NCBI GenBank assembly: GCA_963771885.1
Contig: CAVYVF010000023.1
Location: forward strand, 704,001 to 768,000
Reading direction: 5' to 3'
DNA: 64,000 bases
Source: Candidatus Bathyarchaeota archaeon
Lineage (GTDB): Archaea > Thermoproteota > Bathyarchaeia > TCS64
Of the stretch, positions 1-64,000 are shown piece after piece. How positions within the stretch are numbered: position 1 is the first letter of the stretch; every line of letters starts with the position of its first letter. The notes under the pieces were generated by a model that did not search any database, was not told where the DNA came from, and saw nothing but the letters and a program-made list of their open reading frames with translations. The translations under genes were made by a program, and so were the position numbers.

Positions 1-1
1 C

Positions 2-172
2 GACGCCGCCATCCTCACGAAGGTGGACGCCGACGCGAAGGGCGGCTCCAGCCTGAGCGTGAGCTTCCTCACAGGCAAGCCCGTAATCTACATTGGGGTA
101 GGACAGGGCTACGACGACCTCCAGCCATTCGATGCTGGATGGTTCGCGGAGAAGCTGCTCGGGGATTCGTAA
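2..172 (+). CDS. ftsY: SRP receptor FtsY, C-terminal part (5' end outside window)
   Basis: Manual translation [19 protein letters not shown]...[16 protein letters not shown] matches the SRP GTPase TKxD, AKGG and GxGQ motifs; lies upstream of secE as usual in archaea. Confidence 0.93.
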
Positions 173-212
173 AGATTTTAAGGCTCACGCGTCTCTCAGT
201 GGGCGTTAAGCC

Positions 213-386
213 ATGGGCGTAAACGAGTTCGTCGAGAGCGCAAAGCGCCTCCTAGTCACGCTGAACAAGCCCGACTGGAAGACCTTCAGCCTCAGCCTTA
301 AGATCGTGCTGATTGGCGTGGGCATCCTCGGAGCGGTCGGCTACATCATACGCCTCATCGCCGTCGTCCTGCAGCCCGTCGGCTAA
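213..386 (+). CDS. secE: Protein translocase subunit SecE/Sec61 gamma (57 aa, not in ORF track)
   Basis: MGVNEFVESAKRLLVTLNKPDWKTFSLSLKIVLIGVGILGAVGYIIRLI: amphipathic helix, KP motif, one TM helix; lies between ftsY and spt5. Confidence 0.92.
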   Translation: MGVNEFVESAKRLLVTLNKPDWKTFSLSLKIVLIGVGILGAVGYIIRLIAVVLQPVG

Positions 387-452
387 AGCTGCGACGTTTT
401 CGACTTTTAGCCACTCAGCAACATTAATATTAGCCATCCACTTACGCTAACG

Positions 453-935
453 GTGCAACCGGACGTGGCAGATGTGCCAGACAAGCCTGTATCCCAGCTC
501 TACGCGGTAAAGGTCACAAACGGCCAGGAGAAGACTGTTGCAGAGATGCTCGCTGACAAGGCGAAGATCGAGCACATATCAGTCCTAGCCATACTCGCGC
601 CGTCGGAGCTGAAGGGCTACATTATCGTTGAGAGCGTCAACCCTCATATGGTCGACGAGCTCATACGGGGCGTCAGGTATGCCAGGGAGCGCATACAAGG
701 CACTGTTTCACCCGCTGAGGTGGATCACTACCTTGAGACGAAGCCAGCCATCGAGGGCCTGGCTGAGGGCACCCTGGTAGACGTCGTAGCCGGCCCCTTC
801 AAGGGCATGCAGGCGAAAGTGGTGCGCGTGGATACCTCCAAGGAGGAAGTAACGATAGAGATCCTTGAGGCGGCATTTAGCCTGCCGATAACCGTCCACG
901 CCGACTATGTCCGGGAGGTTAAAGGAGCTAGCTGA
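453..935 (+). CDS. spt5: Transcription elongation factor Spt5/NusG (true start may be GTG 465 or 474)
   Basis: YAVKVTNGQEKTVA, LKGYIIVE and KOW motif GPFKG. Confidence 0.96.
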   Translation: MQPDVADVPDKPVSQLYAVKVTNGQEKTVAEMLADKAKIEHISVLAILAPSELKGYIIVESVNPHMVDELIRGVRYARERIQGTVSPAEVDHYLETKPAIEGLAEGTLVDVVAGPFKGMQAKVVRVDTSKEEVTIEILEAAFSLPITVHADYVREVKGAS

Positions 936-937
936 GA

Positions 938-1423
938 TTGGTAGAAAAGAAGTTCAACTTTATCGTCCCGGGTGGTGGGGCGACAGGCGGTCCGCCGATT
1001 GGCCCAGCTTTGGGCCCGATGGGCGTCAACATCATGCAGATCGTCGCCGAGATCAACAAGCAGACCGGCGACTACAAGGGCACACCCGTCCCAGTGGACG
1101 TGTTGATTGACACGGACTCGAAGGAGTTCAAGGTCAAGGTCGGGATGCTCAGCACATTCGCCCTGCTAACGCAGGCGGCTGGCATAACGAAGGGCTCTGG
1201 CACTCCCCACTCCGCAAAGGTCGGGGACCTCGCCTTTGACCAGCTTGTGACGGTCGCCAAGAAGAAGAAGGCAGGCCTCTACGCTGCAAGCCTCAAGACT
1301 GCTGTACGCGAGGTGCTCGGCACATGCGTCAGCATGGGCGTCACCGTCGACGGCAAGCCAGCGAAGGACGTCGAGGCGCAGATAAAGGGCGGCGAGTACG
1401 ACGCCCAGCTAAAGGAGGACTAG
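938..1423 (+). CDS. rpl11: 50S ribosomal protein L11 (uL11)
   Basis: GGATGGPPIGPALGPMGVN and GTCVSMGVTVDG motifs. Confidence 0.97.
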   Translation: MVEKKFNFIVPGGGATGGPPIGPALGPMGVNIMQIVAEINKQTGDYKGTPVPVDVLIDTDSKEFKVKVGMLSTFALLTQAAGITKGSGTPHSAKVGDLAFDQLVTVAKKKKAGLYAASLKTAVREVLGTCVSMGVTVDGKPAKDVEAQIKGGEYDAQLKED

Positions 1424-1427
1424 AAGC

Positions 1428-2072
1428 ATGTCCCTACAGCGCAAAGATATCAACGAGGCTATCACGAAGGCGAGGCAGGCTTCCAAGAAGCGGAAGTTCG
1501 AGCAGACCTTCGAGATGGCGATCAACCTACGCGAGCTCGACATGAAGCGCCCCGAGAACAGGGTCAACCTGCGCGTCCAGCTTCCCAACGGGATCGGCGG
1601 GCAGAAGGTCCTCGTCTTCGCGGGCGGTGACCTCGCACTCAGGGCACGCAGGAGCGGAGCCGACGCCGTCATCGAGCCGCCGGAACTCGCCGAGCTAGCT
1701 AAGGACAAGAAGGCGGCTAAGAAGAAGCTCAAGGGTTTCGACATATTCATCAGCGAGGCGCCGTTGATGCCGACGGTGGGTCGTGTCGCAGGTCCCATCC
1801 TGGGCCCTCGCGGCAAGATGCCTACTCCGGTACCACCGCAGGCGCCCGTCGACACAGTCATCGAGCGCGAGCGCCGCGCCGTCGTTCTGAGGAGCAGGGA
1901 CAAGATGTTCTGCCACGTCATGGTTGGTCGCGAGAACATGACCGACGAGCAGGTGGCCCAGAACATCGAGACCATACTCACCAACCTCATCGGCGCCACA
2001 AAGCGTGGCTATGGTAACATCAAGAGCATCTACCTGAAGACGACCATGGGAGAGGCCGTCAAGCTCTACTGA
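1428..2072 (+). CDS. rpl1: 50S ribosomal protein L1 (uL1)
   Basis: KRKFEQTFEMAINL, GPILGPRGKMP, YLKTTMG. Confidence 0.97.
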   Translation: MSLQRKDINEAITKARQASKKRKFEQTFEMAINLRELDMKRPENRVNLRVQLPNGIGGQKVLVFAGGDLALRARRSGADAVIEPPELAELAKDKKAAKKKLKGFDIFISEAPLMPTVGRVAGPILGPRGKMPTPVPPQAPVDTVIERERRAVVLRSRDKMFCHVMVGRENMTDEQVAQNIETILTNLIGATKRGYGNIKSIYLKTTMGEAVKLY

Positions 2073-2082
2073 GGTGGCATGA

Positions 2083-2937
2083 ATGACAAACGTATCTGAG
2101 CAGAAGGCAGCAATCGTCGAGAGCACAGTGAGCCTGCTGAAGAAGTACGAGGTCATCGCCGCCGCCGACCTGAACAAGGTGCAGAGCGGCATGCTGATGG
2201 ACCTCAGGAAGAGCCTCAGGGGCCAGCTCGAGATCAAGACCGTGAAGAACACGCTGCTGAGGATCAGCATGGAGAAGGCGCAGAAGCCCGGTACGCCCGA
2301 GTTCATCAAGGCGATCGCTGGGCAGAACATGCTCCTCTTCACAAACGGCAACCCCTTCAAGCTGGCGATGAACCTCGAGAAGAGCAAGGTCGAGAGCTTC
2401 GCCAAGGCGGGAGACATCGCGCTCAAGGAGCTGACCATCCCCGCGGGCAACACGGGCATCAGTCCCGGCCCCATGATCAGCAAGTTCGGAGGACTCGGTA
2501 TAAAGACCCGCATCGAGGCGGGCAACATCTGGGTCGTCGCCGACACCGTCATCGCCGAGAAGGGTGACACGATCACCGCCGATATGGCCGACCTCCTGCA
2601 GAGGCTGGGCATCAAGGCGGCTCAGAGTGGTCTAGGTCTCAAGGTCGTCTACGAGAAGGGCATGATCATACCCGGCAGGGACCTGATCATCGACGTCGCC
2701 GACTACAGGAAGCGGCTCATGGAGGCTGCTGGTGGAGCGTTCGCGGTCGCCCTCAAGGGCCCCTACGTCACTCCCACTACGGCACCGACGCTCCTGAGCA
2801 TGGCGATGCAGCAGGCGAAGGCCGTCGCGGTCGAGGCGGGCTACCTCACGCCCGACACGGCTGCGGAGATCATCGCCAAGGCGAATGCCCAGGCGAAGTC
2901 GCTCCAGGATAAGGTCGACGCAAAGAAGACCGCGTAG
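2083..2937 (+). CDS. rpl10: 50S ribosomal protein L10/P0 (uL10)
   Basis: KNTLL, LFTNGNPFKL, IPAGNTGISPGP; has the archaeal/eukaryal insertion domain. Confidence 0.96.
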   Translation: MTNVSEQKAAIVESTVSLLKKYEVIAAADLNKVQSGMLMDLRKSLRGQLEIKTVKNTLLRISMEKAQKPGTPEFIKAIAGQNMLLFTNGNPFKLAMNLEKSKVESFAKAGDIALKELTIPAGNTGISPGPMISKFGGLGIKTRIEAGNIWVVADTVIAEKGDTITADMADLLQRLGIKAAQSGLGLKVVYEKGMIIPGRDLIIDVADYRKRLMEAAGGAFAVALKGPYVTPTTAPTLLSMAMQQAKAVAVEAGYLTPDTAAEIIAKANAQAKSLQDKVDAKKTA

Positions 2938-2967
2938 ACGAACTACGCGGCTCTTTTTCAGTTTTTT
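2930..2967 (+). terminator. Hairpin plus T-tract terminator closing the L11-L1-L10 operon
   Basis: CCGCGTAG-ACGAA-CTACGCGG (8-bp stem) followed by CTCTTTTTCAGTTTTTT. Confidence 0.7.
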
Positions 2968-3045
2968 AAACGAATATTTTCGTTTTGATAGTGGTCATTC
3001 ACATCGAGAATAGCTAATATATGCGGACGCATCCACCCCTCCTGT

Positions 3046-3570
3046 ATGGACGTTCTCAAGACAATCGAGACACGCAGGAGTGTCAGGAAGTACAAACCCA
3101 TCCCCGTGCCGGACGGCGACCTGAAGAAGATCCTTGAGGCTGGGCGCCTCGCCCCTTCGGCGGGTAACAAGCAGCCGTGGGGCTTCGTCGTTGTACGCGA
3201 CGCTGAGGGCAAGAAGAAGCTCGCGGAGGCCGCGAGGAACCAGATGTGGACCGCGGACGCCGGCGCCTTCCTCGCCGTGTTTGGCGACGCCGCCAACAGC
3301 CCCGGCGGCTACTCCAAGTGGGTCGAGCGCGACCCCATGATCGCCGTCGAGAGCATGATCCTTGCTGCGTGGAGCCTAGGCTACGGCACATGTTGGATAG
3401 GAGCATTCGAGGAGGAGAAGGTCAAGCCCCTCCTCGGCATACCCGAGGACAAGAAGGTCATCTGCCTCCTACCCATAGGCGTCCCAGCGGAGACCCCCGA
3501 CCCCAAGCCACGCAGGGCATTCGGCGAAGTCTTTCACGCCGAGAAGTACGGTAAGTCTCTAAACCTCTAG
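3046..3570 (+). CDS. Nitroreductase family protein
   Basis: RRSVRKY, LAPSAGNKQPW, GYGTCWIG. Confidence 0.93.
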   Translation: MDVLKTIETRRSVRKYKPIPVPDGDLKKILEAGRLAPSAGNKQPWGFVVVRDAEGKKKLAEAARNQMWTADAGAFLAVFGDAANSPGGYSKWVERDPMIAVESMILAAWSLGYGTCWIGAFEEEKVKPLLGIPEDKKVICLLPIGVPAETPDPKPRRAFGEVFHAEKYGKSLNL

Positions 3571-3591
3571 CTGCGAGGAAAGAATCAGCGA

Positions 3592-3936
3592 CTACTTCTT
3601 CTCTTCCTTCTTCTGCGTCGGCTCTATCGTGAGGAACCTGAGGAGCTTCGTCCCAGTATTTACGATCTCGTGCAGCTCGTCCGGCCTAAGATAGATGAAG
3701 ACGCCGGAGCCAAGCAGGCTCGTCCCGTTCTCGTCCCTCACCTCGCCGGTGCCTTCAACGATGTACATGGTGTGCTCGTAGGGGTGGCGGTGGCGGAGAG
3801 TGTGTCCCCCCGGCGCGACCTCGATCATCGCCGTGGAGACAGTTGACTCTACATCGTTGAGCTTGCGCTTCTTCGACCCGGGTGCCTCGCTGCCTATCGC
3901 CGCCTCGGGCATCTCGGTGTAGTGGTAGATTCTCAT
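3592..3936 (-). CDS. Cupin domain protein
   Basis: PGGHTLRHRHPYEHTMYIVEG and PDELHEIVNTG metal-binding motifs. Confidence 0.88.
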   Translation of the reverse strand: MRIYHYTEMPEAAIGSEAPGSKKRKLNDVESTVSTAMIEVAPGGHTLRHRHPYEHTMYIVEGTGEVRDENGTSLLGSGVFIYLRPDELHEIVNTGTKLLRFLTIEPTQKKEEKK

Positions 3937-4016
3937 CGGTGAACGGTATAGAAGCGCCGTGGATAAGCCATCCGCCCCGGCAACTGTTTAACTGCCGCGG
4001 CGCGGAGACATCTGAG

Positions 4017-4673
4017 ATGCTCAGCGGGATAAGGCTCGTCATATACGACCTCGACGGTACCCTCATCGACTCCACTGAGGCGATAGTCGACACGTTCAAC
4101 GTCATCCTCGCTGAGGAGGGTATCGCGCCGCCCGCCCCTGGCGTCATCGCATCCCTAATCGGCGAGCCCATGCCCGAGATACTCAAGAGGCTCCTACCTC
4201 CCGAGAGGCGGGGTGAAGTCCAGCGCTTCTGGGACGCCTACATCCCCGTCTACGCCCGCATAAGCCCCGAGAAGACGCGGGTCCTCCCCGGCGCCGCTGA
4301 GACACTCCAAACATTCAAGGCGCGTAGCCTCCTCCAGAGCATAGCTACCCAGAAGAAGTGCGCCGTCGCAACACGAGTCCTCGGCGAGCTCGGCCTCCTC
4401 AGCGACATCGACCTCGTCTGCGGCATAGATGACGTGGTCCACCCGAAGCCGGCGCCTGACATCGTCGAACTCACCCTAAAGCGCCTCGGCGTGAAGCCCA
4501 ACGAGGCGGTGATGATTGACGACACGACCATAGGGCTCTCGGCTGGAAAGAACGCTGGCGTCCGCACCGTCGGCGTCACCACGGGGACACATAGCCGGGA
4601 GAAGCTGCTGACCCTTGACCCTGACTACGTCATCGACGGGCTAGACGAGCTGCCCCGCCTCATCGTTCCTTGA
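4017..4673 (+). CDS. HAD-superfamily hydrolase (phosphoglycolate phosphatase-like)
   Basis: YDLDGTLIDS, HPKPAPD, MIDD motifs; start moved to ATG 4017. Confidence 0.9.
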   Translation: MLSGIRLVIYDLDGTLIDSTEAIVDTFNVILAEEGIAPPAPGVIASLIGEPMPEILKRLLPPERRGEVQRFWDAYIPVYARISPEKTRVLPGAAETLQTFKARSLLQSIATQKKCAVATRVLGELGLLSDIDLVCGIDDVVHPKPAPDIVELTLKRLGVKPNEAVMIDDTTIGLSAGKNAGVRTVGVTTGTHSREKLLTLDPDYVIDGLDELPRLIVP

Positions 4674-5358
4674 TGGCGTGCTGGAAAGCCGCCTCGGCGT
4701 GGATGGTCGTCGTGTCGAAGACGGGTATCTTTGTGTCGCTCTGCTTGATGAGCAAGGGGATCTCGGTGCAGCCAAGTATGACTCCCTGGGCGCCCTTCGC
4801 CTTGAGCCTCTCCATAATGGCGAGGTAGTTCCTTCGGCTCTGGTCCTTAAGGACGCCGTAGGCGAGCTCCTCGAAGATGACGCGCCCTACCTCCTTCTGG
4901 TCCTCCTCGTCGGGGACGACCACTTTGACACCGTACTTGGCGAGCCCCTCGCGGTAGTAGGGCTTATTCATAGCGAACCTCGTCCCTATGAGCCCGACCT
5001 TCTTTATCCCAGCCTTCTTAACCTCCAACCCCGTCGCATCCACGAGGCTCAGCAGGGGTATGATGTTCCTCCTGTCGAGCTTCTCGTAAAGGTTGTGCAT
5101 CGTGTTGGTGGCGATGACTGCAAAGTCGGCACCTGCATCGTGGAGCGACTTCAGCCCCTTCGCGAGCTCAAGCTCCATGCTATCCCAGTCCTCCACCGCC
5201 ATCCAATCCTCAAAGCGCTGGAAGCTGACACTGAACACGACCACCTCCGGGTAGGCGTGGCTGTGGTAGAGCTCCTCGTAGCGGTGGATTATGTGCATGT
5301 AGTAGGGTACGGTCGACTCGGGCGTGAGGCCCCCGAGGATCCCGATCCGCTTGTACAT
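4660..5358 (-). CDS. Aspartate/glutamate racemase family (YgeA-like Thr/Cys pair)
   Basis: IGILGGLTPEST, IATNTMH, ILGCTEIP; start at MYKRIG. Confidence 0.92.
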   Translation of the reverse strand: MYKRIGILGGLTPESTVPYYMHIIHRYEELYHSHAYPEVVVFSVSFQRFEDWMAVEDWDSMELELAKGLKSLHDAGADFAVIATNTMHNLYEKLDRRNIIPLLSLVDATGLEVKKAGIKKVGLIGTRFAMNKPYYREGLAKYGVKVVVPDEEDQKEVGRVIFEELAYGVLKDQSRRNYLAIMERLKAKGAQGVILGCTEIPLLIKQSDTKIPVFDTTTIHAEAAFQHAIKER

Positions 5359-5396
5359 GGTTGAAGATGTGCTTCGGGCTATAAGAGAGGTGCGGG

Positions 5397-5879
5397 TCAC
5401 TGGGCGACGTCGACGAAGTCACCGACCTGGCTTCGGAGTTGGGCAACCGAGAGATTAAGAACCGAGTTCGGTGTCCCCGCAGCAGCCCAGACCTTCTCGA
5501 ACCGGGTGAGGCTCCCGTCGAGGAGCACTTTAACGGAGGGCTCGTGAGGGAATGGCGGCACACCGCCTATGACGTAGCCGGTGAGCACTTTCACGGCGTC
5601 AGCATCCGCGTTTCCCACCTTGGTGCCGAGGAGTGCACCGACCTTCTTCGCGTCGACGCGCCTGTCGCCGCTTATCACGACGACCACCGCCTGCTCCTCT
5701 GCCTTGAAGACTATGCTCTTGGCAATCTCGGCGACGGTGCAACCGAGGGCGTCTGCGGCGAGCTGGCTGGTACGGGTCGACTCATCGAGTGTGACGACGC
5801 GTGCCTCTATGCCCTTCTCCTTCAGGTAATCGGCGACACGCTTGGAAGCCTTCGTCGCAGACACTAGAGGCTCCTCCAC
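5397..5879 (-). CDS. YbaK/EbsC family aminoacyl-tRNA deacylase-like protein
   Basis: IAKSIVF, TGYVIGGVPPF, WAAAGTP. Confidence 0.9.
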   Translation of the reverse strand: MEEPLVSATKASKRVADYLKEKGIEARVVTLDESTRTSQLAADALGCTVAEIAKSIVFKAEEQAVVVVISGDRRVDAKKVGALLGTKVGNADADAVKVLTGYVIGGVPPFPHEPSVKVLLDGSLTRFEKVWAAAGTPNSVLNLSVAQLRSQVGDFVDVAQ

Positions 5880-6817
5880 CTCTCGATGAGTTCTAGGAGC
5901 TGTTCCCTAGTGGGTCCCCCACGTGTCTCCTTCCTCGTCGCCTTGAAGCTACCCCCTGCGTTGCCCCATCGGAGCGCGTCCTCATCGCTCAGCCCCTCCA
6001 CCTTCGCCGAGGCGAAGCCGCCGATGAAGGCATCGCCACAGCCGACACGGTTGACGACGGTCATCCCCAGCTTCTCCAGGGGGACGGCGTCGACGTGTAT
6101 CATGGCTCCGCCGCTATTCTGGGTGAGCGTGCAGCCCTCTGCGCCGTGCTTGATTATGCACTTGACCCCCCGGGCCCTCTCATGCATAATCCTAGCGATT
6201 TCATGCGCCGAGTCGGTGCCGAGGAGGTTCTCGTACTCCAGGTGGTTAAGTATGAAGTAGTCAGTGTTGGCGAGGGTAGGTATGAGTGCATCTAGCCCCT
6301 TCTCGGCGTAGACGCCGGGGTCCCAGATGACCATGACGCCCTTATCCTTGCACAACTCAGCGAGGCAACGCGCCGTCTCGATCGGCGGGTCCATGATGAC
6401 ACAGACCTTCGCCCCCTCGATTAGCTTCATCCTCTCCGGGTCGCGGAGGCACATCCCATCCAGCCGGAGGTTTGCGCCGAAGTAGGTATGAATCTCGTTC
6501 TCACCGTCGCCACCTATGCTGATGTACGCCTGCCCAGACTCCTCCCCCTGAACGAACAGCAGCCCAGAGTCGTCGACGCCCTCCTCCCAGAGTATGCTCC
6601 TCTGCTTGTCTCCTATCTCGTCCTTACCGAGGGCGCCTATGAAGGCGACACGCTTCTTCCCGAGTATCCGAGCCGAGGCTACGGCGACGTTCGCCGCCGT
6701 GCCTCCACTGACGCGCTGTATCTCGTTTACGGGCACCTCCTCCCCTGGGCGGGGCAGCCGGGGCATGAAAAGGTTGATGTCCCAGTTTATGGCGCCGCAT
6801 GTGATCAGGTCAGCCAC
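5864..6817 (-). CDS. PfkB family carbohydrate/nucleoside kinase
   Basis: GGTAANVA and VGCGDAFIGGF signatures; directly after a nucleoside hydrolase gene. Confidence 0.9.
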   Translation of the reverse strand: MADLITCGAINWDINLFMPRLPRPGEEVPVNEIQRVSGGTAANVAVASARILGKKRVAFIGALGKDEIGDKQRSILWEEGVDDSGLLFVQGEESGQAYISIGGDGENEIHTYFGANLRLDGMCLRDPERMKLIEGAKVCVIMDPPIETARCLAELCKDKGVMVIWDPGVYAEKGLDALIPTLANTDYFILNHLEYENLLGTDSAHEIARIMHERARGVKCIIKHGAEGCTLTQNSGGAMIHVDAVPLEKLGMTVVNRVGCGDAFIGGFASAKVEGLSDEDALRWGNAGGSFKATRKETRGGPTREQLLELIERWRSL

Positions 6818-6819
6818 GA

Positions 6820-7770
6820 CTAGGCCCCCTTCGCTACCCTGTCGACTATCATCTTATGGAAACGCTGGGCATCGACCTCGGCGACTATCTGGTGCGCCGC
6901 CTTAGCATTCACCTCGACAGCGAACCTACGTCGGTCGATCACCGTCATCCCCATAGTGTGCTCACCCCTCGTCTCCACCTCTACATTGTATCGCTGTAGC
7001 TTGAACATGGTCGGGTCAGCGACGTAGGCGAGTGCCATCGGGTCGTGGAGGCTGAAGCCGTTGTACCTCTCGATGAGGGTGCCACAGAGCCCCTCGATGA
7101 GCTTCGCCCTCTTTGTGTTACCCTTCGTCATCTCTGCGAACATCGCCCTGCTCATCCTGTAGGCGGGGAACATCGTTGTGTCGAGGCCTATGCAGACAGT
7201 GGGTATGCCACTGTTGAAGACGAGCTTCGCCGCGTCCGGGTCGTGCCACACGTTAAACTCGGCGACGGCGTTCGCGTTTCCTATTCCGGCGGGGGTGAGT
7301 CCGAAGCTCCCGCCCATGATGACGAGTCCGTCAACCTTCTCGGGTATCTCAGTGTCCGCGAGTATCGCCGCTGCGATGTTTGTTAGGGGGCCGATCGCCA
7401 CGAGAGTAAGGTCCTTCCCCAGCCTCTCAACTTCGTCGAGTATGAGGTGGACGGCGCTACGCTCATCCAACTTCATCTTTGGCTCGGGGAGTTTCGCGTC
7501 CATAAGCCCCGTCTTGCCGTGGAAGTCCTCCGCGCTCCCCATCTCCTTAAGCATCGGGTGCGCTGCGCCCCGCGCGAGAGGCACGTCGGTCCTGCCGAGG
7601 AACTCGAGGAGCTGCCTTGCATTGCGGGTGCCCCTCTCAACGTCGACGTTGCCGTCGACCGTCGTGATGGCCTCGACGCTTATCTCTGGGCTAGAGAACG
7701 TGAGTAGGAAGGCTAAGGCGTCGTCTACGCCTGGGTCCGTGTCAAGCAGTATCCGCTTCAACGGTAACAA
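6820..7770 (-). CDS. Inosine/uridine-preferring nucleoside hydrolase
   Basis: LDTDPGVDDA, GPLTNIA, AEFNVWHDPDAA, LHDP. Confidence 0.95.
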   Translation of the reverse strand: MLPLKRILLDTDPGVDDALAFLLTFSSPEISVEAITTVDGNVDVERGTRNARQLLEFLGRTDVPLARGAAHPMLKEMGSAEDFHGKTGLMDAKLPEPKMKLDERSAVHLILDEVERLGKDLTLVAIGPLTNIAAAILADTEIPEKVDGLVIMGGSFGLTPAGIGNANAVAEFNVWHDPDAAKLVFNSGIPTVCIGLDTTMFPAYRMSRAMFAEMTKGNTKRAKLIEGLCGTLIERYNGFSLHDPMALAYVADPTMFKLQRYNVEVETRGEHTMGMTVIDRRRFAVEVNAKAAHQIVAEVDAQRFHKMIVDRVAKGA

Positions 7771-7805
7771 CCTATGGAGTAGACGCCTCTGGGGGAATAA
7801 AACAT

Positions 7806-8498
7806 CTATTTCTTAAGGAGCGCCCTTGTGTACTCCTCGGTGAGCACTCTCATCCTCTCCGCCTGAGGCATCTCCGCCAGCTTGGCGAGCTCGCCGCGGC
7901 GCTTCTCCGCCATGATCTTCAACTCCTCGGGGTGCTCCCTCCACATCTGCTCCTCGAGCACACGCTTCACAACGATCTCAGTGAGCAGCGGGTCAGCTAT
8001 AGGACAACCTTCGAAGTTCTTCCCCTGCCCCATTGTGAGCAGCAGCTCGTTGACAGGGTAGCCGCGGCACGTACCTGGGCGGACGGGGTGTATGGCACAG
8101 AGGTTGCCCCTTAGGAAGGGGCAGGGCTGAGAGACGATGAACGTTCCGTCCCCCATGGGCACGGCATTTACCCTATCCTTCAGCTTCTTGTACTCCATGT
8201 GGAGGGTGTCAGCCACAGTCTGCAGTTCCTCCTTCTTCATCCTGATGCTACCCCTGCTCCTGCAGCAGTTGCCGCAGCGCTGGCAGAGCCTCTGCTGGAG
8301 CGCTATAATCATCGCGACCTCCGTCTCGAGTACGACGCCGAGGCTGCTGACCGCCTTGAGCACGTCCTCCTCCCTGACCGGGGGCATCTTGAGCCTCTTC
8401 TTAGCGAGATCGAGGACGCGAAAGGCGTGTGGGCCGGAGAATGGCTTGAAGTCGGGGCGCGCCAGGAGGCGGTCGAGGGGCGACTTCTCCTCGCTCAT
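7806..8498 (-). CDS. YkgJ-like CxxCxxCC cysteine-cluster protein
   Basis: CQRCGNCC...CPFL...CAIHPVRPGTCRGYP. Confidence 0.85.
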   Translation of the reverse strand: MSEEKSPLDRLLARPDFKPFSGPHAFRVLDLAKKRLKMPPVREEDVLKAVSSLGVVLETEVAMIIALQQRLCQRCGNCCRSRGSIRMKKEELQTVADTLHMEYKKLKDRVNAVPMGDGTFIVSQPCPFLRGNLCAIHPVRPGTCRGYPVNELLLTMGQGKNFEGCPIADPLLTEIVVKRVLEEQMWREHPEELKIMAEKRRGELAKLAEMPQAERMRVLTEEYTRALLKK

Positions 8499-8569
8499 GG
8501 TACGCCAATCAGCTCACGGGGTTATAACCCCATCCATGGCGCGTGTCGCCAGCTACACCTGCCCAAACC

Positions 8570-8578
8570 ATTTAAATA
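8570..8578 (+). promoter_or_regulatory. TATA box of the aromatic operon (predicted TSS about 8598-8602)
   Basis: ATTTAAATA in a GC-rich background, about 45 nt upstream of the uORF start. Confidence 0.6.
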
Positions 8579-8599
8579 GAATATGGGGACCCAACACCG

Positions 8600-8788
8600 T
8601 AGTATCGAGAGAGGTGCAATAAATGCGCCAATTTACCGTAGCTTAAGCCGGAGCAGCGCTCCACACCTAGTTCTAACCACCCGGGTAGCATCCCCGGCGA
8701 TTCAAACCCCAAGCCAAGACGAGTTCAGCTTCTTCGGCTTCCAGGCCAAGGGCCTGTGCTGAAGGAGACCCCGGAGGCACAGGTCTTG
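8600..8788 (+). promoter_or_regulatory. Structured 5' leader, candidate translational attenuator
   Basis: Competing helices 8645-53/8732-40, 8729-38/8758-67 and 8751-60/8776-85; the last overlaps the aroF SD and abuts the start codon. Confidence 0.55.
8623..8646 (+). CDS. Putative leader peptide MRQFTVA
   Basis: ATG CGC CAA TTT ACC GTA GCT TAA preceded by SD GAGGTG at 8611-8616; contains a Phe codon; sits upstream of the Phe/Tyr biosynthesis operon. Confidence 0.55.
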
Positions 8789-9619
8789 TCAAAGCTAGTG
8801 ATATCTCAGAAGATCAGGCTCGCCGTCAAGAACGGGCACGGCGCCGTTAGAATCAGGGTCGGGGACGTAACAATCGGCGGTGACCAACTCACCGTCATGG
8901 CAGGGCCATGCAGCGTCGAGGGCAGGGAGCAGCTGCTCGAAGCGGCCCGCGCCGTAAAGGCGGCTGGTGGTCATATTCTCCGCGGCGGCGCATTCAAGCC
9001 CCGCACCCTCCCCTACAGCTTCCAGGGGCTTGGCGAGGAGGGACTCAAGATGCTCTCCGAGGCCCGCGACGAGACGGGGCTCCCAGTCATCACCGAGGTT
9101 ATGGCCCCTGAAGACGTGGAGCTAGTCGCATCCTACGCCGACATCCTCCAGATCGGGGCGCGCAACATGCAGAACTTCACCCTCCTCAAGACAGTGGGGA
9201 AGTCGGAGAGGCCCGTGATGCTTAAGAGAGGAATGTCTGCAACCGTTGAGGAGTGGCTTGGATGCGCCGAGTACATCCTCAACGAGGGCAACCCCAACGT
9301 CATCCTCTGCGAGCGAGGCATACGCACATACGAGACAATCACGAGGAACACCCTCGACGTCTCAGCGGTGCCCGTGATCAAGCAGCTCAGCGACCTACCC
9401 GTCGTTGTTGACCCATCCCACGGCACGGGGATCAGGAGCCTCGTCGCTCCGATGGCGAAGGCTGGCGTAGCCGCTGGGGCGGACGGCCTCATCATAGAAG
9501 TACACCCCCACCCCGAGAAGGCGCTCAGCGACGGCGACCAAAGCCTCCACCCCGAAGAGTTCGCAGACCTCATGCGCGAGATCGCCCCAATCGCGGGCGC
9601 AGTCGGGAAAAGGATGTAG
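8786..9619 (+). CDS. aroF: DAHP synthase, type I-beta, without N-terminal regulatory domain
   Basis: [35 protein letters not shown] start at 8786 with GGAGG at 8773-8777. Confidence 0.95.
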
Positions 9620-9622
9620 CCC

Positions 9623-10706
9623 ATGAGCCTTGAGTCCATGAGGGCCGCCACGGTCCGCCTAGGCGGGAGGGACTACCCTGTCCTAGCTGGTGCAGAGCTT
9701 CTGGACCGGCTAGGAGAAGCGATCGCCGAGTACATCCCCGGCGCCACGGGGTGCGTGCTGGTCACCTCGCCCCAGGTCGACGCCCTCTACGGGGTGCGCG
9801 CCATGACTTCCCTCGAATCCCTACACCCGGGCAAGGTCACGATCCCCGAGGGAGAGGAGGCGAAGACATGGGACGCCACGGGTGAATTACTCGGGTCACT
9901 CATCAGGCAAGGTCTCGACCGAAAAGGCGTGGTTGTCGCTCTCGGTGGCGGCTCCGTAGGCGACTCCGCCGGCTTCGCCGCATCCCTCTATATGAGGGGA
10001 ATACGTGTCGTCCAAGTACCCACGACGCTCCTCGGGCAGGTTGACAGCGGCGTCGGCGGCAAGACCGCCGTCAACCACCCCGCCGGCAAGAACCTCATAG
10101 GCACATTCCACCAGCCCAGCCTCGTCGCCTGCGACACTGGGCTACTCTCAACACTCCCGAGGCGTGAGCTGCTCTCTGGCCTCGCCGAGGTCGTTAAATA
10201 CGGCGTCATCGCGGACGCCAAGCTCTACGTAGGCGTCGAGACAGAGGCGGAGAAGCTGCTCAGCGCCGACCCCCAGGCGCTGCGATGGGTCGTGGCGCGA
10301 TGCGTCGCGGCGAAAGCCCGCCTAGTCGAATCCGACGAGCGGGACGAAAAGGGCGTCAGAGCAGCGCTAAACTACGGGCACACCATGGGACACGCGGTCG
10401 AGACACTCTCGGGGTACTCGATCCGCCACGGCGAGGCGGTGGCGATCGGCATGGTCGCCGCTTCGCGGGTCGCCATCGCACTCGGGCTGCTCAAGAAGCC
10501 CGACCTCGAACGACAGCTCATACTCCTCGAGAGGCTCGAGCTGCCACACGGAGTCGCCCTACGGCGTCGACGAGGTAATTCCCCTCATGAGGCGGGATAA
10601 GAAGGCGGAGCGTGGCTCGATACGCCTCGTCCTCCCGACGGGGATCGGCGGAGAGCCTGCTATCAGCACCGTCTCTGAGGTGGAGATACGGGGGGCGCTC
10701 GCCTAG
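9623..10706 (+). CDS. aroB: 3-dehydroquinate synthase, frameshifted near 10547 (sequence error or pseudogene)
   Basis: LGGGSVGD, PTTLLGQVDSGVGGK, LNYGHT, HGEAV; the conserved tail MRRDKK..GSIRLVLPTGIG continues in the +1 frame to TAG 10706, abutting the aroD ATG. Confidence 0.92.
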
Positions 10707-11369
10707 ATGGTCAGGATATGTGGCTCTGTCGCCGCAAGAACCACGGGTGCAGCCGTCGAGACGATTCGGGGGCTCGCGAAACCCGACATGGTCGAGCTAC
10801 GCCTCGACTATGCCGAGGAGCGGTTAGACCTCGACAGACTTAGGGAATCAACAAGTACTATACTCGTCGCCACGGCGAGGCTGCCCTCTCAGGGCGGGCG
10901 TTGGGCGGGGGGCGAGGGCGAGCGACAGAGGCTGCTTCTCTCCGCTGCTAAGGCGGGCTTCGACTACGTCGACGTCGAGGACGACTCAAAACAGATCGAG
11001 ACGCTCGTCGAGAAGCTACACGCCTCACGCGCCAGGGTCGTGGTCTCGCGCCACCTCCTCGATAGGACGCCGTACCTCGAAGAGATACTCGAAATGCACG
11101 GCGTGGCGGAGGAGGCGGGTGCCGACGTCGTCAAGATCGTCGGGACGGCATCGTGCCCCGCGGACAACCTGCCGTGCCTCAGCTACCTAGCTCAGAAGCC
11201 CGGCAACGTCAGCTTCGCGATGGGTTCTCACGGCGTTCCCTCTCGCGTACTTTCGCCGCTCATGGGTGGCGCGTGGACATACGCCTCCGCGAGTGAGGTC
11301 GTCGCACCGGGGCAGATGACACTCGAATCGCTGAGGGAGGCGTACCGCCTCATGGGGGCTGAGCCTTGA
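10707..11369 (+). CDS. aroD: Type I 3-dehydroquinate dehydratase
   Basis: VELRLD, TAR..QGG, VVVSRH, ADVVKIV, FAMG, APGQ. Confidence 0.93.
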   Translation: MVRICGSVAARTTGAAVETIRGLAKPDMVELRLDYAEERLDLDRLRESTSTILVATARLPSQGGRWAGGEGERQRLLLSAAKAGFDYVDVEDDSKQIETLVEKLHASRARVVVSRHLLDRTPYLEEILEMHGVAEEAGADVVKIVGTASCPADNLPCLSYLAQKPGNVSFAMGSHGVPSRVLSPLMGGAWTYASASEVVAPGQMTLESLREAYRLMGAEP

Positions 11370-12202
11370 AACGCCTCTTCCTCCTTGGCTACCCCGTGGC
11401 CCACTCACTGAGCCCCGCGATGCAGAACGCCGCATTGAAGGCGCTGGGGCTTAACTACGAGTATGGTCTCATGCCCGTGCACCCTGGGGGACTCGCTACA
11501 CGCGTAGGAGAACTCCGTAGCACGTCTGCAGGCTTCAACGTTACCATCCCACACAAGGTCGCGGTCATCCCTCTCCTTGACTGCCTCGACGAGTCTGCGT
11601 CGGCCGTCGGCGCCGTCAACACGGTCGTAAACCACTACGGCCGCCTCACGGGGTACAATACGGATTGCACAGCCTCAACAAGAGCACTCCGCGAGCGTAA
11701 CGGTGACCTTGGCGGCTCCCGCGTCGTCGTCCTCGGCGCCGGCGGAGCGGCCCGAGCTGTCTCAATGGGGCTTGCGCGGCACGTGGAATGGATTAGGATA
11801 CTCGCTAGGGACGAGGCGAAGGCCCGTGCACTTGCTGACGAGGTTCGCGCCCGGACGGGGGCAAATGTCGAGGGCGGAGGCATCGAAGACGCGGCGGAGG
11901 TCACGCGTGCCGCGGATATCCTAGTCAACGCGACGCCCGTCGGCATGTCACCGAACATAGGCGCCAGCCCAGTGGCTCCCGAGGCGCTCCATGGGGGGCT
12001 CCTCGTCTTCGATCTCGTCTACAATCCCGAGAAGACCCAACTTCTCGCCGACGCCGAGAGGGCGGGGGCGCACATTATCGGGGGGTTGCCTATGCTCGTC
12101 TACCAGGGGGCGGAGGCGTTACGCCTCTGGACCGGGATGGAGGCGCCCGAGGCGCTCATGATGGAGGCGGCGAGGCGCGCCATCGGAGGTGCGGCGACTT
12201 GA
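11366..12202 (+). CDS. aroE: Shikimate dehydrogenase
   Basis: HSLSP, NVTIPHK, GAVNT, YNTD, GAGGAA, DLVYNP. Confidence 0.95.
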   Translation: MKRLFLLGYPVAHSLSPAMQNAALKALGLNYEYGLMPVHPGGLATRVGELRSTSAGFNVTIPHKVAVIPLLDCLDESASAVGAVNTVVNHYGRLTGYNTDCTASTRALRERNGDLGGSRVVVLGAGGAARAVSMGLARHVEWIRILARDEAKARALADEVRARTGANVEGGGIEDAAEVTRAADILVNATPVGMSPNIGASPVAPEALHGGLLVFDLVYNPEKTQLLADAERAGAHIIGGLPMLVYQGAEALRLWTGMEAPEALMMEAARRAIGGAAT

Positions 12203-12708
12203 ACGTCGTAGTATTCGGATTCATGGGCGTCGGCAAGACCACAGTCGGCAGACTGCTCTCCCCGCGCCTCGGTTACAGGTTCGTAGACTCCGACGCCGAG
12301 GCAGAGAGAGAGGCGGGGATGAGGATCGCCGAGGTCTTCGCCGAGAGGGGGGAACCCGCCTTCCGCGAGATAGAGCGACGAGTCATAACACGGCTTAGCC
12401 AAGACGACAAACAGGTGGTAGCCATCGGAGGCGGCGCCGTCCTCGACCCACGCAACGTCGAAGAACTCCGTAAAAACGGAAAGATGGTGCTCCTCACGGC
12501 TAGCCCCGAGGAGATCGGGCTGAGGACACGCGGGGACATCTCGAGACCCCTCCTCGCAGGCGCCGACAAGCTGACATGCATCCGGACACTCCTCGACGAG
12601 AGGCGGGACCGTTACCTCGCCGCGGCGGACATGGTAGTGGACACGAATGGCGTGCCGCCGATACGCGTCGCCGAGGCGATACAAGCCAGGCTGGAGGCAC
12701 ATCTATGA
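12199..12708 (+). CDS. aroK: Shikimate kinase, bacterial P-loop (NMP-kinase) type
   Basis: GFMGVGKTTVG, DSD, GEPAFRE, GGGAV, RPLL. Confidence 0.93.
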   Translation: MNVVVFGFMGVGKTTVGRLLSPRLGYRFVDSDAEAEREAGMRIAEVFAERGEPAFREIERRVITRLSQDDKQVVAIGGGAVLDPRNVEELRKNGKMVLLTASPEEIGLRTRGDISRPLLAGADKLTCIRTLLDERRDRYLAAADMVVDTNGVPPIRVAEAIQARLEAHL

Positions 12709-13964
12709 GTGTCAAGATACACCCCTCAACGGTGTCCGGCTCAGTCGCCGCCCCGCCCTCGAAGAGCATGACCCACCGCGCCTTCGTGCTCGCAGCGCTG
12801 GCTGATGGGAGGAGCATTATACGCAACCCGCTCACCGCCGACGACACCGAGGCCACCTCACGCGTGCTCGCGGGGCTCGGCGTGGAGACACACAGGGGCA
12901 GCGAGTGGGTTGTGGATGGTGGCCACCTCCACGCCCCCTCTGAAACACTTGACTGCGGCGAGTCCGGGACGACACTCCGCTTCATGGCGGCTGCCTGCGC
13001 CCTCGTCGACGGCAACTGTCAACTCGCCGGCGGCCCCTCACTCTCCTCGCGCCCCGTTGGTCCGTTGCTTGGCGCCCTCGAACAGATAGGCGTGCGCGGT
13101 GAAAGCCAAGGCGGATTGCCCCCAGTGACGATTAGGGGGACGGGGCACATCAGGGGAGGCGAAGCCCGGCTACCCGGAGACGTAAGCAGCCAGTTCGTCT
13201 CAGCGCTCCTAACCGTTGCCCCCCTCGCTGACGCCTCCGTGAAGATTACACTGACGACCCCGCTCGAGTCGCGCCCCTACGTGTCGATGACAGTGGACGC
13301 GATGCGCGCCTTCGGCGTCGAGGTTGAGCACACGCTGGACATGACGCGCCTGATGGCGCCTATAAGACCTTACAAGGCAACGACGGTCGTCGTCGAGGGG
13401 GACTGGTCGTCGGCATCCTACCCACTCGCAGCGGGAGCGATGGTTGGCGAAGCGAGGGTGACAGGGCTGAACCACGCGAGCTCGCAGGCCGACAAGGTGA
13501 TAATCACGATACTCGCGCAGATGGGCGTCGAAGTGAGAGCGCGCAGTGACTCAGTAACCGTAAGGTCGTCGAAGTTGAAGTGCATCGAGTCTGACCTCAG
13601 CGACTGCCCCGACCTATTCCCCGTCGTCTCCGCGCTCTGCGCCGCCTCCGAGGGTAAGAGCCGCCTCACAGGGCTCGGGCGGCTCCGGTTCAAGGAGTCG
13701 GACAGGGTCGCTGCGATGGCGGAGGGTCTCACGCGGATGGGTGCCAAGGTGAGCTACGATGCAGACTCAGCGACGATAATGGGCGGGAGGCTGCGTGGTG
13801 CAGAGGTCGACCCGTGGGGCGACCACAGGATAGCCATGTCCCTCGCCGTCCTTGCGCTGAGGGCGGAGGGAGAAACAATCATCAAAAACGCGGGGTGCGT
13901 CTCAAAGTCCTACCCGGGATTTTGGAGCGACCTCGCGGCACTGGGAGGAAGAGTAGAGCATTGA
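12705..13964 (+). CDS. aroA: EPSP synthase (3-phosphoshikimate 1-carboxyvinyltransferase)
   Basis: PPSKSMTHR, CGESGTTLRF, SSQFVS, KESDR, DHRIAM; start ATG 12705. Confidence 0.96.
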   Translation: MSVKIHPSTVSGSVAAPPSKSMTHRAFVLAALADGRSIIRNPLTADDTEATSRVLAGLGVETHRGSEWVVDGGHLHAPSETLDCGESGTTLRFMAAACALVDGNCQLAGGPSLSSRPVGPLLGALEQIGVRGESQGGLPPVTIRGTGHIRGGEARLPGDVSSQFVSALLTVAPLADASVKITLTTPLESRPYVSMTVDAMRAFGVEVEHTLDMTRLMAPIRPYKATTVVVEGDWSSASYPLAAGAMVGEARVTGLNHASSQADKVIITILAQMGVEVRARSDSVTVRSSKLKCIESDLSDCPDLFPVVSALCAASEGKSRLTGLGRLRFKESDRVAAMAEGLTRMGAKVSYDADSATIMGGRLRGAEVDPWGDHRIAMSLAVLALRAEGETIIKNAGCVSKSYPGFWSDLAALGGRVEH

Positions 13965-15052
13965 GCAACAGCATTGGAACCGTTTTCAGGGTTACAAGCG
14001 TCGGTGAGAGCCACGGTAAGTGCGTAGGCACCGTCATAGACGGGTGCCCCGCAGGGCTCAAGCTGGATTACGACGCGCTCGACCGCGAGATGGCAAGGAG
14101 ACGCCCAGGCGCCAGCGCGGTCACCACAAGCAGGAACGAGGAGGACGCCGTCGAAGTGCTCTCCGGCGTACACGAGGGGCATACCACCGGGGCGCCAATT
14201 CTCATGCTCACATGGAACCGCGACATCGACTCATCCAAGTACGACGCCATCAGGGATACGCCACGGCCAGGTCACGCCGACTACGCGACACGCGCCCGTT
14301 ACGGCGGATTCGCCGACCACCGCGGGGGCGGTAGGGCATCCGGTAGGATAACCGCAGGATTCGTCATGGCGGGCGCTGTCGCTAAGCAGCTCATCGCCAC
14401 GATAGGTGTTGAGGTGCACTCATACACGCGCGCCATAGGAGGCGTTGAAGCAACCGGCCCACTTGACTGGAGGGGCGCCGCGGGGAGCATAGTCCGCTGC
14501 CCAGACACCGCCTCTTCCACCAGGATGGTCGAGGTCATCGAGGAAGCGAGTCGCGGCGGCGACAGCGTCGGTGGTGAGGTGGAGTGCGTCGCAACTGGGC
14601 TCCCCGCGGGCGTCGGGCAGCCCGTCTTCGACACCATCGAGGGCGACATCGCCAAGGCCCTCTTCGCTGTCCCAGCCGTCAAGGCAGTCGAGTTCGGCGC
14701 AGGGTCACGTCTAGCTGCCATGAGAGGGAGCGAGGCGAACGACCCTTATGTGGTCGAGGGCGGGCGAGTCAACACCGCATCGAATAACTCGGGCGGCGTG
14801 CTCGGGGGGGTCACTAGCGGCGCACCCGTCGTCGTGCGCGCCTACTTCAAACCGACTCCAAGCATACCGCGTCCCCAGAGAACCGTCGACCTCGCATTGG
14901 TAAGGGAGGCCGAGATACGCATAGCGGGACGCCACGACCCATGCGTTGTCCCACGCGCCGTCCCCGTCGTCGAGGCGATGGTAGCCATCGTGCTCGCCGA
15001 CCAAGCCCTGAGGAGGGGCATCATACCACAGGTTCTAGGTGAGGGAGTATGA
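13961..15052 (+). CDS. aroC: Chorismate synthase
   Basis: GESHG, RRPG, RPGHAD, GGGRASGR, KPTPSI, GRHDPC; TTG start overlaps the aroA stop. Confidence 0.96.
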   Translation: MSNSIGTVFRVTSVGESHGKCVGTVIDGCPAGLKLDYDALDREMARRRPGASAVTTSRNEEDAVEVLSGVHEGHTTGAPILMLTWNRDIDSSKYDAIRDTPRPGHADYATRARYGGFADHRGGGRASGRITAGFVMAGAVAKQLIATIGVEVHSYTRAIGGVEATGPLDWRGAAGSIVRCPDTASSTRMVEVIEEASRGGDSVGGEVECVATGLPAGVGQPVFDTIEGDIAKALFAVPAVKAVEFGAGSRLAAMRGSEANDPYVVEGGRVNTASNNSGGVLGGVTSGAPVVVRAYFKPTPSIPRPQRTVDLALVREAEIRIAGRHDPCVVPRAVPVVEAMVAIVLADQALRRGIIPQVLGEGV

Positions 15053-15321
15053 CGTACGAGGAAAAGATCGCACCCCACAGGAAAGAGATAGACCGGCTCA
15101 ACGCCGAGATAATCGACAGGCTCGCCAAGCGCGTCGAGGTCGCGAGGGCCATCGCAGAGGTGAAGAGGCGCCACGGGAGACCTGTTGTCGACGCAGCTCG
15201 CGAGCGCATAGTACTGGATCAGGCTAGGGCGAGAGCCGCTGAGAGGGGACTCGACCCCGATGGCGCCGAGCGCGTCTTCCGCGCCATTATCGACGTGTGC
15301 GTCGAGGCGGAGGAACATTGA
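15049..15321 (+). CDS. Chorismate mutase (AroQ class)
   Basis: RKEIDRLNAEIIDRLAKR...K...PVVDAARE. Confidence 0.9.
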   Translation: MTYEEKIAPHRKEIDRLNAEIIDRLAKRVEVARAIAEVKRRHGRPVVDAARERIVLDQARARAAERGLDPDGAERVFRAIIDVCVEAEEH

Positions 15322-16130
15322 TGAGGATCGCCTATCAAGGCGTCCCCGGCGCCTACAGCGAGGCGGCTATAATCCAGCACTGGGGCTTATCCGCCGAGCC
15401 CGTTCCCAGGCCCTACTTGGAGGATATATTCTCTATCGTCGAGTCCGGGGAGGTCGACGCCGGGTTAGTCCCGGTCGAGAACACCCTTGAGGGCAGCATA
15501 ACCAGGACATACGACCTTCTTAACGAGCGTAGCCTCACGGTGCTCGGTGAAACCGTGTTCCGAGTAGTCCACTGCCTCATAGCGAACCCGGGGGTCAAAC
15601 CCGGAGACGTGAGGCGGGTCTACTCCCACCCCCAAGCCCTCGGGCAGGTGCGTGGCTACCTCGCCGCACACGGCTACGAGGCGGTCAACTACTATGACAC
15701 CGCCGGCGCCGTGAAGATGATCCGTGACGAGGGGCTGAGTGACGCCGCTGCAATAGCAAGCAGAAGTGCCGCCAAGATATACGGTGCGAACATCCTCGCC
15801 GAGGGCGTCGAGGATAAGAACGAGAACTATACCCGCTTCCTCCACGTGGGACGCGGCTCCACCGAGCCGACGGGGCGAGACAAGACGAGCCTCGCATTCA
15901 CCGTAGACCATAGACCAGGCACACTCATAGCCGCGCTGCGCGCCTTCGCCGACAGGGACCTCAACCTCACCAAGATAGAGTCGCGCCCCTACCCCGGGAG
16001 GCCATGGGAATACTTCTTCTTCATAGACTTCGAGGGGCACATCGGTGACTCAGTCAGCGAGGAGGCGCTCAGCGAACTGGCGGATTACGCGGGCAGTCTC
16101 AAGGTCCTCGGCTCCTACCCTCGCGCATAG
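15321..16130 (+). CDS. pheA: Prephenate dehydratase with ACT domain
   Basis: AYQGVPGAYSE, PVENTLEG, SHPQA, NYTRF, LTKIESRP, LGSYP. Confidence 0.95.
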   Translation: MRIAYQGVPGAYSEAAIIQHWGLSAEPVPRPYLEDIFSIVESGEVDAGLVPVENTLEGSITRTYDLLNERSLTVLGETVFRVVHCLIANPGVKPGDVRRVYSHPQALGQVRGYLAAHGYEAVNYYDTAGAVKMIRDEGLSDAAAIASRSAAKIYGANILAEGVEDKNENYTRFLHVGRGSTEPTGRDKTSLAFTVDHRPGTLIAALRAFADRDLNLTKIESRPYPGRPWEYFFFIDFEGHIGDSVSEEALSELADYAGSLKVLGSYPRA

Positions 16131-16190
16131 GCAGCAGGGCCTGCCCTCAAGGCAGAAATATGCTCCATCAGGGATACAATCGGACACGTC

Positions 16191-17006
16191 TTGAAGGCTG
16201 CGGTCGTAGGCGCGAAGGGGGGCATGGGCGGCTGGCTAGTACACCACCTCGCAACCCTAGGCCACGAAGTCGCCGCGGTCGACACACGCACCGATCCACT
16301 CGAACAGCTCCACGGGTTCGACCTTGTCGTCGTGTCTGTGCCGATCAGCGCGACGCCCGGCGTCATCCGTGTTGTTGCCACGAAGATGAGGCGCGGCACG
16401 ATCCTTGCCGAGGTGGCCAGCCTCAAGGAAGAAAGCCACAAGGCACTCTCCATCGTGTCATGCTTAGGGCTCACGCCCCTCTGTATTCACCCCATATTCG
16501 GGCCATCGACGGATTCTCTCAGTGGTAGGGTGGTCGCGGTTGTCCCCGTTGTTGACGCCGAAGAGGAGGCAGGATTGGCCCGGTCGCTTTTCCCCGGCGC
16601 CGATGTCGTCACGCTCCCCGCGGCTCGCCACGACCGTTGCATGGCCGCCGTTCTCTCCCTCCCCTACGCTGTCAACCTCGCCCTCTCCCGCGTCCTCGGA
16701 GGCGAGGACCTAAAACTCGCATCACAGATGGCGGGCTCCACATTCGCAGTGCAGTACACGCTCGCCCAGAGCGTCGCGGGGGAGAGCCCCACACTTACAC
16801 GCGACCTACTTAGCTGTAACGCCTCGCTTGTGCCGCTTCTGAGGGCGTTCGAGGATGCCCTGGGGGATGTTGTCTGGGCGTCGGGTGACGATGCTCGGTT
16901 CTCCTCACTCCACACCGAGATCATAGATGTGCTATCCCGAGACCATTCCTTCGCGGGGGCGAATGGGCGCAGGCAGCGTGCCCATATGGCGGTCGCTGGT
17001 GCCTAG
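16191..17006 (+). CDS. tyrA: Prephenate/arogenate dehydrogenase
   Basis: Rossmann GAKGGMG, EVASLK, IHPIFGP, HDRCMA. Confidence 0.85.
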   Translation: MKAAVVGAKGGMGGWLVHHLATLGHEVAAVDTRTDPLEQLHGFDLVVVSVPISATPGVIRVVATKMRRGTILAEVASLKEESHKALSIVSCLGLTPLCIHPIFGPSTDSLSGRVVAVVPVVDAEEEAGLARSLFPGADVVTLPAARHDRCMAAVLSLPYAVNLALSRVLGGEDLKLASQMAGSTFAVQYTLAQSVAGESPTLTRDLLSCNASLVPLLRAFEDALGDVVWASGDDARFSSLHTEIIDVLSRDHSFAGANGRRQRAHMAVAGA

Positions 17007-17037
17007 ATTCTTAAACAGACGCAGCCCATCATCAGCC

Positions 17038-17988
17038 ATGATCACGATAGGCGACGTCTACGCGGCGCGCCGTAGGATGGGGCGCTGGGTCAGGCACACT
17101 CCCTTCGAGAGATCCCCTCTCCTCGGTGGCATAATTGGGGGTGAGGTCTGGCTCAAGCTCGAGAACAGGCAGCTCACCGGCTCATTCAAGATAAGGGGCG
17201 CATCGAATAGGATCGCCCTCCTCTCCGAGGACGAGCGGAGTCGGGGCGTCGTCGCCGCATCCTCGGGGAACCACGCGCAGGGCGTCGCCTACGCGGCGAG
17301 AGAACTCGGCGTGAAGGCCGCCATAGTCGTGCCTGGCAACACTCCTAACGTCAAGAGGGACGCGATAAAGGCGCTGGGTGCCGACCTTACAGTCCACGGC
17401 GACGAGTACATGGAGGCGGAGCGCCTCGCCCAGAAGATGGGCGTCGAGCGGGGCATGCCCTTCCTCAGTCCCTACAATGACGCCGACCTCATAGCGGGGC
17501 AAGGCACCGTCGGGCTGGAGATGGTCGAAGACGGCCCCGAGCTGGACGCCGTGCTCGTGCCCGTCAGCGGGGGTGGCCTCATCTCCGGCGTCGCCACGGT
17601 CATCAAAGGCGCCTCGAAGGCAGAGGTAATAGGCATCCAGACCGAGGCGAGCCCCGTCATGCACGCCAGCATAAAAGCGGGCAAGATCGTCGACATCCCC
17701 ATGTACGACACAGTCGCTGAGGGGCTCCACGGCGGTATCGAGCAGGGCAGTGTCACCTTCCCCATCTGCCAGAGACTTGTAGACGACTGGATAGATGTCA
17801 AGGAGGCGACCATCGTCGAGGCGCTCCAACTCATGCTGGTGCGACACCACGAGGTCATCGAGGGAAGCGGGGCCGTCGGCATCGCCGCGCTGATGGAGAA
17901 CCCCAAGCGTTTCAAGAACAAAAGCATCGGCGTCGTCATAAGCGGCGGAAACATCGACGAGGAACTCCTCCGCCGGTTGGTTCAATAG
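17038..17988 (+). CDS. Threonine/serine dehydratase (PLP-dependent, no regulatory domain)
   Basis: KLENRQLTGSFKIRGA, SSGNHAQG, SGGGL, ISGGN. Confidence 0.92.
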   Translation: MITIGDVYAARRRMGRWVRHTPFERSPLLGGIIGGEVWLKLENRQLTGSFKIRGASNRIALLSEDERSRGVVAASSGNHAQGVAYAARELGVKAAIVVPGNTPNVKRDAIKALGADLTVHGDEYMEAERLAQKMGVERGMPFLSPYNDADLIAGQGTVGLEMVEDGPELDAVLVPVSGGGLISGVATVIKGASKAEVIGIQTEASPVMHASIKAGKIVDIPMYDTVAEGLHGGIEQGSVTFPICQRLVDDWIDVKEATIVEALQLMLVRHHEVIEGSGAVGIAALMENPKRFKNKSIGVVISGGNIDEELLRRLVQ

Positions 17989-18029
17989 ATTTATACACGA
18001 CGCGCCTCCGCCCCCTATTGGGACCAGCA

Positions 18030-18218
18030 ATGCCACTCTGCGAAATATGCGGGATGGACGCGCAGGAGCTCCACGACTGCAAGGAGTGCGACGCCAAGTA
18101 CTGCTCCGAATGCGGCGACACCAAGAAGGGCCTCTGCTACGACTGCCTCGGCTGGAACGACGAAGAGATAGACGAAGAGTACAGCGAGGAGGAGTGGCAG
18201 CAGGACGACCTCAACTAG
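18030..18218 (+). CDS. Small 8-Cys zinc-finger protein with acidic tail
   Basis: CxxC-x9-CxxC-x4-CxxC-x7-CxxC, then DEEIDEEYSEEEW; TTTATA box upstream. Confidence 0.8.
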   Translation: MPLCEICGMDAQELHDCKECDAKYCSECGDTKKGLCYDCLGWNDEEIDEEYSEEEWQQDDLN

Positions 18219-18258
18219 CCCACTCACCTTTTAAGACAAGCAAAGTGAATGATAGGCA

Positions 18259-18864
18259 ATGGCAGCGGGGGAGAAACGGGTCCACCTCGGCTACTCCGAG
18301 GCCTTCAGACTCGGCTACAACCAGTTAGTAAGGCGGCTAGATCGCTCCATGCTAAACGTAGCCTCGATCGCCCTCGGGCTTAGCTTCTACGCGAGCCTCC
18401 TGCTCACGGACGCCTTCTACCGCGCATACACGGCCCTCGGCGGCGCCAGCCTCAGCGTCGACGCGACCTACTACTGGCTCGTCGCTATAGCCCTCGCCGT
18501 TAGCATCGTCGGCATCACCAACGCGATGCTCATCAGCGTACAGGAAAGAGTCAAGGAGATCGGCACTATGAAGTGCCTCGGCGCGATGAACAGGCACATT
18601 ACACTTCTCTTTCTCGTCGAGGCACTGCTGCAAGGCGTCATCGGCGGCGTCATCGGCTTCTTCGGGGGAGTAGTAGCTGCGCTCCTCACGACGGGCGGCA
18701 CGACGGGCTACAACATTATTCTACGCGTTCCCCTCTCGGAGACGCTGACCCTCCTCGTTACGAGCCTCGCCCTCGCAGTGGGGCTGAGCGTCGCCGCGAC
18801 CATCTACCCTGCCTACAGGGCGTCCCGGCTCGACCCGGTGGTGGCACTACGATATGAGCTTTGA
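18259..18864 (+). CDS. Short FtsX/LolE-type ABC permease
   Basis: NAMLISVQERVKEIGTMKCLGA and PAYRASRLDPVVALR. Confidence 0.9.
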   Translation: MAAGEKRVHLGYSEAFRLGYNQLVRRLDRSMLNVASIALGLSFYASLLLTDAFYRAYTALGGASLSVDATYYWLVAIALAVSIVGITNAMLISVQERVKEIGTMKCLGAMNRHITLLFLVEALLQGVIGGVIGFFGGVVAALLTTGGTTGYNIILRVPLSETLTLLVTSLALAVGLSVAATIYPAYRASRLDPVVALRYEL

Positions 18865-19546
18865 CAACGTAATCGAACTAAAGGGGTTGAAGAGGCACTA
18901 CGACATCGGCGGAGAGACGGTGAAGGCACTCGACGGCGTCGACCTCACCATCGGCCGCGGCGAGTACGTCAGCCTCGTCGGCCCAAGCGGCTCCGGGAAG
19001 ACCACCCTCTTCAACATGATAGGCGGCCTCGACCGCCCAACTGAGGGAAGCGTCCTCATAGACGGCGTCGACATAAGCAAGCTCGACGCCTACGAGCTCG
19101 CCTGGCTCCGCTGCCGCCGAATCGGCTACATCTTCCAGAGCTTCAACCTCATAACAGTCCTCACGGCGCTTGAGAACGTCGCCCTCCCAACCGTCTTCGC
19201 GGGCACACCCCACGACGAGGGCATAAAGAAGGCGCAGAAGCTACTCGAAAGCGTCGGCCTCGGTGCCCGCCTCCACCACAAACCTACCCAACTCAGCGCT
19301 GGGCAGCAGCAGCGCGTCGCCATAGCCCGAGCCCTCGCAAACGACCCCGCCATAATACTCGCCGACGAGCCCACCGGCAACCTCGACCTCAACACGGGAA
19401 CAGAGATCATAGACCTCCTCCACGGCCTCAACAAGACGCGGGGCCTAACCCTCGTCGCCGCCACGCACGACCTAAAGATGATCAAAGCCTCGGACCGCGT
19501 CGTATGGATGCGCGACGGTGCCATCGAGAAAATAGAGCGCGGCTAA
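18854..19546 (+). CDS. ABC ATP-binding protein, LolD/MacB family
   Basis: GPSGSGKT, IGYIFQSFNL, LSAGQQQRV, ILADEPTGNLD, ATHD. Confidence 0.95.
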   Translation: MSFDNVIELKGLKRHYDIGGETVKALDGVDLTIGRGEYVSLVGPSGSGKTTLFNMIGGLDRPTEGSVLIDGVDISKLDAYELAWLRCRRIGYIFQSFNLITVLTALENVALPTVFAGTPHDEGIKKAQKLLESVGLGARLHHKPTQLSAGQQQRVAIARALANDPAIILADEPTGNLDLNTGTEIIDLLHGLNKTRGLTLVAATHDLKMIKASDRVVWMRDGAIEKIERG

Positions 19547-19575
19547 GACAAACGGTGGCGAGGGATCACCCCTAC

Positions 19576-22353
19576 TCACCGTGGGCGGTTGCTCCACTCC
19601 ATCGTGATGAGACGAATCAGCGTCCCCGTCTCATGCGCCCAGTCCTCCCCACCGGCAGACTCTAGGCGCACAACGTAGACGCCGTCGCTTGGCTCGACGT
19701 AGACCGAGTTCTTCGTGTAGAAGTTGCCAGTCGTCGCCTGGTAGGACTTGTAGATGAACGAGATGATCCTCGCCTCACCCCTCCTCTCAATGGCGACTCT
19801 CGCCGTCAGCCTCACCTGGTCGTGCTCCAGCTCCTTGAGCCTATCCAACATGTAGTCTACATAGCTGTCGACGTCCGCCGCCTCCATCTTGACGGGGACG
19901 GGGATGATCCACGGTGCGTTGAAGCCGCCCTGTCCCTCGACCATTTTCCACTTGCGCGTCAGGCTCGGGGTGATAACGATGCTGCTCCTGAGGGCGGCGA
20001 AGGCGCCGACGAGGACCGCGGAGATGCTTATTCCGATCGCCGCGAGGGTCCACACGGCGGAGACCTTCTGGTGTACCTCAAGCGCCAGCCCCAGCGCCGG
20101 CATCAGCGTGTAGAGGCTGAGCCCTGCCAGGTAGCCAAGCCCGCCCGCTATGAAGCCGGTTATCGACGCCTCCGCCACGAAGATTGAGGCGATCTCCGCC
20201 GGGTTCAGCCCAACGGAGCTGAGTATGCTGATCTCGCGCCTCCTCTCGAAGAGGGAGTTGAGCATGGTGACCACTACGTTGAGCACGACTATCGCCCACG
20301 GGATTACGAGGGGCAGTCCCTTTCCCTCGAGGTAGCTGCCGAGGGCGGAGAAGACGACGCCCGTACCAGAGGCTGACCACGTCAGGTAGCCCCGCTGCAG
20401 GGCGAGCCTCTCGGCGAAGGCGTCCCGCCCCTCCTCTACCGCCAGCGCTATCCTCGTGACCCCGAGAGACCTCGTCAGCCTCGCTGTCGAGTAGTCGACG
20501 AGCGCCGCCTCAGACGCGAGGGTCGCCTGCCTCTCCCAGTAGGCTGGGTCGCCCGGCGGGCTCAGGTTCACCCACTTGTCGGGTATGTACGTGGTGCCGT
20601 CGAGGTCGGTTAATGCGGAGAAGGAGGCGTCGTCAAGCAACCCGGAGAGAGTCAGCACGCGGTCTCGTAGCCGGACAATATCGCCGAGATTGAGCCCCAG
20701 CTTCGTAGCGAGGGAGACACTAAGCGCCACTTCGCCGGGTCCCGGAAGAGTCCCAGAGGAGAGAGCCGAGCCCAGGGGGACGACCCGCGACTCGTTAGCG
20801 ACGTTCACACCGATTATCGAGTATATCCTGTTCCCAGAGAGCGAGGTGAGCGGGGACTGCTGGGGGACATTCTCGATCTTCACCGAGACTCCCTCTACCT
20901 CCCCGTGCCCGAGAATCCACTCTACCTCCGAGTCGACGAACTCCATGAACGTGGGCTCCGCCAACGTCCACGTCGAGGCACGGAGCAGCACACCCTCGTG
21001 GGGCGTGAGCGTTGTTGACCTCACGACCATGAGCCCATAGCCCTCCGAGAGAGAAGTGAGTGAAACGAAGCTCATCACAAGTACTGTCAGCGAGATGAGT
21101 GTAAGGGCGAAGCGCAACCTACGCCTCTTTAAACTCCTCTTAGCTATGCTGAAAACCGGGACGAGGACGCCGCCGACGCTTACCCTCCCGTTCCCACCTC
21201 CACCGCCGATTAACCGGGGGATGAACACCGCCGCCACCACGACCACGACGTAGGACACGGCCGACGTCAGCAGCAGTCCCTGCAGGGGCGTCGCCCCGAC
21301 TCCGGGGTAGACCTTCCATAGCAGTAGCAGGGAGGCGACGTAAACTACCGCCCCTAAAGCAATCTGCAGCCGCGTCGAGTCTACTAGCAGGAACCCAGCC
21401 GTGACCGAGGCTAGGGCAAGGAACCCTATGATTATGTAGACGCTGGACGTTGCGTCAAGTGCGAGGTTGCTCAACTCCCCGAGGGTGCTCCTCGCGTCAA
21501 TGTAACTCCTCTTCGCGAAGTCGAAGCCCGCGGCGAAGTCTCCCTCCTCGTACCTCTGCTGCGCCGCCTCGTAGCCCGCGACGGCCCTCGCCAGTATCCC
21601 CTTCTCCCTGACTAGGTAGAAGCCCTGCCCCTCCATCGAGAGGATTCTAGCGGAGGCATCCGAGATGGCGGACGCGACGAGGCCGAGGTTATACTCAAGG
21701 GTGACCCCCATCACTGGGAACTCTGTGAGTGTGCCCGCGCCGAGGGGCTGCTGGACAACCGAGGAGGCGGCTTTTGTCGTCACCTTCGTCCCAACGAGTA
21801 TCGACGCCCCGATCCAGACCCGATACTCAGCACCCGCGGGGGCTATCACCGTCGCGGCAGGAAGGTTCGGAACAGCGATCGAGTTCGTCGTCTTTGATCC
21901 AAAGACGAGCGGGTATCCACTCGGCGAGAGCAGCGTCCCGTTGGCACCCGAAACTTGGTAGCTGTAGGAGACTGGGATATTGTCAGTGTCCACGAAGAGG
22001 AGGTCGCCCTCCATGCGTAGGGATGCGGCGGGGAGAAGGGCGATTTCCACTGGGCCCTCTGAGACACCTATGAGGGCGGGGACGTAGTCGTACCCGGGCG
22101 TTGAGGGGTCGTCCAGGTAGACGAGGACCTTAGAGACTCCCGGGTCGAGGGGGAGCGTCCACGAGCCATCCGTTGAGGCTGTCACCGTCTTCACAATCTG
22201 GTTATTCGCTACGGTGGAGACGTTGGCCCGGAGCGGCTCGCCGCCTACACCGGTGACTTTCCCCGAGACCGTATCCTGAGCAGCAACACACGGCACCGAG
22301 AGGGTCATGGCGAACAAAAGCACTAGGGCGAGTGAAGCGAGCCTACGCGTCAA
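19576..22353 (-). CDS. Large FtsX-like ABC permease with N-terminal extracellular domains
   Basis: Signal peptide, beta-sandwich VSGKVTGVGGEPL, TM bundle, MLNSLFERRREISILSSVGLNP; start TTG 22353 inferred. Confidence 0.85.
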   Translation of the reverse strand: MTRRLASLALVLLFAMTLSVPCVAAQDTVSGKVTGVGGEPLRANVSTVANNQIVKTVTASTDGSWTLPLDPGVSKVLVYLDDPSTPGYDYVPALIGVSEGPVEIALLPAASLRMEGDLLFVDTDNIPVSYSYQVSGANGTLLSPSGYPLVFGSKTTNSIAVPNLPAATVIAPAGAEYRVWIGASILVGTKVTTKAASSVVQQPLGAGTLTEFPVMGVTLEYNLGLVASAISDASARILSMEGQGFYLVREKGILARAVAGYEAAQQRYEEGDFAAGFDFAKRSYIDARSTLGELSNLALDATSSVYIIIGFLALASVTAGFLLVDSTRLQIALGAVVYVASLLLLWKVYPGVGATPLQGLLLTSAVSYVVVVVAAVFIPRLIGGGGGNGRVSVGGVLVPVFSIAKRSLKRRRLRFALTLISLTVLVMSFVSLTSLSEGYGLMVVRSTTLTPHEGVLLRASTWTLAEPTFMEFVDSEVEWILGHGEVEGVSVKIENVPQQSPLTSLSGNRIYSIIGVNVANESRVVPLGSALSSGTLPGPGEVALSVSLATKLGLNLGDIVRLRDRVLTLSGLLDDASFSALTDLDGTTYIPDKWVNLSPPGDPAYWERQATLASEAALVDYSTARLTRSLGVTRIALAVEEGRDAFAERLALQRGYLTWSASGTGVVFSALGSYLEGKGLPLVIPWAIVVLNVVVTMLNSLFERRREISILSSVGLNPAEIASIFVAEASITGFIAGGLGYLAGLSLYTLMPALGLALEVHQKVSAVWTLAAIGISISAVLVGAFAALRSSIVITPSLTRKWKMVEGQGGFNAPWIIPVPVKMEAADVDSYVDYMLDRLKELEHDQVRLTARVAIERRGEARIISFIYKSYQATTGNFYTKNSVYVEPSDGVYVVRLESAGGEDWAHETGTLIRLITMEWSNRPR

Positions 22354-22424
22354 TCCAGCGACCCCAATCCACCCATAATGCCGCGCCTCGGTAAAAAGCT
22401 TAAGCGGGCTCTGCAAAATACCGT

Positions 22425-22811
22425 GTGGTGCCCACAACGAGACTCAGGATAATCACGAAGAGCGCCGGCACGCTCACGGCGGAGCTAACGGGCGAGAACC
22501 CAGAGACCGCCAAGGCCTTCGTTTCCAAGCTCCCCATAGAGGGCAGGGCGAACACTTGGGGCGACGAGATCTATTTCACGATCCCCGTCGACGCTGGGGA
22601 AGAGTCACCGAAACAGGTTGTGGAGGTCGGCGACGTCGCCTACTGGCCCCCGGGGAAGGCCCTCTGCCTCTTCTTCGGCCCCACGCCCGCCAGCAGGGGC
22701 GGGGATATACGCCCAGCAAGCCCCGTCAACGTTTTCGCGAGGATAACAGGCGACCCCAAGCTCCTCAAACTCGTCCCCGCGAGTGAGAGGATACGCGTCG
22801 AGGGCGGCTAG
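22425..22811 (+). CDS. Cyclophilin-like fold protein (DUF369-like)
   Basis: WGDEIYF, GDVAYWPPGKALCLFFGPTP, PASPVN. Confidence 0.88.
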   Translation: MVPTTRLRIITKSAGTLTAELTGENPETAKAFVSKLPIEGRANTWGDEIYFTIPVDAGEESPKQVVEVGDVAYWPPGKALCLFFGPTPASRGGDIRPASPVNVFARITGDPKLLKLVPASERIRVEGG

Positions 22812-23080
22812 TCCGCAGTGAGCCTAAACTTCTCGGCGAGGTTCCGCGACAGCTCGTCAGCACTGTATCCCACCTGTCAAAGGTACACATGTCAATAAGA
22901 TCGCGGGCGCGAAATGTCGAGACGACTATCTCAAAGCCCTCCACGCCGCTCCGCTGTTATCCTGAAGGCCTCTACATTCAAGTTGCATCGGCGTAGACAA
23001 AGTTCTAGGATGGATATTATTTATTATATACTGAATGTATTCGGGGGATTTTATATGGCGGGTGGGCGTCTGGCTATGCG

Positions 23081-23920
23081 ATGGGCAGAATAGGCGGCTT
23101 CCTACGGATAATACGTCCCGTGAACTCGGTTATGCTCGGGGCGGCGATCCTCGTGGGCGTCGCAATGGCAGGTGGCGCTAACGGTCCCCTCCTGAGCCTT
23201 GCCCTGGTCTTCCTCACTGGCTTCACCCTCACAGGCGCAGCCATGGTCATAAACGACTACTACGACCGCGACATCGACGCCGTCAACGAGCCGGGGCGCC
23301 CCATTCCGAGCGGCGAGGTGAAGCCACGCGAAGCCGTCGCCTACTCGATTCTCCTCAGCGCCGTCGGACTCGCAGCAGCCGGTCTTACGAGCATTTCAGC
23401 CCTTGGCGTCGCTGCCCTATCATGGATCCTGATGATGACCTACTCAGCGTGGGGGAAACGGATGGGCTTCTTCGGCAACCTGATGGTGAGCACCTGCATA
23501 GGACTACCCTTCGTCTACGGGGGTATAGTGGTTGGTAACGTCTCAACGTCACTGCTCTTCAGCGCCCTCGCATTCCTATCGAACACGGGACGGGAGGTGA
23601 CGAAAGGGATAGTTGACACAGAGGGAGACTCCTCCCGGGGCGTGAATACGGTCGCCGTGGTATACGGCGTGGATCGGGCCGCACAGGTCGCCTCAGCATT
23701 CTACATCATCGCCGTCGCAGCCTCTACGCTTCCACTGATCCTGAACATCGTGAGCGTCTGGTATTTGCCCTTCGTCGTGGTGACCGACGCCGGCCTCATC
23801 TACAGCGCATACACCCTTCTCCGCGACCACAGTCGCGAGACGAGCAGGAGGGTGAAGAACCAGGTCTTGTATTGGATGCTTTTTGGGCTCCTCGCCTTCT
23901 CGGCGGGGACCCTGTTATAA
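23081..23920 (+). CDS. UbiA prenyltransferase, likely digeranylgeranylglyceryl phosphate synthase
   Basis: INDYYDRDIDAVNEPGRPIPSG and REVTKGIVDTEGD; multiple TM helices. Confidence 0.9.
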   Translation: MGRIGGFLRIIRPVNSVMLGAAILVGVAMAGGANGPLLSLALVFLTGFTLTGAAMVINDYYDRDIDAVNEPGRPIPSGEVKPREAVAYSILLSAVGLAAAGLTSISALGVAALSWILMMTYSAWGKRMGFFGNLMVSTCIGLPFVYGGIVVGNVSTSLLFSALAFLSNTGREVTKGIVDTEGDSSRGVNTVAVVYGVDRAAQVASAFYIIAVAASTLPLILNIVSVWYLPFVVVTDAGLIYSAYTLLRDHSRETSRRVKNQVLYWMLFGLLAFSAGTLL

Positions 23921-23930
23921 AAAACTAGGC

Positions 23931-24542
23931 TTAACGTGAGGAGAGCGCTACGCGCTCCATCTCGCGCTTGCGGCGGACGCCGAAGCTGTTACCGTCGTTC
24001 TGCGCAGCGCCGATTATCTGGTCGGCGATGATCTCCTCGAAGGTCTTCCTGTTACCGAAGGTCTGCTCCTTTATGCCCCTCGAGATGAACCTGAGGGCGA
24101 GGTCGATCCTCCTCTGCGGGGAGATGTCGACCGCGAGGCGGTAGACGACGCCACCGTAGCCGATGCGCGTCGTGTCCTCGTTGGGGGCGCAGTTCTCAAC
24201 GGCTCGGACCAGCATCTCGATCGGGTTCCTCCCGCTCTTGACATTGACTATCTTGAAGGCCGTCCTCACAGCGTTGGTCACGCGTGGCTTGTCGCCGCCG
24301 CTGCTCCCAGGCTTGAGTATGCCGTTCACGAGGCGCTCCACGATACTCATCTCGCTCTTCTGGAACTTCCTGGCCTCGTGGCGACCACCGGAGTGGGGCA
24401 TGAAGACGGGGGCGACCTTTAGGTACCTCTTGAGGCCGGGGTCCCGGACCTCTATGTTCTCGAAGCTCCACTCGCCGAACAGCTTGATACCGCCTGTCCC
24501 CGCCGTAGTGGCCTCGATTGTTACTTCTGGTTCTTCGCTCAC
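23931..24542 (-). CDS. rps7: 30S ribosomal protein S7 (uS7)
   Basis: KLFGEW, PHSGGRH, GGVVYRLAVDISPQRR, ERVALSSR; start GTG 24542 inferred. Confidence 0.96.
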   Translation of the reverse strand: MSEEPEVTIEATTAGTGGIKLFGEWSFENIEVRDPGLKRYLKVAPVFMPHSGGRHEARKFQKSEMSIVERLVNGILKPGSSGGDKPRVTNAVRTAFKIVNVKSGRNPIEMLVRAVENCAPNEDTTRIGYGGVVYRLAVDISPQRRIDLALRFISRGIKEQTFGNRKTFEEIIADQIIGAAQNDGNSFGVRRKREMERVALSSR

Positions 24543-24649
24543 TTGGCCGAATCGCCTCGGATTGCAGAGGGGAAGAGTGGGAACGTGAATAAAAGGCTTA
24601 CCGAAGCGTGAACAACCTTTTAACCCCGCGTCCGGTCCCACTAGGCGAA

Positions 24650-25846
24650 ATGTCCCTCAAGGACTACAAGCTCTCCTACATACTTCTATGTGTCATCGGA
24701 CTCGCCGCGATGTTCAGCACGAGCCTCGTAAACCCCCTGCTCTCGATATTCGCGAAGGAGATCGGCGCTGTCGGCGTCATGATAGGTTTCTCGGTCGCCG
24801 GTTACTGGGTCGCGAGGGTGCTCCTTGAAATACCGAGCGGCTTCATCTCGGCGCGCTACGGCTACTACATGCCTATGCTTCTGGGGCTTATCCTGACAAC
24901 CGCTGGCACGTTCTGGAACGCCTTCGTCACAGACCCCTACCAACTCATCCTCGCGCGCGCCCTGCAGGGTCTCGGGGCACCGCTATTCTTCGCCGTCTCC
25001 ATGACATTCATCGTCAACATGTTCAGCGCTGAAAAACGCGGCGCGGCGATGGGCCTCTTCCAAGGCGTCGAGTTCGGGGGCAGCATCCTCGGCTCGACGT
25101 TCAGCGGTTACATAATCACGGCGCTCGGCTTCCAAGGCGGCTTCTTCCTGTCAACGGCGCTCTGCGCCATAGCCGTCCTGCTCCTCGCCATACCCCCAAA
25201 TGTGAGGCACGAATCCTCGACGATGCCTAAGATTCCCGCCATGAAGCTCTCCTCACTCCCCAAGGTTTTCAAGAACAAGATACTCATCATAGTCTCCTTC
25301 GCGACCCTCATGGAGTTCGTGCTCAGCAGCGGCGTCATCTACACTATCTACCCACTCTTCGCTAAGGAGAACCTCGGCATGTCACTTACCGATATCGGCC
25401 TCATAATGGGCGCCAGGTCACTCGGCTACGTCATCGCGATGCTGATAATGGGTTCAATAGCCGACAGGATCGGGAGGAAGCCCGTCCTACTCTTCGGCAT
25501 GGCGAGCACCGCCGTCATGGCGGTCGTGCTCAACTTCGCCTCGGGGATCTTCATGACCGCCGCCGTCCTCTTCTGCATAGGTATCACGACGGGCGCCATC
25601 TGGATAGTCTGTCCCGTCATAGCCGCGGAGGCAGTTGAGCCCGAGAACAGGGGTGCAGCCATCGGCACCTATAGGACCTTCTTCGACTTAGGCTCCATCT
25701 TCGGCCCGATAATTATGACATACATCATGGGCGTATACGGCATAACGACATGCTTCTACCTCTCAGCTGTCCTGTTGGCGATAGCCTTCGTGCCGTGCCT
25801 CAAGGTTGAGGAGACGAAAAAGATCGGGACCGTCGTGGTCCATTAA
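24650..25846 (+). CDS. MFS transporter
   Basis: About 12 hydrophobic segments; GSIADRIGRK motif A; ARALQGLG. Confidence 0.93.
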   Translation: MSLKDYKLSYILLCVIGLAAMFSTSLVNPLLSIFAKEIGAVGVMIGFSVAGYWVARVLLEIPSGFISARYGYYMPMLLGLILTTAGTFWNAFVTDPYQLILARALQGLGAPLFFAVSMTFIVNMFSAEKRGAAMGLFQGVEFGGSILGSTFSGYIITALGFQGGFFLSTALCAIAVLLLAIPPNVRHESSTMPKIPAMKLSSLPKVFKNKILIIVSFATLMEFVLSSGVIYTIYPLFAKENLGMSLTDIGLIMGARSLGYVIAMLIMGSIADRIGRKPVLLFGMASTAVMAVVLNFASGIFMTAAVLFCIGITTGAIWIVCPVIAAEAVEPENRGAAIGTYRTFFDLGSIFGPIIMTYIMGVYGITTCFYLSAVLLAIAFVPCLKVEETKKIGTVVVH

Positions 25847-25864
25847 GAACTTGAACGACCCGTT

Positions 25865-26305
25865 TTACCGGGTAGGCTTCTGAATCTTGCCGACGACCAA
25901 GAGGTTGAGCGGCACACCGTTCACTGCGTTCACCTTGTAGCGTACGCCGGGAATGTCGCCCATCGAGCGGCTGCGGGGGCCGCTGATGCCCTCGATCGTG
26001 ACCTCGTCGTGCTCGTCGACGAAGTTCAGTGCGCCGTCGCCTGGCAGGAAAGCCGTGGCGAGGCGGCCGTTCTTGATGATCTGGATGCGAACACACTTGC
26101 GAATTGCGGAGTTTGGCTGCTTGGACTCGACGCCGACCTTTTGGAGTACGATACCCCTACCCATGGGTGCGCCCTGGAGTAGGTCCTTCTTCTGCGCCTT
26201 GCGCCTCATGCGTAGGACAAAGTCCTTGCTCTTGTACCGCATGTTTCTCCTGTTATTCTTGAGCCTGCGGCCGGCGAACATACCGTTAGTCAAGCGATTC
26301 TCCAC
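25865..26305 (-). CDS. rps12: 30S ribosomal protein S12 (uS12)
   Basis: [27 protein letters not shown]. Confidence 0.97.
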
Positions 26306-26478
26306 CTTCCGGTGTCGGCTGGTATGTTTAAACTTTACGCATTAACGCTTGGACGCTCTCACGAGTGTGCTGAGCCGGGGGATAAGTTCCGAAACCGCGC
26401 GGATCAGTATGGTTTATACATGTGAACCGAACCTTTTTATCCACCATCCAAGTCGGATTGAGTAAGGAGATTAGATAA

Positions 26479-27774
26479 ATGAGCGGAAAAGAGAAGCCAC
26501 ACATTAACCTGATCATCGTAGGACACGTTGATCACGGTAAGAGCACAAGCATCGGCCACCTGTTCTACGACGCCGGCGCGATCGACGAGAAGTACGCGAA
26601 GGACATGGAGGCAGAGGCGAAGTCCATCGGCAAGGAGTCCTTCAAGTACGCATGGCTCCTCGACAGGCTCAAGGAGGAGCGCGAACGTGGTATCACGATC
26701 GACCTCGCCTTCTACAAGCTCGAGACGGCGAAGAACTTCTTCACCGTCATCGACAGCCCCGGCCACCGCGACTTCGTCAAGAACATGGTCACGGGCGCGA
26801 GCCAGGCAGACGGCGCCATCCTCCTCATCTCCGCCAAGAAGGGCGAGTTTGAGGCAGGGACCAACCCAGGCGGCCAGACGCGTGAGCACGCCTTCCTCGC
26901 TAAGACGCTGGGCGTAAACCAGATCGTCGTCGCCGTCAACAAGATGGACGACCCCACCGTAGCCTGGAGCGAGCAGCGCTTCCAGGAGGTAAGGGACGGC
27001 GTCACGCGCCTCCTCCAGATGGTCGGCTACGACACCAGCAAGACCAACTTCGTCCCCACCAGCGGCTGGGGCGGCGACAACCTCGTCAAGAGGAGCGCCA
27101 ACATGGCCTGGTACAAGGGCCCGACACTCATCGAGGCACTCGACAACTTCGTCATGCCCGCAAAGCCAACCGACAAGCCCCTCCGCCTGCCCGTTCAGGA
27201 AGTCTACACCATCCGTGGTGTCGGCACAACCCCAGTCGGGAAGGTAGAGACCGGCGTGCTCAAGGTAGGCGACGACATCGTCTTCATGCCCAGCGGCGAG
27301 AAGGGGAAGGTCAACAGCATCGAGACCCACTACACGCGCCTAGAGAAGGCGGGCCCAGGTGACAACATCGGCTTCAACGTCAAAGGCGTAGACCGCGAAA
27401 AGGTAAAGCGCGGCGAGGTCGCCAGTCACACCAACACCCCCTGCAAGGTCGCTAAGTCGTTCAAGGGCAGGATCTTCATAATCCACCACCCAACGGCGGT
27501 CGGCCCAGGCTACACCCCCGTACTACACATCCACACCGCCCAAGTCGCGGTCAAGTTCGAGGCAATCGAGGCCAAACTCGACCCTAGGACTGGACAGGTA
27601 GTGGAGCAGAACCCCACCTACCTCAGGACCGGTGAGGCGGCGATAGTAAAGTTCACGCCCCTCATCCCGATCGCCATCGAGGCGTTCAAGGACTTCCCAC
27701 AGCTCGGCAGGTTCGCCCTGCGCGACATGGGCACGACCATCGGCGCCGGCATCGTCCTCGAAGTCGAGAGCTAA
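26479..27774 (+). CDS. tuf: Translation elongation factor EF-1alpha
   Basis: GHVDHGKST, ERERGITID, PGHRDF, NKMD, LGRFALRDMG. Confidence 0.98.
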   Translation: MSGKEKPHINLIIVGHVDHGKSTSIGHLFYDAGAIDEKYAKDMEAEAKSIGKESFKYAWLLDRLKEERERGITIDLAFYKLETAKNFFTVIDSPGHRDFVKNMVTGASQADGAILLISAKKGEFEAGTNPGGQTREHAFLAKTLGVNQIVVAVNKMDDPTVAWSEQRFQEVRDGVTRLLQMVGYDTSKTNFVPTSGWGGDNLVKRSANMAWYKGPTLIEALDNFVMPAKPTDKPLRLPVQEVYTIRGVGTTPVGKVETGVLKVGDDIVFMPSGEKGKVNSIETHYTRLEKAGPGDNIGFNVKGVDREKVKRGEVASHTNTPCKVAKSFKGRIFIIHHPTAVGPGYTPVLHIHTAQVAVKFEAIEAKLDPRTGQVVEQNPTYLRTGEAAIVKFTPLIPIAIEAFKDFPQLGRFALRDMGTTIGAGIVLEVES

Positions 27775-27840
27775 ACCCTCTCGCAACCCCTTTTTCGATA
27801 CATTTAAGTTCTCAGCCCACTGATGAGACGGGGAATAGGT

Positions 27841-28149
27841 ATGGCGCGACGCGCACGCATCAAGCTCACGAGTGCCGACACCCAGAAACTCGAGGGTGTC
27901 TGCGACGAGATCAGGGACATCGCACAGAAGATAGGCGTCAAACTTGTAGGACCCATACCACTACCCACGAAGAAACTCCTCGTCCCCACAAGGAGGACGC
28001 CCTGCGGCGACGGCAGCAAGACGTGGGACAAGTACGAGATGAGGGTACACAAGAGGCTCATCGAGATCGACGCCCGCGACCGCGTCATGCGCAGCATAAT
28101 GCGCATCCGTGTACCCAACGAAGTCTACATCGAGATGGAGATAAAGTAG
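27841..28149 (+). CDS. rps10: 30S ribosomal protein S10 (uS10)
   Basis: GPIPLPTK, RRTPCGDG, YEMRVHKRLI. Confidence 0.97.
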   Translation: MARRARIKLTSADTQKLEGVCDEIRDIAQKIGVKLVGPIPLPTKKLLVPTRRTPCGDGSKTWDKYEMRVHKRLIEIDARDRVMRSIMRIRVPNEVYIEMEIK

Positions 28150-28249
28150 CTCCACCTACGTCTTCTAGCGACGTTTTCTACCCCATTTAGGGCAAGTGTT
28201 TTTAACGACATTCGTTCAACGGTTATCCCTTCCAAGGAAGCGTCAAACT

Positions 28250-29197
28250 ATGGGAAAGCGTGTCTTGGTCGCCCTCGGCGGGAACGCAATCAAGCAGCCC
28301 GACGAGAAAGGTACCTTCGAGGAACAGATGAAAAACGTCGAGACTGCCTCAAAACAGATAGCGCAGCTGGTGAGGCATGGCTACGAACTCGTCATCACAC
28401 ACGGCAACGGGCCTCAAGTGGGCAACCTCTCCATCCAACAAGAGGCGGCTGCTGACCAAGTGCCACCGCAGCCACTGGTCGTCCTCGGCGCGATGACGCA
28501 AGGCCAGATTGGCTACATGATGCAGCAGACCCTCCACAACATACTCGACGGCGACGGCAAGCAAGTCGCCACCATAGTCACGCAGGTGCTCGTCAGCCCA
28601 GAGGACCCCGACTTCCAGGACCCAACGAAGCCCGTCGGCCCATTCTACACGGAGGAGATCGCCAAGAAGCTCGCTGCTGAGCGCGGCTGGGTCGTCAAGA
28701 AGGTCCGCCCCACGGGTGACAAAACTTGGAGGCGTGTCGTGCCCTCACCCACGCCTCTCGGAATCGCCGAGGCGAAGGCGATCAGGACCATGGTCGAGGC
28801 GGGCATGATAGTTATAGCTTCGGGAGGAGGCGGCATACCCGTCTACAGGAACAAGTCGGGCAAACTGGAGGGCGTTGACGCAGTCATCGACAAAGACCGG
28901 GCGGGCGCAAAGCTCGCCGAAGAGGTCGGCTCAGACGTGCTCCTTATCCTCACCGACGTCGAGTATGCTATGATGGACTACGGTAAACCCACCCAGGCGC
29001 CGATACTAAAGATGACTGTCGCCGAGGCGAAGCAGCGCCTCAAGGAGGGTCACTTCGGCGCGGGCAGCATGGGCCCAAAGGTCGAGGCGGCGCTCGGCTT
29101 CGTAGAACGCGGCGGAGAGAGGGCGATAGTCACAAGCCTCGCCAAGGCAGTCGATGCCTTGGAGGGCAAGACCGGGACACACATAGTCCGCGCTTAG
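28250..29197 (+). CDS. arcC: Carbamate kinase
   Basis: ALGGNA, THGNGPQVG, PTKPVG, RRVVPSP, VIDKD, GSMGPK. Confidence 0.95.
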   Translation: MGKRVLVALGGNAIKQPDEKGTFEEQMKNVETASKQIAQLVRHGYELVITHGNGPQVGNLSIQQEAAADQVPPQPLVVLGAMTQGQIGYMMQQTLHNILDGDGKQVATIVTQVLVSPEDPDFQDPTKPVGPFYTEEIAKKLAAERGWVVKKVRPTGDKTWRRVVPSPTPLGIAEAKAIRTMVEAGMIVIASGGGGIPVYRNKSGKLEGVDAVIDKDRAGAKLAEEVGSDVLLILTDVEYAMMDYGKPTQAPILKMTVAEAKQRLKEGHFGAGSMGPKVEAALGFVERGGERAIVTSLAKAVDALEGKTGTHIVRA

Positions 29198-29244
29198 GCC
29201 TCCGTTGTATATCTAGCTAAAACCTCATTTTCAACCAATGAAAC

Positions 29245-29553
29245 TAGGTTGAGATACTCACTCCCTTACTGACACAGCTCGGAGTAGGTGGCGTCGCGGG
29301 GCTCTGCACAGGGTATGCCCTGAAGAAGATGGGGAAGAACGTCGCCTTCATCGTTGGTATAATGTTCATAGGCCTAGAGCTGCTCGCCTACAAGGGTAAA
29401 ATCAACATCAACTACGACGCGCTCCAGCAGTGAGGGAGCGAGCTGTTCGGTCAGGTCGGTGCACTCGAGGGCGTGTTGACCCTTATCATCGCCAACCTGC
29501 CGTTTGCCGCCATCTTCCTCGTTGGGCTAGCCATCGGCCTTAAGATGGGTTGA
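29245..29553 (+). pseudogene. FUN14-family membrane protein pseudogene (not in ORF track)
   Basis: VEILTPLLTQLGVGGVAGLCTGYALKK...LAYKGKININYDALQQ*GSEL...NLPFAAIFLVGLAIGLKMG; in-frame TGA 29431-33, and TAG where a start codon is expected. Confidence 0.8.
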
Positions 29554-30076
29554 GCCGCGCGCAATAGATCGTCTCGAAGAACAGCCTCTTCTCACCCAGA
29601 ATCTCCCAGTCGTAGTCGAACCTGTAACCCGTGAGCCCTGTCTCTGAGGAGTAGACTAGGAGTATGGAGCCGCCGGGTGAGAGGTGGTCGTGCGCCGCGG
29701 CGAGAAACCTCTCAATGACCTCGGCGCCCCTCTCGCCTCCTGCCCATGCTAAATCATCGAGACTTCCCTCCGAGGGGAGGTACGGCGCGTTGAATAGAAT
29801 CCAGTCGAAGCTCCCCTCAACCTTCTCGAAGAGGTCCGACTGTACAAAAGTGATCTTAGCGAGGACCCCCGCCTCAGCCGCCCTCCTCCCGGCGGCTTTA
29901 AGCGCCTCGGGGTTGATGTCCACGGCTACCACCTGCGTGACACTAGTCTTCTCCGCTGCCGTCACCGCCTGTATACCACTCCCCGTCCCCATGTCGAGCA
30001 CTCTCCCAGTGGCGAACCTTCCCACGAAGCCCTGGAGCAGGTACGAGTCCTCGCCGGGACGGTAGACGGAGTCCAC
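29540..30076 (-). CDS. HemK2/Mtq2-family SAM-dependent methyltransferase
   Basis: VYRPGEDSYLL, LDMGTGSG; NAPY in place of NPPY. Confidence 0.9.
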   Translation of the reverse strand: MDSVYRPGEDSYLLQGFVGRFATGRVLDMGTGSGIQAVTAAEKTSVTQVVAVDINPEALKAAGRRAAEAGVLAKITFVQSDLFEKVEGSFDWILFNAPYLPSEGSLDDLAWAGGERGAEVIERFLAAAHDHLSPGGSILLVYSSETGLTGYRFDYDWEILGEKRLFFETIYCARLNPS

Positions 30077-30212
30077 GCAACCACATCCACGCAGGGCTAA
30101 ATGGGCGTTGCGGCTGGTACTGTAAGCGTCTCACTACTTCATTTCATTAAAAAATAAACGTTGCGCACGCGAGCTCGGTGCCATAAAAGGGCCGTAGAGG
30201 CCCTCTACTAGG

Positions 30213-31667
30213 CTAATAGGTTCTCGAGACGTAGGCTACACTCTTAGCCGGATCACCGCAGACTATGCAGGGGCCCGTCGGCTCCTCCTTGTGGTCCCAG
30301 AGTGTGCCCCTGATCTCTCCGCTGACCTGCTCCTTGAGCCTCTCGGAGCAGTTCATGTCACCGCACCAGTTTATGCGGACGAGCTTTTTCTGCTCCATGT
30401 AGTCGCGCAGCTCCTCGGTGGTGTTCGCCGTAGCGAGGCGGTCCTCGAGGACCTTCCTGCTCCTCGTGGCGAGGTTCTCCTGTATCGCGGCGAAGAGCGC
30501 CCTCGTGGCGGCGGGGAGGTCTTTGAGCTCTGCCTTGCTCTTCTCGGAGGTGTCCCTCCTGACGAAGGTGACGGTCTTGGAGTCTGCCTCGCGGGGCCCT
30601 ACCTCGATGCGGAGCGGGACGCCGAACATCTCCCACTTGTAGTACTTCTCGCCTGGGCGGAGGCGATCATCGTCGTCGAGCACAGCCCTGATTCCGGCGT
30701 CTATGAGCGTCTTGACGACCTCCTTCGCGTAGCCCCTTGCGATCTCCTCCTTGCCCTTGACGGGGATGGGTATGACTACGGCCTGCTTCGGTGCCACTAT
30801 CGGCGGTAGGACGAGCCCGTGGTCGTCGCCGTGCTGGCTTATCACCGCGGCGAGGGTTCTACCGAAGCCCATTCCGTAGCAGGTGTTCGTCGCGTTGACC
30901 TGCTCGCCTTTCTCGTTCTCGTATGTGATCTCGAAGGCTTTGCCAAAGTTGTAGCCAAGCTGGTGGACAGTGCCGATCTGGTTAGACTTGCCGTCTGGGT
31001 TCCACGCGTCGAAGGCTACGCTGTAGTCTGCGCCGGCGAACTTGTCGAAGTCTGGGCGCTTGAGGCGTATGTAGGCGAGGCCGAGGGCGTCGTAGACCTG
31101 ACTGTAGATGTCGATCGCCATCCTGACGTTTGCCTCCGCCTCCTCGTAGGTCGCGTGGGCGGTGTGCCCCTCGTTCCAGAGGAACTCTCGCCCTCTGTAG
31201 AGCGGGCGAGTCGCCTTAGTCTCATAGCGGTAGACGTTGCAGGTCTGGTTCATGCGTATCGGGAGGTCGGCGTGGCTCCTCGTCCAGAGCTTGAACATAG
31301 GGTAGATGGCGGTCTCGCTCGTCGGGCGAAGCACCAGCCTCCTCTCCAACTCGTTCTCTCCGGCGTGGGTGATCCAGAAGACCTCGGCGCTGAAGCCCTT
31401 GATGTGCTCCTCCTCCTTCTGGAAGCTGTCCTCGGGTATGACTACCGGGAACTGCATGGGGTCGTGCCCCGAGGCATCCAGCTTCTCCTCAAGCATCGCG
31501 ATTATCCGCTTCGCCGTCGCGAAGCCCCACCCTGTGTAGACGGTGAAGCCCTTGACGGGGTAGCGGTCGTCCGCTATCTTTGCCTCTAGTAATATGTTAT
31601 CGTACCACTCGCTGAAGTTCTCCTTCTTCACGAGTTCCTTCTTATCTGAGGATTTGTTCCCGGTCAT
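30213..31667 (-). CDS. proS: Proline--tRNA ligase, archaeal/eukaryal type
   Basis: FSEWY, LRPTSET, RYETK..REFLW.EGHT, C-terminal Zn motif. Confidence 0.97.
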   Translation of the reverse strand: MTGNKSSDKKELVKKENFSEWYDNILLEAKIADDRYPVKGFTVYTGWGFATAKRIIAMLEEKLDASGHDPMQFPVVIPEDSFQKEEEHIKGFSAEVFWITHAGENELERRLVLRPTSETAIYPMFKLWTRSHADLPIRMNQTCNVYRYETKATRPLYRGREFLWNEGHTAHATYEEAEANVRMAIDIYSQVYDALGLAYIRLKRPDFDKFAGADYSVAFDAWNPDGKSNQIGTVHQLGYNFGKAFEITYENEKGEQVNATNTCYGMGFGRTLAAVISQHGDDHGLVLPPIVAPKQAVVIPIPVKGKEEIARGYAKEVVKTLIDAGIRAVLDDDDRLRPGEKYYKWEMFGVPLRIEVGPREADSKTVTFVRRDTSEKSKAELKDLPAATRALFAAIQENLATRSRKVLEDRLATANTTEELRDYMEQKKLVRINWCGDMNCSERLKEQVSGEIRGTLWDHKEEPTGPCIVCGDPAKSVAYVSRTY

Positions 31668-31799
31668 TGTTCCTCAACCCTTCGAGGGGGATGGGGGTGA
31701 TTAAAAAGGTGTTGCGTTTGCGACCTTTTTTAGTGAGAAAAACTTTAAAAAAACTGATTCTCGCGCGGGCTTGTCCCGCATGCAGCTCACTTGTCTGGC

Positions 31800-31967
31800 T
31801 TAGTACCTTCTCGGTGGCCTGTGCTTAGCGAAGCATTCGTTGCAGTAGACGGGCCTGCCCTCGGTCGGCTTGAAGGGAACATCACATTCCTTTCCGCAGT
31901 CCGAGCAGGTCGTCTTGTGCATCTCCCGTGGTCCACGGTCGAAGCTGCGCCTCTCGCGGTAATCCAT
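31800..31967 (-). CDS. CxxC-x17-CxxC domain small protein (55 aa, not in ORF track)
   Basis: MDYRERRSFDRGPREMHKTTCSDCGKECDVPFKPTEGRPVYCNECFAKHRPPRRY, preceded by SD AAGGAG. Confidence 0.9.
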   Translation of the reverse strand: MDYRERRSFDRGPREMHKTTCSDCGKECDVPFKPTEGRPVYCNECFAKHRPPRRY

Positions 31968-31971
31968 TTCT

Positions 31972-32050
31972 TTTTACACTCCTTGTATAGTCGGCCACCT
32001 TACGGAGCCCGATTATACGGAGAATGGGGGAGTAATTTCTTACCTTTAAA
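31972..32050 (-). promoter_or_regulatory. Promoter and 5'-terminal hairpin leader of the CxxC-x17-CxxC gene
   Basis: TTTAAA at 32045-50; hairpin GTATA-ATCGG..CC-GTAA-GG..CCGA-C-TATAC followed by AAGGAGTGTAAAA. Confidence 0.55.
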
Positions 32051-32208
32051 TCTATGTATGTTTTTAAGGCGTATTTCGTGAGATGTTTCATACTTTTTTT
32101 TCCTTCATTTATAAAAATAGTGGAAAAGCCGATACAGTTAGTTTCGGGAGTCTCTCGTAAGTGTATTAGATATTGTTTTTATCTGACCCGACTGAAGGTC
32201 TATCCGCC

Positions 32209-35076
32209 TTGGCCGAGGGAAACGTCTTCCAGCTGCTCTGCAGGCCCGTTCGGCGTCTCCTAGAGGAGCGTGGGTTCACTGAGCCGACTGAGCCGCAGAA
32301 GAGGATGATACCGCTCATCCTCGAGGGGAAGAACGTGCTCCTCATCTCGGCGACGGCAACGGGAAAGACCGAGGCGGCGATGTTGCCCGTCATGGATCGG
32401 TTCCTCATGTCGGGGCAGAGGAGGCCGGGGATAAGCATCCTCTACATAACGCCGCTCCGCGCCTTGAACCGGGACATACTCGACAGGATGACCTACTGGT
32501 GCAACCGACTGGACATTAAGCTGGGGATACGCCACGGGGACACGGGCACTCAGGAGAGGAACCGGCAGAGATCGAGTCCCCCTGACATGCTCATCACGAC
32601 CCCCGAGACGCTCCAGGCGATTCTCCTTGGCAGGACTCTCAAGCAATACCTGAAGAGCGTCCGTTGGATAGTCATCGACGAGATACACGAGCTTGCCGAC
32701 AACAAGAGAGGGAGCCAGCTCGCCGTCGCTCTGGAGAGACTCAGGGAGCTCACCCTCCAGCCACCCCAGATGATCGGGCTGAGCGCGACGATTGGTAGCC
32801 CAGAGAAGGTGGCGGCATTCCTAGCTGGCGCCAACAGGCCCGTGGAGACAGTCCAGGTCTCCGCCCTAAGGGAGACGAGGTTCGAGATAGTCTTCCCTGA
32901 GCCGGAGGCAGAGGACTTCGAGACAGCGACGACACTCTTCACGCATCCCGAGGTCTCGGCTCGTCTACGCGCTATACGGCGACTCATCGAGGAGCACCAA
33001 ACTACCCTCGTCTTCACGAACACGCGCAGCACGAGCGAGATGCTTGCGAGCCGCTTCAACCTCTGGGACACGGATTTTCCAGTCAGCATCCACCACGGCT
33101 CCCTCGCCAAGTCAAGCAGGATAGCGGCGGAGCAGGGGCTCAAGGAGGGTAACCTGCGCACTGTCATCTGCACGAGCAGCCTCGAGCTTGGCATAGACAT
33201 CGGTAGCATCGACCTCGTCATCCAATACAACAGCCCGAGGCAAGTCACACGCCTACTCCAGCGTGTTGGGCGAAGCGGCCACCGCCTCGGCAGGGTCAGT
33301 AAGGGAGTCATAATCAGCCTGAACAGCGATGACGCCTTCGAGTCGATGGTCATTTGCCGGCGTGCCCTCGGGGAGATAATGGAGCCGCTACGCGTCCCCG
33401 AGAAGCCCTACGACGTAATGGTCAACCAGATGACGGCGGAGCTCATGGCGCGGGGTAGGCTCTACTTCCTGCAGGTCGCCAACCTCTTCAAGGGCGCCTA
33501 TCCATTCCGCGACGTCACAACCGAGGACGTGAAGTTCGTCGCGGGTTACATGCACAACCGGTTCCCCCGCCTCGCCTGGGTCAACCCCGAGGACGAGGTC
33601 ATCATCCGACCGCGCGGCAGCCGCAAGACCATCTACACCTACTTCTTCAACAACCTTAGCATGATTCCCGACGAGAAGGACTACCTCGTACTAGAGGCGA
33701 AGGACGAGTCCCCCGTGGGTGTGCTCCAGGAGGCTTTCGTCGCGGAGTATGGAAAGCCAGGTGTTAAGTTCACCCTCAGAGGTAGGGCGTGGAAGATACT
33801 CAACGTCCACAACGACAAGATATACGTCAAGGCGGAGGATGACCCAACGGGCGCCATCCCGAGCTGGATCGGGGAGGAGATACCAGTGCCGATGGAAGTC
33901 GCTCTCGAGGTCGGCAGAGTCAAGGCGCAGATCGAGGACAGGCTCAACACCGGCGAGACGCCAAAGACAATAGCCGCGAAACTCGCCGAGGTCTACCCCG
34001 CCTCGCAGTCCACGATGGAGCGCGCCATCAGGGAGCAGGTCGACCACCACAAAGCCGGGTTCCCCGCCCCCACAGACAAGCGCGTACTCCTCGAGGAGTG
34101 GGAGGACAACGTCCTTATACACGCCAACTTTGGCACACTCGTCAATCGTACACTCGCCCGGGTCATCGGTCACATCATAAGCGAGGAGACAGGCTACCCC
34201 GTCGGTGTCCAGCAGGAGACGTACATGATGGCGACGCAGACCGTCGGCGAGATAGATACCCGATACGTAGCCCGGATGCTCAAAACCCTCGCCAACAAGG
34301 ACGTAGAAAAGATCATCGAAGACGCCGTGACGAAGACGGGTCTATTCAAGAGGCGCCTCATCAACGTCGCCCGCAAAGCGGGGGCTCTCAGCAAGTTTGC
34401 CGACTTCAGCAACATCACCCTCGGCCGCCTGCTGAAGAGCTTCGAGAACTCGGCCGTATACGAGGAGGCGCTCAAGGACACGTACAGGCTCGACCTCGAC
34501 GTTGAGGGTACCGCCACCCTTCTCCGGAAGATGGCGGAGGGGGAGATTGAGGTGGTCGTACTCGACACGGAGGGGCAGCTGACGCCGCTTGGCAAGATGG
34601 CAGTCGAGGGCATCAGCATGAAGACCGACATAGTCCCCCCCGAGAAGATGGACAGGATCATCATGGAGTCGGCCAAGGCGCGCCTATACGCCGAGACGCG
34701 AGTACTCGCCTGCCAGGGCAAGCACGACTGGGTCGACCAGCAGCGGGTACGCGACCTCCCCGAGAAGCTCGTCTGCCCCACCTGTGGCTCGACGGAGATC
34801 GCCGTCTACGACCGCCCCATCGAGGAGGTCCAAGAGCTGCTCGCCCAGGACCGGAGCCGAAGCACGAAGGAGAAACCAAAGTGGTGGACGAGGGGAAAGG
34901 ACGTCTCCAAGCTCGTATCCATGTACGGGCGCAGAGCCGCCATCATAGGCTCGGCGAAGCGCGTCGACCTCACAGCCGCGTGGGACATACTCGCCCAGAC
35001 CGAGGGCGAAACCGACGAGTTCTTCACAAAGATCGTCGAGGCGGAGCGGGACGCGCTGAAGAAGCGCTTCGTCTAG
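32209..35076 (+). CDS. lhr: Lhr-family DEAD/DEAH-box helicase with C-terminal Zn motif
   Basis: ATGKT, TPLRAL, TTPET, DEIH, SAT, HHGSL, LELGIDIG, QRVGRSGH; start TTG 32209 inferred. Confidence 0.93.
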   Translation: MAEGNVFQLLCRPVRRLLEERGFTEPTEPQKRMIPLILEGKNVLLISATATGKTEAAMLPVMDRFLMSGQRRPGISILYITPLRALNRDILDRMTYWCNRLDIKLGIRHGDTGTQERNRQRSSPPDMLITTPETLQAILLGRTLKQYLKSVRWIVIDEIHELADNKRGSQLAVALERLRELTLQPPQMIGLSATIGSPEKVAAFLAGANRPVETVQVSALRETRFEIVFPEPEAEDFETATTLFTHPEVSARLRAIRRLIEEHQTTLVFTNTRSTSEMLASRFNLWDTDFPVSIHHGSLAKSSRIAAEQGLKEGNLRTVICTSSLELGIDIGSIDLVIQYNSPRQVTRLLQRVGRSGHRLGRVSKGVIISLNSDDAFESMVICRRALGEIMEPLRVPEKPYDVMVNQMTAELMARGRLYFLQVANLFKGAYPFRDVTTEDVKFVAGYMHNRFPRLAWVNPEDEVIIRPRGSRKTIYTYFFNNLSMIPDEKDYLVLEAKDESPVGVLQEAFVAEYGKPGVKFTLRGRAWKILNVHNDKIYVKAEDDPTGAIPSWIGEEIPVPMEVALEVGRVKAQIEDRLNTGETPKTIAAKLAEVYPASQSTMERAIREQVDHHKAGFPAPTDKRVLLEEWEDNVLIHANFGTLVNRTLARVIGHIISEETGYPVGVQQETYMMATQTVGEIDTRYVARMLKTLANKDVEKIIEDAVTKTGLFKRRLINVARKAGALSKFADFSNITLGRLLKSFENSAVYEEALKDTYRLDLDVEGTATLLRKMAEGEIEVVVLDTEGQLTPLGKMAVEGISMKTDIVPPEKMDRIIMESAKARLYAETRVLACQGKHDWVDQQRVRDLPEKLVCPTCGSTEIAVYDRPIEEVQELLAQDRSRSTKEKPKWWTRGKDVSKLVSMYGRRAAIIGSAKRVDLTAAWDILAQTEGETDEFFTKIVEAERDALKKRFV

Positions 35077-35456
35077 GGGCGAAGAGAAACCTTCCCCATA
35101 TAGAACGTCGGCGTGTAAGACACCCACGTCATGGAGTCCTTCACAAACACGAGCGAGTCCCCGTGTCTGTAGATTATCTTCGCCCCACTCTCCTCTATCG
35201 CGTGTACGAAGGCGGTCAGCGAGTCGACGGTTATCACCTCCGTGGGTGTCGGCTGCTTGGTGAATCGCATCTGAGGCATGAGGTTTGGGTCGTCGCCTCT
35301 GTCCGTGAAGATGGTCGCGCCTGTCTTCCCTACCCAGTTGGATATCTGCATCCAGCCCATCTGGACGTTTTCAATAGGCGGCGTGTTGTAGAACGCGAGC
35401 AGCCCCCAGATGGCGACGAGCAGCCCGATGATTATTATGTCCTTCCTCCCGATCAT
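35073..35456 (-). CDS. Hypothetical membrane-anchored protein
   Basis: N-terminal TM segment IIIIGLLVAIWGLLAF; fills the gap between known genes. Confidence 0.65.
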   Translation of the reverse strand: MIGRKDIIIIGLLVAIWGLLAFYNTPPIENVQMGWMQISNWVGKTGATIFTDRGDDPNLMPQMRFTKQPTPTEVITVDSLTAFVHAIEESGAKIIYRHGDSLVFVKDSMTWVSYTPTFYMGKVSLRP

Positions 35457-35556
35457 CGTCAGCACCCTGTATTGTTTTCTCAGACCTAGAATTGAACCTA
35501 TTTGTTTTGGGCTGAGCGAAGATTTTAACCCAACTGGTCACCCCTCTCTTCTCGAC

Positions 35557-36222
35557 ATGAAGAAGATAGGGATGCTCACGATCGGGCAGTCGCCCCGCAC
35601 AGACATCCTCCCCGGACTCATGGAGATACTCGGGAAGGACATCGAGATAGTCGAGGCGGGTGCCCTCGACGGGAAGACGATGGAGGACGTCAAGAAGATA
35701 CCCCTCCGTGTCGAGGACTACATACTCGTCAGCAGGATGAGGGACGGCACAGAGATCAAGATCACGAAGAAGTACATCCTCCCCCTAATGCAGGAGAAAC
35801 TCGACTACCTAGAGAATCAGGGGATACGCCTCACAGTCGTCATGTGCACGGGCAACTTCCCACAGTTCAAGTCGAAGGGCCTCGTCATCACCCCGAAGGA
35901 GATCCTCAAGGGCGTTATGGAGGGTAGCATAAAGAAGGGACGCCTAGGAGTCGTCTACCCCACGGCAGAGCAGATGCCAATGGCTGAGGGAGAGTGGGGG
36001 AGACCAGGCGTCGAGATATACCCCGACACCGTCAGCCCATACGAGCCAAAGGACGTCGAGGGACTCTGCAAGCGCCTCGCCGCCGAGAAGCTAGACCTCG
36101 TCCTCTTAAACTGCTTCGGTTTCCCAACCGAGATAAAGAAGAAGATTCAGAAGGCGACCGGCAAACCGGTGGTCCAGGCGAACACGCTCGTAGCCCACGT
36201 ACTCGCCGAGTTCATCAACTAG
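35557..36222 (+). CDS. AroM family protein
   Basis: LTIGQSPRTD, EAGALDG, LVSRMRDG, MCTGNFP, NCFGF. Confidence 0.88.
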   Translation: MKKIGMLTIGQSPRTDILPGLMEILGKDIEIVEAGALDGKTMEDVKKIPLRVEDYILVSRMRDGTEIKITKKYILPLMQEKLDYLENQGIRLTVVMCTGNFPQFKSKGLVITPKEILKGVMEGSIKKGRLGVVYPTAEQMPMAEGEWGRPGVEIYPDTVSPYEPKDVEGLCKRLAAEKLDLVLLNCFGFPTEIKKKIQKATGKPVVQANTLVAHVLAEFIN

Positions 36223-36953
36223 GGCTTCTTCTTCCCGTACTCCTCGGGCTCCCCGTAGTCGGGGAGGTTCTCACCCGGCAGGGGCCCTACCTCCCTCTCG
36301 GGAGGCTCGGGTTCCTCGCCGGTGAGCGACGGGGGGAGAACCCTGTCCTTGCGTAGGTTCTTTGCGACGACGTATACCTCGGCGCTCCCCTTCCGGGAGG
36401 CCAACGGCTTGACGATGAAGACTTTCTCGAACATCGCCCGCATCTCCCTGATGTAGGCCTCGTGCTCCTTCCCCTGGAATATCTTGACAACCATCCAGCC
36501 ATCCGACCTGAGTAGCCTGTCGGCGATGCTGAGTGCCATGCGTGCGAGATGTATCTGGCGCAGGTCGTCCACCTCCCAGACACCCATAACGTTCTGCGCC
36601 ATGTCGCTCATGACTACATCCGCCTTCTCCCCCTCGAACCGGGAGAGGATGTCCGCCTGCACCTCCGGGTCCCTTACGTCGCCGACGATGGTCTCGACGT
36701 TCTCCATATAGAGGGACTCTATCTCCTTGAGATCGACGCCGAGAACGAGCCCGCCCTCTATCGACTCGCCGGCGACCTGGAGCCAGCCCCCGGGTGCAGC
36801 GCCGAGGTCCAACACCCTCTTCGCGCCCTCGAAGAAGTGGAACTCGTCGTCGAGCTGCTTGAGCTTGTAGCTCGCCCTACTTCGGTAGCCCTCGGCCTTG
36901 GCCTTGTTGTAGTAGTGCTCGGTTTTGCGCTCGTGTAGCCATCTGCTAGGCAT
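36219..36953 (-). CDS. rlmE: 23S rRNA 2'-O-methyltransferase RlmE/FtsJ
   Basis: GYRSRASYKL, LDLGAAPGGW, SDMA, KPLASRKGSAEVY. Confidence 0.95.
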   Translation of the reverse strand: MPSRWLHERKTEHYYNKAKAEGYRSRASYKLKQLDDEFHFFEGAKRVLDLGAAPGGWLQVAGESIEGGLVLGVDLKEIESLYMENVETIVGDVRDPEVQADILSRFEGEKADVVMSDMAQNVMGVWEVDDLRQIHLARMALSIADRLLRSDGWMVVKIFQGKEHEAYIREMRAMFEKVFIVKPLASRKGSAEVYVVAKNLRKDRVLPPSLTGEEPEPPEREVGPLPGENLPDYGEPEEYGKKKP

Positions 36954-36978
36954 GGGCTTTCGATCCCCTTCGCGGGGC

Positions 36979-38163
36979 TTATCCTTTAATAACGTTTGTT
37001 AAGTCGGCGGCGGTGGCGCTCGTCCTTATACCACGGGGGTCGAAGTGTGTCCGCGCCACTCTGAACCCAGCGGTGGAGAGCCTCTCGAGGACTACCGCCA
37101 TGTTGAGGCTCGACGTGCCCGCGCGCCTGCTGAACTCGTCGAGGTGAAAGTAGGTGGGTGGAAATCCGATCTCTCCCCTGATTGTCTCGACGAGATGGAT
37201 GAGGCGCGGCTCCCAGCCCCCGATCTTGACCGCCTTTTCAAGCATTTTCCCCGTGAAGGCGTCGTCTGCGAGGTCACTGAGCCACATGGGGCCGCCGACG
37301 ACCATCGGGCCGCCGCACGCGAGGCAGTTCCTCGACGCCTTGAGATAGGCACCTTTCACGGCCTCCCTATGCAGGCACCGGGGGCAGTGGACGATGTGGC
37401 CCATCTCGGTGAGTGCAGCGTCAGCGGGCTTCGCGCCGTGCTCAAGGGTGAGGTAGACGCGTATGTAGTGGTCGGCGTAGTAACTGAATAGGGGTCTTAC
37501 ACCCATCTCATGTATGGCTGCTGCCCGTACTGCTGCACCGACTAGGAGGCGGAGCGCTACCTCGTGGGTGTAGACCGTCCTCAGCGGCTTCCCTCCATAC
37601 TTGCGTAGGCATGCCGTTGGGCTCACCCCGCATAGGGGCGCCATGTCCGTCGCGGTGAGCGCGATGATCCCCCCGTCCCTCATGGCGCGTACCGTCGAGT
37701 CGAGGAACTCCGACGGCGAGCCGAAGGGGTCGATGTCAACGTAGTCGAGCCTATTCATCGGGCTGCTGTGGAGGTTGAGCATGAGGTTCGCGTCCATGAA
37801 GCGGACGATCACCCTGTCGGCGACGCCGTTACGCAGGGCGTTCTCCTCGGATATCTGCACGCCGCTCGGATTCAGATCCCCCATGAGGACCTTTCCCGCC
37901 TCTGCCTCGAGGACGAGACGCACGCCCCGTACCCCGACGCCGCACATCGGTTCACACGCCTCGACGGGGCGCCCAAGCCTCTCCCCGAGGACGATGGCGG
38001 CGAGGACCGCGGTGTCTCTGTTGAGCCTCATGAGGGGGTTGTAGAAGACGGCTGCCCTGCTTCTGGCGTGGTCGAGCGGCTCCCCCTCCCCTCTCGCGAT
38101 TGTTGGGACGAGGAGCTTCGCCGCGCCTTCCTGCGCCTCCTCGACGGGGAACCAGAAGCCCAT
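36979..38163 (-). CDS. trm1: tRNA G26 N2,N2-dimethyltransferase
   Basis: VFYNPLMRLNRD, DIDPFGSP, TATD, Zn motif, RTHF. Confidence 0.95.
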   Translation of the reverse strand: MGFWFPVEEAQEGAAKLLVPTIARGEGEPLDHARSRAAVFYNPLMRLNRDTAVLAAIVLGERLGRPVEACEPMCGVGVRGVRLVLEAEAGKVLMGDLNPSGVQISEENALRNGVADRVIVRFMDANLMLNLHSSPMNRLDYVDIDPFGSPSEFLDSTVRAMRDGGIIALTATDMAPLCGVSPTACLRKYGGKPLRTVYTHEVALRLLVGAAVRAAAIHEMGVRPLFSYYADHYIRVYLTLEHGAKPADAALTEMGHIVHCPRCLHREAVKGAYLKASRNCLACGGPMVVGGPMWLSDLADDAFTGKMLEKAVKIGGWEPRLIHLVETIRGEIGFPPTYFHLDEFSRRAGTSSLNMAVVLERLSTAGFRVARTHFDPRGIRTSATAADLTNVIKG

Positions 38164-38399
38164 GGCGGATGAGGTCGCGGGACCCCATTTAACCGTGTCC
38201 CCAACGCGAAGCCATAAACCCGCGGAGAACCGGACATTGCGCGCGCAGCAGTTGCCATCCTCGTAGTCGTAGCCGCAGCCATGATCATGCTCAACCGACC
38301 CGCTGCGCGCGCTCTACGACCAGGATGCACATCAGCCCTTCACGACGATGGGACTTTTCGGAAAAGACGACTCGACCTCCCCCACGTGGGAGGCGTGGC

Positions 38400-39443
38400 T
38401 CAAGCCTTGAGAGCGATCTTCTCGTCGAGGCCGAGCTCCCTGCTTATCCTCGTGATCTCCTTCCACGTATCCTCGGGGAGCTGTATACCGTCCTTGAGCC
38501 TCTGAGCCTTGCTTATCCTCTCCGGGTCACCGGGGACGAGTACCTGCTGCCCCTTCTCCGGCTTCCTGGACTTGACGATCTTGATGACCTCGCTCGACTT
38601 CTTCTTGAAGGCGTCGAGTCCGACGAATGCCTCGGGGTTTATGGCGATGCAGAAGACGCCGTTGGGGCTCGGTGGGTTCTGGCTGTCGTCCATGCTCGTC
38701 CTACTCCCCGTGAGGGCGGCGCCGAGTAGCTCCGATGCCATCTGTATACCGTAGCCCTTGTGCTCACCGAAGCCGACGAGGTAGCCGCCGTCGTAGAAGG
38801 CGTTCGGGTCGTCGGTGGGCTCCCCATTCTTGTCCCTTATCCAGTGATTGGGGACTTTAGCGTGCTTGGCTCGTGCGACGCTCAGTTTACCCGCGGCGGC
38901 GAGGCTCGTGGCGTAGTCCATCAGGAAGTTTTCACCCGTGGCGGTGGGGGTGCTTATGCTCGCCGGGTTTGTGCCGAATGTCCTGCCTGTCCCGTGGAAG
39001 GGAGACACAAGCGGGTTGCCCACGTTGGCGAACATCATACCCACCATGTCCTGCTCCGTAGCCCACGTCGTGTAGTAGCCGAGGCGGCCGATGTGGTTGA
39101 TGTTGAAGCCCCCGACGGCTGCGACCATGCTGGTCTTCGCCTTCTCGACGGCGACCTCGATCATCTTCTTCGCCACTATCTGGCCGAAGCCCCAGCGCCC
39201 GTCGACGTAGGCGGAGGCGGGCGTCTCATTAACAATCTTGGGATTCTCCTTCGGGTGGATGTGCCCCACCTTTATCCTGTCCCCATAGACGGGGAAGTAG
39301 AAGACACCGTGGCTGTCGTGCCCGCAGAGGTTGGCCTCGACGAGGGTCTCGGCGACGAACTCGGCCTTCGCCTTCGGCGCGCCGAGTGAGACGAATATCT
39401 GGGTCCCGAGCTCCCTGAGCCCTTGGGCCTCGGTTACAATCAT
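38400..39443 (-). CDS. Type-2 malate/L-lactate dehydrogenase family oxidoreductase
   Basis: GHDSHG, NHIGRLG, GTNP, DYATS, HKGYG, VPGDPE. Confidence 0.92.
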   Translation of the reverse strand: MIVTEAQGLRELGTQIFVSLGAPKAKAEFVAETLVEANLCGHDSHGVFYFPVYGDRIKVGHIHPKENPKIVNETPASAYVDGRWGFGQIVAKKMIEVAVEKAKTSMVAAVGGFNINHIGRLGYYTTWATEQDMVGMMFANVGNPLVSPFHGTGRTFGTNPASISTPTATGENFLMDYATSLAAAGKLSVARAKHAKVPNHWIRDKNGEPTDDPNAFYDGGYLVGFGEHKGYGIQMASELLGAALTGSRTSMDDSQNPPSPNGVFCIAINPEAFVGLDAFKKKSSEVIKIVKSRKPEKGQQVLVPGDPERISKAQRLKDGIQLPEDTWKEITRISRELGLDEKIALKA

Positions 39444-39483
39444 AAAGAAGGATGCGGGCTGAGGTTGTAGAAAAGGGTTCGGC

Positions 39484-40512
39484 TCACTTGATCTGCTTGG
39501 CGAGGCCGTCTAGGAAGGCCTTGATATCCTCGCGCTCGATGCCGTAGTGGGTGCATAGGCGCGTGCCGCCGCCGTGGCCCTGGCTCTTCCAGCCCAGCTT
39601 CTTGGTAGCCTTGTCCCAGTCGGCGTCCTTCCACCCGATGGCCGTGTAGTCGATGTAGACCATGTTGGTCTGGACCTCGTTGTTGATCTTTATACCCATC
39701 TTCTTGAGTCCCTCGGCGAGGAGCTTGGCGTTATCGTGGTCGTCCTTGAGCCTGTCGACCATCTTCGTCATAGCGATGATGCCGGGGGCCGCGATTATAC
39801 CCGCCTGCCTCATGCCTCCGCCTAGCATCTTCCTGTATTTCCTCGCCTTCTTGATGACGTCGGCTGGGCCGACGACGACGCTGCCCACGGGGGCGGCGAG
39901 TCCCTTGCTGAGGCATATCTGGACGGTGTCGGAGTACTGTGTGAGCTCCTTGACGTCGACGCCTAGGGCGACCGACGCGTTGAAGACGCGGGCCCCGTCC
40001 ATGTGGACGGCGAGTTTGTGCTTCTTTGCCACGTCCCAGTCGGCCTTCATCTGCTTGGTCGTGAGTGCGATGCCGCCCGCAGAGTTATGGGTGTTCTCGA
40101 TGCAGACGAGGGTCGTCGGCGGGAAGTGGATATTGTCGGGCCTGATCGCCTTCTCTATGTCCTCGGGCTTCATCCAGCCCTTCTCGCCGGGGACGGTACG
40201 CGCCATGAGCTGCCCCATAACGGCGAGGCCGCCCACCTCGTTGTAGAAGATGTGGCTCCTCTGCTCGAGGATTATCTCGTCGCCGCGGTGCGTGTGGGCG
40301 AGCACCGCGACGGCGTTGCCCATGGTGCCGCTGGTGACGAAGAGCGCCGCCTCCTTACCCGTTATCTCAGCGGCGATCTTCTCAAGCTCGTTTACAGTGG
40401 GGTCGTCGCCGAATACGTCGTCCCCGACCTTCGCCTTGTAGGACGCCTCCCTCATCTCTGGGGAGGGCCATGTGACCGTGTCGCTCCTGAAGTCCAGGTT
40501 CTTCTCGACCAT
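39484..40512 (-). CDS. ltaE: Low-specificity L-threonine aldolase family
   Basis: DFRSDTVT, SGTMGN, ENTHN, HMDGAR, CLSKGL, GGGMRQAG. Confidence 0.92.
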   Translation of the reverse strand: MVEKNLDFRSDTVTWPSPEMREASYKAKVGDDVFGDDPTVNELEKIAAEITGKEAALFVTSGTMGNAVAVLAHTHRGDEIILEQRSHIFYNEVGGLAVMGQLMARTVPGEKGWMKPEDIEKAIRPDNIHFPPTTLVCIENTHNSAGGIALTTKQMKADWDVAKKHKLAVHMDGARVFNASVALGVDVKELTQYSDTVQICLSKGLAAPVGSVVVGPADVIKKARKYRKMLGGGMRQAGIIAAPGIIAMTKMVDRLKDDHDNAKLLAEGLKKMGIKINNEVQTNMVYIDYTAIGWKDADWDKATKKLGWKSQGHGGGTRLCTHYGIEREDIKAFLDGLAKQIK

Positions 40513-40612
40513 ACGAAGTCGAGTACTAGGAACGCGTAACACGCTTAAGGAATTATGGGGCGATCTTGAATAAGCCTTAAAGGAGGGCAGATCCGGTAAG
40601 GTTTGAGAGCCA

Positions 40613-41494
40613 TTGCCGGAGAAACAGAGGAAATTCGGTAAAAAGACGATAGTCGCCGTGCTGTTCATACTTCTGTTCACGCTCAGCCTAGCCGTCGTCT
40701 TCTTCTACCCGTCGCCAGAGGAGGAGAACGTCGGATACGTTAATGTCAGCCGTAGCGAGGGCTACTGGGAGAACACCCTCGGCAACGTCAGCGACACCAG
40801 GTACCTCATCAACTACGGCGTATACGCCCTCTCCGACGCCCCCAAGGTAACAATTAAGGACAAGACCGACGCTGGACTTACCGAGATCCAGGTCACGCAG
40901 GACACTGACAACGTCAAGGTCAGCTACGACAAGGCGACTGGCGCTATTACCGTGGTCGTGACGGACATCCCAGCCGAGGGGAAGGTATTCGCGCAGCTCG
41001 CTTTCGTCATGGACCCCGTAGATATCTTCGCCCCCGGCGAGCAGCCGACGACGACAGTGATCCCCGAGAAGATCTACTGGGGGGACAAGACGGAGGTCGG
41101 CGTCGACATTGCTCCTTTCACGGTGACGAGGACGACAAACATGACGGAGGTCGGCGTATATGCGTGGCTCACAGACGCAGTGACCGAGATATCCAACGTC
41201 ACAACGGCGCCGCAGGCGGTCTGCGATCCTCCAATGTACCAGGCCATCTGGCAGTACAAGACCCCACAGGAGTACAGCTACACCAGACACAACGTCAACT
41301 ACACGGTAAGACTGCCAGTGACAAGCCAGAGCGGTGACGTCCTCCTCAGGACATGGGTCGAGGTGAGGTACTATTCGCCGCTGCGCATGATGGTGGACGG
41401 TACGATTTCAGGTGCTGACGGCTACTTCTTTAAAGTCGACTCATCGATAAGCTACCAGTATGAGAAGGGTATAAGCGCCAGCGTGCTCGGCTAG
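40613..41494 (+). CDS. Hypothetical membrane-anchored extracellular protein
   Basis: Basic N-terminus, one TM helix, Thr/Val-rich beta-type body with several NxS/T sequons. Confidence 0.75.
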   Translation: MPEKQRKFGKKTIVAVLFILLFTLSLAVVFFYPSPEEENVGYVNVSRSEGYWENTLGNVSDTRYLINYGVYALSDAPKVTIKDKTDAGLTEIQVTQDTDNVKVSYDKATGAITVVVTDIPAEGKVFAQLAFVMDPVDIFAPGEQPTTTVIPEKIYWGDKTEVGVDIAPFTVTRTTNMTEVGVYAWLTDAVTEISNVTTAPQAVCDPPMYQAIWQYKTPQEYSYTRHNVNYTVRLPVTSQSGDVLLRTWVEVRYYSPLRMMVDGTISGADGYFFKVDSSISYQYEKGISASVLG

Positions 41495-42141
41495 GCGTAG
41501 AGCTCCGCATTCCTCAGGGCGAGCTTCAAGTTATCCTCGGCACCGCTTAGCACGGGGACGCCATGCCCCGAGAGCATTACGTCCACCCTAAGCTTTGCCA
41601 ACTTACGCAGCGACTCTATGAGCTGCTCAATACTGCCAGATTCCCCGTCGAAGCGGCCGAAGTAGCCGTCGGGGAACGCCGTGTCGCCTGAGAAGAGTAT
41701 CCGTTGCTCCCTCGCGTAGAGGCACATCCCGCCCTCAGTGTGGCCCGGCGTCCAGATGACCTCTAGCGGCCAAAGTTCAGTCTCGATGACGTCGCCTTCT
41801 TCTGCTTTGACAAGGGATTCGCCGAGGCTGGATGCTATGTATCCGGTATCCAGGGTCTGGACGTAAACCTTGGGGTGTGCCTTCTCCAGTATAAGGAAGG
41901 CCCCCATAGCGTGGTCGTGGTGGGCGTGGGTTAGGACGACCTTGTCGACGTTCTCCGGCTTCACGCCTATGGAGTCTAGCTGGGGCCAGACCGGGTTGAG
42001 CCTGTTACCGACGCCTGCGTCAATTATCGTTGCCTTCTCCCTGCCGACGACGTATATGTTGCTGCAGAGACCTTCACCGACAATCATGTGTACGCTGTGG
42101 AGGATAGTGGTGTCTTTTCCGAGGTCGATTACCAGAGGCAT
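41491..42141 (-). CDS. MBL-fold metallo-hydrolase
   Basis: THAHHDH, TPGHT, SGD, SGHG. Confidence 0.92.
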   Translation of the reverse strand: MPLVIDLGKDTTILHSVHMIVGEGLCSNIYVVGREKATIIDAGVGNRLNPVWPQLDSIGVKPENVDKVVLTHAHHDHAMGAFLILEKAHPKVYVQTLDTGYIASSLGESLVKAEEGDVIETELWPLEVIWTPGHTEGGMCLYAREQRILFSGDTAFPDGYFGRFDGESGSIEQLIESLRKLAKLRVDVMLSGHGVPVLSGAEDNLKLALRNAELYA

Positions 42142-42181
42142 CGGGATCGCCTAGTCAAGGGTGCGCGTCTCTATAAGGATT

Positions 42182-42850
42182 CTAGGGTATGCGGACGAGG
42201 TGAAGGCGCAGAACCAGGTAGCCCTCCTCGTAGTCATAGTCGAGGCCCTCGAGATCGTGCCCCTCGGGTATCTTGTAGCTCTTGTCGAAGTTTTTGTCCG
42301 CCGTACTGTGCAGGTGGATGGAGGAGCCGGTTGACTCGACCATGATGGTTTTCTCGAGCTTCTTGGGGAGCTCGGCGGTGATAACGTATTCGACGTGCTC
42401 GAAATTGTCGCCACCGGTGAGGTTACCCTCCGTTATGGTGATGTCTTCGTCCTCCGATGGGGATGGTTTTTCCCTCGTGTGTATGTACCACGGGGCGAAG
42501 GAGGCAATAGATAGAGTGAGGAAGAAGAGTAGGCTGTAGAGGCCCGCGATCCAGGGGCTCACGTTACCAACTATGAATGGGAAGACGACGGTCACGTCCT
42601 CAGAGGGTATCCCCGCAACTATCCCCGCGGCAGCAGTTGAGAGCCCCACGATTATCATGAGGAGGCCGCCTGCTAGCATGAGCTTCTTCCGCCTCTCCTT
42701 GTTCGTGATGTCCTCCTCTATGCACTCAAGGCACCTGTGGGTGTCCTCATCGTAGCAGTCGCTGCAGACTAGGTGGCCACAGCCCGGGCATAAAATGTCG
42801 GCACCCTCGCCACCACAGACCCAGCAGTCCTTGCCCATGCCATTCACCAA
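42182..42850 (-). CDS. 8-Cys zinc finger + two TM helices + Hsp20/CS-like C-terminal domain
   Basis: Four CxxC pairs, two hydrophobic helices, ITAELP...YEEGYLVLRL resembling an alpha-crystallin domain. Confidence 0.7.
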   Translation of the reverse strand: MVNGMGKDCWVCGGEGADILCPGCGHLVCSDCYDEDTHRCLECIEEDITNKERRKKLMLAGGLLMIIVGLSTAAAGIVAGIPSEDVTVVFPFIVGNVSPWIAGLYSLLFFLTLSIASFAPWYIHTREKPSPSEDEDITITEGNLTGGDNFEHVEYVITAELPKKLEKTIMVESTGSSIHLHSTADKNFDKSYKIPEGHDLEGLDYDYEEGYLVLRLHLVRIP

Positions 42851-43086
42851 GCTATCAGCCCTACGAAGCTCGCGGCGTAGAGGGCGAATGTGACGAGAAT
42901 CCCTACGATTATGAAGAGTTTGATAATGCGTCTGCTCTCGTTTGCCTTCGCGAACGGTTTGTTAAGGAACCCGAGGTGTCTCTTCTCGAGCTCGGCGGGT
43001 TCGGCGCGGAGGCTCATGTAGACCATTACGACGCCTAACCACGCGATTATGAAGCCTAGCCCGATTACCGCGATGGATGAGTCCAC
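42844..43086 (-). CDS. Small two-TM membrane protein
   Basis: Two hydrophobic helices; overlaps the start of the next gene. Confidence 0.65.
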   Translation of the reverse strand: MDSSIAVIGLGFIIAWLGVVMVYMSLRAEPAELEKRHLGFLNKPFAKANESRRIIKLFIIVGILVTFALYAASFVGLIAW

Positions 43087-43179
43087 TTGAACCTCTCACA
43101 GATGGCTTGGCCGATTGTCTTAAACCTTTCTAGCGGCGATCCGGCTTTCCAATATACTCACCGCATCTCTATAGGTGCT

Positions 43180-43857
43180 CTAGGTGTTCCAGAGGCTCGC
43201 CTTACCCATATACTCGTTGACCTCCCACTCCCGTATCGAGACACTGTCCACGTCCACTACGTAAATCGCGTGGAGGCGGGCGTTGCGTATCTCCTCAACG
43301 CTGACGGGGGGGTTTGTGTAATAGAGGTCGCAGAGCTTCTTTATCGAGGCGATTTCCTCCTCGGTGCGGAACCGGGGAGGCTTTGTGAGGCTGGGAGGTA
43401 TCTGGAGGACGTAGTAGGGAGGCGTGGCGAGGACAAACTTGCTCGCGTAGCTGCTGTAGCGGACGATCTTGCTCGCGGCGCGTGCCCTGAGGTAGATGAG
43501 GGGGTCGACGGCGTTCTCGGGGGGCACGAATCCTGTTTCGGCCTCCACCATGAGGCTCCCAAGGCCCTTCTCGGCGTAGACGTCCGTGCTTATCCCATTG
43601 ACAGCGGTCTCGAGCTTGACGTCGAAGCCTGCCTCGACGAGGTGAGAGGCGCAGACGAGTTCCATAACGCTGTGGTTGATCTTTACCCTGTTCTGTTTGT
43701 GCATGCGCTCGAGGTCGTCACGCAGTTGCCGTATCTTGGGGTGGTAGGCTGGGTCTAGTTTATCGAATATCTTGGAGACGACGGAGTCTACGTCTCGCAT
43801 AAACTCCTCTGTAGACCCTTTTGCCCCCACTATCGGCACCGGTGCCCTTACCCTCAC
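43180..43857 (-). CDS. Hypothetical protein with PD-(D/E)XK-like motifs
   Basis: HSVMEL...E....DVYAEKG...VEAETG pattern. Confidence 0.7.
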   Translation of the reverse strand: MRVRAPVPIVGAKGSTEEFMRDVDSVVSKIFDKLDPAYHPKIRQLRDDLERMHKQNRVKINHSVMELVCASHLVEAGFDVKLETAVNGISTDVYAEKGLGSLMVEAETGFVPPENAVDPLIYLRARAASKIVRYSSYASKFVLATPPYYVLQIPPSLTKPPRFRTEEEIASIKKLCDLYYTNPPVSVEEIRNARLHAIYVVDVDSVSIREWEVNEYMGKASLWNT

Positions 43858-43940
43858 TCAGCGAAACTAACTATTAAAGTGTCCCGGTCAGCCCGGATGA
43901 TGATAAATATGCCCGTGTGGCACCTTATACGCGACCGATA

Positions 43941-44252
43941 ATGCCCGAGAAGAATGTTTGGGAGATATTCAGCACCGAGTGCCCTAGCGTCAGCGAGGCC
44001 TACATGAAGCTCAGCCAGGCGATCAGCGCCCACGGCGGGCTCGACGAGAAGACGAGGCTCCTCATCCTCGTCGGCATCCACTCTACAACCCGCGACCCGG
44101 TGGCTCTGCGCCACTTCGTAGGCCTCGCCCTCAAGGCAGGGATACCAAAGAAGCAGATAGAGTCCGCGGCGCTCCTCGCCTTCAACACCGGCGTCACAAA
44201 CGCCGAGCTCGCCATCCCGATCATCGAGGAGATGGCGAAGAAGGCAAAGTAG
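43941..44252 (+). CDS. Carboxymuconolactone decarboxylase (CMD) family protein
   Basis: GLDEKTRLLI...RHFVGLALKAG; no CxxC. Confidence 0.8.
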   Translation: MPEKNVWEIFSTECPSVSEAYMKLSQAISAHGGLDEKTRLLILVGIHSTTRDPVALRHFVGLALKAGIPKKQIESAALLAFNTGVTNAELAIPIIEEMAKKAK

Positions 44253-44664
44253 ACAGGTCCACCTTCTTCAGACCCGTTTCTTTTATGAATCCGAATGACT
44301 TGACCCTGAAGAGGTGGCTCCCGCAGGAGCAGTCACTGCAGCCGAAGTGGGGGATGGCTTCTCCCTTCTCCGCGACCTTCTCGGCTATCTCGCACTCCAT
44401 CCTCACCGCCCAATCCGTAGCGTAGATCGCCTCGATCTCGACGCCGGGCTCGCGGAGCAGGTAGTCGATGTGCCAGTGGGTGACCTTTCCCTCCCCCCTC
44501 GCGGTGCGGAGGTGTCTCTCGAGGCGGGGGATGAGGCTGTTCAGGGCGGAGCCAACGTAGACGTAACGCCCCCGTGGGAAATCGATCTCACCCAGCGCGC
44601 CAACCTTGATCCTGCTGTCTCTGTCGACATTTATGCAGAGGCAGTAGCTCCCCCGGGTTACCAT
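44221..44664 (-). CDS. GIY-YIG nuclease, DUF123 family
   Basis: GSYCL, YVYVGSA, HWHIDYL, FGCSDCSCGSHL. Confidence 0.9.
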   Translation of the reverse strand: MVTRGSYCLCINVDRDSRIKVGALGEIDFPRGRYVYVGSALNSLIPRLERHLRTARGEGKVTHWHIDYLLREPGVEIEAIYATDWAVRMECEIAEKVAEKGEAIPHFGCSDCSCGSHLFRVKSFGFIKETGLKKVDLSTLPSSPSPR

Positions 44665-44698
44665 GAGGGAAGAGCCACGCCTCCGTTTAAAAAAATGG

Positions 44699-46613
44699 TC
44701 ACTTGAGGTGCTGCGTTGAACCAGTCGACCATATCGTGTAGGCGTCGCTTCCTTATGGCGGGGCGTGCGAGGTTCCTGAACGTGTGGCTGCCCTCCGTGT
44801 AGAGGATGAGCTTCGTCTCGACGCCGAGGTACTTGAGCGCCGTGTACATCTGTATGCTCTGGTCCATCCAGCACCTGTTATCATTCATGCTGTGGATGAA
44901 CATCGTCGGCGTCTTGGCGTTCTTGGCATAGGTGAGGGGCGACTTCTCCTCGTATGCCTCGGGGTTGGTCCAAGGGTCTCCGCCGATCTGGTCGGGGCCG
45001 AAGTGGAAGCCTATGTCGGTTGTGCCGAAGAAGCTGGTCCAGTTGCAGATGCTGTTCTGGCTCAGGGCGCACCTGAAGCGGTTCGTATGGCCGATAACCC
45101 AGTTCGTCATGAATCCGCCATAGCTTAGCCCCGTGACGGCGATGCGCGTCTCGTCTATCCAGTCATATGCGCCGAGGACGTGATCTACGAACTCCATGAA
45201 GTCGCGGTAGTCCCGAGTCCCGTACTTGAATCGGATGTCGGCGAATTCCTGGTCGTAGCCGTCGCTGCCCCTGATGTTTGCGTAGACGACTACGTAGCCC
45301 TCCGAAGCGTATATCTGGTGCTCAAACATGGGGGCGTAACCATACTTGCTCCGAGGCCCGCCGTGGATGTCGAAGATGGCCGGGTACTCCTTTCCCATCT
45401 TCCACCCGTAGGGCTTGAGGAGCCACCCCTCGATGGTGGCGCCGTCGCTCGCCTCGAAGCTGAAGTGCTCCCCGTCGATCATCGGTGCCTCCGCAAGCGG
45501 GGCTTCCGATAGGCGGGTGATCTTCGCCTCATTCTTCCCATTCTTGACGTAGACCTCGGCGGGCTCCGCGATCCCGGTGCGAGTGTAGGCGACGACTCCA
45601 CCGCGGACGCTGAACTCCTCGACACAGAAGTCGCCCGAGGCGACCATGGCGACCTCACCGTCTTCCGGCTTAATACTGCGAAGCTCGTTCCTACCTCCGT
45701 CGCTCACGGGGAAGTATATCCTGTCGCCGTCCCAGACGGGGCTCGACGAGCCCGCGTACTGGCTACGGAGGTCGTTGTAGACGACGCGTCCGCTGCCCCT
45801 GTCGAGCTTTCCAGTGAGGTCTGTGGGCTCGCCGCCGATCGGGGGGATGACCCAGACCGTCGTGTGAGTCGGGTAGCCGTGGCTCAGGTCGTTCCCCGTG
45901 AAGAAGAGCAGCTCGTCATCGGGGGACCAGCCTATGCTCGCTATTGTATGCTTCTCTAGGAGCTTTAGGCACTCGCCCTTCTCCTCATCGAGTACGTAGA
46001 GAGTGGTCTCCCTTGGCGCCGACTCTGTCTCGGCGACGGCGTAGGCGACGCGCTTGCCTATGTTCGAAGGGGCGTGACAGGCGACGTCCACCTCACCCTT
46101 CGTGATCTGCCTCATACTGCCCGAGGCGACGTCGACGACGTGAAGGTGTTTCCTCCTGTAGTGGGTCCAGCCTACTCCGTCGTACCAGAAGGTGAGGTGC
46201 TCGATGACGCGTACGTCCTTAGGCTCCTCACCAACGTAGCCGAGGTAGTAGATGCGCTCTCCGTCGCCGCTCCAGACGGGCTGCTCGGCTCCCCCCGGCG
46301 CCCTGCAGACTAGGCGCGGCTCCCCCTGCGGGGTCGTCACCCATATCTCAGCGCCTTTCTCCCCCTCTTTTAGCCCCCTGTTGGAGACGAAGGCGAGCTG
46401 CGAGCCGTCGGGGCTCCACGTTGGGCTCCTCGCCTTCTCCCAGAACGTCTTCGGCGAGCCATTCTTCGGGTCGACGAGGTAGAGCGTAGATACGTATGCG
46501 TCTCCCTGCGCCCGGGTGATGACGTAGGCGAGGCTTCCCCCATCCGGCGAGAGCTGCGGGTGGGATGCAGCCACGAACTTTTCGAGGTCTTCTATCTCAA
46601 GCCTTCTCGGCAA
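44699..46613 (-). CDS. S9 family acylaminoacyl/dipeptidyl peptidase (apparent 1-nt insertion near 44714)
   Basis: Beta-propeller WSPDG repeats, IHGGP, GLSYGG, NDNRC, EGSH; removing one base gives the typical end WFNQHLK* at 44699; as read, the ORF ends at 44658. Confidence 0.92.
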
Positions 46614-46710
46614 TGGAATCACTGGAATAGCATAGGGGTGATCCGGATTTAAGATTGGGCAGGTGGGGTTGCCTGCAAAGTTTTTTCGGCGTAAGGGGGT
46701 ATCTGTACAT

Positions 46711-47886
46711 ATGGTTCTCAAGCTGAGGGACGAGTGGCCCCTGCTCAAGGGTAAGATTCACTTCGATACGGCTACGACGGGCGCGATGCCAGCGTCGACG
46801 ATAAAGGTTCTCGGAGAGTACGTCGAGACAGTCCAGGCGATGTTCCGCGGAGACCTGCCCTGGCAGTCAGGCACGGGTGACTATGCAAACCGGCGCCTCA
46901 ACTCGAAGAAGCTCTTCGCCGAGGTCATCGGGGGGAAGGAGGAGGAGATTGCCTTCATCCCGAACGCGACAGCGGGCATCAACACTGCGATCAACATGAT
47001 CCCCGTCAAGAGGGGGCAGAATTTCGTCTGCACGAACCTCAGTTTCCCGATGGGGGCGACAATCGTCAATAAGCAGAGGGACCGCGGCGCCAAGCCCAAG
47101 TGGCTCAAGAATAAGAAGGGCATCGTCACCCTCGAGCAGTTCGAGAAGGCTGTGAACGACAAGACCGCAGCCGTTGTTGTGGACCAGCCGAGCTGGTTCA
47201 ACGGTTACCTGCACGACCTCAAGGCGCTTAGCGAGGTCTGCCACAAGCATGGGGCGAAGCTCGTTGTCGACGGCACCCAAAGTATAGGCAGCCTCGCGTG
47301 GGAGGCGGACAGGTGGGGGGTCGACTTCGCGGCGACGAGCACCTATAAGTGGCTCATGGGTGGTCACTATGGGCAGTCGGCGGGCTTCCTCTTCGTCTCG
47401 AAGTCCAACATAGACGCGACTCAACCCGTCTACGTCGGTGAGAAGACACTGGAGCCGAAGGTCGGGGAGCAGAACACGTTCGATGAGTTCACTCTCTACG
47501 ACTGGAAGCCCCGGAAGGGGCTGGAGCGGATCGAGGTCTTCGCCAGGCAGGAGATCAGCTACGTCGCCGTGGAGAACTCGATGAAGGTACTACTGGCCCA
47601 CGGCAAGAAGGCGGTTGAAAGGCAGGTTAGGGACGTGGACAACACGCTCGTTGAGGAACTTACGAAGAGGCACTTCAAGCTGCAGACGCCGAAGGAGGAG
47701 GAGAAGCGCATATACGTCAACGTGCAGGTCCCCGACTTCAAGGCGGTGGGCGAGAAGTTGATGGCGAGAAACGTACACGTCGCCGCGAGGATCGGCGGGC
47801 TCCGCATCAGCCCCCACTTCTACAACACGGAGGAGGAGGCGGTCGCACTCGTCAAGGTGCTCCGCGAGGTCACAAAGCCCCGGTAA
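46711..47886 (+). CDS. Aminotransferase class V PLP enzyme
   Basis: VVDGTQSIG, TYKWLMG, LRISPHFYNT. Confidence 0.9.
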   Translation: MVLKLRDEWPLLKGKIHFDTATTGAMPASTIKVLGEYVETVQAMFRGDLPWQSGTGDYANRRLNSKKLFAEVIGGKEEEIAFIPNATAGINTAINMIPVKRGQNFVCTNLSFPMGATIVNKQRDRGAKPKWLKNKKGIVTLEQFEKAVNDKTAAVVVDQPSWFNGYLHDLKALSEVCHKHGAKLVVDGTQSIGSLAWEADRWGVDFAATSTYKWLMGGHYGQSAGFLFVSKSNIDATQPVYVGEKTLEPKVGEQNTFDEFTLYDWKPRKGLERIEVFARQEISYVAVENSMKVLLAHGKKAVERQVRDVDNTLVEELTKRHFKLQTPKEEEKRIYVNVQVPDFKAVGEKLMARNVHVAARIGGLRISPHFYNTEEEAVALVKVLREVTKPR

Positions 47887-47926
47887 ACGCTTTTACTCAA
47901 GCCTGGTACTTCTCAATCGATCCTGC

Positions 47927-49165
47927 ATGAAGGTGCTAGTCGTCGGCAACGGGGCGAGGGAGCACGCGATCGCCAAGAAGCTTTACGCCGACGGAGCCGA
48001 GCTTACCTCCGCGATGGCGAAGAGGAACCCTGGAATAGCCTCAATAAGCAAACGCATCGAACTAATCGACATAAACAAGCCCGGCGACTACGACCGCTTC
48101 TCGGGCTTTGACATCGCATTCATTGGCCCCGAGGCGCCACTCGCCGCCGGCATCGCCGACGTATTGGTCGCAAAGGGGATACCAACGGTCGGTCCTATCA
48201 AGAGCCTCGCCCGCCTCGAGTGGAGCAAGAGCTACGCCCGCATGGTCCTCGAGGAGGCCGGCATCCCTGGCAACCCCGCCTTCAAGATATGCAGGAGCCT
48301 CACCGAGGTCAGGCTCTTCCTCAGGGACCATCCCGACGTCGCAGTCAAACCCGACGTCCTCACCGGCGGCAAGGGCGTAAAGCTCACAGGCGAGCACCTC
48401 AGAACCCAGAAGGAGATCGAGGACTACTGCGCTGAGTGCATAAAGAACGACGGCCTCGTAGTTCTCGAGGAGAAGCTCCTCGGCAAGGAGTTCACGCTGC
48501 AGGCTTTCGTCGACGGTAAGCATGTTGAGGTGATGCCGCTCGTCCGCGACTTCAAGAGGGCGTATGACGGCGACAAGGGCCCCAACACGGGGAGCATGGG
48601 GAGCTACAGTTGCCCCGACCACGGCATGCCCGACCTCTCCGCTGACGTCGTTAAGACGGGCGCTGACATCATGAAGCAGACTATCGCGAGCCTCACCGAG
48701 TCAGTAGGCGAGTACCACGGCTTCCTCTATGGAGGCTTCATGAACACCTCCAACGGTGTCTACCTCATCGAGTACAACTCGCGCCTTGGCGACCCCGAGG
48801 CGATAAATGTCCTCGCCCTCCTCGACGACTCGCTCATCGACACCGGGTTCAAGATGGTCGAGGGCAAGCTCAGTAAATCCAACTTCCGGAAGGAGGCGAC
48901 GGTCTGCGTATACGTCGTCCCCGATGGCTACCCAGAGAACCCAAAGAAGGACCTGCCCATCACTATTGGGAAGCTCAAGCACTCGGAGCCCTACTATGCC
49001 TCGGTCTACGCGGAGGGAGGCGTCATAAGGACGACGACCAGCAGGGCGGTGGCGCTCCTCGCGAGGGGCAGGACCGTCGCCGAGGCACGCGAGCGCGTCT
49101 ACGCAGACGCCAGCGCCGTTAAGGGCGCAGTCTTCTACCGCCGCGACATAGCCGCTGGTGCCTAA
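47927..49165 (+). CDS. purD: Phosphoribosylamine--glycine ligase
   Basis: VGNGAREHA, GPEAPL, GGKGV, GPNTGSMG, EYNSRLGDPE, YRRDIA. Confidence 0.96.
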   Translation: MKVLVVGNGAREHAIAKKLYADGAELTSAMAKRNPGIASISKRIELIDINKPGDYDRFSGFDIAFIGPEAPLAAGIADVLVAKGIPTVGPIKSLARLEWSKSYARMVLEEAGIPGNPAFKICRSLTEVRLFLRDHPDVAVKPDVLTGGKGVKLTGEHLRTQKEIEDYCAECIKNDGLVVLEEKLLGKEFTLQAFVDGKHVEVMPLVRDFKRAYDGDKGPNTGSMGSYSCPDHGMPDLSADVVKTGADIMKQTIASLTESVGEYHGFLYGGFMNTSNGVYLIEYNSRLGDPEAINVLALLDDSLIDTGFKMVEGKLSKSNFRKEATVCVYVVPDGYPENPKKDLPITIGKLKHSEPYYASVYAEGGVIRTTTSRAVALLARGRTVAEARERVYADASAVKGAVFYRRDIAAGA

Positions 49166-49217
49166 TCCACACAAGTTATTAGGAAACGCCCCGAGGAATT
49201 AGTATTCAGGTGCTTCT

Positions 49218-49787
49218 ATGAGCAACAGGGATGACAGACTGGCGAGGCTTGAGGCCATCCTCTACGCCTCTGGTCGTCCCCTGAGCCTCGCCACCATAGT
49301 AGCTCATTTAAAGTTGGAGAACGAGGTGGAGGCGAAGCAGCTCACGTTGCGTCTTGGGGACATCTACGAGCAGGGCGGAAGTCCTCTTGAGGTCAGATAT
49401 CTCCCCGAGGACCGCGTAGTCATCCAGTTGAAGACTGACTACACGAAGGAGGCGCGCAAGTTCAGCATACGCCCCCTACTCACCGCGGGGCCACTCCGCA
49501 CCCTCAGTTACATCGCCTACAACCAGCCCATCGAGCAAAGGGAGGTCGCCATCGCGAGGGGTAGCCAGAGCTACCAGCATATTAAACAGCTCGTCCAGAT
49601 GGGGCTCGTTACAAAGGAGAAGGGTACTGGCAGGGCTAAGCTACTCAAGACGACGGACGACTTCGCGGACACCCTCGGACTCAGCAGGGATCGTGGCAAC
49701 ATGAAGCGCCAGCTTAGGAGCCTCTTCCACAAGTTGGAGACAGAGGACCTGCAGAACAAGCAGGCGAAGCAGTCGAAAGAGCAGTAG
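49218..49787 (+). CDS. scpB: SMC-Scp complex subunit ScpB
   Basis: LEAILYASG, LRTLSYIAYNQPI, TTDDFADTLGL. Confidence 0.92.
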   Translation: MSNRDDRLARLEAILYASGRPLSLATIVAHLKLENEVEAKQLTLRLGDIYEQGGSPLEVRYLPEDRVVIQLKTDYTKEARKFSIRPLLTAGPLRTLSYIAYNQPIEQREVAIARGSQSYQHIKQLVQMGLVTKEKGTGRAKLLKTTDDFADTLGLSRDRGNMKRQLRSLFHKLETEDLQNKQAKQSKEQ

Positions 49788-49914
49788 GCGACGGGCCCAC
49801 GCTGCGATAAAATGATTTATCCTCATGCACGCGCGTACGAGAAGTACATTCTCTACTAGACTCCGCCATCATAACCTTTTATAGCCACCAGCATGGGGCA
49901 ACCATAGAAGACCC

Positions 49915-50037
49915 ATGGATGAGACCCTGCTCATAATCGCCACGCTCGTCAGCCTCATACCAGGCGCCTACTTCGCATGGAAAGTCATAAAGGGCGCTAT
50001 TCTCGCCTTCCGACGGGGGAGCGACGACGATCTTTAG
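49915..50037 (+). CDS. Putative 40-aa single-TM small protein
   Basis: MDETLLIIATLVSLIPGAYFAWKVIKGAILAFRRGSDDDL with TTTTATA upstream. Confidence 0.5.
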   Translation: MDETLLIIATLVSLIPGAYFAWKVIKGAILAFRRGSDDDL

Positions 50038-50108
50038 CTATATAGACTACGTTTTCTACATCCCTGAAACCTATAAGAAAGCTCAGCAATATTGGGAATC
50101 GAAGCCCA

Positions 50109-50810
50109 ATGAAGTACGAGATAAAGTATGCACCGAGCTACTCGATGCTCGTCGTCAACCTAGAGCAGGGTGAGCAGATCACCGGCGAAGCCGGCGCCAT
50201 GACCTACATGAGCCCAACCATGGATGTCAGGACCCGGAAGAGGGAACAGAGCATACTGGGGACGCTCGCTACCGCCCTCATTGGCGGCCAGAGCTTCTTC
50301 GTCAACGACTACGCCGCCGCGCGAGGACCCGGCGAGATAGCCCTCGTCGCCGCTCCTGTCGGGGACATCACTAAACTCGATGTCCAGCCAAGCAAGGGCT
50401 ACATCATCCAGAAGGCGGGCTACCTCGCCTCCGGGCAGAACATCGACCTAGACATCCGCTGGGAGGGTTTCAGCAGGGGCCTTTTCGGTCAAGGTTTATT
50501 CATGATAAAGGTCACAGGGCAGGGTGACCTCTTCATAAACACCTTCGGCGCCATCGATAAGCACATCTTAGCGCCCGGAGAACAGTTGATCGTCGACAAC
50601 TTCCATCTAGTCGCCTTCAGCGACACCTGCGCCTACCAGGTCGAGAAGGTAGGAGGATGGAAGGAGACCATCTTCAGCGGCGAGGGTTTCCTCACCCGTA
50701 TAACCGGACCCGGCGAGGTTTACATCCAGACGAAGAACCTGCGAGAGTTCGCGGAGTGGATCTGGACCCTCATCGAGCCGATGGTCCAGGTCCGGGCTCG
50801 GGCGCGGTAG
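50109..50810 (+). CDS. TIGR00266/AIM24 family protein
   Basis: GEAGAMTYM, GGQSFF, FGQGLF, VDNFHLVAF, GPGEVYIQT. Confidence 0.9.
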   Translation: MKYEIKYAPSYSMLVVNLEQGEQITGEAGAMTYMSPTMDVRTRKREQSILGTLATALIGGQSFFVNDYAAARGPGEIALVAAPVGDITKLDVQPSKGYIIQKAGYLASGQNIDLDIRWEGFSRGLFGQGLFMIKVTGQGDLFINTFGAIDKHILAPGEQLIVDNFHLVAFSDTCAYQVEKVGGWKETIFSGEGFLTRITGPGEVYIQTKNLREFAEWIWTLIEPMVQVRARAR

Positions 50811-50811
50811 C

Positions 50812-51888
50812 CTAGTCGCTTGGCTCCGCGTCCCTCTCTAGGCTTCCGCAGGTGCAGTGGATGCTCCCGCTGTTACGGGGACGTACGAGGCTGCTGCACT
50901 CGACCTCGACGACGTCGACGCCTATGGACTCTAGCCACTTCGTGTTCTTAGGGTTGCCGACGGGGACCATGATCTTCATGGGTTCGAGGACGACGCCCGT
51001 GTTTGGCCCTATCTTGGCGCCGTGTGTATCCGTGTAGACGAGTTCGTCTGGGGGCGTGATGAACTTCCAGTTCATCGTCCTCTTCATCCATTCGACGAGG
51101 TGGGGCTCGAACCATTTGGGGTCGCCGACGCTTGTATGGCGGTCTATCATCGCGTAGTCGATCGTGCCCTTCGTGGAGCCGTAGCCGGGTTCGATCTTGA
51201 TGTCGACCTCAGGGTCCTGCGTCTTGATGATGCGGGCGAGCTGCTCGTGGCCCCAGTCGTTAGCCTTCGATACCGCGGGGTCAGCCGTGTTGCCCCTTGC
51301 GAAGTGGACCTCCACGAGTAGGTGCTTCTCGTCGAGCCAGCCGATGGAGCCCCCCTCTGCCATGCCATCGCCGACGATCATACCCACGACGGGGCATCCA
51401 GCCTCTGCGAGGGTCTGGTAGGTCGGCAGCTCCTCCCCCTTCCTGATCCAATCGTACATGCGGAGGATGACCTGCCCGTAGACGGCTGGGTGGCAGACAT
51501 CGTCGGTGAAGATCGCCTTCACCTGGTAGGGTGGGTCATGTGGGTCGGGCTTCCTGACGAGGACGCGTATCCCCTCGTCGTGGTACGCCTTGACGAGGTT
51601 CTCGTGGTGCTCAACCATCTCGTCGAGGTCCGGCTTGAAGGTCATGCGCCACGCTGCGAGGCTCGACTCGTGGGGGGGCCACGGCGTCTTATTACCCACG
51701 CTTAGGAACTCCTTCCCCGGACGATGGACGAGGACTGTCCTCAGCTTGCCGATGGTCGTATTCGCCTTCCACTTGCCGCCCCAGAACTTAGGCATGTCCT
51801 CCTCGAAGGTTGAGTGCACTTGCGGGTGGAGGCGGGTGTACATGTCGGTTAGCTGCTTGATGTTCTCCGCGCTGTTTGTCTGAGACAT
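50812..51888 (-). CDS. Amidinotransferase/arginine deiminase superfamily protein, divergent
   Basis: GKLRTVLVHRPG, EHHENLV, FTDD, RKGEE, AEGG, GSIHCTC. Confidence 0.85.
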   Translation of the reverse strand: MSQTNSAENIKQLTDMYTRLHPQVHSTFEEDMPKFWGGKWKANTTIGKLRTVLVHRPGKEFLSVGNKTPWPPHESSLAAWRMTFKPDLDEMVEHHENLVKAYHDEGIRVLVRKPDPHDPPYQVKAIFTDDVCHPAVYGQVILRMYDWIRKGEELPTYQTLAEAGCPVVGMIVGDGMAEGGSIGWLDEKHLLVEVHFARGNTADPAVSKANDWGHEQLARIIKTQDPEVDIKIEPGYGSTKGTIDYAMIDRHTSVGDPKWFEPHLVEWMKRTMNWKFITPPDELVYTDTHGAKIGPNTGVVLEPMKIMVPVGNPKNTKWLESIGVDVVEVECSSLVRPRNSGSIHCTCGSLERDAEPSD

Positions 51889-51928
51889 GGGTAAGGGGTA
51901 GCCGATCCCGGTAAAACAGTTGCCCCGG

Positions 51929-53131
51929 TTAGTGGTACTGGTCGTAGTAGGGGTCTTTGAGGTAGTAGCCCTGCCAGATAGTCTTGCCCGCGTCGACGAG
52001 CTGCTTGCCCTTAGCGTAGACCTTCTCGACGTGCAGCTCCTCCGGCTTGTCAGCGACGACGATGTCGGCGTCGTAGCCTTCGGCTATCCTGCCCTTCCTG
52101 TCGTCGATTCCGAGGCACTTGGCGGGGTTTGTCGTCACCATCCTGAGCGCCTCCTCGAATGGAAGGATGCTGTTGTGGACGATGTCCCTAATCTCGCGGC
52201 GAGTGAAGTCGACAGGAGCTATGTAGACCTTGACTTGCTTGCCCTTGGCGTCTCTTATTGCCATGGGACAGTTCGCGTCACTGCTGATCGTGATGTACTC
52301 GATAGGGCAGCCTGCGGCGAGCATCCGCTTCACAGCGAGGTCCGTCTTCAGACCCGTAAGGGTGCCTTCCTCCTTCCTCATCTGCGTCGTGAGGTCGACG
52401 TAGCCTCCCCTCTTCGCCCACTCCGTCGCCTGTGCCATAACGTCGGGCGTGAGGCGGTTCACATGCGTAGGCTGTATGAGCCTTGCTGGTAGTCCCGTGT
52501 TCTCTATGACCTCGAAGAGCATATCCATCCTCTGCGGGCGGCGACCTACATGGACATGGGTGACTGCGGTCTTCTTCACCGTCTCGGCGCCAAGCTCGAC
52601 CTCGCTCACTAGCTCAGCCATCTCCCTCCAAGTGTGATGGCTTGTCGTAGCGTCAGAGATCGCCGTCTTGAGGCCGCGTACCTTGTCGATGAGCACGACG
52701 TCGCCCCTAACAGAGCCGGTGATGGTCGGCGGTGGGATGTGGAAGCACCCCGTGTACATGTAGGTTGTTATTCCCAGCATGTCCAGCTCGATGGTCTTCC
52801 AGTAGAGTTGCTCGAGGGTGCGCACCGCGTACTCGCCCCCGAGCGTGCCTACGGCGGTCGTCACGCCGCTTTCGACGATGTCTTGGAAGGAGACGTCGTA
52901 TGTGTGCCCGAAGGGACCCTGGCTGTCGTCTGCGCCGGTGATGTGGATGTGTGGATCGACCCAGCCGGGGTAGACGATCTTACCCGTGGCGTCGATGGTC
53001 TCGCACTTGTATCCACCGGGAGCCTTGATGTCCTCCCCGACGGCGGCTATCTTGTCGCCGGCGATGAGGATATTCGCCTTACCGATCTTCTCGGGGGCGT
53101 AGACCTCCCCACCCTTAACGAGCTTAAACAT
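51929..53131 (-). CDS. Isoaspartyl dipeptidase (IadA)-like amidohydrolase
   Basis: VYAPE, DPHIH, TITGSV.GD, KTAISD, HVHVG, PTHVNR, SSD, TTNPA, GYDAD. Confidence 0.88.
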   Translation of the reverse strand: MFKLVKGGEVYAPEKIGKANILIAGDKIAAVGEDIKAPGGYKCETIDATGKIVYPGWVDPHIHITGADDSQGPFGHTYDVSFQDIVESGVTTAVGTLGGEYAVRTLEQLYWKTIELDMLGITTYMYTGCFHIPPPTITGSVRGDVVLIDKVRGLKTAISDATTSHHTWREMAELVSEVELGAETVKKTAVTHVHVGRRPQRMDMLFEVIENTGLPARLIQPTHVNRLTPDVMAQATEWAKRGGYVDLTTQMRKEEGTLTGLKTDLAVKRMLAAGCPIEYITISSDANCPMAIRDAKGKQVKVYIAPVDFTRREIRDIVHNSILPFEEALRMVTTNPAKCLGIDDRKGRIAEGYDADIVVADKPEELHVEKVYAKGKQLVDAGKTIWQGYYLKDPYYDQYH

Positions 53132-53136
53132 GGCGC

Positions 53137-53601
53137 CTAGGTCCTGTGGTGGTCGTACTCCTGATCAGGAGTCTTAATGGGGATTACGGATAGTATGCGG
53201 TCGTTTATCGAGTAAACGCGCACCCCTGCGTAGCTGATCTTGTTGTCCTCAAGCAGCTTGATTGCCTTCTCCTCGCTGCCCGGCGGCACGTATAGGAAGA
53301 ATTTCTTCTCCTTCTCGCCTATGTGTGCTGCATCAGAGAGGATTTTCCACCTCTTGACCGAGGCCTGCTTCACCTCCTTAGCGAGCGCCACGTCGGCGAG
53401 CTCCTGTATCCTGCCATCGGACCTGCAGATGACTATGCTCGGGTAGACCGGAGCTTCCTCCGTGTCTATCCCCCTCCTCTTCACCTCGTCGTTGACTATC
53501 GTCACGTAGCCCTCACCCCAGTCCTCCTGGTCGACGAAGGGGAATCGGGTCGCAGCTATTATCCTGATTACGCGGTTCCTAGCAATCTCCTCGGATACCA
53601 T
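53137..53601 (-). CDS. Hypothetical protein, possibly an inactive PD-(D/E)XK fold
   Basis: VYPSIVI...LADVAL...W...FFLYVP pattern; stop lies 5 nt before the iadA-like start. Confidence 0.65.
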   Translation of the reverse strand: MVSEEIARNRVIRIIAATRFPFVDQEDWGEGYVTIVNDEVKRRGIDTEEAPVYPSIVICRSDGRIQELADVALAKEVKQASVKRWKILSDAAHIGEKEKKFFLYVPPGSEEKAIKLLEDNKISYAGVRVYSINDRILSVIPIKTPDQEYDHHRT

Positions 53602-53656
53602 CTCGGGTCAGATACAAGGGTACATATTCGCCTTTTCAAACTTCATATGGCTAACC

Positions 53657-54376
53657 TTGATCGACACGATCCTATTCGATAACTGGAACACACTCGTGCA
53701 GGCGCCGGGGCTTATGAGGGGCGGCGCATCCGTCGAGATATTTCAGCGCAGCTTAAAGGAGCAGGGGTTCAACCCCAACACTGAGCAGTTCAGCGAGGTC
53801 TACCGCCCCATCGCCAGAAGGCAGGCGAAGGAGTCGGAGGCGGCCGGGTGGACCGAGATCGACTACATACAGCGACTACTGCTTACGCTCGAAGGTCTCG
53901 GCGTCAAGGAGCCACGACGGAGCCGCCTCGCGATAAGAGCCTGGGACGACTACCTAGCCGAGTGGCCTAAGCAGACGTGCTTCTACCCTGAGACGCCTGC
54001 GCTCCTCGAGAAACTGCGGGGGGAGTACAAGCTCGGCATCGTCACGAACTTCATGGATGGGCCTACGGCGAGGCGTGTCTTCGATAACCTAGGCTACGAG
54101 GCAGTGTTCGACAGCCTGATCGTCTCCGCCGAGGTGGGATACCTGAAGCCGTCGCCGGTGCTATTCAGGCAGGCGCTCGATGAGCTCGGCTCGATGCCCG
54201 AGAACGCGATCATGGTAGGCGACACATATGAGGCGGACGTCGTCGGGGCGCGTAAGGCGGGTATCCGTGGGGTCCTTGTGGACCTCTACGGTGCCACGCA
54301 GGAGCAGATCGGTGGCTCTGATGCCCTCATTAAAAACATAGGCGATCTCCCCCACGCCCTCAAAACACTGGTTTAA
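53657..54376 (+). CDS. HAD-superfamily hydrolase
   Basis: FDNWNTL, VTN, KPSP, VGDTYEADV. Confidence 0.88.
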   Translation: MIDTILFDNWNTLVQAPGLMRGGASVEIFQRSLKEQGFNPNTEQFSEVYRPIARRQAKESEAAGWTEIDYIQRLLLTLEGLGVKEPRRSRLAIRAWDDYLAEWPKQTCFYPETPALLEKLRGEYKLGIVTNFMDGPTARRVFDNLGYEAVFDSLIVSAEVGYLKPSPVLFRQALDELGSMPENAIMVGDTYEADVVGARKAGIRGVLVDLYGATQEQIGGSDALIKNIGDLPHALKTLV

Positions 54377-54435
54377 AGAGAGAATAACCAGCGACCCAAC
54401 GACGCGACACTGGAACGCTTTATTCAGAGGTTCAG

Positions 54436-55107
54436 CTAGAAGTTCTCAGCGATGCCGACGAGGTCGATGAGGTCGTCGACCATTCTCTTGCACCCGGCGT
54501 CGATGAGCCTCTTCCCCCACTCCTCATCCCTCTTGTAGCCGATGAAGGCGACGTTAGCAGCATTCGCTGTCTCAAGATCGGTTGAGGTGTCCCCGACGTA
54601 GAAGACATCTCCGGGTCCGGCGCTCAGGTGAGTGACGACGTCGAGGAGGTGACGGGGGTCAGGCTTCGGGTAGGGCACGTCGTCGCGTGCTAAACACTTG
54701 TCGACGTAGCTGTGGATGCCGGTAAGCCTCATGCTCTCGGCGGCGTATTCCCTGCAGCCGCGGGTGGCTATCCCGATACCAAGGCCGCGCTCCTTCAGCG
54801 CCTTCAGCGTCTCGCCAGCGTTTCTCATTGGTTTTGACAGGTGGGCGCCGTCTAGCTCAACTTGGTTCATGATGTGTTCCATCTCCCTAGCGATCCGCAT
54901 ACGATCAGCGTGCGCTACGCCCAGCTCGGTGAGGACCTTATCCCCGCCCCTGATAATCTGATATATTTTCCGCCTATCTGTAAGGCGCTCCTCGGGGACG
55001 CCGCCCTCAGATAGCACAACTCGTATCATCCCCGCCATGCGCTCGTAGTCGATCTTCGAGTCCACGAGAGTCCCGTCTAGGTCGAACACAACAGCCTTGA
55101 GCCGCAC
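54436..55107 (-). CDS. HAD-superfamily hydrolase
   Basis: FDLDGTL, PKPDP, VGDTSTD. Confidence 0.9.
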   Translation of the reverse strand: MRLKAVVFDLDGTLVDSKIDYERMAGMIRVVLSEGGVPEERLTDRRKIYQIIRGGDKVLTELGVAHADRMRIAREMEHIMNQVELDGAHLSKPMRNAGETLKALKERGLGIGIATRGCREYAAESMRLTGIHSYVDKCLARDDVPYPKPDPRHLLDVVTHLSAGPGDVFYVGDTSTDLETANAANVAFIGYKRDEEWGKRLIDAGCKRMVDDLIDLVGIAENF

Positions 55108-55205
55108 GAAGAACCCTCCGGCGCATCAACTTATGAACCATGCGGCGGACCCACTTCAGCCTTCGGCACCAACCCCTTTTATCGCCAGATGGTGCCATCA
55201 GAGCC

Positions 55206-56240
55206 ATGGGGATCGAGAAGCGTCCCTTCGGCACCCTTCCAGGCAGGCGAAGTGCGGCCCTCTACACACTCAAGGCGAGTGGCGTCGAGGCGCAGATCAC
55301 AGACTACGGTGGCATAATCACGTCACTACGCGTCCCAGACGCGAGCGGTGTGTGGGGTGACGTCGTCCACGGCTTTGAGACTCTCGACGGCTACCTCGGC
55401 AAGCAGCCCTACTTCGGCTGCATAGTCGGCAGGTTCGCTAACCGGATTGGAGGCGCCAGGTTCAGGCTCGATGGTATCGAATACAAGTTGGCGAAGAACG
55501 ACGGCGCGAACAGCCTGCACGGCGGGCTGAGGGGATTCGACAAGGTTCTCTGGGACGCTGAGGCGATGGGGAACTCGCTGAGGTTGACATACCACAGCCC
55601 CGACGGGGAGGAGGGCTACCCCGGCAACCTCGACGCAACAGTCACCTACACGTTGCGAGGCGCCGAACTGACCATCGACTACGAAGCGGCAACCGACAAA
55701 CCCACCGTCGTCAACCTAACCAACCATACCTACTTCAACCTCGCATGTGGCGGCGACGTACTCTCCCACGAGTTGACACTCGACGCCGAGTACTACACGC
55801 CCGCGGGGATGGACCTCATACCAACTGGAAAGATCGAGAGCGTCGCCGGTACCCCACTCGACTTCAGGCAGCCTCACGTTATCGGGGAGCGGATCGAGGC
55901 GCACCACGACCAGATCAAATACGGCGGCGGCTACGACTGCAACTGGGTCATCGATGGCGAGGCGGGTAATCTCAGGAGAGCTGCGACCGTTCGGGAGCCG
56001 AGTAGTGGGCGATTCTTCGAGGTGCATACAACGCAGCCGGGTATACAGTTCTATACGGGCAACTTCCTCGACGGCACCCTGAGTGGCAAGGGGGGCGTCT
56101 ACGGCAGGCGGAGCGGGCTCTGCCTCGAGACGCAGCACTACCCCGACTCCCCCAACAAGCCGAACTTTCCATCGACTGTTCTCCGCCCCGGTGAGATGTA
56201 CCATGAGAAGACCGTGTTCCGGTTCGGTGTGACGAGATGA
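55206..56240 (+). CDS. galM: Aldose 1-epimerase (galactose mutarotase)
   Basis: GRFANRI, SLHGG, NLTNHTYFNL, QFYTGN, CLETQ. Confidence 0.95.
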   Translation: MGIEKRPFGTLPGRRSAALYTLKASGVEAQITDYGGIITSLRVPDASGVWGDVVHGFETLDGYLGKQPYFGCIVGRFANRIGGARFRLDGIEYKLAKNDGANSLHGGLRGFDKVLWDAEAMGNSLRLTYHSPDGEEGYPGNLDATVTYTLRGAELTIDYEAATDKPTVVNLTNHTYFNLACGGDVLSHELTLDAEYYTPAGMDLIPTGKIESVAGTPLDFRQPHVIGERIEAHHDQIKYGGGYDCNWVIDGEAGNLRRAATVREPSSGRFFEVHTTQPGIQFYTGNFLDGTLSGKGGVYGRRSGLCLETQHYPDSPNKPNFPSTVLRPGEMYHEKTVFRFGVTR

Positions 56241-57377
56241 CGGACGAGGCGGAGATACTCAGCATCTTCGAAAGCCTCTACGGCGTCAGAGAGGGCGTGG
56301 TCGTCGCCAGCGCCCCGGGGAGGGTCAACATCATCGGTGAGCACACTGACTATAACGAGGGTTACGTACTGCCCACGCCGCTGGGCAGTCGCGTCTGGGT
56401 CGCCGCCCGCAAGCGAGCCGACGACGAGTTTAGGCTCAACGCCTACGACTACCATGAAAAATACGAGTTCACGTTAGGCAAGCAGAGGCTCAGCGAGAAG
56501 AATCGGTGGGCTAACTACGTCATGGGCGTTGTATCTGCTTTACAGAGTCGCGGGTATACACTCAGCGGGGCAGAGCTCGCCATCAAGGGGGACGTTCCGC
56601 AAGGCGCGGGGCTTAGCTCGAGCGCCGCACTCGAGGTCGCCACAGCACGCGCTTTTAAGCAGCTCTTCAGTCTCGACATCGCCCCCGTCGAGCTCGCCTA
56701 TGTGGGCAAGTCGGCTGAGAACGACTTCATCGGGCTGCAGAGCGGCATTATGGACCAGTTCTGCGCGAGTCTTGGCAGGCAGGGGCAGGCGCTGCTTATC
56801 GACTGCAGGGACAACGAGCATAGGAACGTCAAGCTGCCCTGGGGGACAACGCTCGTTGCCGTACACACAGGGGTGAAGAGGAAGCTTGACTCCTCAGCCT
56901 ATAACGAACGGGTGGCTCAGTGCAAGGAGGGCGTCGTCGCGCTTAGGCGGCTGAATCCCCGTATCGCGTCACTGAGGGATGTGACGATGGGTGATCTCGA
57001 GACGGTTAGGGAAATGGTTCCCGACCTCATATTCAGGCGGTGCCGCCACGTGGTCCATGAGAACTCGCGCGTTCTCTCTGCCGTGGAGGCGATGGAGCTA
57101 AACCTCGGGTCGAAACTTGGGGCGCTAATGTACGAGTCGCATATGAGCCTTCGGGAGGACTATGGCGTGAGCTGCCCCGAACTGGATTCCCTTGTGAAAG
57201 TGGCGATGGAAACCGGGTACGTGCTTGGGGCGCGCCTGACGGGGGCTGGTTTCGGCGGGTGCACGATAAACCTCCTCTCCAAGCATAACTTGAGTCAGTT
57301 CCTCGATGAGGTCCCGGCTCGGTTACTATAAGGCGACGGGGCTCAGGCCCGAGGTTTACCCAGTACTGCCCCAATAG
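56237..57377 (+). CDS. galK: Galactokinase (apparent 1-nt insertion near 57323)
   Basis: APGRVNIIGEHTDY, GAGLSSSAA, GIMDQ, TGAGFGG; tail YYKATGLRPEVY continues in the +1 frame to TAG 57377; as read, the ORF ends at 57331. Confidence 0.93.
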
Positions 57378-57411
57378 GTTAAAATCTGGATTCCATGCAG
57401 TGTATTCGGCT

Positions 57412-57487
57412 GGGCTGGTAGATCAGTGGTATGATCGCCTGACTTGCAATCAGGAAGTCGGGGGTTCAATTCCCCCCCAGTCCACCA
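57412..57487 (+). tRNA. tRNA-Ala (anticodon TGC), intronless, CCA encoded
   Basis: Cloverleaf folded by hand: GGGCTGG/CCAGTCC with G3:U70, GATC D-stem, CCTGA-CTTGCAA-TCAGG, GGGGG-TTCAATT-CCCCC. Confidence 0.97.
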
Positions 57488-57499
57488 AATAATCACCTA

Positions 57500-57810
57500 A
57501 ACCGCTGAAGATAACCCGCATCGACGAGACCGAGTTCAAGGCAAAGGTCTCATCCAGATTATCCTCGAGCGAGCGCGCCGGTGGCGGTTCCCCCAGTGAC
57601 ACAGCCAGCGACAGTTGCGGCGCCGCACATACCGGCAGTATCAGCTCGAGTGGCCACTTGGCAGCACACTCCACAGGCGGAGGTCCCAGCTAGGGGGCTG
57701 CGAAGGGGTATCCCTAGGCTAGGTTTTGCCCAGACTGCGGCCAGCCTTCGGCTTGGATCGAGCAATATAAGCGCTGGTACTGCTACAGGTGCAAGAAGTA
57801 TCTGCCCTAA
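57500..57810 (+). pseudogene. Remnant of a gene with a Pro/Ala-rich linker and C-terminal zinc ribbon
   Basis: RFCPDCGQPSAWIEQYKRWYCYRCKKYLP* at 57721-57810; the upstream linker is in other frames and no start is linked to it. Confidence 0.65.
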
Positions 57811-57860
57811 TCCCGTTTTTTGATATTTTTAAAATATTTACGTTAGTCCACTAGGCAATG

Positions 57861-57868
57861 TTTTAAAT
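57861..57868 (+). promoter_or_regulatory. TATA box for the candidate ncRNA
   Basis: TTTTAAAT starting 27 nt before G57888, the same box and spacing as the promoter at 59528-59535. Confidence 0.55.
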
Positions 57869-57887
57869 ATTGACTATTTGAAGGAAT

Positions 57888-58042
57888 GGGGAGTATCGCC
57901 GGCCCTGGAGAAAGGTTGCGACACCCGGGGGGCGGGACCTACCTGGCTAGGTTTTCGGTAGGGCGCGTGCAGGCGCCCTCCCCCTGCGATGATTTACCCG
58001 GCGTCCAGGATCCATACTCCATTAGGCCCCTGGCGCTCCCCA
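57888..58042 (+). ncRNA. Candidate structured non-coding RNA, family unrecognised
   Basis: GC-rich island between AT-rich flanks; paired ends GGGGAG/CTCCCC, nested helices and two apical hairpins; TATA upstream and pyrimidine/T-rich tract downstream. Confidence 0.55.
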
Positions 58043-58121
58043 TTTCTGTTCCTTTTCTCCTTGTCTTTGACTATTCTATTTTTTTAAAAAAGGGTGGATC
58101 GTTTTGTCTTAGCTAGTGGTC

Positions 58122-59471
58122 TTATGGCCCGATGGGCGTGTAGCCCAGGACATCCGGTTTGAAGACCGTGATCTGTGAGTCAGGGTCGTACTGCGCCATT
58201 ATGATGCTGACTGAAGCCTTCTCGGGGTTCGGACTACCAACGTTGGTACCAGGGAAGAAGCCCCAGACATCGTATGGAGGAGCGAACCTGTCGCCGAACG
58301 CATCCAGACGAGACCAGCCAGCAACACCGAACGTGTTAAGGCATATCGGAGCCTGCAGGTCGAGGACGTCCTTACCCGCCTGGCTCTGAGCCTGCATTAC
58401 TGAGGTTGCGAGAACCCAGCCGATGTCGTAGACGTACGCAGTGTATGTGCTGAACTGCTGAGCAGTCAGAGCCGTGTACCTTGTCTGAAGGTCGATGAAC
58501 CTCGAAGTCGCATCCTCGCGTGAGAGGAGGCTGTAGATGCCAATGTGGTTAACTTCCTCAGGGGCGTCATCCATACCACGCTGGCTCTTCGCAGTACCGT
58601 CGCTGCCCCACCAGTGGACGTTGTAGATGTTGTCGTATTCCTTAGCCTGCTTGACTATCACGGGGATCTCGTCGAACGAGAGTATCACCACGCCGACCCT
58701 CTGCCTCTCGCCGCCGTTCGCGGTGACCGCAGCGGCCACCGTCGCGTCGGCTAGGGTTAGGTAGTTGGAGAACTCTGTGGACTCAGCCGCGTACCTGATG
58801 ATGTCGCCAGCTACGTTACCGCCCTTCTGCGTCCAGATGGGCGTCAGGAGGTTGACGATGCCGTCTCCCCACGAGTCGCCGCGCTGGAAGATGACGATCG
58901 ACTTGACACCCGCCGCCCACATCACGTTAGCGAGCGCGGGAGCTAGGGCTGTATCGGCTGTGCACATGCGATACAGGTAGTCGTCGGCGATTGCGAGCGT
59001 CGGGGATGTGGAGGAGCTGCTCCACATGAGAATTTCGTTTGCGTTGCAGTAGCTGAGGGCTGCCTGCGCCTGGCTTGACCAGCCGCCACCCTCGAAGATG
59101 GTGACGCCGGAGGACTTGAAGCCCTGGACCTTTTCGAGGTGGACCTGGGCCTGACCTGTGGCGTCGTCGATGAGGTACTCGAACGTTACGTCATAACCTA
59201 TGAGGTCTGCGTATTCGTTGAGTCCTGGGGCGACGATCTGCTCGTGATATGGCTTGCCAGTCTCTAGGCCGGTTGTTGACGATGCGATGTATCCAAATTT
59301 GACCGTTGCACCCTTTAGGGGAGCCTCCTTTACAGTCGTGCCGCTTCCGGTGACCGTAACGGTTACGGATCCTCCTGGGGTCTGGGGTGCGGCGAAGTAA
59401 CCGATGCCTCCGCCTACGATCAATCCTGCGACCAATAGCACTATTGCTAGTGTCATTCCTTTATCTGCCAA
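58122..59471 (-). CDS. ABC transporter substrate-binding protein, Leu/Ile/Val-binding (type I) fold
   Basis: N-terminal TM anchor, Thr/Gly linker, SSSTSPTLA, YLYRM, DSWGDG, YVYD. Confidence 0.88.
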   Translation of the reverse strand: MADKGMTLAIVLLVAGLIVGGGIGYFAAPQTPGGSVTVTVTGSGTTVKEAPLKGATVKFGYIASSTTGLETGKPYHEQIVAPGLNEYADLIGYDVTFEYLIDDATGQAQVHLEKVQGFKSSGVTIFEGGGWSSQAQAALSYCNANEILMWSSSSTSPTLAIADDYLYRMCTADTALAPALANVMWAAGVKSIVIFQRGDSWGDGIVNLLTPIWTQKGGNVAGDIIRYAAESTEFSNYLTLADATVAAAVTANGGERQRVGVVILSFDEIPVIVKQAKEYDNIYNVHWWGSDGTAKSQRGMDDAPEEVNHIGIYSLLSREDATSRFIDLQTRYTALTAQQFSTYTAYVYDIGWVLATSVMQAQSQAGKDVLDLQAPICLNTFGVAGWSRLDAFGDRFAPPYDVWGFFPGTNVGSPNPEKASVSIIMAQYDPDSQITVFKPDVLGYTPIGP

Positions 59472-59472
59472 G

Positions 59473-59535
59473 TTTTACACTCCTTGAATTGCAGAATAAC
59501 TGCAATTCGTAAAAATTGTTTTTGCGGATTTAAAA
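59473..59535 (-). promoter_or_regulatory. Promoter and 5'-terminal hairpin leader of the substrate-binding protein gene
   Basis: TTTTAAAT at 59528-35; perfect 9-bp inverted repeat GAATTGCAG/CTGCAATTC at 59486-59508 followed by AAGGAGTGTAAAA. Confidence 0.6.
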
Positions 59536-59933
59536 CTTGGGGGTAATAATACACATTTCTATATATTCCGATCGTCATTTCTAGGTACTAATAATCTAGT
59601 ACCATTGTTTTTTTCTAGGTTTTTTCGAATAATTTTTGGCTATTAGTTAATGTTATCAGAAGGCTGACGCTCCATATTCTGGATATATATACAATATATA
59701 CTGATATAATATTTACTGTAGATACTATTCGTCATCACTGCTTGATGTACTGTGTGGCTGCTTCGAGGAGTATTACTATCGGGGCTGCCTCTGTGTCCTT
59801 TACTCCGATGGTTCAGTCTCTCATTCACTCGGAGTGCCCCGCTTTGGACCTGAGTTGGATTGTATCTCGGGTTTCTGGTTTTCTGACTCATAAAAAACTT
59901 AAACAAGGGTGGGCATTCTCATACTCGATACGT

Positions 59934-60119
59934 ATGCCATCCAAACTCGATAAGGGTAAGAAGGTAGTCATCAGCCTCGACGAGGACATCGTCCGTAGCG
60001 ATGGATCAAGGATCAAGATGCGCGAGTTCGTAAAGGAGATGCTCGCCTATAATCCGATGTTCAAGATCGAGACGAGTCCCAAGGGCGAGACGTGGTACCT
60101 TCGCAAGAAGGAGAAGTAG
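59934..60119 (+). CDS. Small basic hypothetical protein (61 aa)
   Basis: MPSKLDKGKKVVISLDED...WYLRKKEK; host-like codons; CTTAAA box upstream. Confidence 0.6.
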   Translation: MPSKLDKGKKVVISLDEDIVRSDGSRIKMREFVKEMLAYNPMFKIETSPKGETWYLRKKEK

Positions 60120-60206
60120 GCGCCTCAGTCTCCACGCGGTTGGCCCGTCGGATATAGTGGGTCGGTCGCGAAAACTTTTCTAGGGGTGGCATTGTTCAGA
60201 GTGTCG

Positions 60207-60896
60207 ATGAAGCACATCGCCTTCGTCCTCTACCCTGGGTTGACGCTGCTCGACCTAGTTGGGCCGCTTCAGGTGATGAACAGCATGTGTCTGAGGAGGC
60301 CCGAGTACTCGGTTGTCGTCGTTGCGAAGGAGGCGTGTGCCGTCGACGTCGATGTGCCGCTCAAGCTCACCGCCGGTGCCACCTTCAGCGACGTTCCTGA
60401 GCCCGCGGTCGTCGTCGTGCCCGGTGGCGAGGCGCAGACAATCAAGGCGATGGGAGACGACACACTCATCAACTACCTCACGGATGTAGCGCCGAAGGCT
60501 GAGTACGTCTGCTCGGTCTGCACGGGTTCACTCATACTCGGCGCTGCCGGCCTCCTAAACGGCCGCAGGGCGACGACCCACTGGGGATGCTACAAGATAC
60601 TGGAGGCGCTCGGTGCCAAGTACGAGAGGAAGCGCTGGGTGCAGGACGGCAAGTTCATCACCTCCGCCGGCGTCTCAGCGGGCATCGACATGGCCCTCTA
60701 CCTAGTCTCAAAGCTCACCGACGAGTCGACGGCGAGGAACGTGCAGCTCGGCCTCGAGTACGACCCCGAGCCACCCTTCGGCGGAATAGCGTGGGCGAGC
60801 GTCGACAGGGACCGCCTCACTCCCTACTTCAGGGACCTGATCAGGGAGTACCATAAGGACAGGCCGGAACTCGTCTCCAAGTTCAAGGACCTCTGA
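60207..60896 (+). CDS. DJ-1/PfpI family protein (isonitrile hydratase-like)
   Basis: LLDLVGP, VPGG, SVCTGS, ATTHW, AGVSAGID, EYDPEPPF. Confidence 0.92.
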   Translation: MKHIAFVLYPGLTLLDLVGPLQVMNSMCLRRPEYSVVVVAKEACAVDVDVPLKLTAGATFSDVPEPAVVVVPGGEAQTIKAMGDDTLINYLTDVAPKAEYVCSVCTGSLILGAAGLLNGRRATTHWGCYKILEALGAKYERKRWVQDGKFITSAGVSAGIDMALYLVSKLTDESTARNVQLGLEYDPEPPFGGIAWASVDRDRLTPYFRDLIREYHKDRPELVSKFKDL

Positions 60897-60945
60897 CCCT
60901 GCGAATTGGTTAAAGCCAGCCCTCCACTCAACTTAGCCGATTGAG

Positions 60946-61428
60946 TTGGCGATCAGAGCCACCTACCCTCCCGGCGCTGCCCATGAGGCCGCTGAGATTT
61001 GCCTGAGGTGCGGCGTCTGCTGCAACGTTGCGCACAGCTGTCACGTCATGTACGACAGGAAGTACACGCCCACGTACACCTTCGTTTACGACTGCCTCGC
61101 GTCCGAGAAGGGGGCGTCGAACCCGAACATCTGGATGTGCGTGAGCTGCCACAAGTGTGAGGAGACGTGCCCGTACGAAGTCTCCCCTGTGCACTTCATT
61201 GAGGTTCTCAAGGGGCAGGCGCTGAGGGGCGGATGGGTGCACCCGACGATCCGCGCTGAGGTGGCGCAGGTGATCGCCACGGGGTTCGCCTTCCCGGTCT
61301 CTGGGGCGACCGAGAGGCAGAGACAGGCACTCAACCTAAAGCCGCTGCCAACGAAGCCTTTAGGAGACTTGGCGAAGATCGCCGAGAAGACGGGGCTCGC
61401 CGAGAGCCTGAAGGAGGGCTCGCAGTGA
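60946..61428 (+). CDS. hdrC: Heterodisulfide reductase subunit C-like Fe-S protein
   Basis: CLRCGVCC and IWMCVSCHKCEETCP; overlaps hdrB start. Confidence 0.8.
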   Translation: MAIRATYPPGAAHEAAEICLRCGVCCNVAHSCHVMYDRKYTPTYTFVYDCLASEKGASNPNIWMCVSCHKCEETCPYEVSPVHFIEVLKGQALRGGWVHPTIRAEVAQVIATGFAFPVSGATERQRQALNLKPLPTKPLGDLAKIAEKTGLAESLKEGSQ

Positions 61429-62312
61429 GTTACGCCCTTTTCCTCGGCTGCTTCATACCTGTTCGTCTCCCACAGATTGAGGCGGTGGCGCGTGACATAC
61501 TCCCCAGGCTCGGCATCGAGCTGGTTGACGTCGACGGCTTCACCTGCTGCCCCGAGCCAGTCGGCTTCCTTACGGATAGGATGACCGCCCTCTCAATCTC
61601 CGCGAGGAACATAGCGCTCGCTGAGGAGGCCGGTCTGGACATTCTGACTCTCTGCAACGGGTGCACCTATACGCTGAGGGCGGCGAACGCGGTGTTGAAG
61701 ACCGACCCCGTCCTCAGGGCGAGGGTGAACGAGGTCATCGCTGAGACGGGCCACCAGTACAAGGGCACTATCGAGGTGAGGCACTTCGCACAGGTCCTCT
61801 CAAAGCAGGTAGGGGTCGAGGCGATCAAGGCGCAGGTAAAGAAGCCGTTGACGGGTCTTCGAGTCGCGTGCCACCCCGGCTGCCACATAATCAGCCCACC
61901 CGTCGTCATGGATTACGATGACGCCCTCGACCCCCTCGTCCTCGACGGCATGGTCGCGGCGCTAGGCGCGGAGCCCGTTGACTGGGACAAGAAGACGGGT
62001 TGCTGCGGCTGGACGCTCACCAACTATGGCGAGAAGGAGGGGGCGAACAGGCTCCTCGGCGCCAAGCTCGCCGCGATGCACGAGGCGAGGGCGGACTGCA
62101 GCGCTGTCATCTGCCCACAGTGCTTCTATCAGTTAGACACGGGCCAGATGCTCGCCGGAAGGGAGCTGAAGCTCGACTACAAGATCCCCACGATCTACTA
62201 CCTGCAGCTCCTCGCCCTCGCCATGGGGAAGAGCATCGACGAGTCCGGCGTACGGCTACACAGGGTCAAGGACCCCGCGCTGGAGGAAAAGCTCGGGAGG
62301 CTCACGGCATGA
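61425..62312 (+). CDS. hdrB: Heterodisulfide reductase subunit B (CCG domains)
   Basis: FLGC, TCCP, LCNGC, HPGCH, GCCG, CPQCFYQLD. Confidence 0.93.
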   Translation: MSYALFLGCFIPVRLPQIEAVARDILPRLGIELVDVDGFTCCPEPVGFLTDRMTALSISARNIALAEEAGLDILTLCNGCTYTLRAANAVLKTDPVLRARVNEVIAETGHQYKGTIEVRHFAQVLSKQVGVEAIKAQVKKPLTGLRVACHPGCHIISPPVVMDYDDALDPLVLDGMVAALGAEPVDWDKKTGCCGWTLTNYGEKEGANRLLGAKLAAMHEARADCSAVICPQCFYQLDTGQMLAGRELKLDYKIPTIYYLQLLALAMGKSIDESGVRLHRVKDPALEEKLGRLTA

Positions 62313-64000
62313 ATGTGACGACGGTCTGCCCGTACTGCGGCGTCGGCTGCATGCTCTACCTACACGTCAGGGACGGCAAGGTCGTCGGCGTTCTCCCCCA
62401 TCCTAAGGGGCCGGGGGAAGGCCGCCTCTGCATAAAGGGGTGGAGCGCACACGAGTTCATCCACCACCCTGACCGCCTCAGGAAGCCGCTGATACGGGAA
62501 GGCTCAGGGTTCCGTGAGGCGGCTTGGGGTGAGGCGCTCGACCTCGTCGCGTCGAAGATGCTCGAGGCAAAGAGGCTGCATGGGCCGGACTCCGTCGCCT
62601 TCCTCGCCTCCGCCAAGGCGACGAACGAGGAGAACTACTTGATGCAGAAGCTCGCGCGTGCCGCCGTTGGCACAAACAACATCGACCACTGTGCCCGCCT
62701 CTGCCACAGCAGCACCGTCACGGGGATGAGCCGCGCCTTCGGCAGCGGCGCCATGACGAACAGCCAGGAGGACCTGGAGGACGCCGACGCCTTCCTAGTG
62801 ATCGGCTCGAACACGACGGAGCAGCACCCTCTCCTCGCTAGGCGGCTATTGAAGGCCGTGAAGCGCGGCGCCAAGCTTGTGCTCGCCGACCCACGAGACA
62901 TACCCCTCAAGGAGCACGCTGTCCTCCACCTCCGCCACAGGCCTGGGACGGATATCGCCCTCATCAACGCCATGATGAATGTCATCATAGCCGAGGGGCT
63001 TCAGGATGACGCCTTCATCGCGGCGAGGACCGAGGGCTACGAGGCCCTCAGGGAACATGTCGCCAAGTACACTCCCGAGTACGCCGAGGGGATAACCCAG
63101 GTCCCCGCCGACAAGATCAGGGATGCGGCGCGCATCTATGCCTCCGCCGAGAAGGCCGCCATACTCTTCAGCATGGGCATCACCCAGCACATCACTGGCG
63201 TAAACAACGTCCTAAGCACCGCGAACCTCGCCATGCTTACCGGCAACATAGGCAGGCGTGGCACCGGTGTCAACCCGCTGAGGGGGCAGAACAATGTCCA
63301 GGGCGCCTGCGATGTGGGGGCTCTCCCCGACCTCCTCCCCGGCTACCAGCGGGTGGCCGACCCCGAGGCGAGGAAGCGCATCGGCGAAGCGTGGGGCGCA
63401 GCGATGCCTACGGAGCCGGGGCTTACCCTCACCGAGAAGGTCAACGGCGCAGGTGACAAGGTCAGGGTCATGTTCGTCATGGGGGAGAACCCCCTCATGT
63501 CCGACCCCGACACAAACCACGTTAGGAAGCAGTTCGACAAGCTCGACTTCCTCGTCGTCTCCGAGTTATTCATGAGTGAGACGGCGGAGGTTGCAGACGT
63601 GGTGCTCCCCGCGGTAAGCTTCGCGGAGAAGGACGGCACATTCACGGCGACCGACCGACGTGTGCAGCTCCTCCACAAGGCCGTGGAACCCGAGGGGGAC
63701 GCGAAGCCGGACTGGTGGATACTGAGCCAGCTCTCCACGCGCCTTGGCTACCCGATGAGCTACGCCGGACCCTCCGCGATCATGGAGGAGGTCGCATCGG
63801 TCTCCGCCATCTACCGCGGCGTCAGCTACGATCGCCTTGAGGGCGAGGGGCTACGATGGCCTGTCCCCACAAAGGGTCATCCGGGGACTCCTATACTCCA
63901 CGTCGAAAAGTTCAGCAGAGGCCTCGGCAAGTTCCATGTAGTCGAGCACAGGCCCCCCGCCGAGGAGCCCGACGATGAGTACCCTCTTCTGCTGACGACA
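62309..64000 (+). CDS. fdhA: Formate dehydrogenase alpha subunit, Cys-type (runs off the window)
   Basis: Manual translation TVCPYCGVGC, LCIKG, NNIDHCARLCH, MGITQH, LRGQNNVQG, EKDGTFT. Confidence 0.93.
   Translation, partial: MNVTTVCPYCGVGCMLYLHVRDGKVVGVLPHPKGPGEGRLCIKGWSAHEFIHHPDRLRKPLIREGSGFREAAWGEALDLVASKMLEAKRLHGPDSVAFLASAKATNEENYLMQKLARAAVGTNNIDHCARLCHSSTVTGMSRAFGSGAMTNSQEDLEDADAFLVIGSNTTEQHPLLARRLLKAVKRGAKLVLADPRDIPLKEHAVLHLRHRPGTDIALINAMMNVIIAEGLQDDAFIAARTEGYEALREHVAKYTPEYAEGITQVPADKIRDAARIYASAEKAAILFSMGITQHITGVNNVLSTANLAMLTGNIGRRGTGVNPLRGQNNVQGACDVGALPDLLPGYQRVADPEARKRIGEAWGAAMPTEPGLTLTEKVNGAGDKVRVMFVMGENPLMSDPDTNHVRKQFDKLDFLVVSELFMSETAEVADVVLPAVSFAEKDGTFTATDRRVQLLHKAVEPEGDAKPDWWILSQLSTRLGYPMSYAGPSAIMEEVASVSAIYRGVSYDRLEGEGLRWPVPTKGHPGTPILHVEKFSRGLGKFHVVEHRPPAEEPDDEYPLLLTT

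Follow-up and report, generated by a model that had tools for sequence, protein, structure and literature searches.

A shortage of aromatic amino acids, we propose at a probability of roughly two in three, causes ribosomes to slip by -1 nucleotide within a short upstream open reading frame (uORF), and this slip would gate synthesis of the activator Tar and, in the DNA studied here, translation of aroF. This DNA, referred to as the window, is the 64,000-nt stretch at positions 704,001 to 768,000 (forward strand) of contig CAVYVF010000023.1, and all coordinates below are positions in it. At the level of sequence, comparative data show a 0-frame start, a selected CAA plus aromatic codon, a translated -1 frame that has no start of its own, and a -1 stop at the aroF ribosome-binding site (RBS) or start; tRNA slippage as the entry into that frame, starvation as the condition that raises the slip and RBS opening as the output are what we infer. 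In broader terms, it appears rather likely that archaea from Thermococcales to Bathyarchaeia share a modular sensor of the form SD-start-(1 to 3 codons)-C-CAA-aromatic codon (SD, Shine-Dalgarno sequence) that makes productive use of a starvation-induced -1 slip, with tandem Phe, Trp and Tyr units acting as an OR gate on Tar, and that this sensor was re-used as a stand-alone aroF leader.

The aroF leader and its open -1 frame

The leader and the operon behind it comprise the following features.

8546..8565, + strand: Tar-box-like palindrome (6-N8-6), 5 nt 5' of the TATA box, absent from the original prediction
8571..8578, + strand: TATA box (originally given as 8570-78), its position conserved among relatives
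8611..8616, + strand: SD of the uORF (GAGGTG), ending 11 nt 5' of the C-CAA site
8623..8646, + strand: 0-frame uORF MRQFTVA*, with the Phe codon UUU at 8632-34
8628..8634, + strand: putative site of the -1 shift, C-CAA-UUU, with Gln in the P site and Phe in the A site (CCA-AUU in the -1 frame)
8628..8762, + strand: -1 frame leader ORF, 44 codons plus UGA, without AUG, GUG or UUG
8650..8662, + strand: short GGAGC hairpin, which the GC-rich group of the genus conserves and which competes with segment 1 of a predicted RNA switch
8724..8741, + strand: cluster of four Phe codons near the end of the -1 frame
8751..8785, + strand: hairpin over the aroF SD (GGAGG, 8773-77), containing the -1 stop UGA at 8760-62
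8786..9619, + strand: aroF, DAHP synthase without a regulatory domain, starting with TTG at 8786
9623..17006, + strand: remainder of the operon (aroB, aroD, aroE, aroK, aroA, aroC, chorismate mutase, prephenate dehydratase, prephenate dehydrogenase)

The original prediction had placed the TATA box, SD, uORF, UUU codon, RNA segments 1 to 4 and TTG correctly, and it had proposed control of an operon whose DAHP synthase lacks allostery, which our data support. Given that just ~26 residues precede its catalytic domain, AroF has no ACT/CM domain. Transcription would start near 8599. A GTG at 8756 was rejected as the aroF start because it is not conserved, and so was an in-frame AUG at 8583 as the start of the -1 ORF, which lies 5' of the presumed transcription start and is not conserved even in the closest relative. 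Contigs from public-run RNA libraries cover 8696-9076 in one case and 8409-8643 in another, the latter of which may be DNA, since the promoter lies within it. No indels are listed in these contigs, and because contigs lose rare variants, they neither support nor rule out transcriptional slippage. A scan with Rfam covariance models (riboswitch, T-box), taken to E = 10, gave no match over the leader, and no relatives of the locus were found among viral contigs.

In the promoter, a degenerate Tar-type box precedes the TATA box at 8546-65 (binding predicted from sequence), at a 5-nt spacing equal to that in the T. kodakarensis trp promoter oligo, and this palindrome is probably an activator site. 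The Tar-box-like pattern was present in 65 of 133 promoters, versus a mean of 0.37 and a maximum of 3 in shuffles, and in the left half of these sites, which the pattern left unconstrained, position 3 was G in 64/65 and position 6 was A in 59/65. Tar-box-like sites also precede TATA-like sequences at G000:C7:112264, C22:201487 and C23:618920, which are candidate regulon members; one of the three lies before a small protein resembling an ACT domain. Upstream of the leader, a perfect palindrome around TTATAA (8518-8531, both strands) is located ~25 nt 5' of the divergent gene 7806-8498 (CxxCxxCC family) and is likely the TATA box of that gene, which would have a leaderless mRNA. Within the operon, the aroB ORF ends at 10600, where its match stops at position 292 of 344 of TIGR01357 (10600-10707), possibly owing to a frameshift or assembly error at the 3' end.

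The head of the uORF, an SD-led AUG-CGC-CAA-UUY, is conserved far above chance. Among 12 same-genus aroF loci picked by protein match, 11 orthologues carry SD-AUG-CGC-CAA-UUU, and the contig of the twelfth is cut short. A search for the SD-led AUG-CGC-CAA pattern that left codon 4 unconstrained found it in 36 of the 70 genomes from the same family and in 4 of the 330 remaining ones (control, 1 match in 401 genomes), and codon 4 was UUC (15) or UUU (11) at all 26 same-family loci fetched. The GGUG core of the SD is invariant in the leader alignment. The uORF spans 5 to 7 codons in all 23 nonredundant genus leaders and 4 to 16 codons in the 26 family loci, and it holds a single Phe codon, not a regulatory codon run, in 23/23 leaders. 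The SD-led uORF with a cognate Phe codon, as originally predicted, is thus borne out across the genus leaders and the 26 family loci, and the conservation of codon 4 supports this codon as the likely sensor. The same cassette is kept in genus g8, in leaders with none of segments 1 to 4, and it also precedes genes without any leader. We left out two loci at contig ends (L010, L035) and, as chance matches with neither aroF nor Tar, 10 non-archaeal pattern matches and L074-L077; 12 metagenome leaders were chosen by the head motif and therefore count for the openness of the frame but not for the motif. A loose cassette scan of this genome, for rows with an aromatic codon, returned the aroF leader, two Tar paralogues, one chance-looking intragenic match and no others.

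The -1 frame, which had been missed earlier, opens at the Gln-Phe codons and runs for 44 codons to the UGA inside the SD hairpin. In the 23 nonredundant leaders (160 to 217 nt, 25 to 63% GC), frames 0, -1 and +1 contain 98, 2 and 56 stops, respectively, and both -1 stops fall in one leader carrying a 1-nt insertion. Two of the 23 have a broken frame, namely, L006 (+1 nt) and L007 (-1 nt near the end; the near-identical L026 is intact). The frame is kept open across changes in leader length, with a probability of openness in shuffles of 0.02 to 0.06 for the divergent AT-rich leaders. It ends 21 to 27 nt 5' of aroF in 21/23 leaders; in genus g8 (15 leaders), it extends over 53 to 57 codons to the aroF start, with the stop one base after the aroF AUG in 13/15 and 3 nt before it in 2/15. 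In one leader (L088, G068:C121), the +1 frame is open from the uORF into aroF over 333 codons, probably by chance.

The peptide encoded by this frame is weakly constrained (pN/pS 0.78), the codon-position bias in the leader is not significant (p 0.38), and the -1 ORF of the window has no Pfam match. A functional leader peptide was rejected on the grounds of weak constraint and no Pfam match, and what counts seems to be the passage of the ribosome, since the peptide itself is barely constrained. With a ribosome on the -1 stop, the energy predicted for opening the aroF RBS drops from 9.6 to 4.3 kcal/mol in the window and the median from 10.2 to 4.9, a decrease that is partly built in because the ribosome footprint covers a hairpin arm. 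Phe makes up 19.6% of the last 16 residues of the -1 frame in genus leaders, versus 0.5% of its middle, and this Phe-rich tail is absent from the g8 leaders. The four Phe codons at 8724..8741 might act as a second sensor or a U-rich signal; a stall there that opens the hairpin was rejected, as it does not reach the hairpin and has little predicted effect (median, 9.7 versus 10.2).

Under the proposed mechanism, translation would begin at the SD-led AUG with Met-Arg-Gln. If Phe is abundant, UUU would be decoded and the ribosome would stop at codon 8, giving MRQFTVA as the default product and leaving the aroF RBS hairpin closed. With Phe-tRNA in short supply, the A site would stand empty and the peptidyl-tRNA-Gln could slip from CAA to CCA, helped by an initiation SD still paired with the ribosome; AUU would then be read as Ile, and 44 codons would lead to the UGA inside the hairpin, where the ribosome would open the aroF RBS and couple into the operon. 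The cassette would have been inherited from the 5' end of genes of the Tar (TK0271) family, in which the identical slip would make the protein itself.

Re-pairing of tRNA-Gln from CAA to CCA keeps positions 1 and 3 (two of three bases), so that the P-site tRNA can re-pair next to a limiting A-site codon, as in hungry-codon slippage, and the frame transition is conserved, with coding selection in the frame entered, as in programmed -1 frameshifting. The canonical X-XXY-YYZ heptamer is absent, the site being C-CAA-UWY, and no stimulatory structure lies 5 to 9 nt downstream, the nearest conserved hairpin, seen in the GC-rich group, starting 15 nt after the Phe codon. Single-tRNA slippage under aminoacyl-tRNA limitation needs no 3' structure (PMC8211752), and for SD-stimulated -1 shifts, spacings of 9 to 14 nt and SD hybrids lasting a few codons are described (PMC5009743). 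Since the uORF SD ends 11 nt before C-CAA, it may also serve to pull the ribosome back.

The cassette in Tar-like regulator genes

At 11 of the 26 family loci, the -1 frame is itself the gene of a Tar-like protein (wHTH-transketolase N subunit), with 377 to 379 codons in the 9 complete ones, and the first in-frame start of these 11 genes lies at least 35 codons in, at no fixed place. The N-terminal 24 codons of 22 Tar-like genes have a pN/pS of 0.24 in the -1 frame versus 1.17 and 3.83 in the others and are, as judged from these ratios, under purifying selection in the -1 frame only. With the NF053753 profile, the thermococcal protein P0301 scores 159 bits (cutoff, 130) and the bathyarchaeal P0016 scores 81 bits (E 5e-23), below the cutoff; P0301 and P0002 are 42% identical. 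AT-rich leaders of the genus retain recognizable pieces of the Tar-like N terminus (L011 versus L098), and the most plausible origin of the window leader is therefore the 5' end of a Tar-like gene, of which it would be a remnant.

A Pro-Ile head was found in 84 of 85 strong, distinct DNA matches to the Tar family, counts that are not independent, as one family contributes most of the 84 genes and switches between Tyr and Phe number just ~3 on a quick tree. The set left out matches under 60 bits and L183, whose head is out of frame with its body, and of the 120 matches of one search, 90 were covered. The Pro of the head is CCA at 91 of 92 sites (24/208 in gene bodies), its Ile is AUC at 0 of 92 (208/521 in gene bodies), and the codon after Pro-Ile begins with U or C at all 92. 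With the head codons fixed in this way, CAA in the AUG frame is succeeded by a Tyr codon at 53 sites and a Phe codon at 38 (together 91/92), and the codon preceding CAA ends in C at 92/92, over six different codons. An SD-led AUG, GUG or UUG lies 2 to 4 codons 5' of CAA in 75 of 84 Tar-family genes. Between the estimated transcription start and Pro-Ile there is no in-frame start in 73/84, while 11/84 have an in-frame GUG or AUG near the transcription start. The SD spacing is 11 to 14 nt in 43/84 genes and 18 nt in 15, and 18 genes have no SD within 25 nt. All of the best six matches from other lineages contain the cassette, four of them combining a Tyr site with a Phe site, and in two of the six (G650, G748), a -1-frame stop stands directly 5' of Pro-Ile. 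Annotated protein N termini are erratic 5' of Pro-Ile, and those of the Tar family are probably misannotated.

This genome contains two Tar-like cassette genes, G000:C23:538090 (L104) and G000:C2:453816 (L109), neither of which adjoins aro genes; one is Tyr headed and precedes a probable HerA-like ATPase, and one is Phe headed and precedes an unrelated 369-codon gene. Pro-Thr heads occur in P0127, P0131, P0137, P0164 and P0259, and some distant family proteins have Pro-Thr or Pro-Leu (known as protein only); Pro-Thr implies a nonaromatic codon after CAA and perhaps sensors for other amino acids. A distant wHTH group (L211-L220, L222-L225, L229, L230), often located before a transporter-like gene, has a stop just 5' of a KVSAFS-like head and seems to be without an in-frame start, possibly forming a second recoded or non-AUG family. 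Another distant wHTH group (L207, L208, L210, L219) has an upstream in-frame stop, an [FH]AGIV head and no obvious Met.

In Thermococcus kodakarensis, Tar (TK0271) is encoded by the first gene of the aro operon and is a wHTH activator with a 6-N8-6 box before TATA; lack of any one of Trp, Tyr and Phe induces all three operons, and these amino acids had no effect on Tar binding, the authors leaving the sensing open in their Discussion (PMC6737238). TK0271 primers printed there contain a tandem of C-CAA-UGG and then C-CAA-UA, each after an out-of-frame AUG, and it is the -1 frame of the C-CAA-UGG unit that supplies the AUG annotated as the TK0271 start. When translated further 5', six thermococcal homologues have three D-x-[PL]-P-[IM]-like repeats, which could represent modules for Phe, Trp and Tyr, with a presumptive assignment of the first. 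The Thermococcus case, built on published primers and protein N termini, is weakened by the fact that an in-frame AUG could serve ordinary initiation.

Alternative routes from the Phe codon to aroF

The Phe codon is probably connected to aroF by a change of reading frame rather than by an RNA switch. Ribosomes might reach the -1 frame with no slippage if they stalled at the hungry aromatic codon, lost their peptidyl-tRNA by drop-off and re-initiated at the overlapping AUU, AUA or AUG. This course of events fits much of the data, since all -1 codons at the site are AUN and each of them (AUU, AUA, AUG) is a near-cognate or true start, the Thermococcus Trp unit yielding a true AUG. AUC, a poor start codon, never occurs; its absence is, however, explained equally well by the aromatic codon. 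The fixed C before CAA (92/92, six codons) is needed for tRNA-Gln re-pairing but not for re-initiation, and the SD lies at least 14 nt from the AUN codon, so that we consider re-initiation unlikely.

The same frameshift could have a transcriptional output, if FttA/aCPSF1 cut and terminated the untranslated leader at the U-rich tail and shifted ribosomes protected it. U-rich RNA is the preferred substrate of FttA, which ribosomes have been hypothesized to exclude (PMC11616081); the tails are U enriched in most genus leaders, with oligo-U in L011 and L025. The tail in the window, in contrast, has no U run of more than 2, its Phe codons stand in the -1 frame (4/0/0), and in g8 the -1 stop and the start region of aroF overlap in the manner of translational coupling, which makes a terminating output improbable.

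Even less probable is direct non-AUG initiation in the -1 frame (at AUA 8619 or AUU 8631) with a uORF that merely competes and no sensing at codon 4. The AU of the spacer is conserved 5' of aroF leaders, partly through the choice of pattern, but such initiation gives no reason for a 0-frame codon restricted to Phe and Tyr yet free to vary synonymously, G650 and G748 have their -1-frame stop just 5' of Pro-Ile, and the SD spacing fits the AUG. We give still less credence to a cassette that is active in Tar genes and a leaky vestige here, its -1 frame providing constant low coupling: the nearly unconstrained peptide and the two broken leaders fit a vestige, whereas the head is invariant and the frame has been kept through many indels after its coding role was lost.

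The original prediction had a ribosome stalled at the Phe codon mask segment 1, permit pairing of segments 2 and 3, and thereby free the aroF SD. Helices 1:2, 2:3 and 3:4 can all form in this single sequence, whose leader fold is modestly better than shuffles (z = -1.84; 12 of 200 shuffles equally good). Across 20 alignable leaders, the mutually exclusive helices are not conserved: helix 1:2 is intact in 6/20 (74% of cells paired, no two-sided change), and 2:3 is intact in 2/20, despite three pairs with two-sided change. The SD-sequestering 3:4 hairpin (8751..8785) fared better, being intact in 16/20, with 89% of cells paired and no two-sided change, and is present in the RNAalifold consensus. 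The GGAGC hairpin overlapping segment 1 is intact in 20/20 (98% of cells paired, one two-sided change). Masking the uORF region (8611-8649) changes the aroF RBS opening energy from 9.6 to only 9.0 kcal/mol, and the median of the 23 leaders stays at 10.2, an outcome that the original prediction had itself listed as refuting. Alignment of orthologues thus kept the SD-led uORF with its Phe codon but not helices 1:2 and 2:3, so that uORF, Phe codon, 3:4 hairpin and operon control remain from the earlier proposal and the choice between 1:2 and 2:3 does not. With two helices that are rarely intact, masking without effect and segments missing in g8, a four-segment switch is the most improbable of the readings, even though its helices are formally possible in the window and 2:3 has its three two-sided pairs.

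Comparison with known systems

As an amino acid-sensing device, the proposed frameshift mechanism would be new, with parts that have bacterial analogues; a literature search with thin coverage of subscription journals found no account of it. PMC6737238 deals only with transcriptional activation and E4P release and does not contain the word frameshift. If true, the mechanism would answer how T. kodakarensis senses a lack of Trp, Tyr or Phe even though Tar binds none of them (PMC6737238), and since this organism has genetics, the model is directly testable. The window leader would descend from the 5' end of a gene such as Tar/TK0271 (PMC6737238, NF053753), with no Tar coding region here.

Among bacterial systems, the pheL and trpL attenuators likewise sense supply by leader translation, in the case of Phe 5' of Phe biosynthesis genes, but they use codon runs and alternative helices, and a +1 shift in pheL was judged incidental, which calls for caution in the present reading (PMC3082878). 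The ketolide-induced frameshift in ermCL also occurs in a short leader, lets the ribosome enter the spacer, where the mRNA is unfolded and the start downstream becomes accessible (PMC5009743); its trigger is an antibiotic and its host bacterial, whereas here, in archaea, the trigger would be an A site left empty at an aromatic codon (codons 3 and 4). RF2 (prfB) and antizyme share a short 0-frame ORF, a functional protein in the new frame and a shift that is both sensor and effector, and prfB also has the SD stimulation proposed here; both are +1 shifts that sense release factor or polyamines, not amino acid supply.

Hungry-codon -1 slippage (Gallant; dnaX) resembles our model in the slip of a single P-site tRNA next to a vacant A site with no 3' structure, but it has been described as a starvation artefact, unlike the productive use proposed here (PMC8211752, PMC5009743). 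A 2016 review states that no hungry-codon shift making a starvation-specific functional product was known (PMC5009743), an example that the present system would supply. With it, hungry-codon frameshifting would have a first case that is programmed and productive, and archaea would have an amino acid sensor that works through translation. The -1 frameshift in fucA1 of Saccharolobus solfataricus likewise occurs in an archaeal cellular gene, but at a canonical heptamer in midgene that is not conserved across relatives and has no known nutrient sensing. Given as the sole reported -1 case in archaeal cellular genes by a 2021 review (PMC8211752), it would be joined by a conserved, regulatory one.
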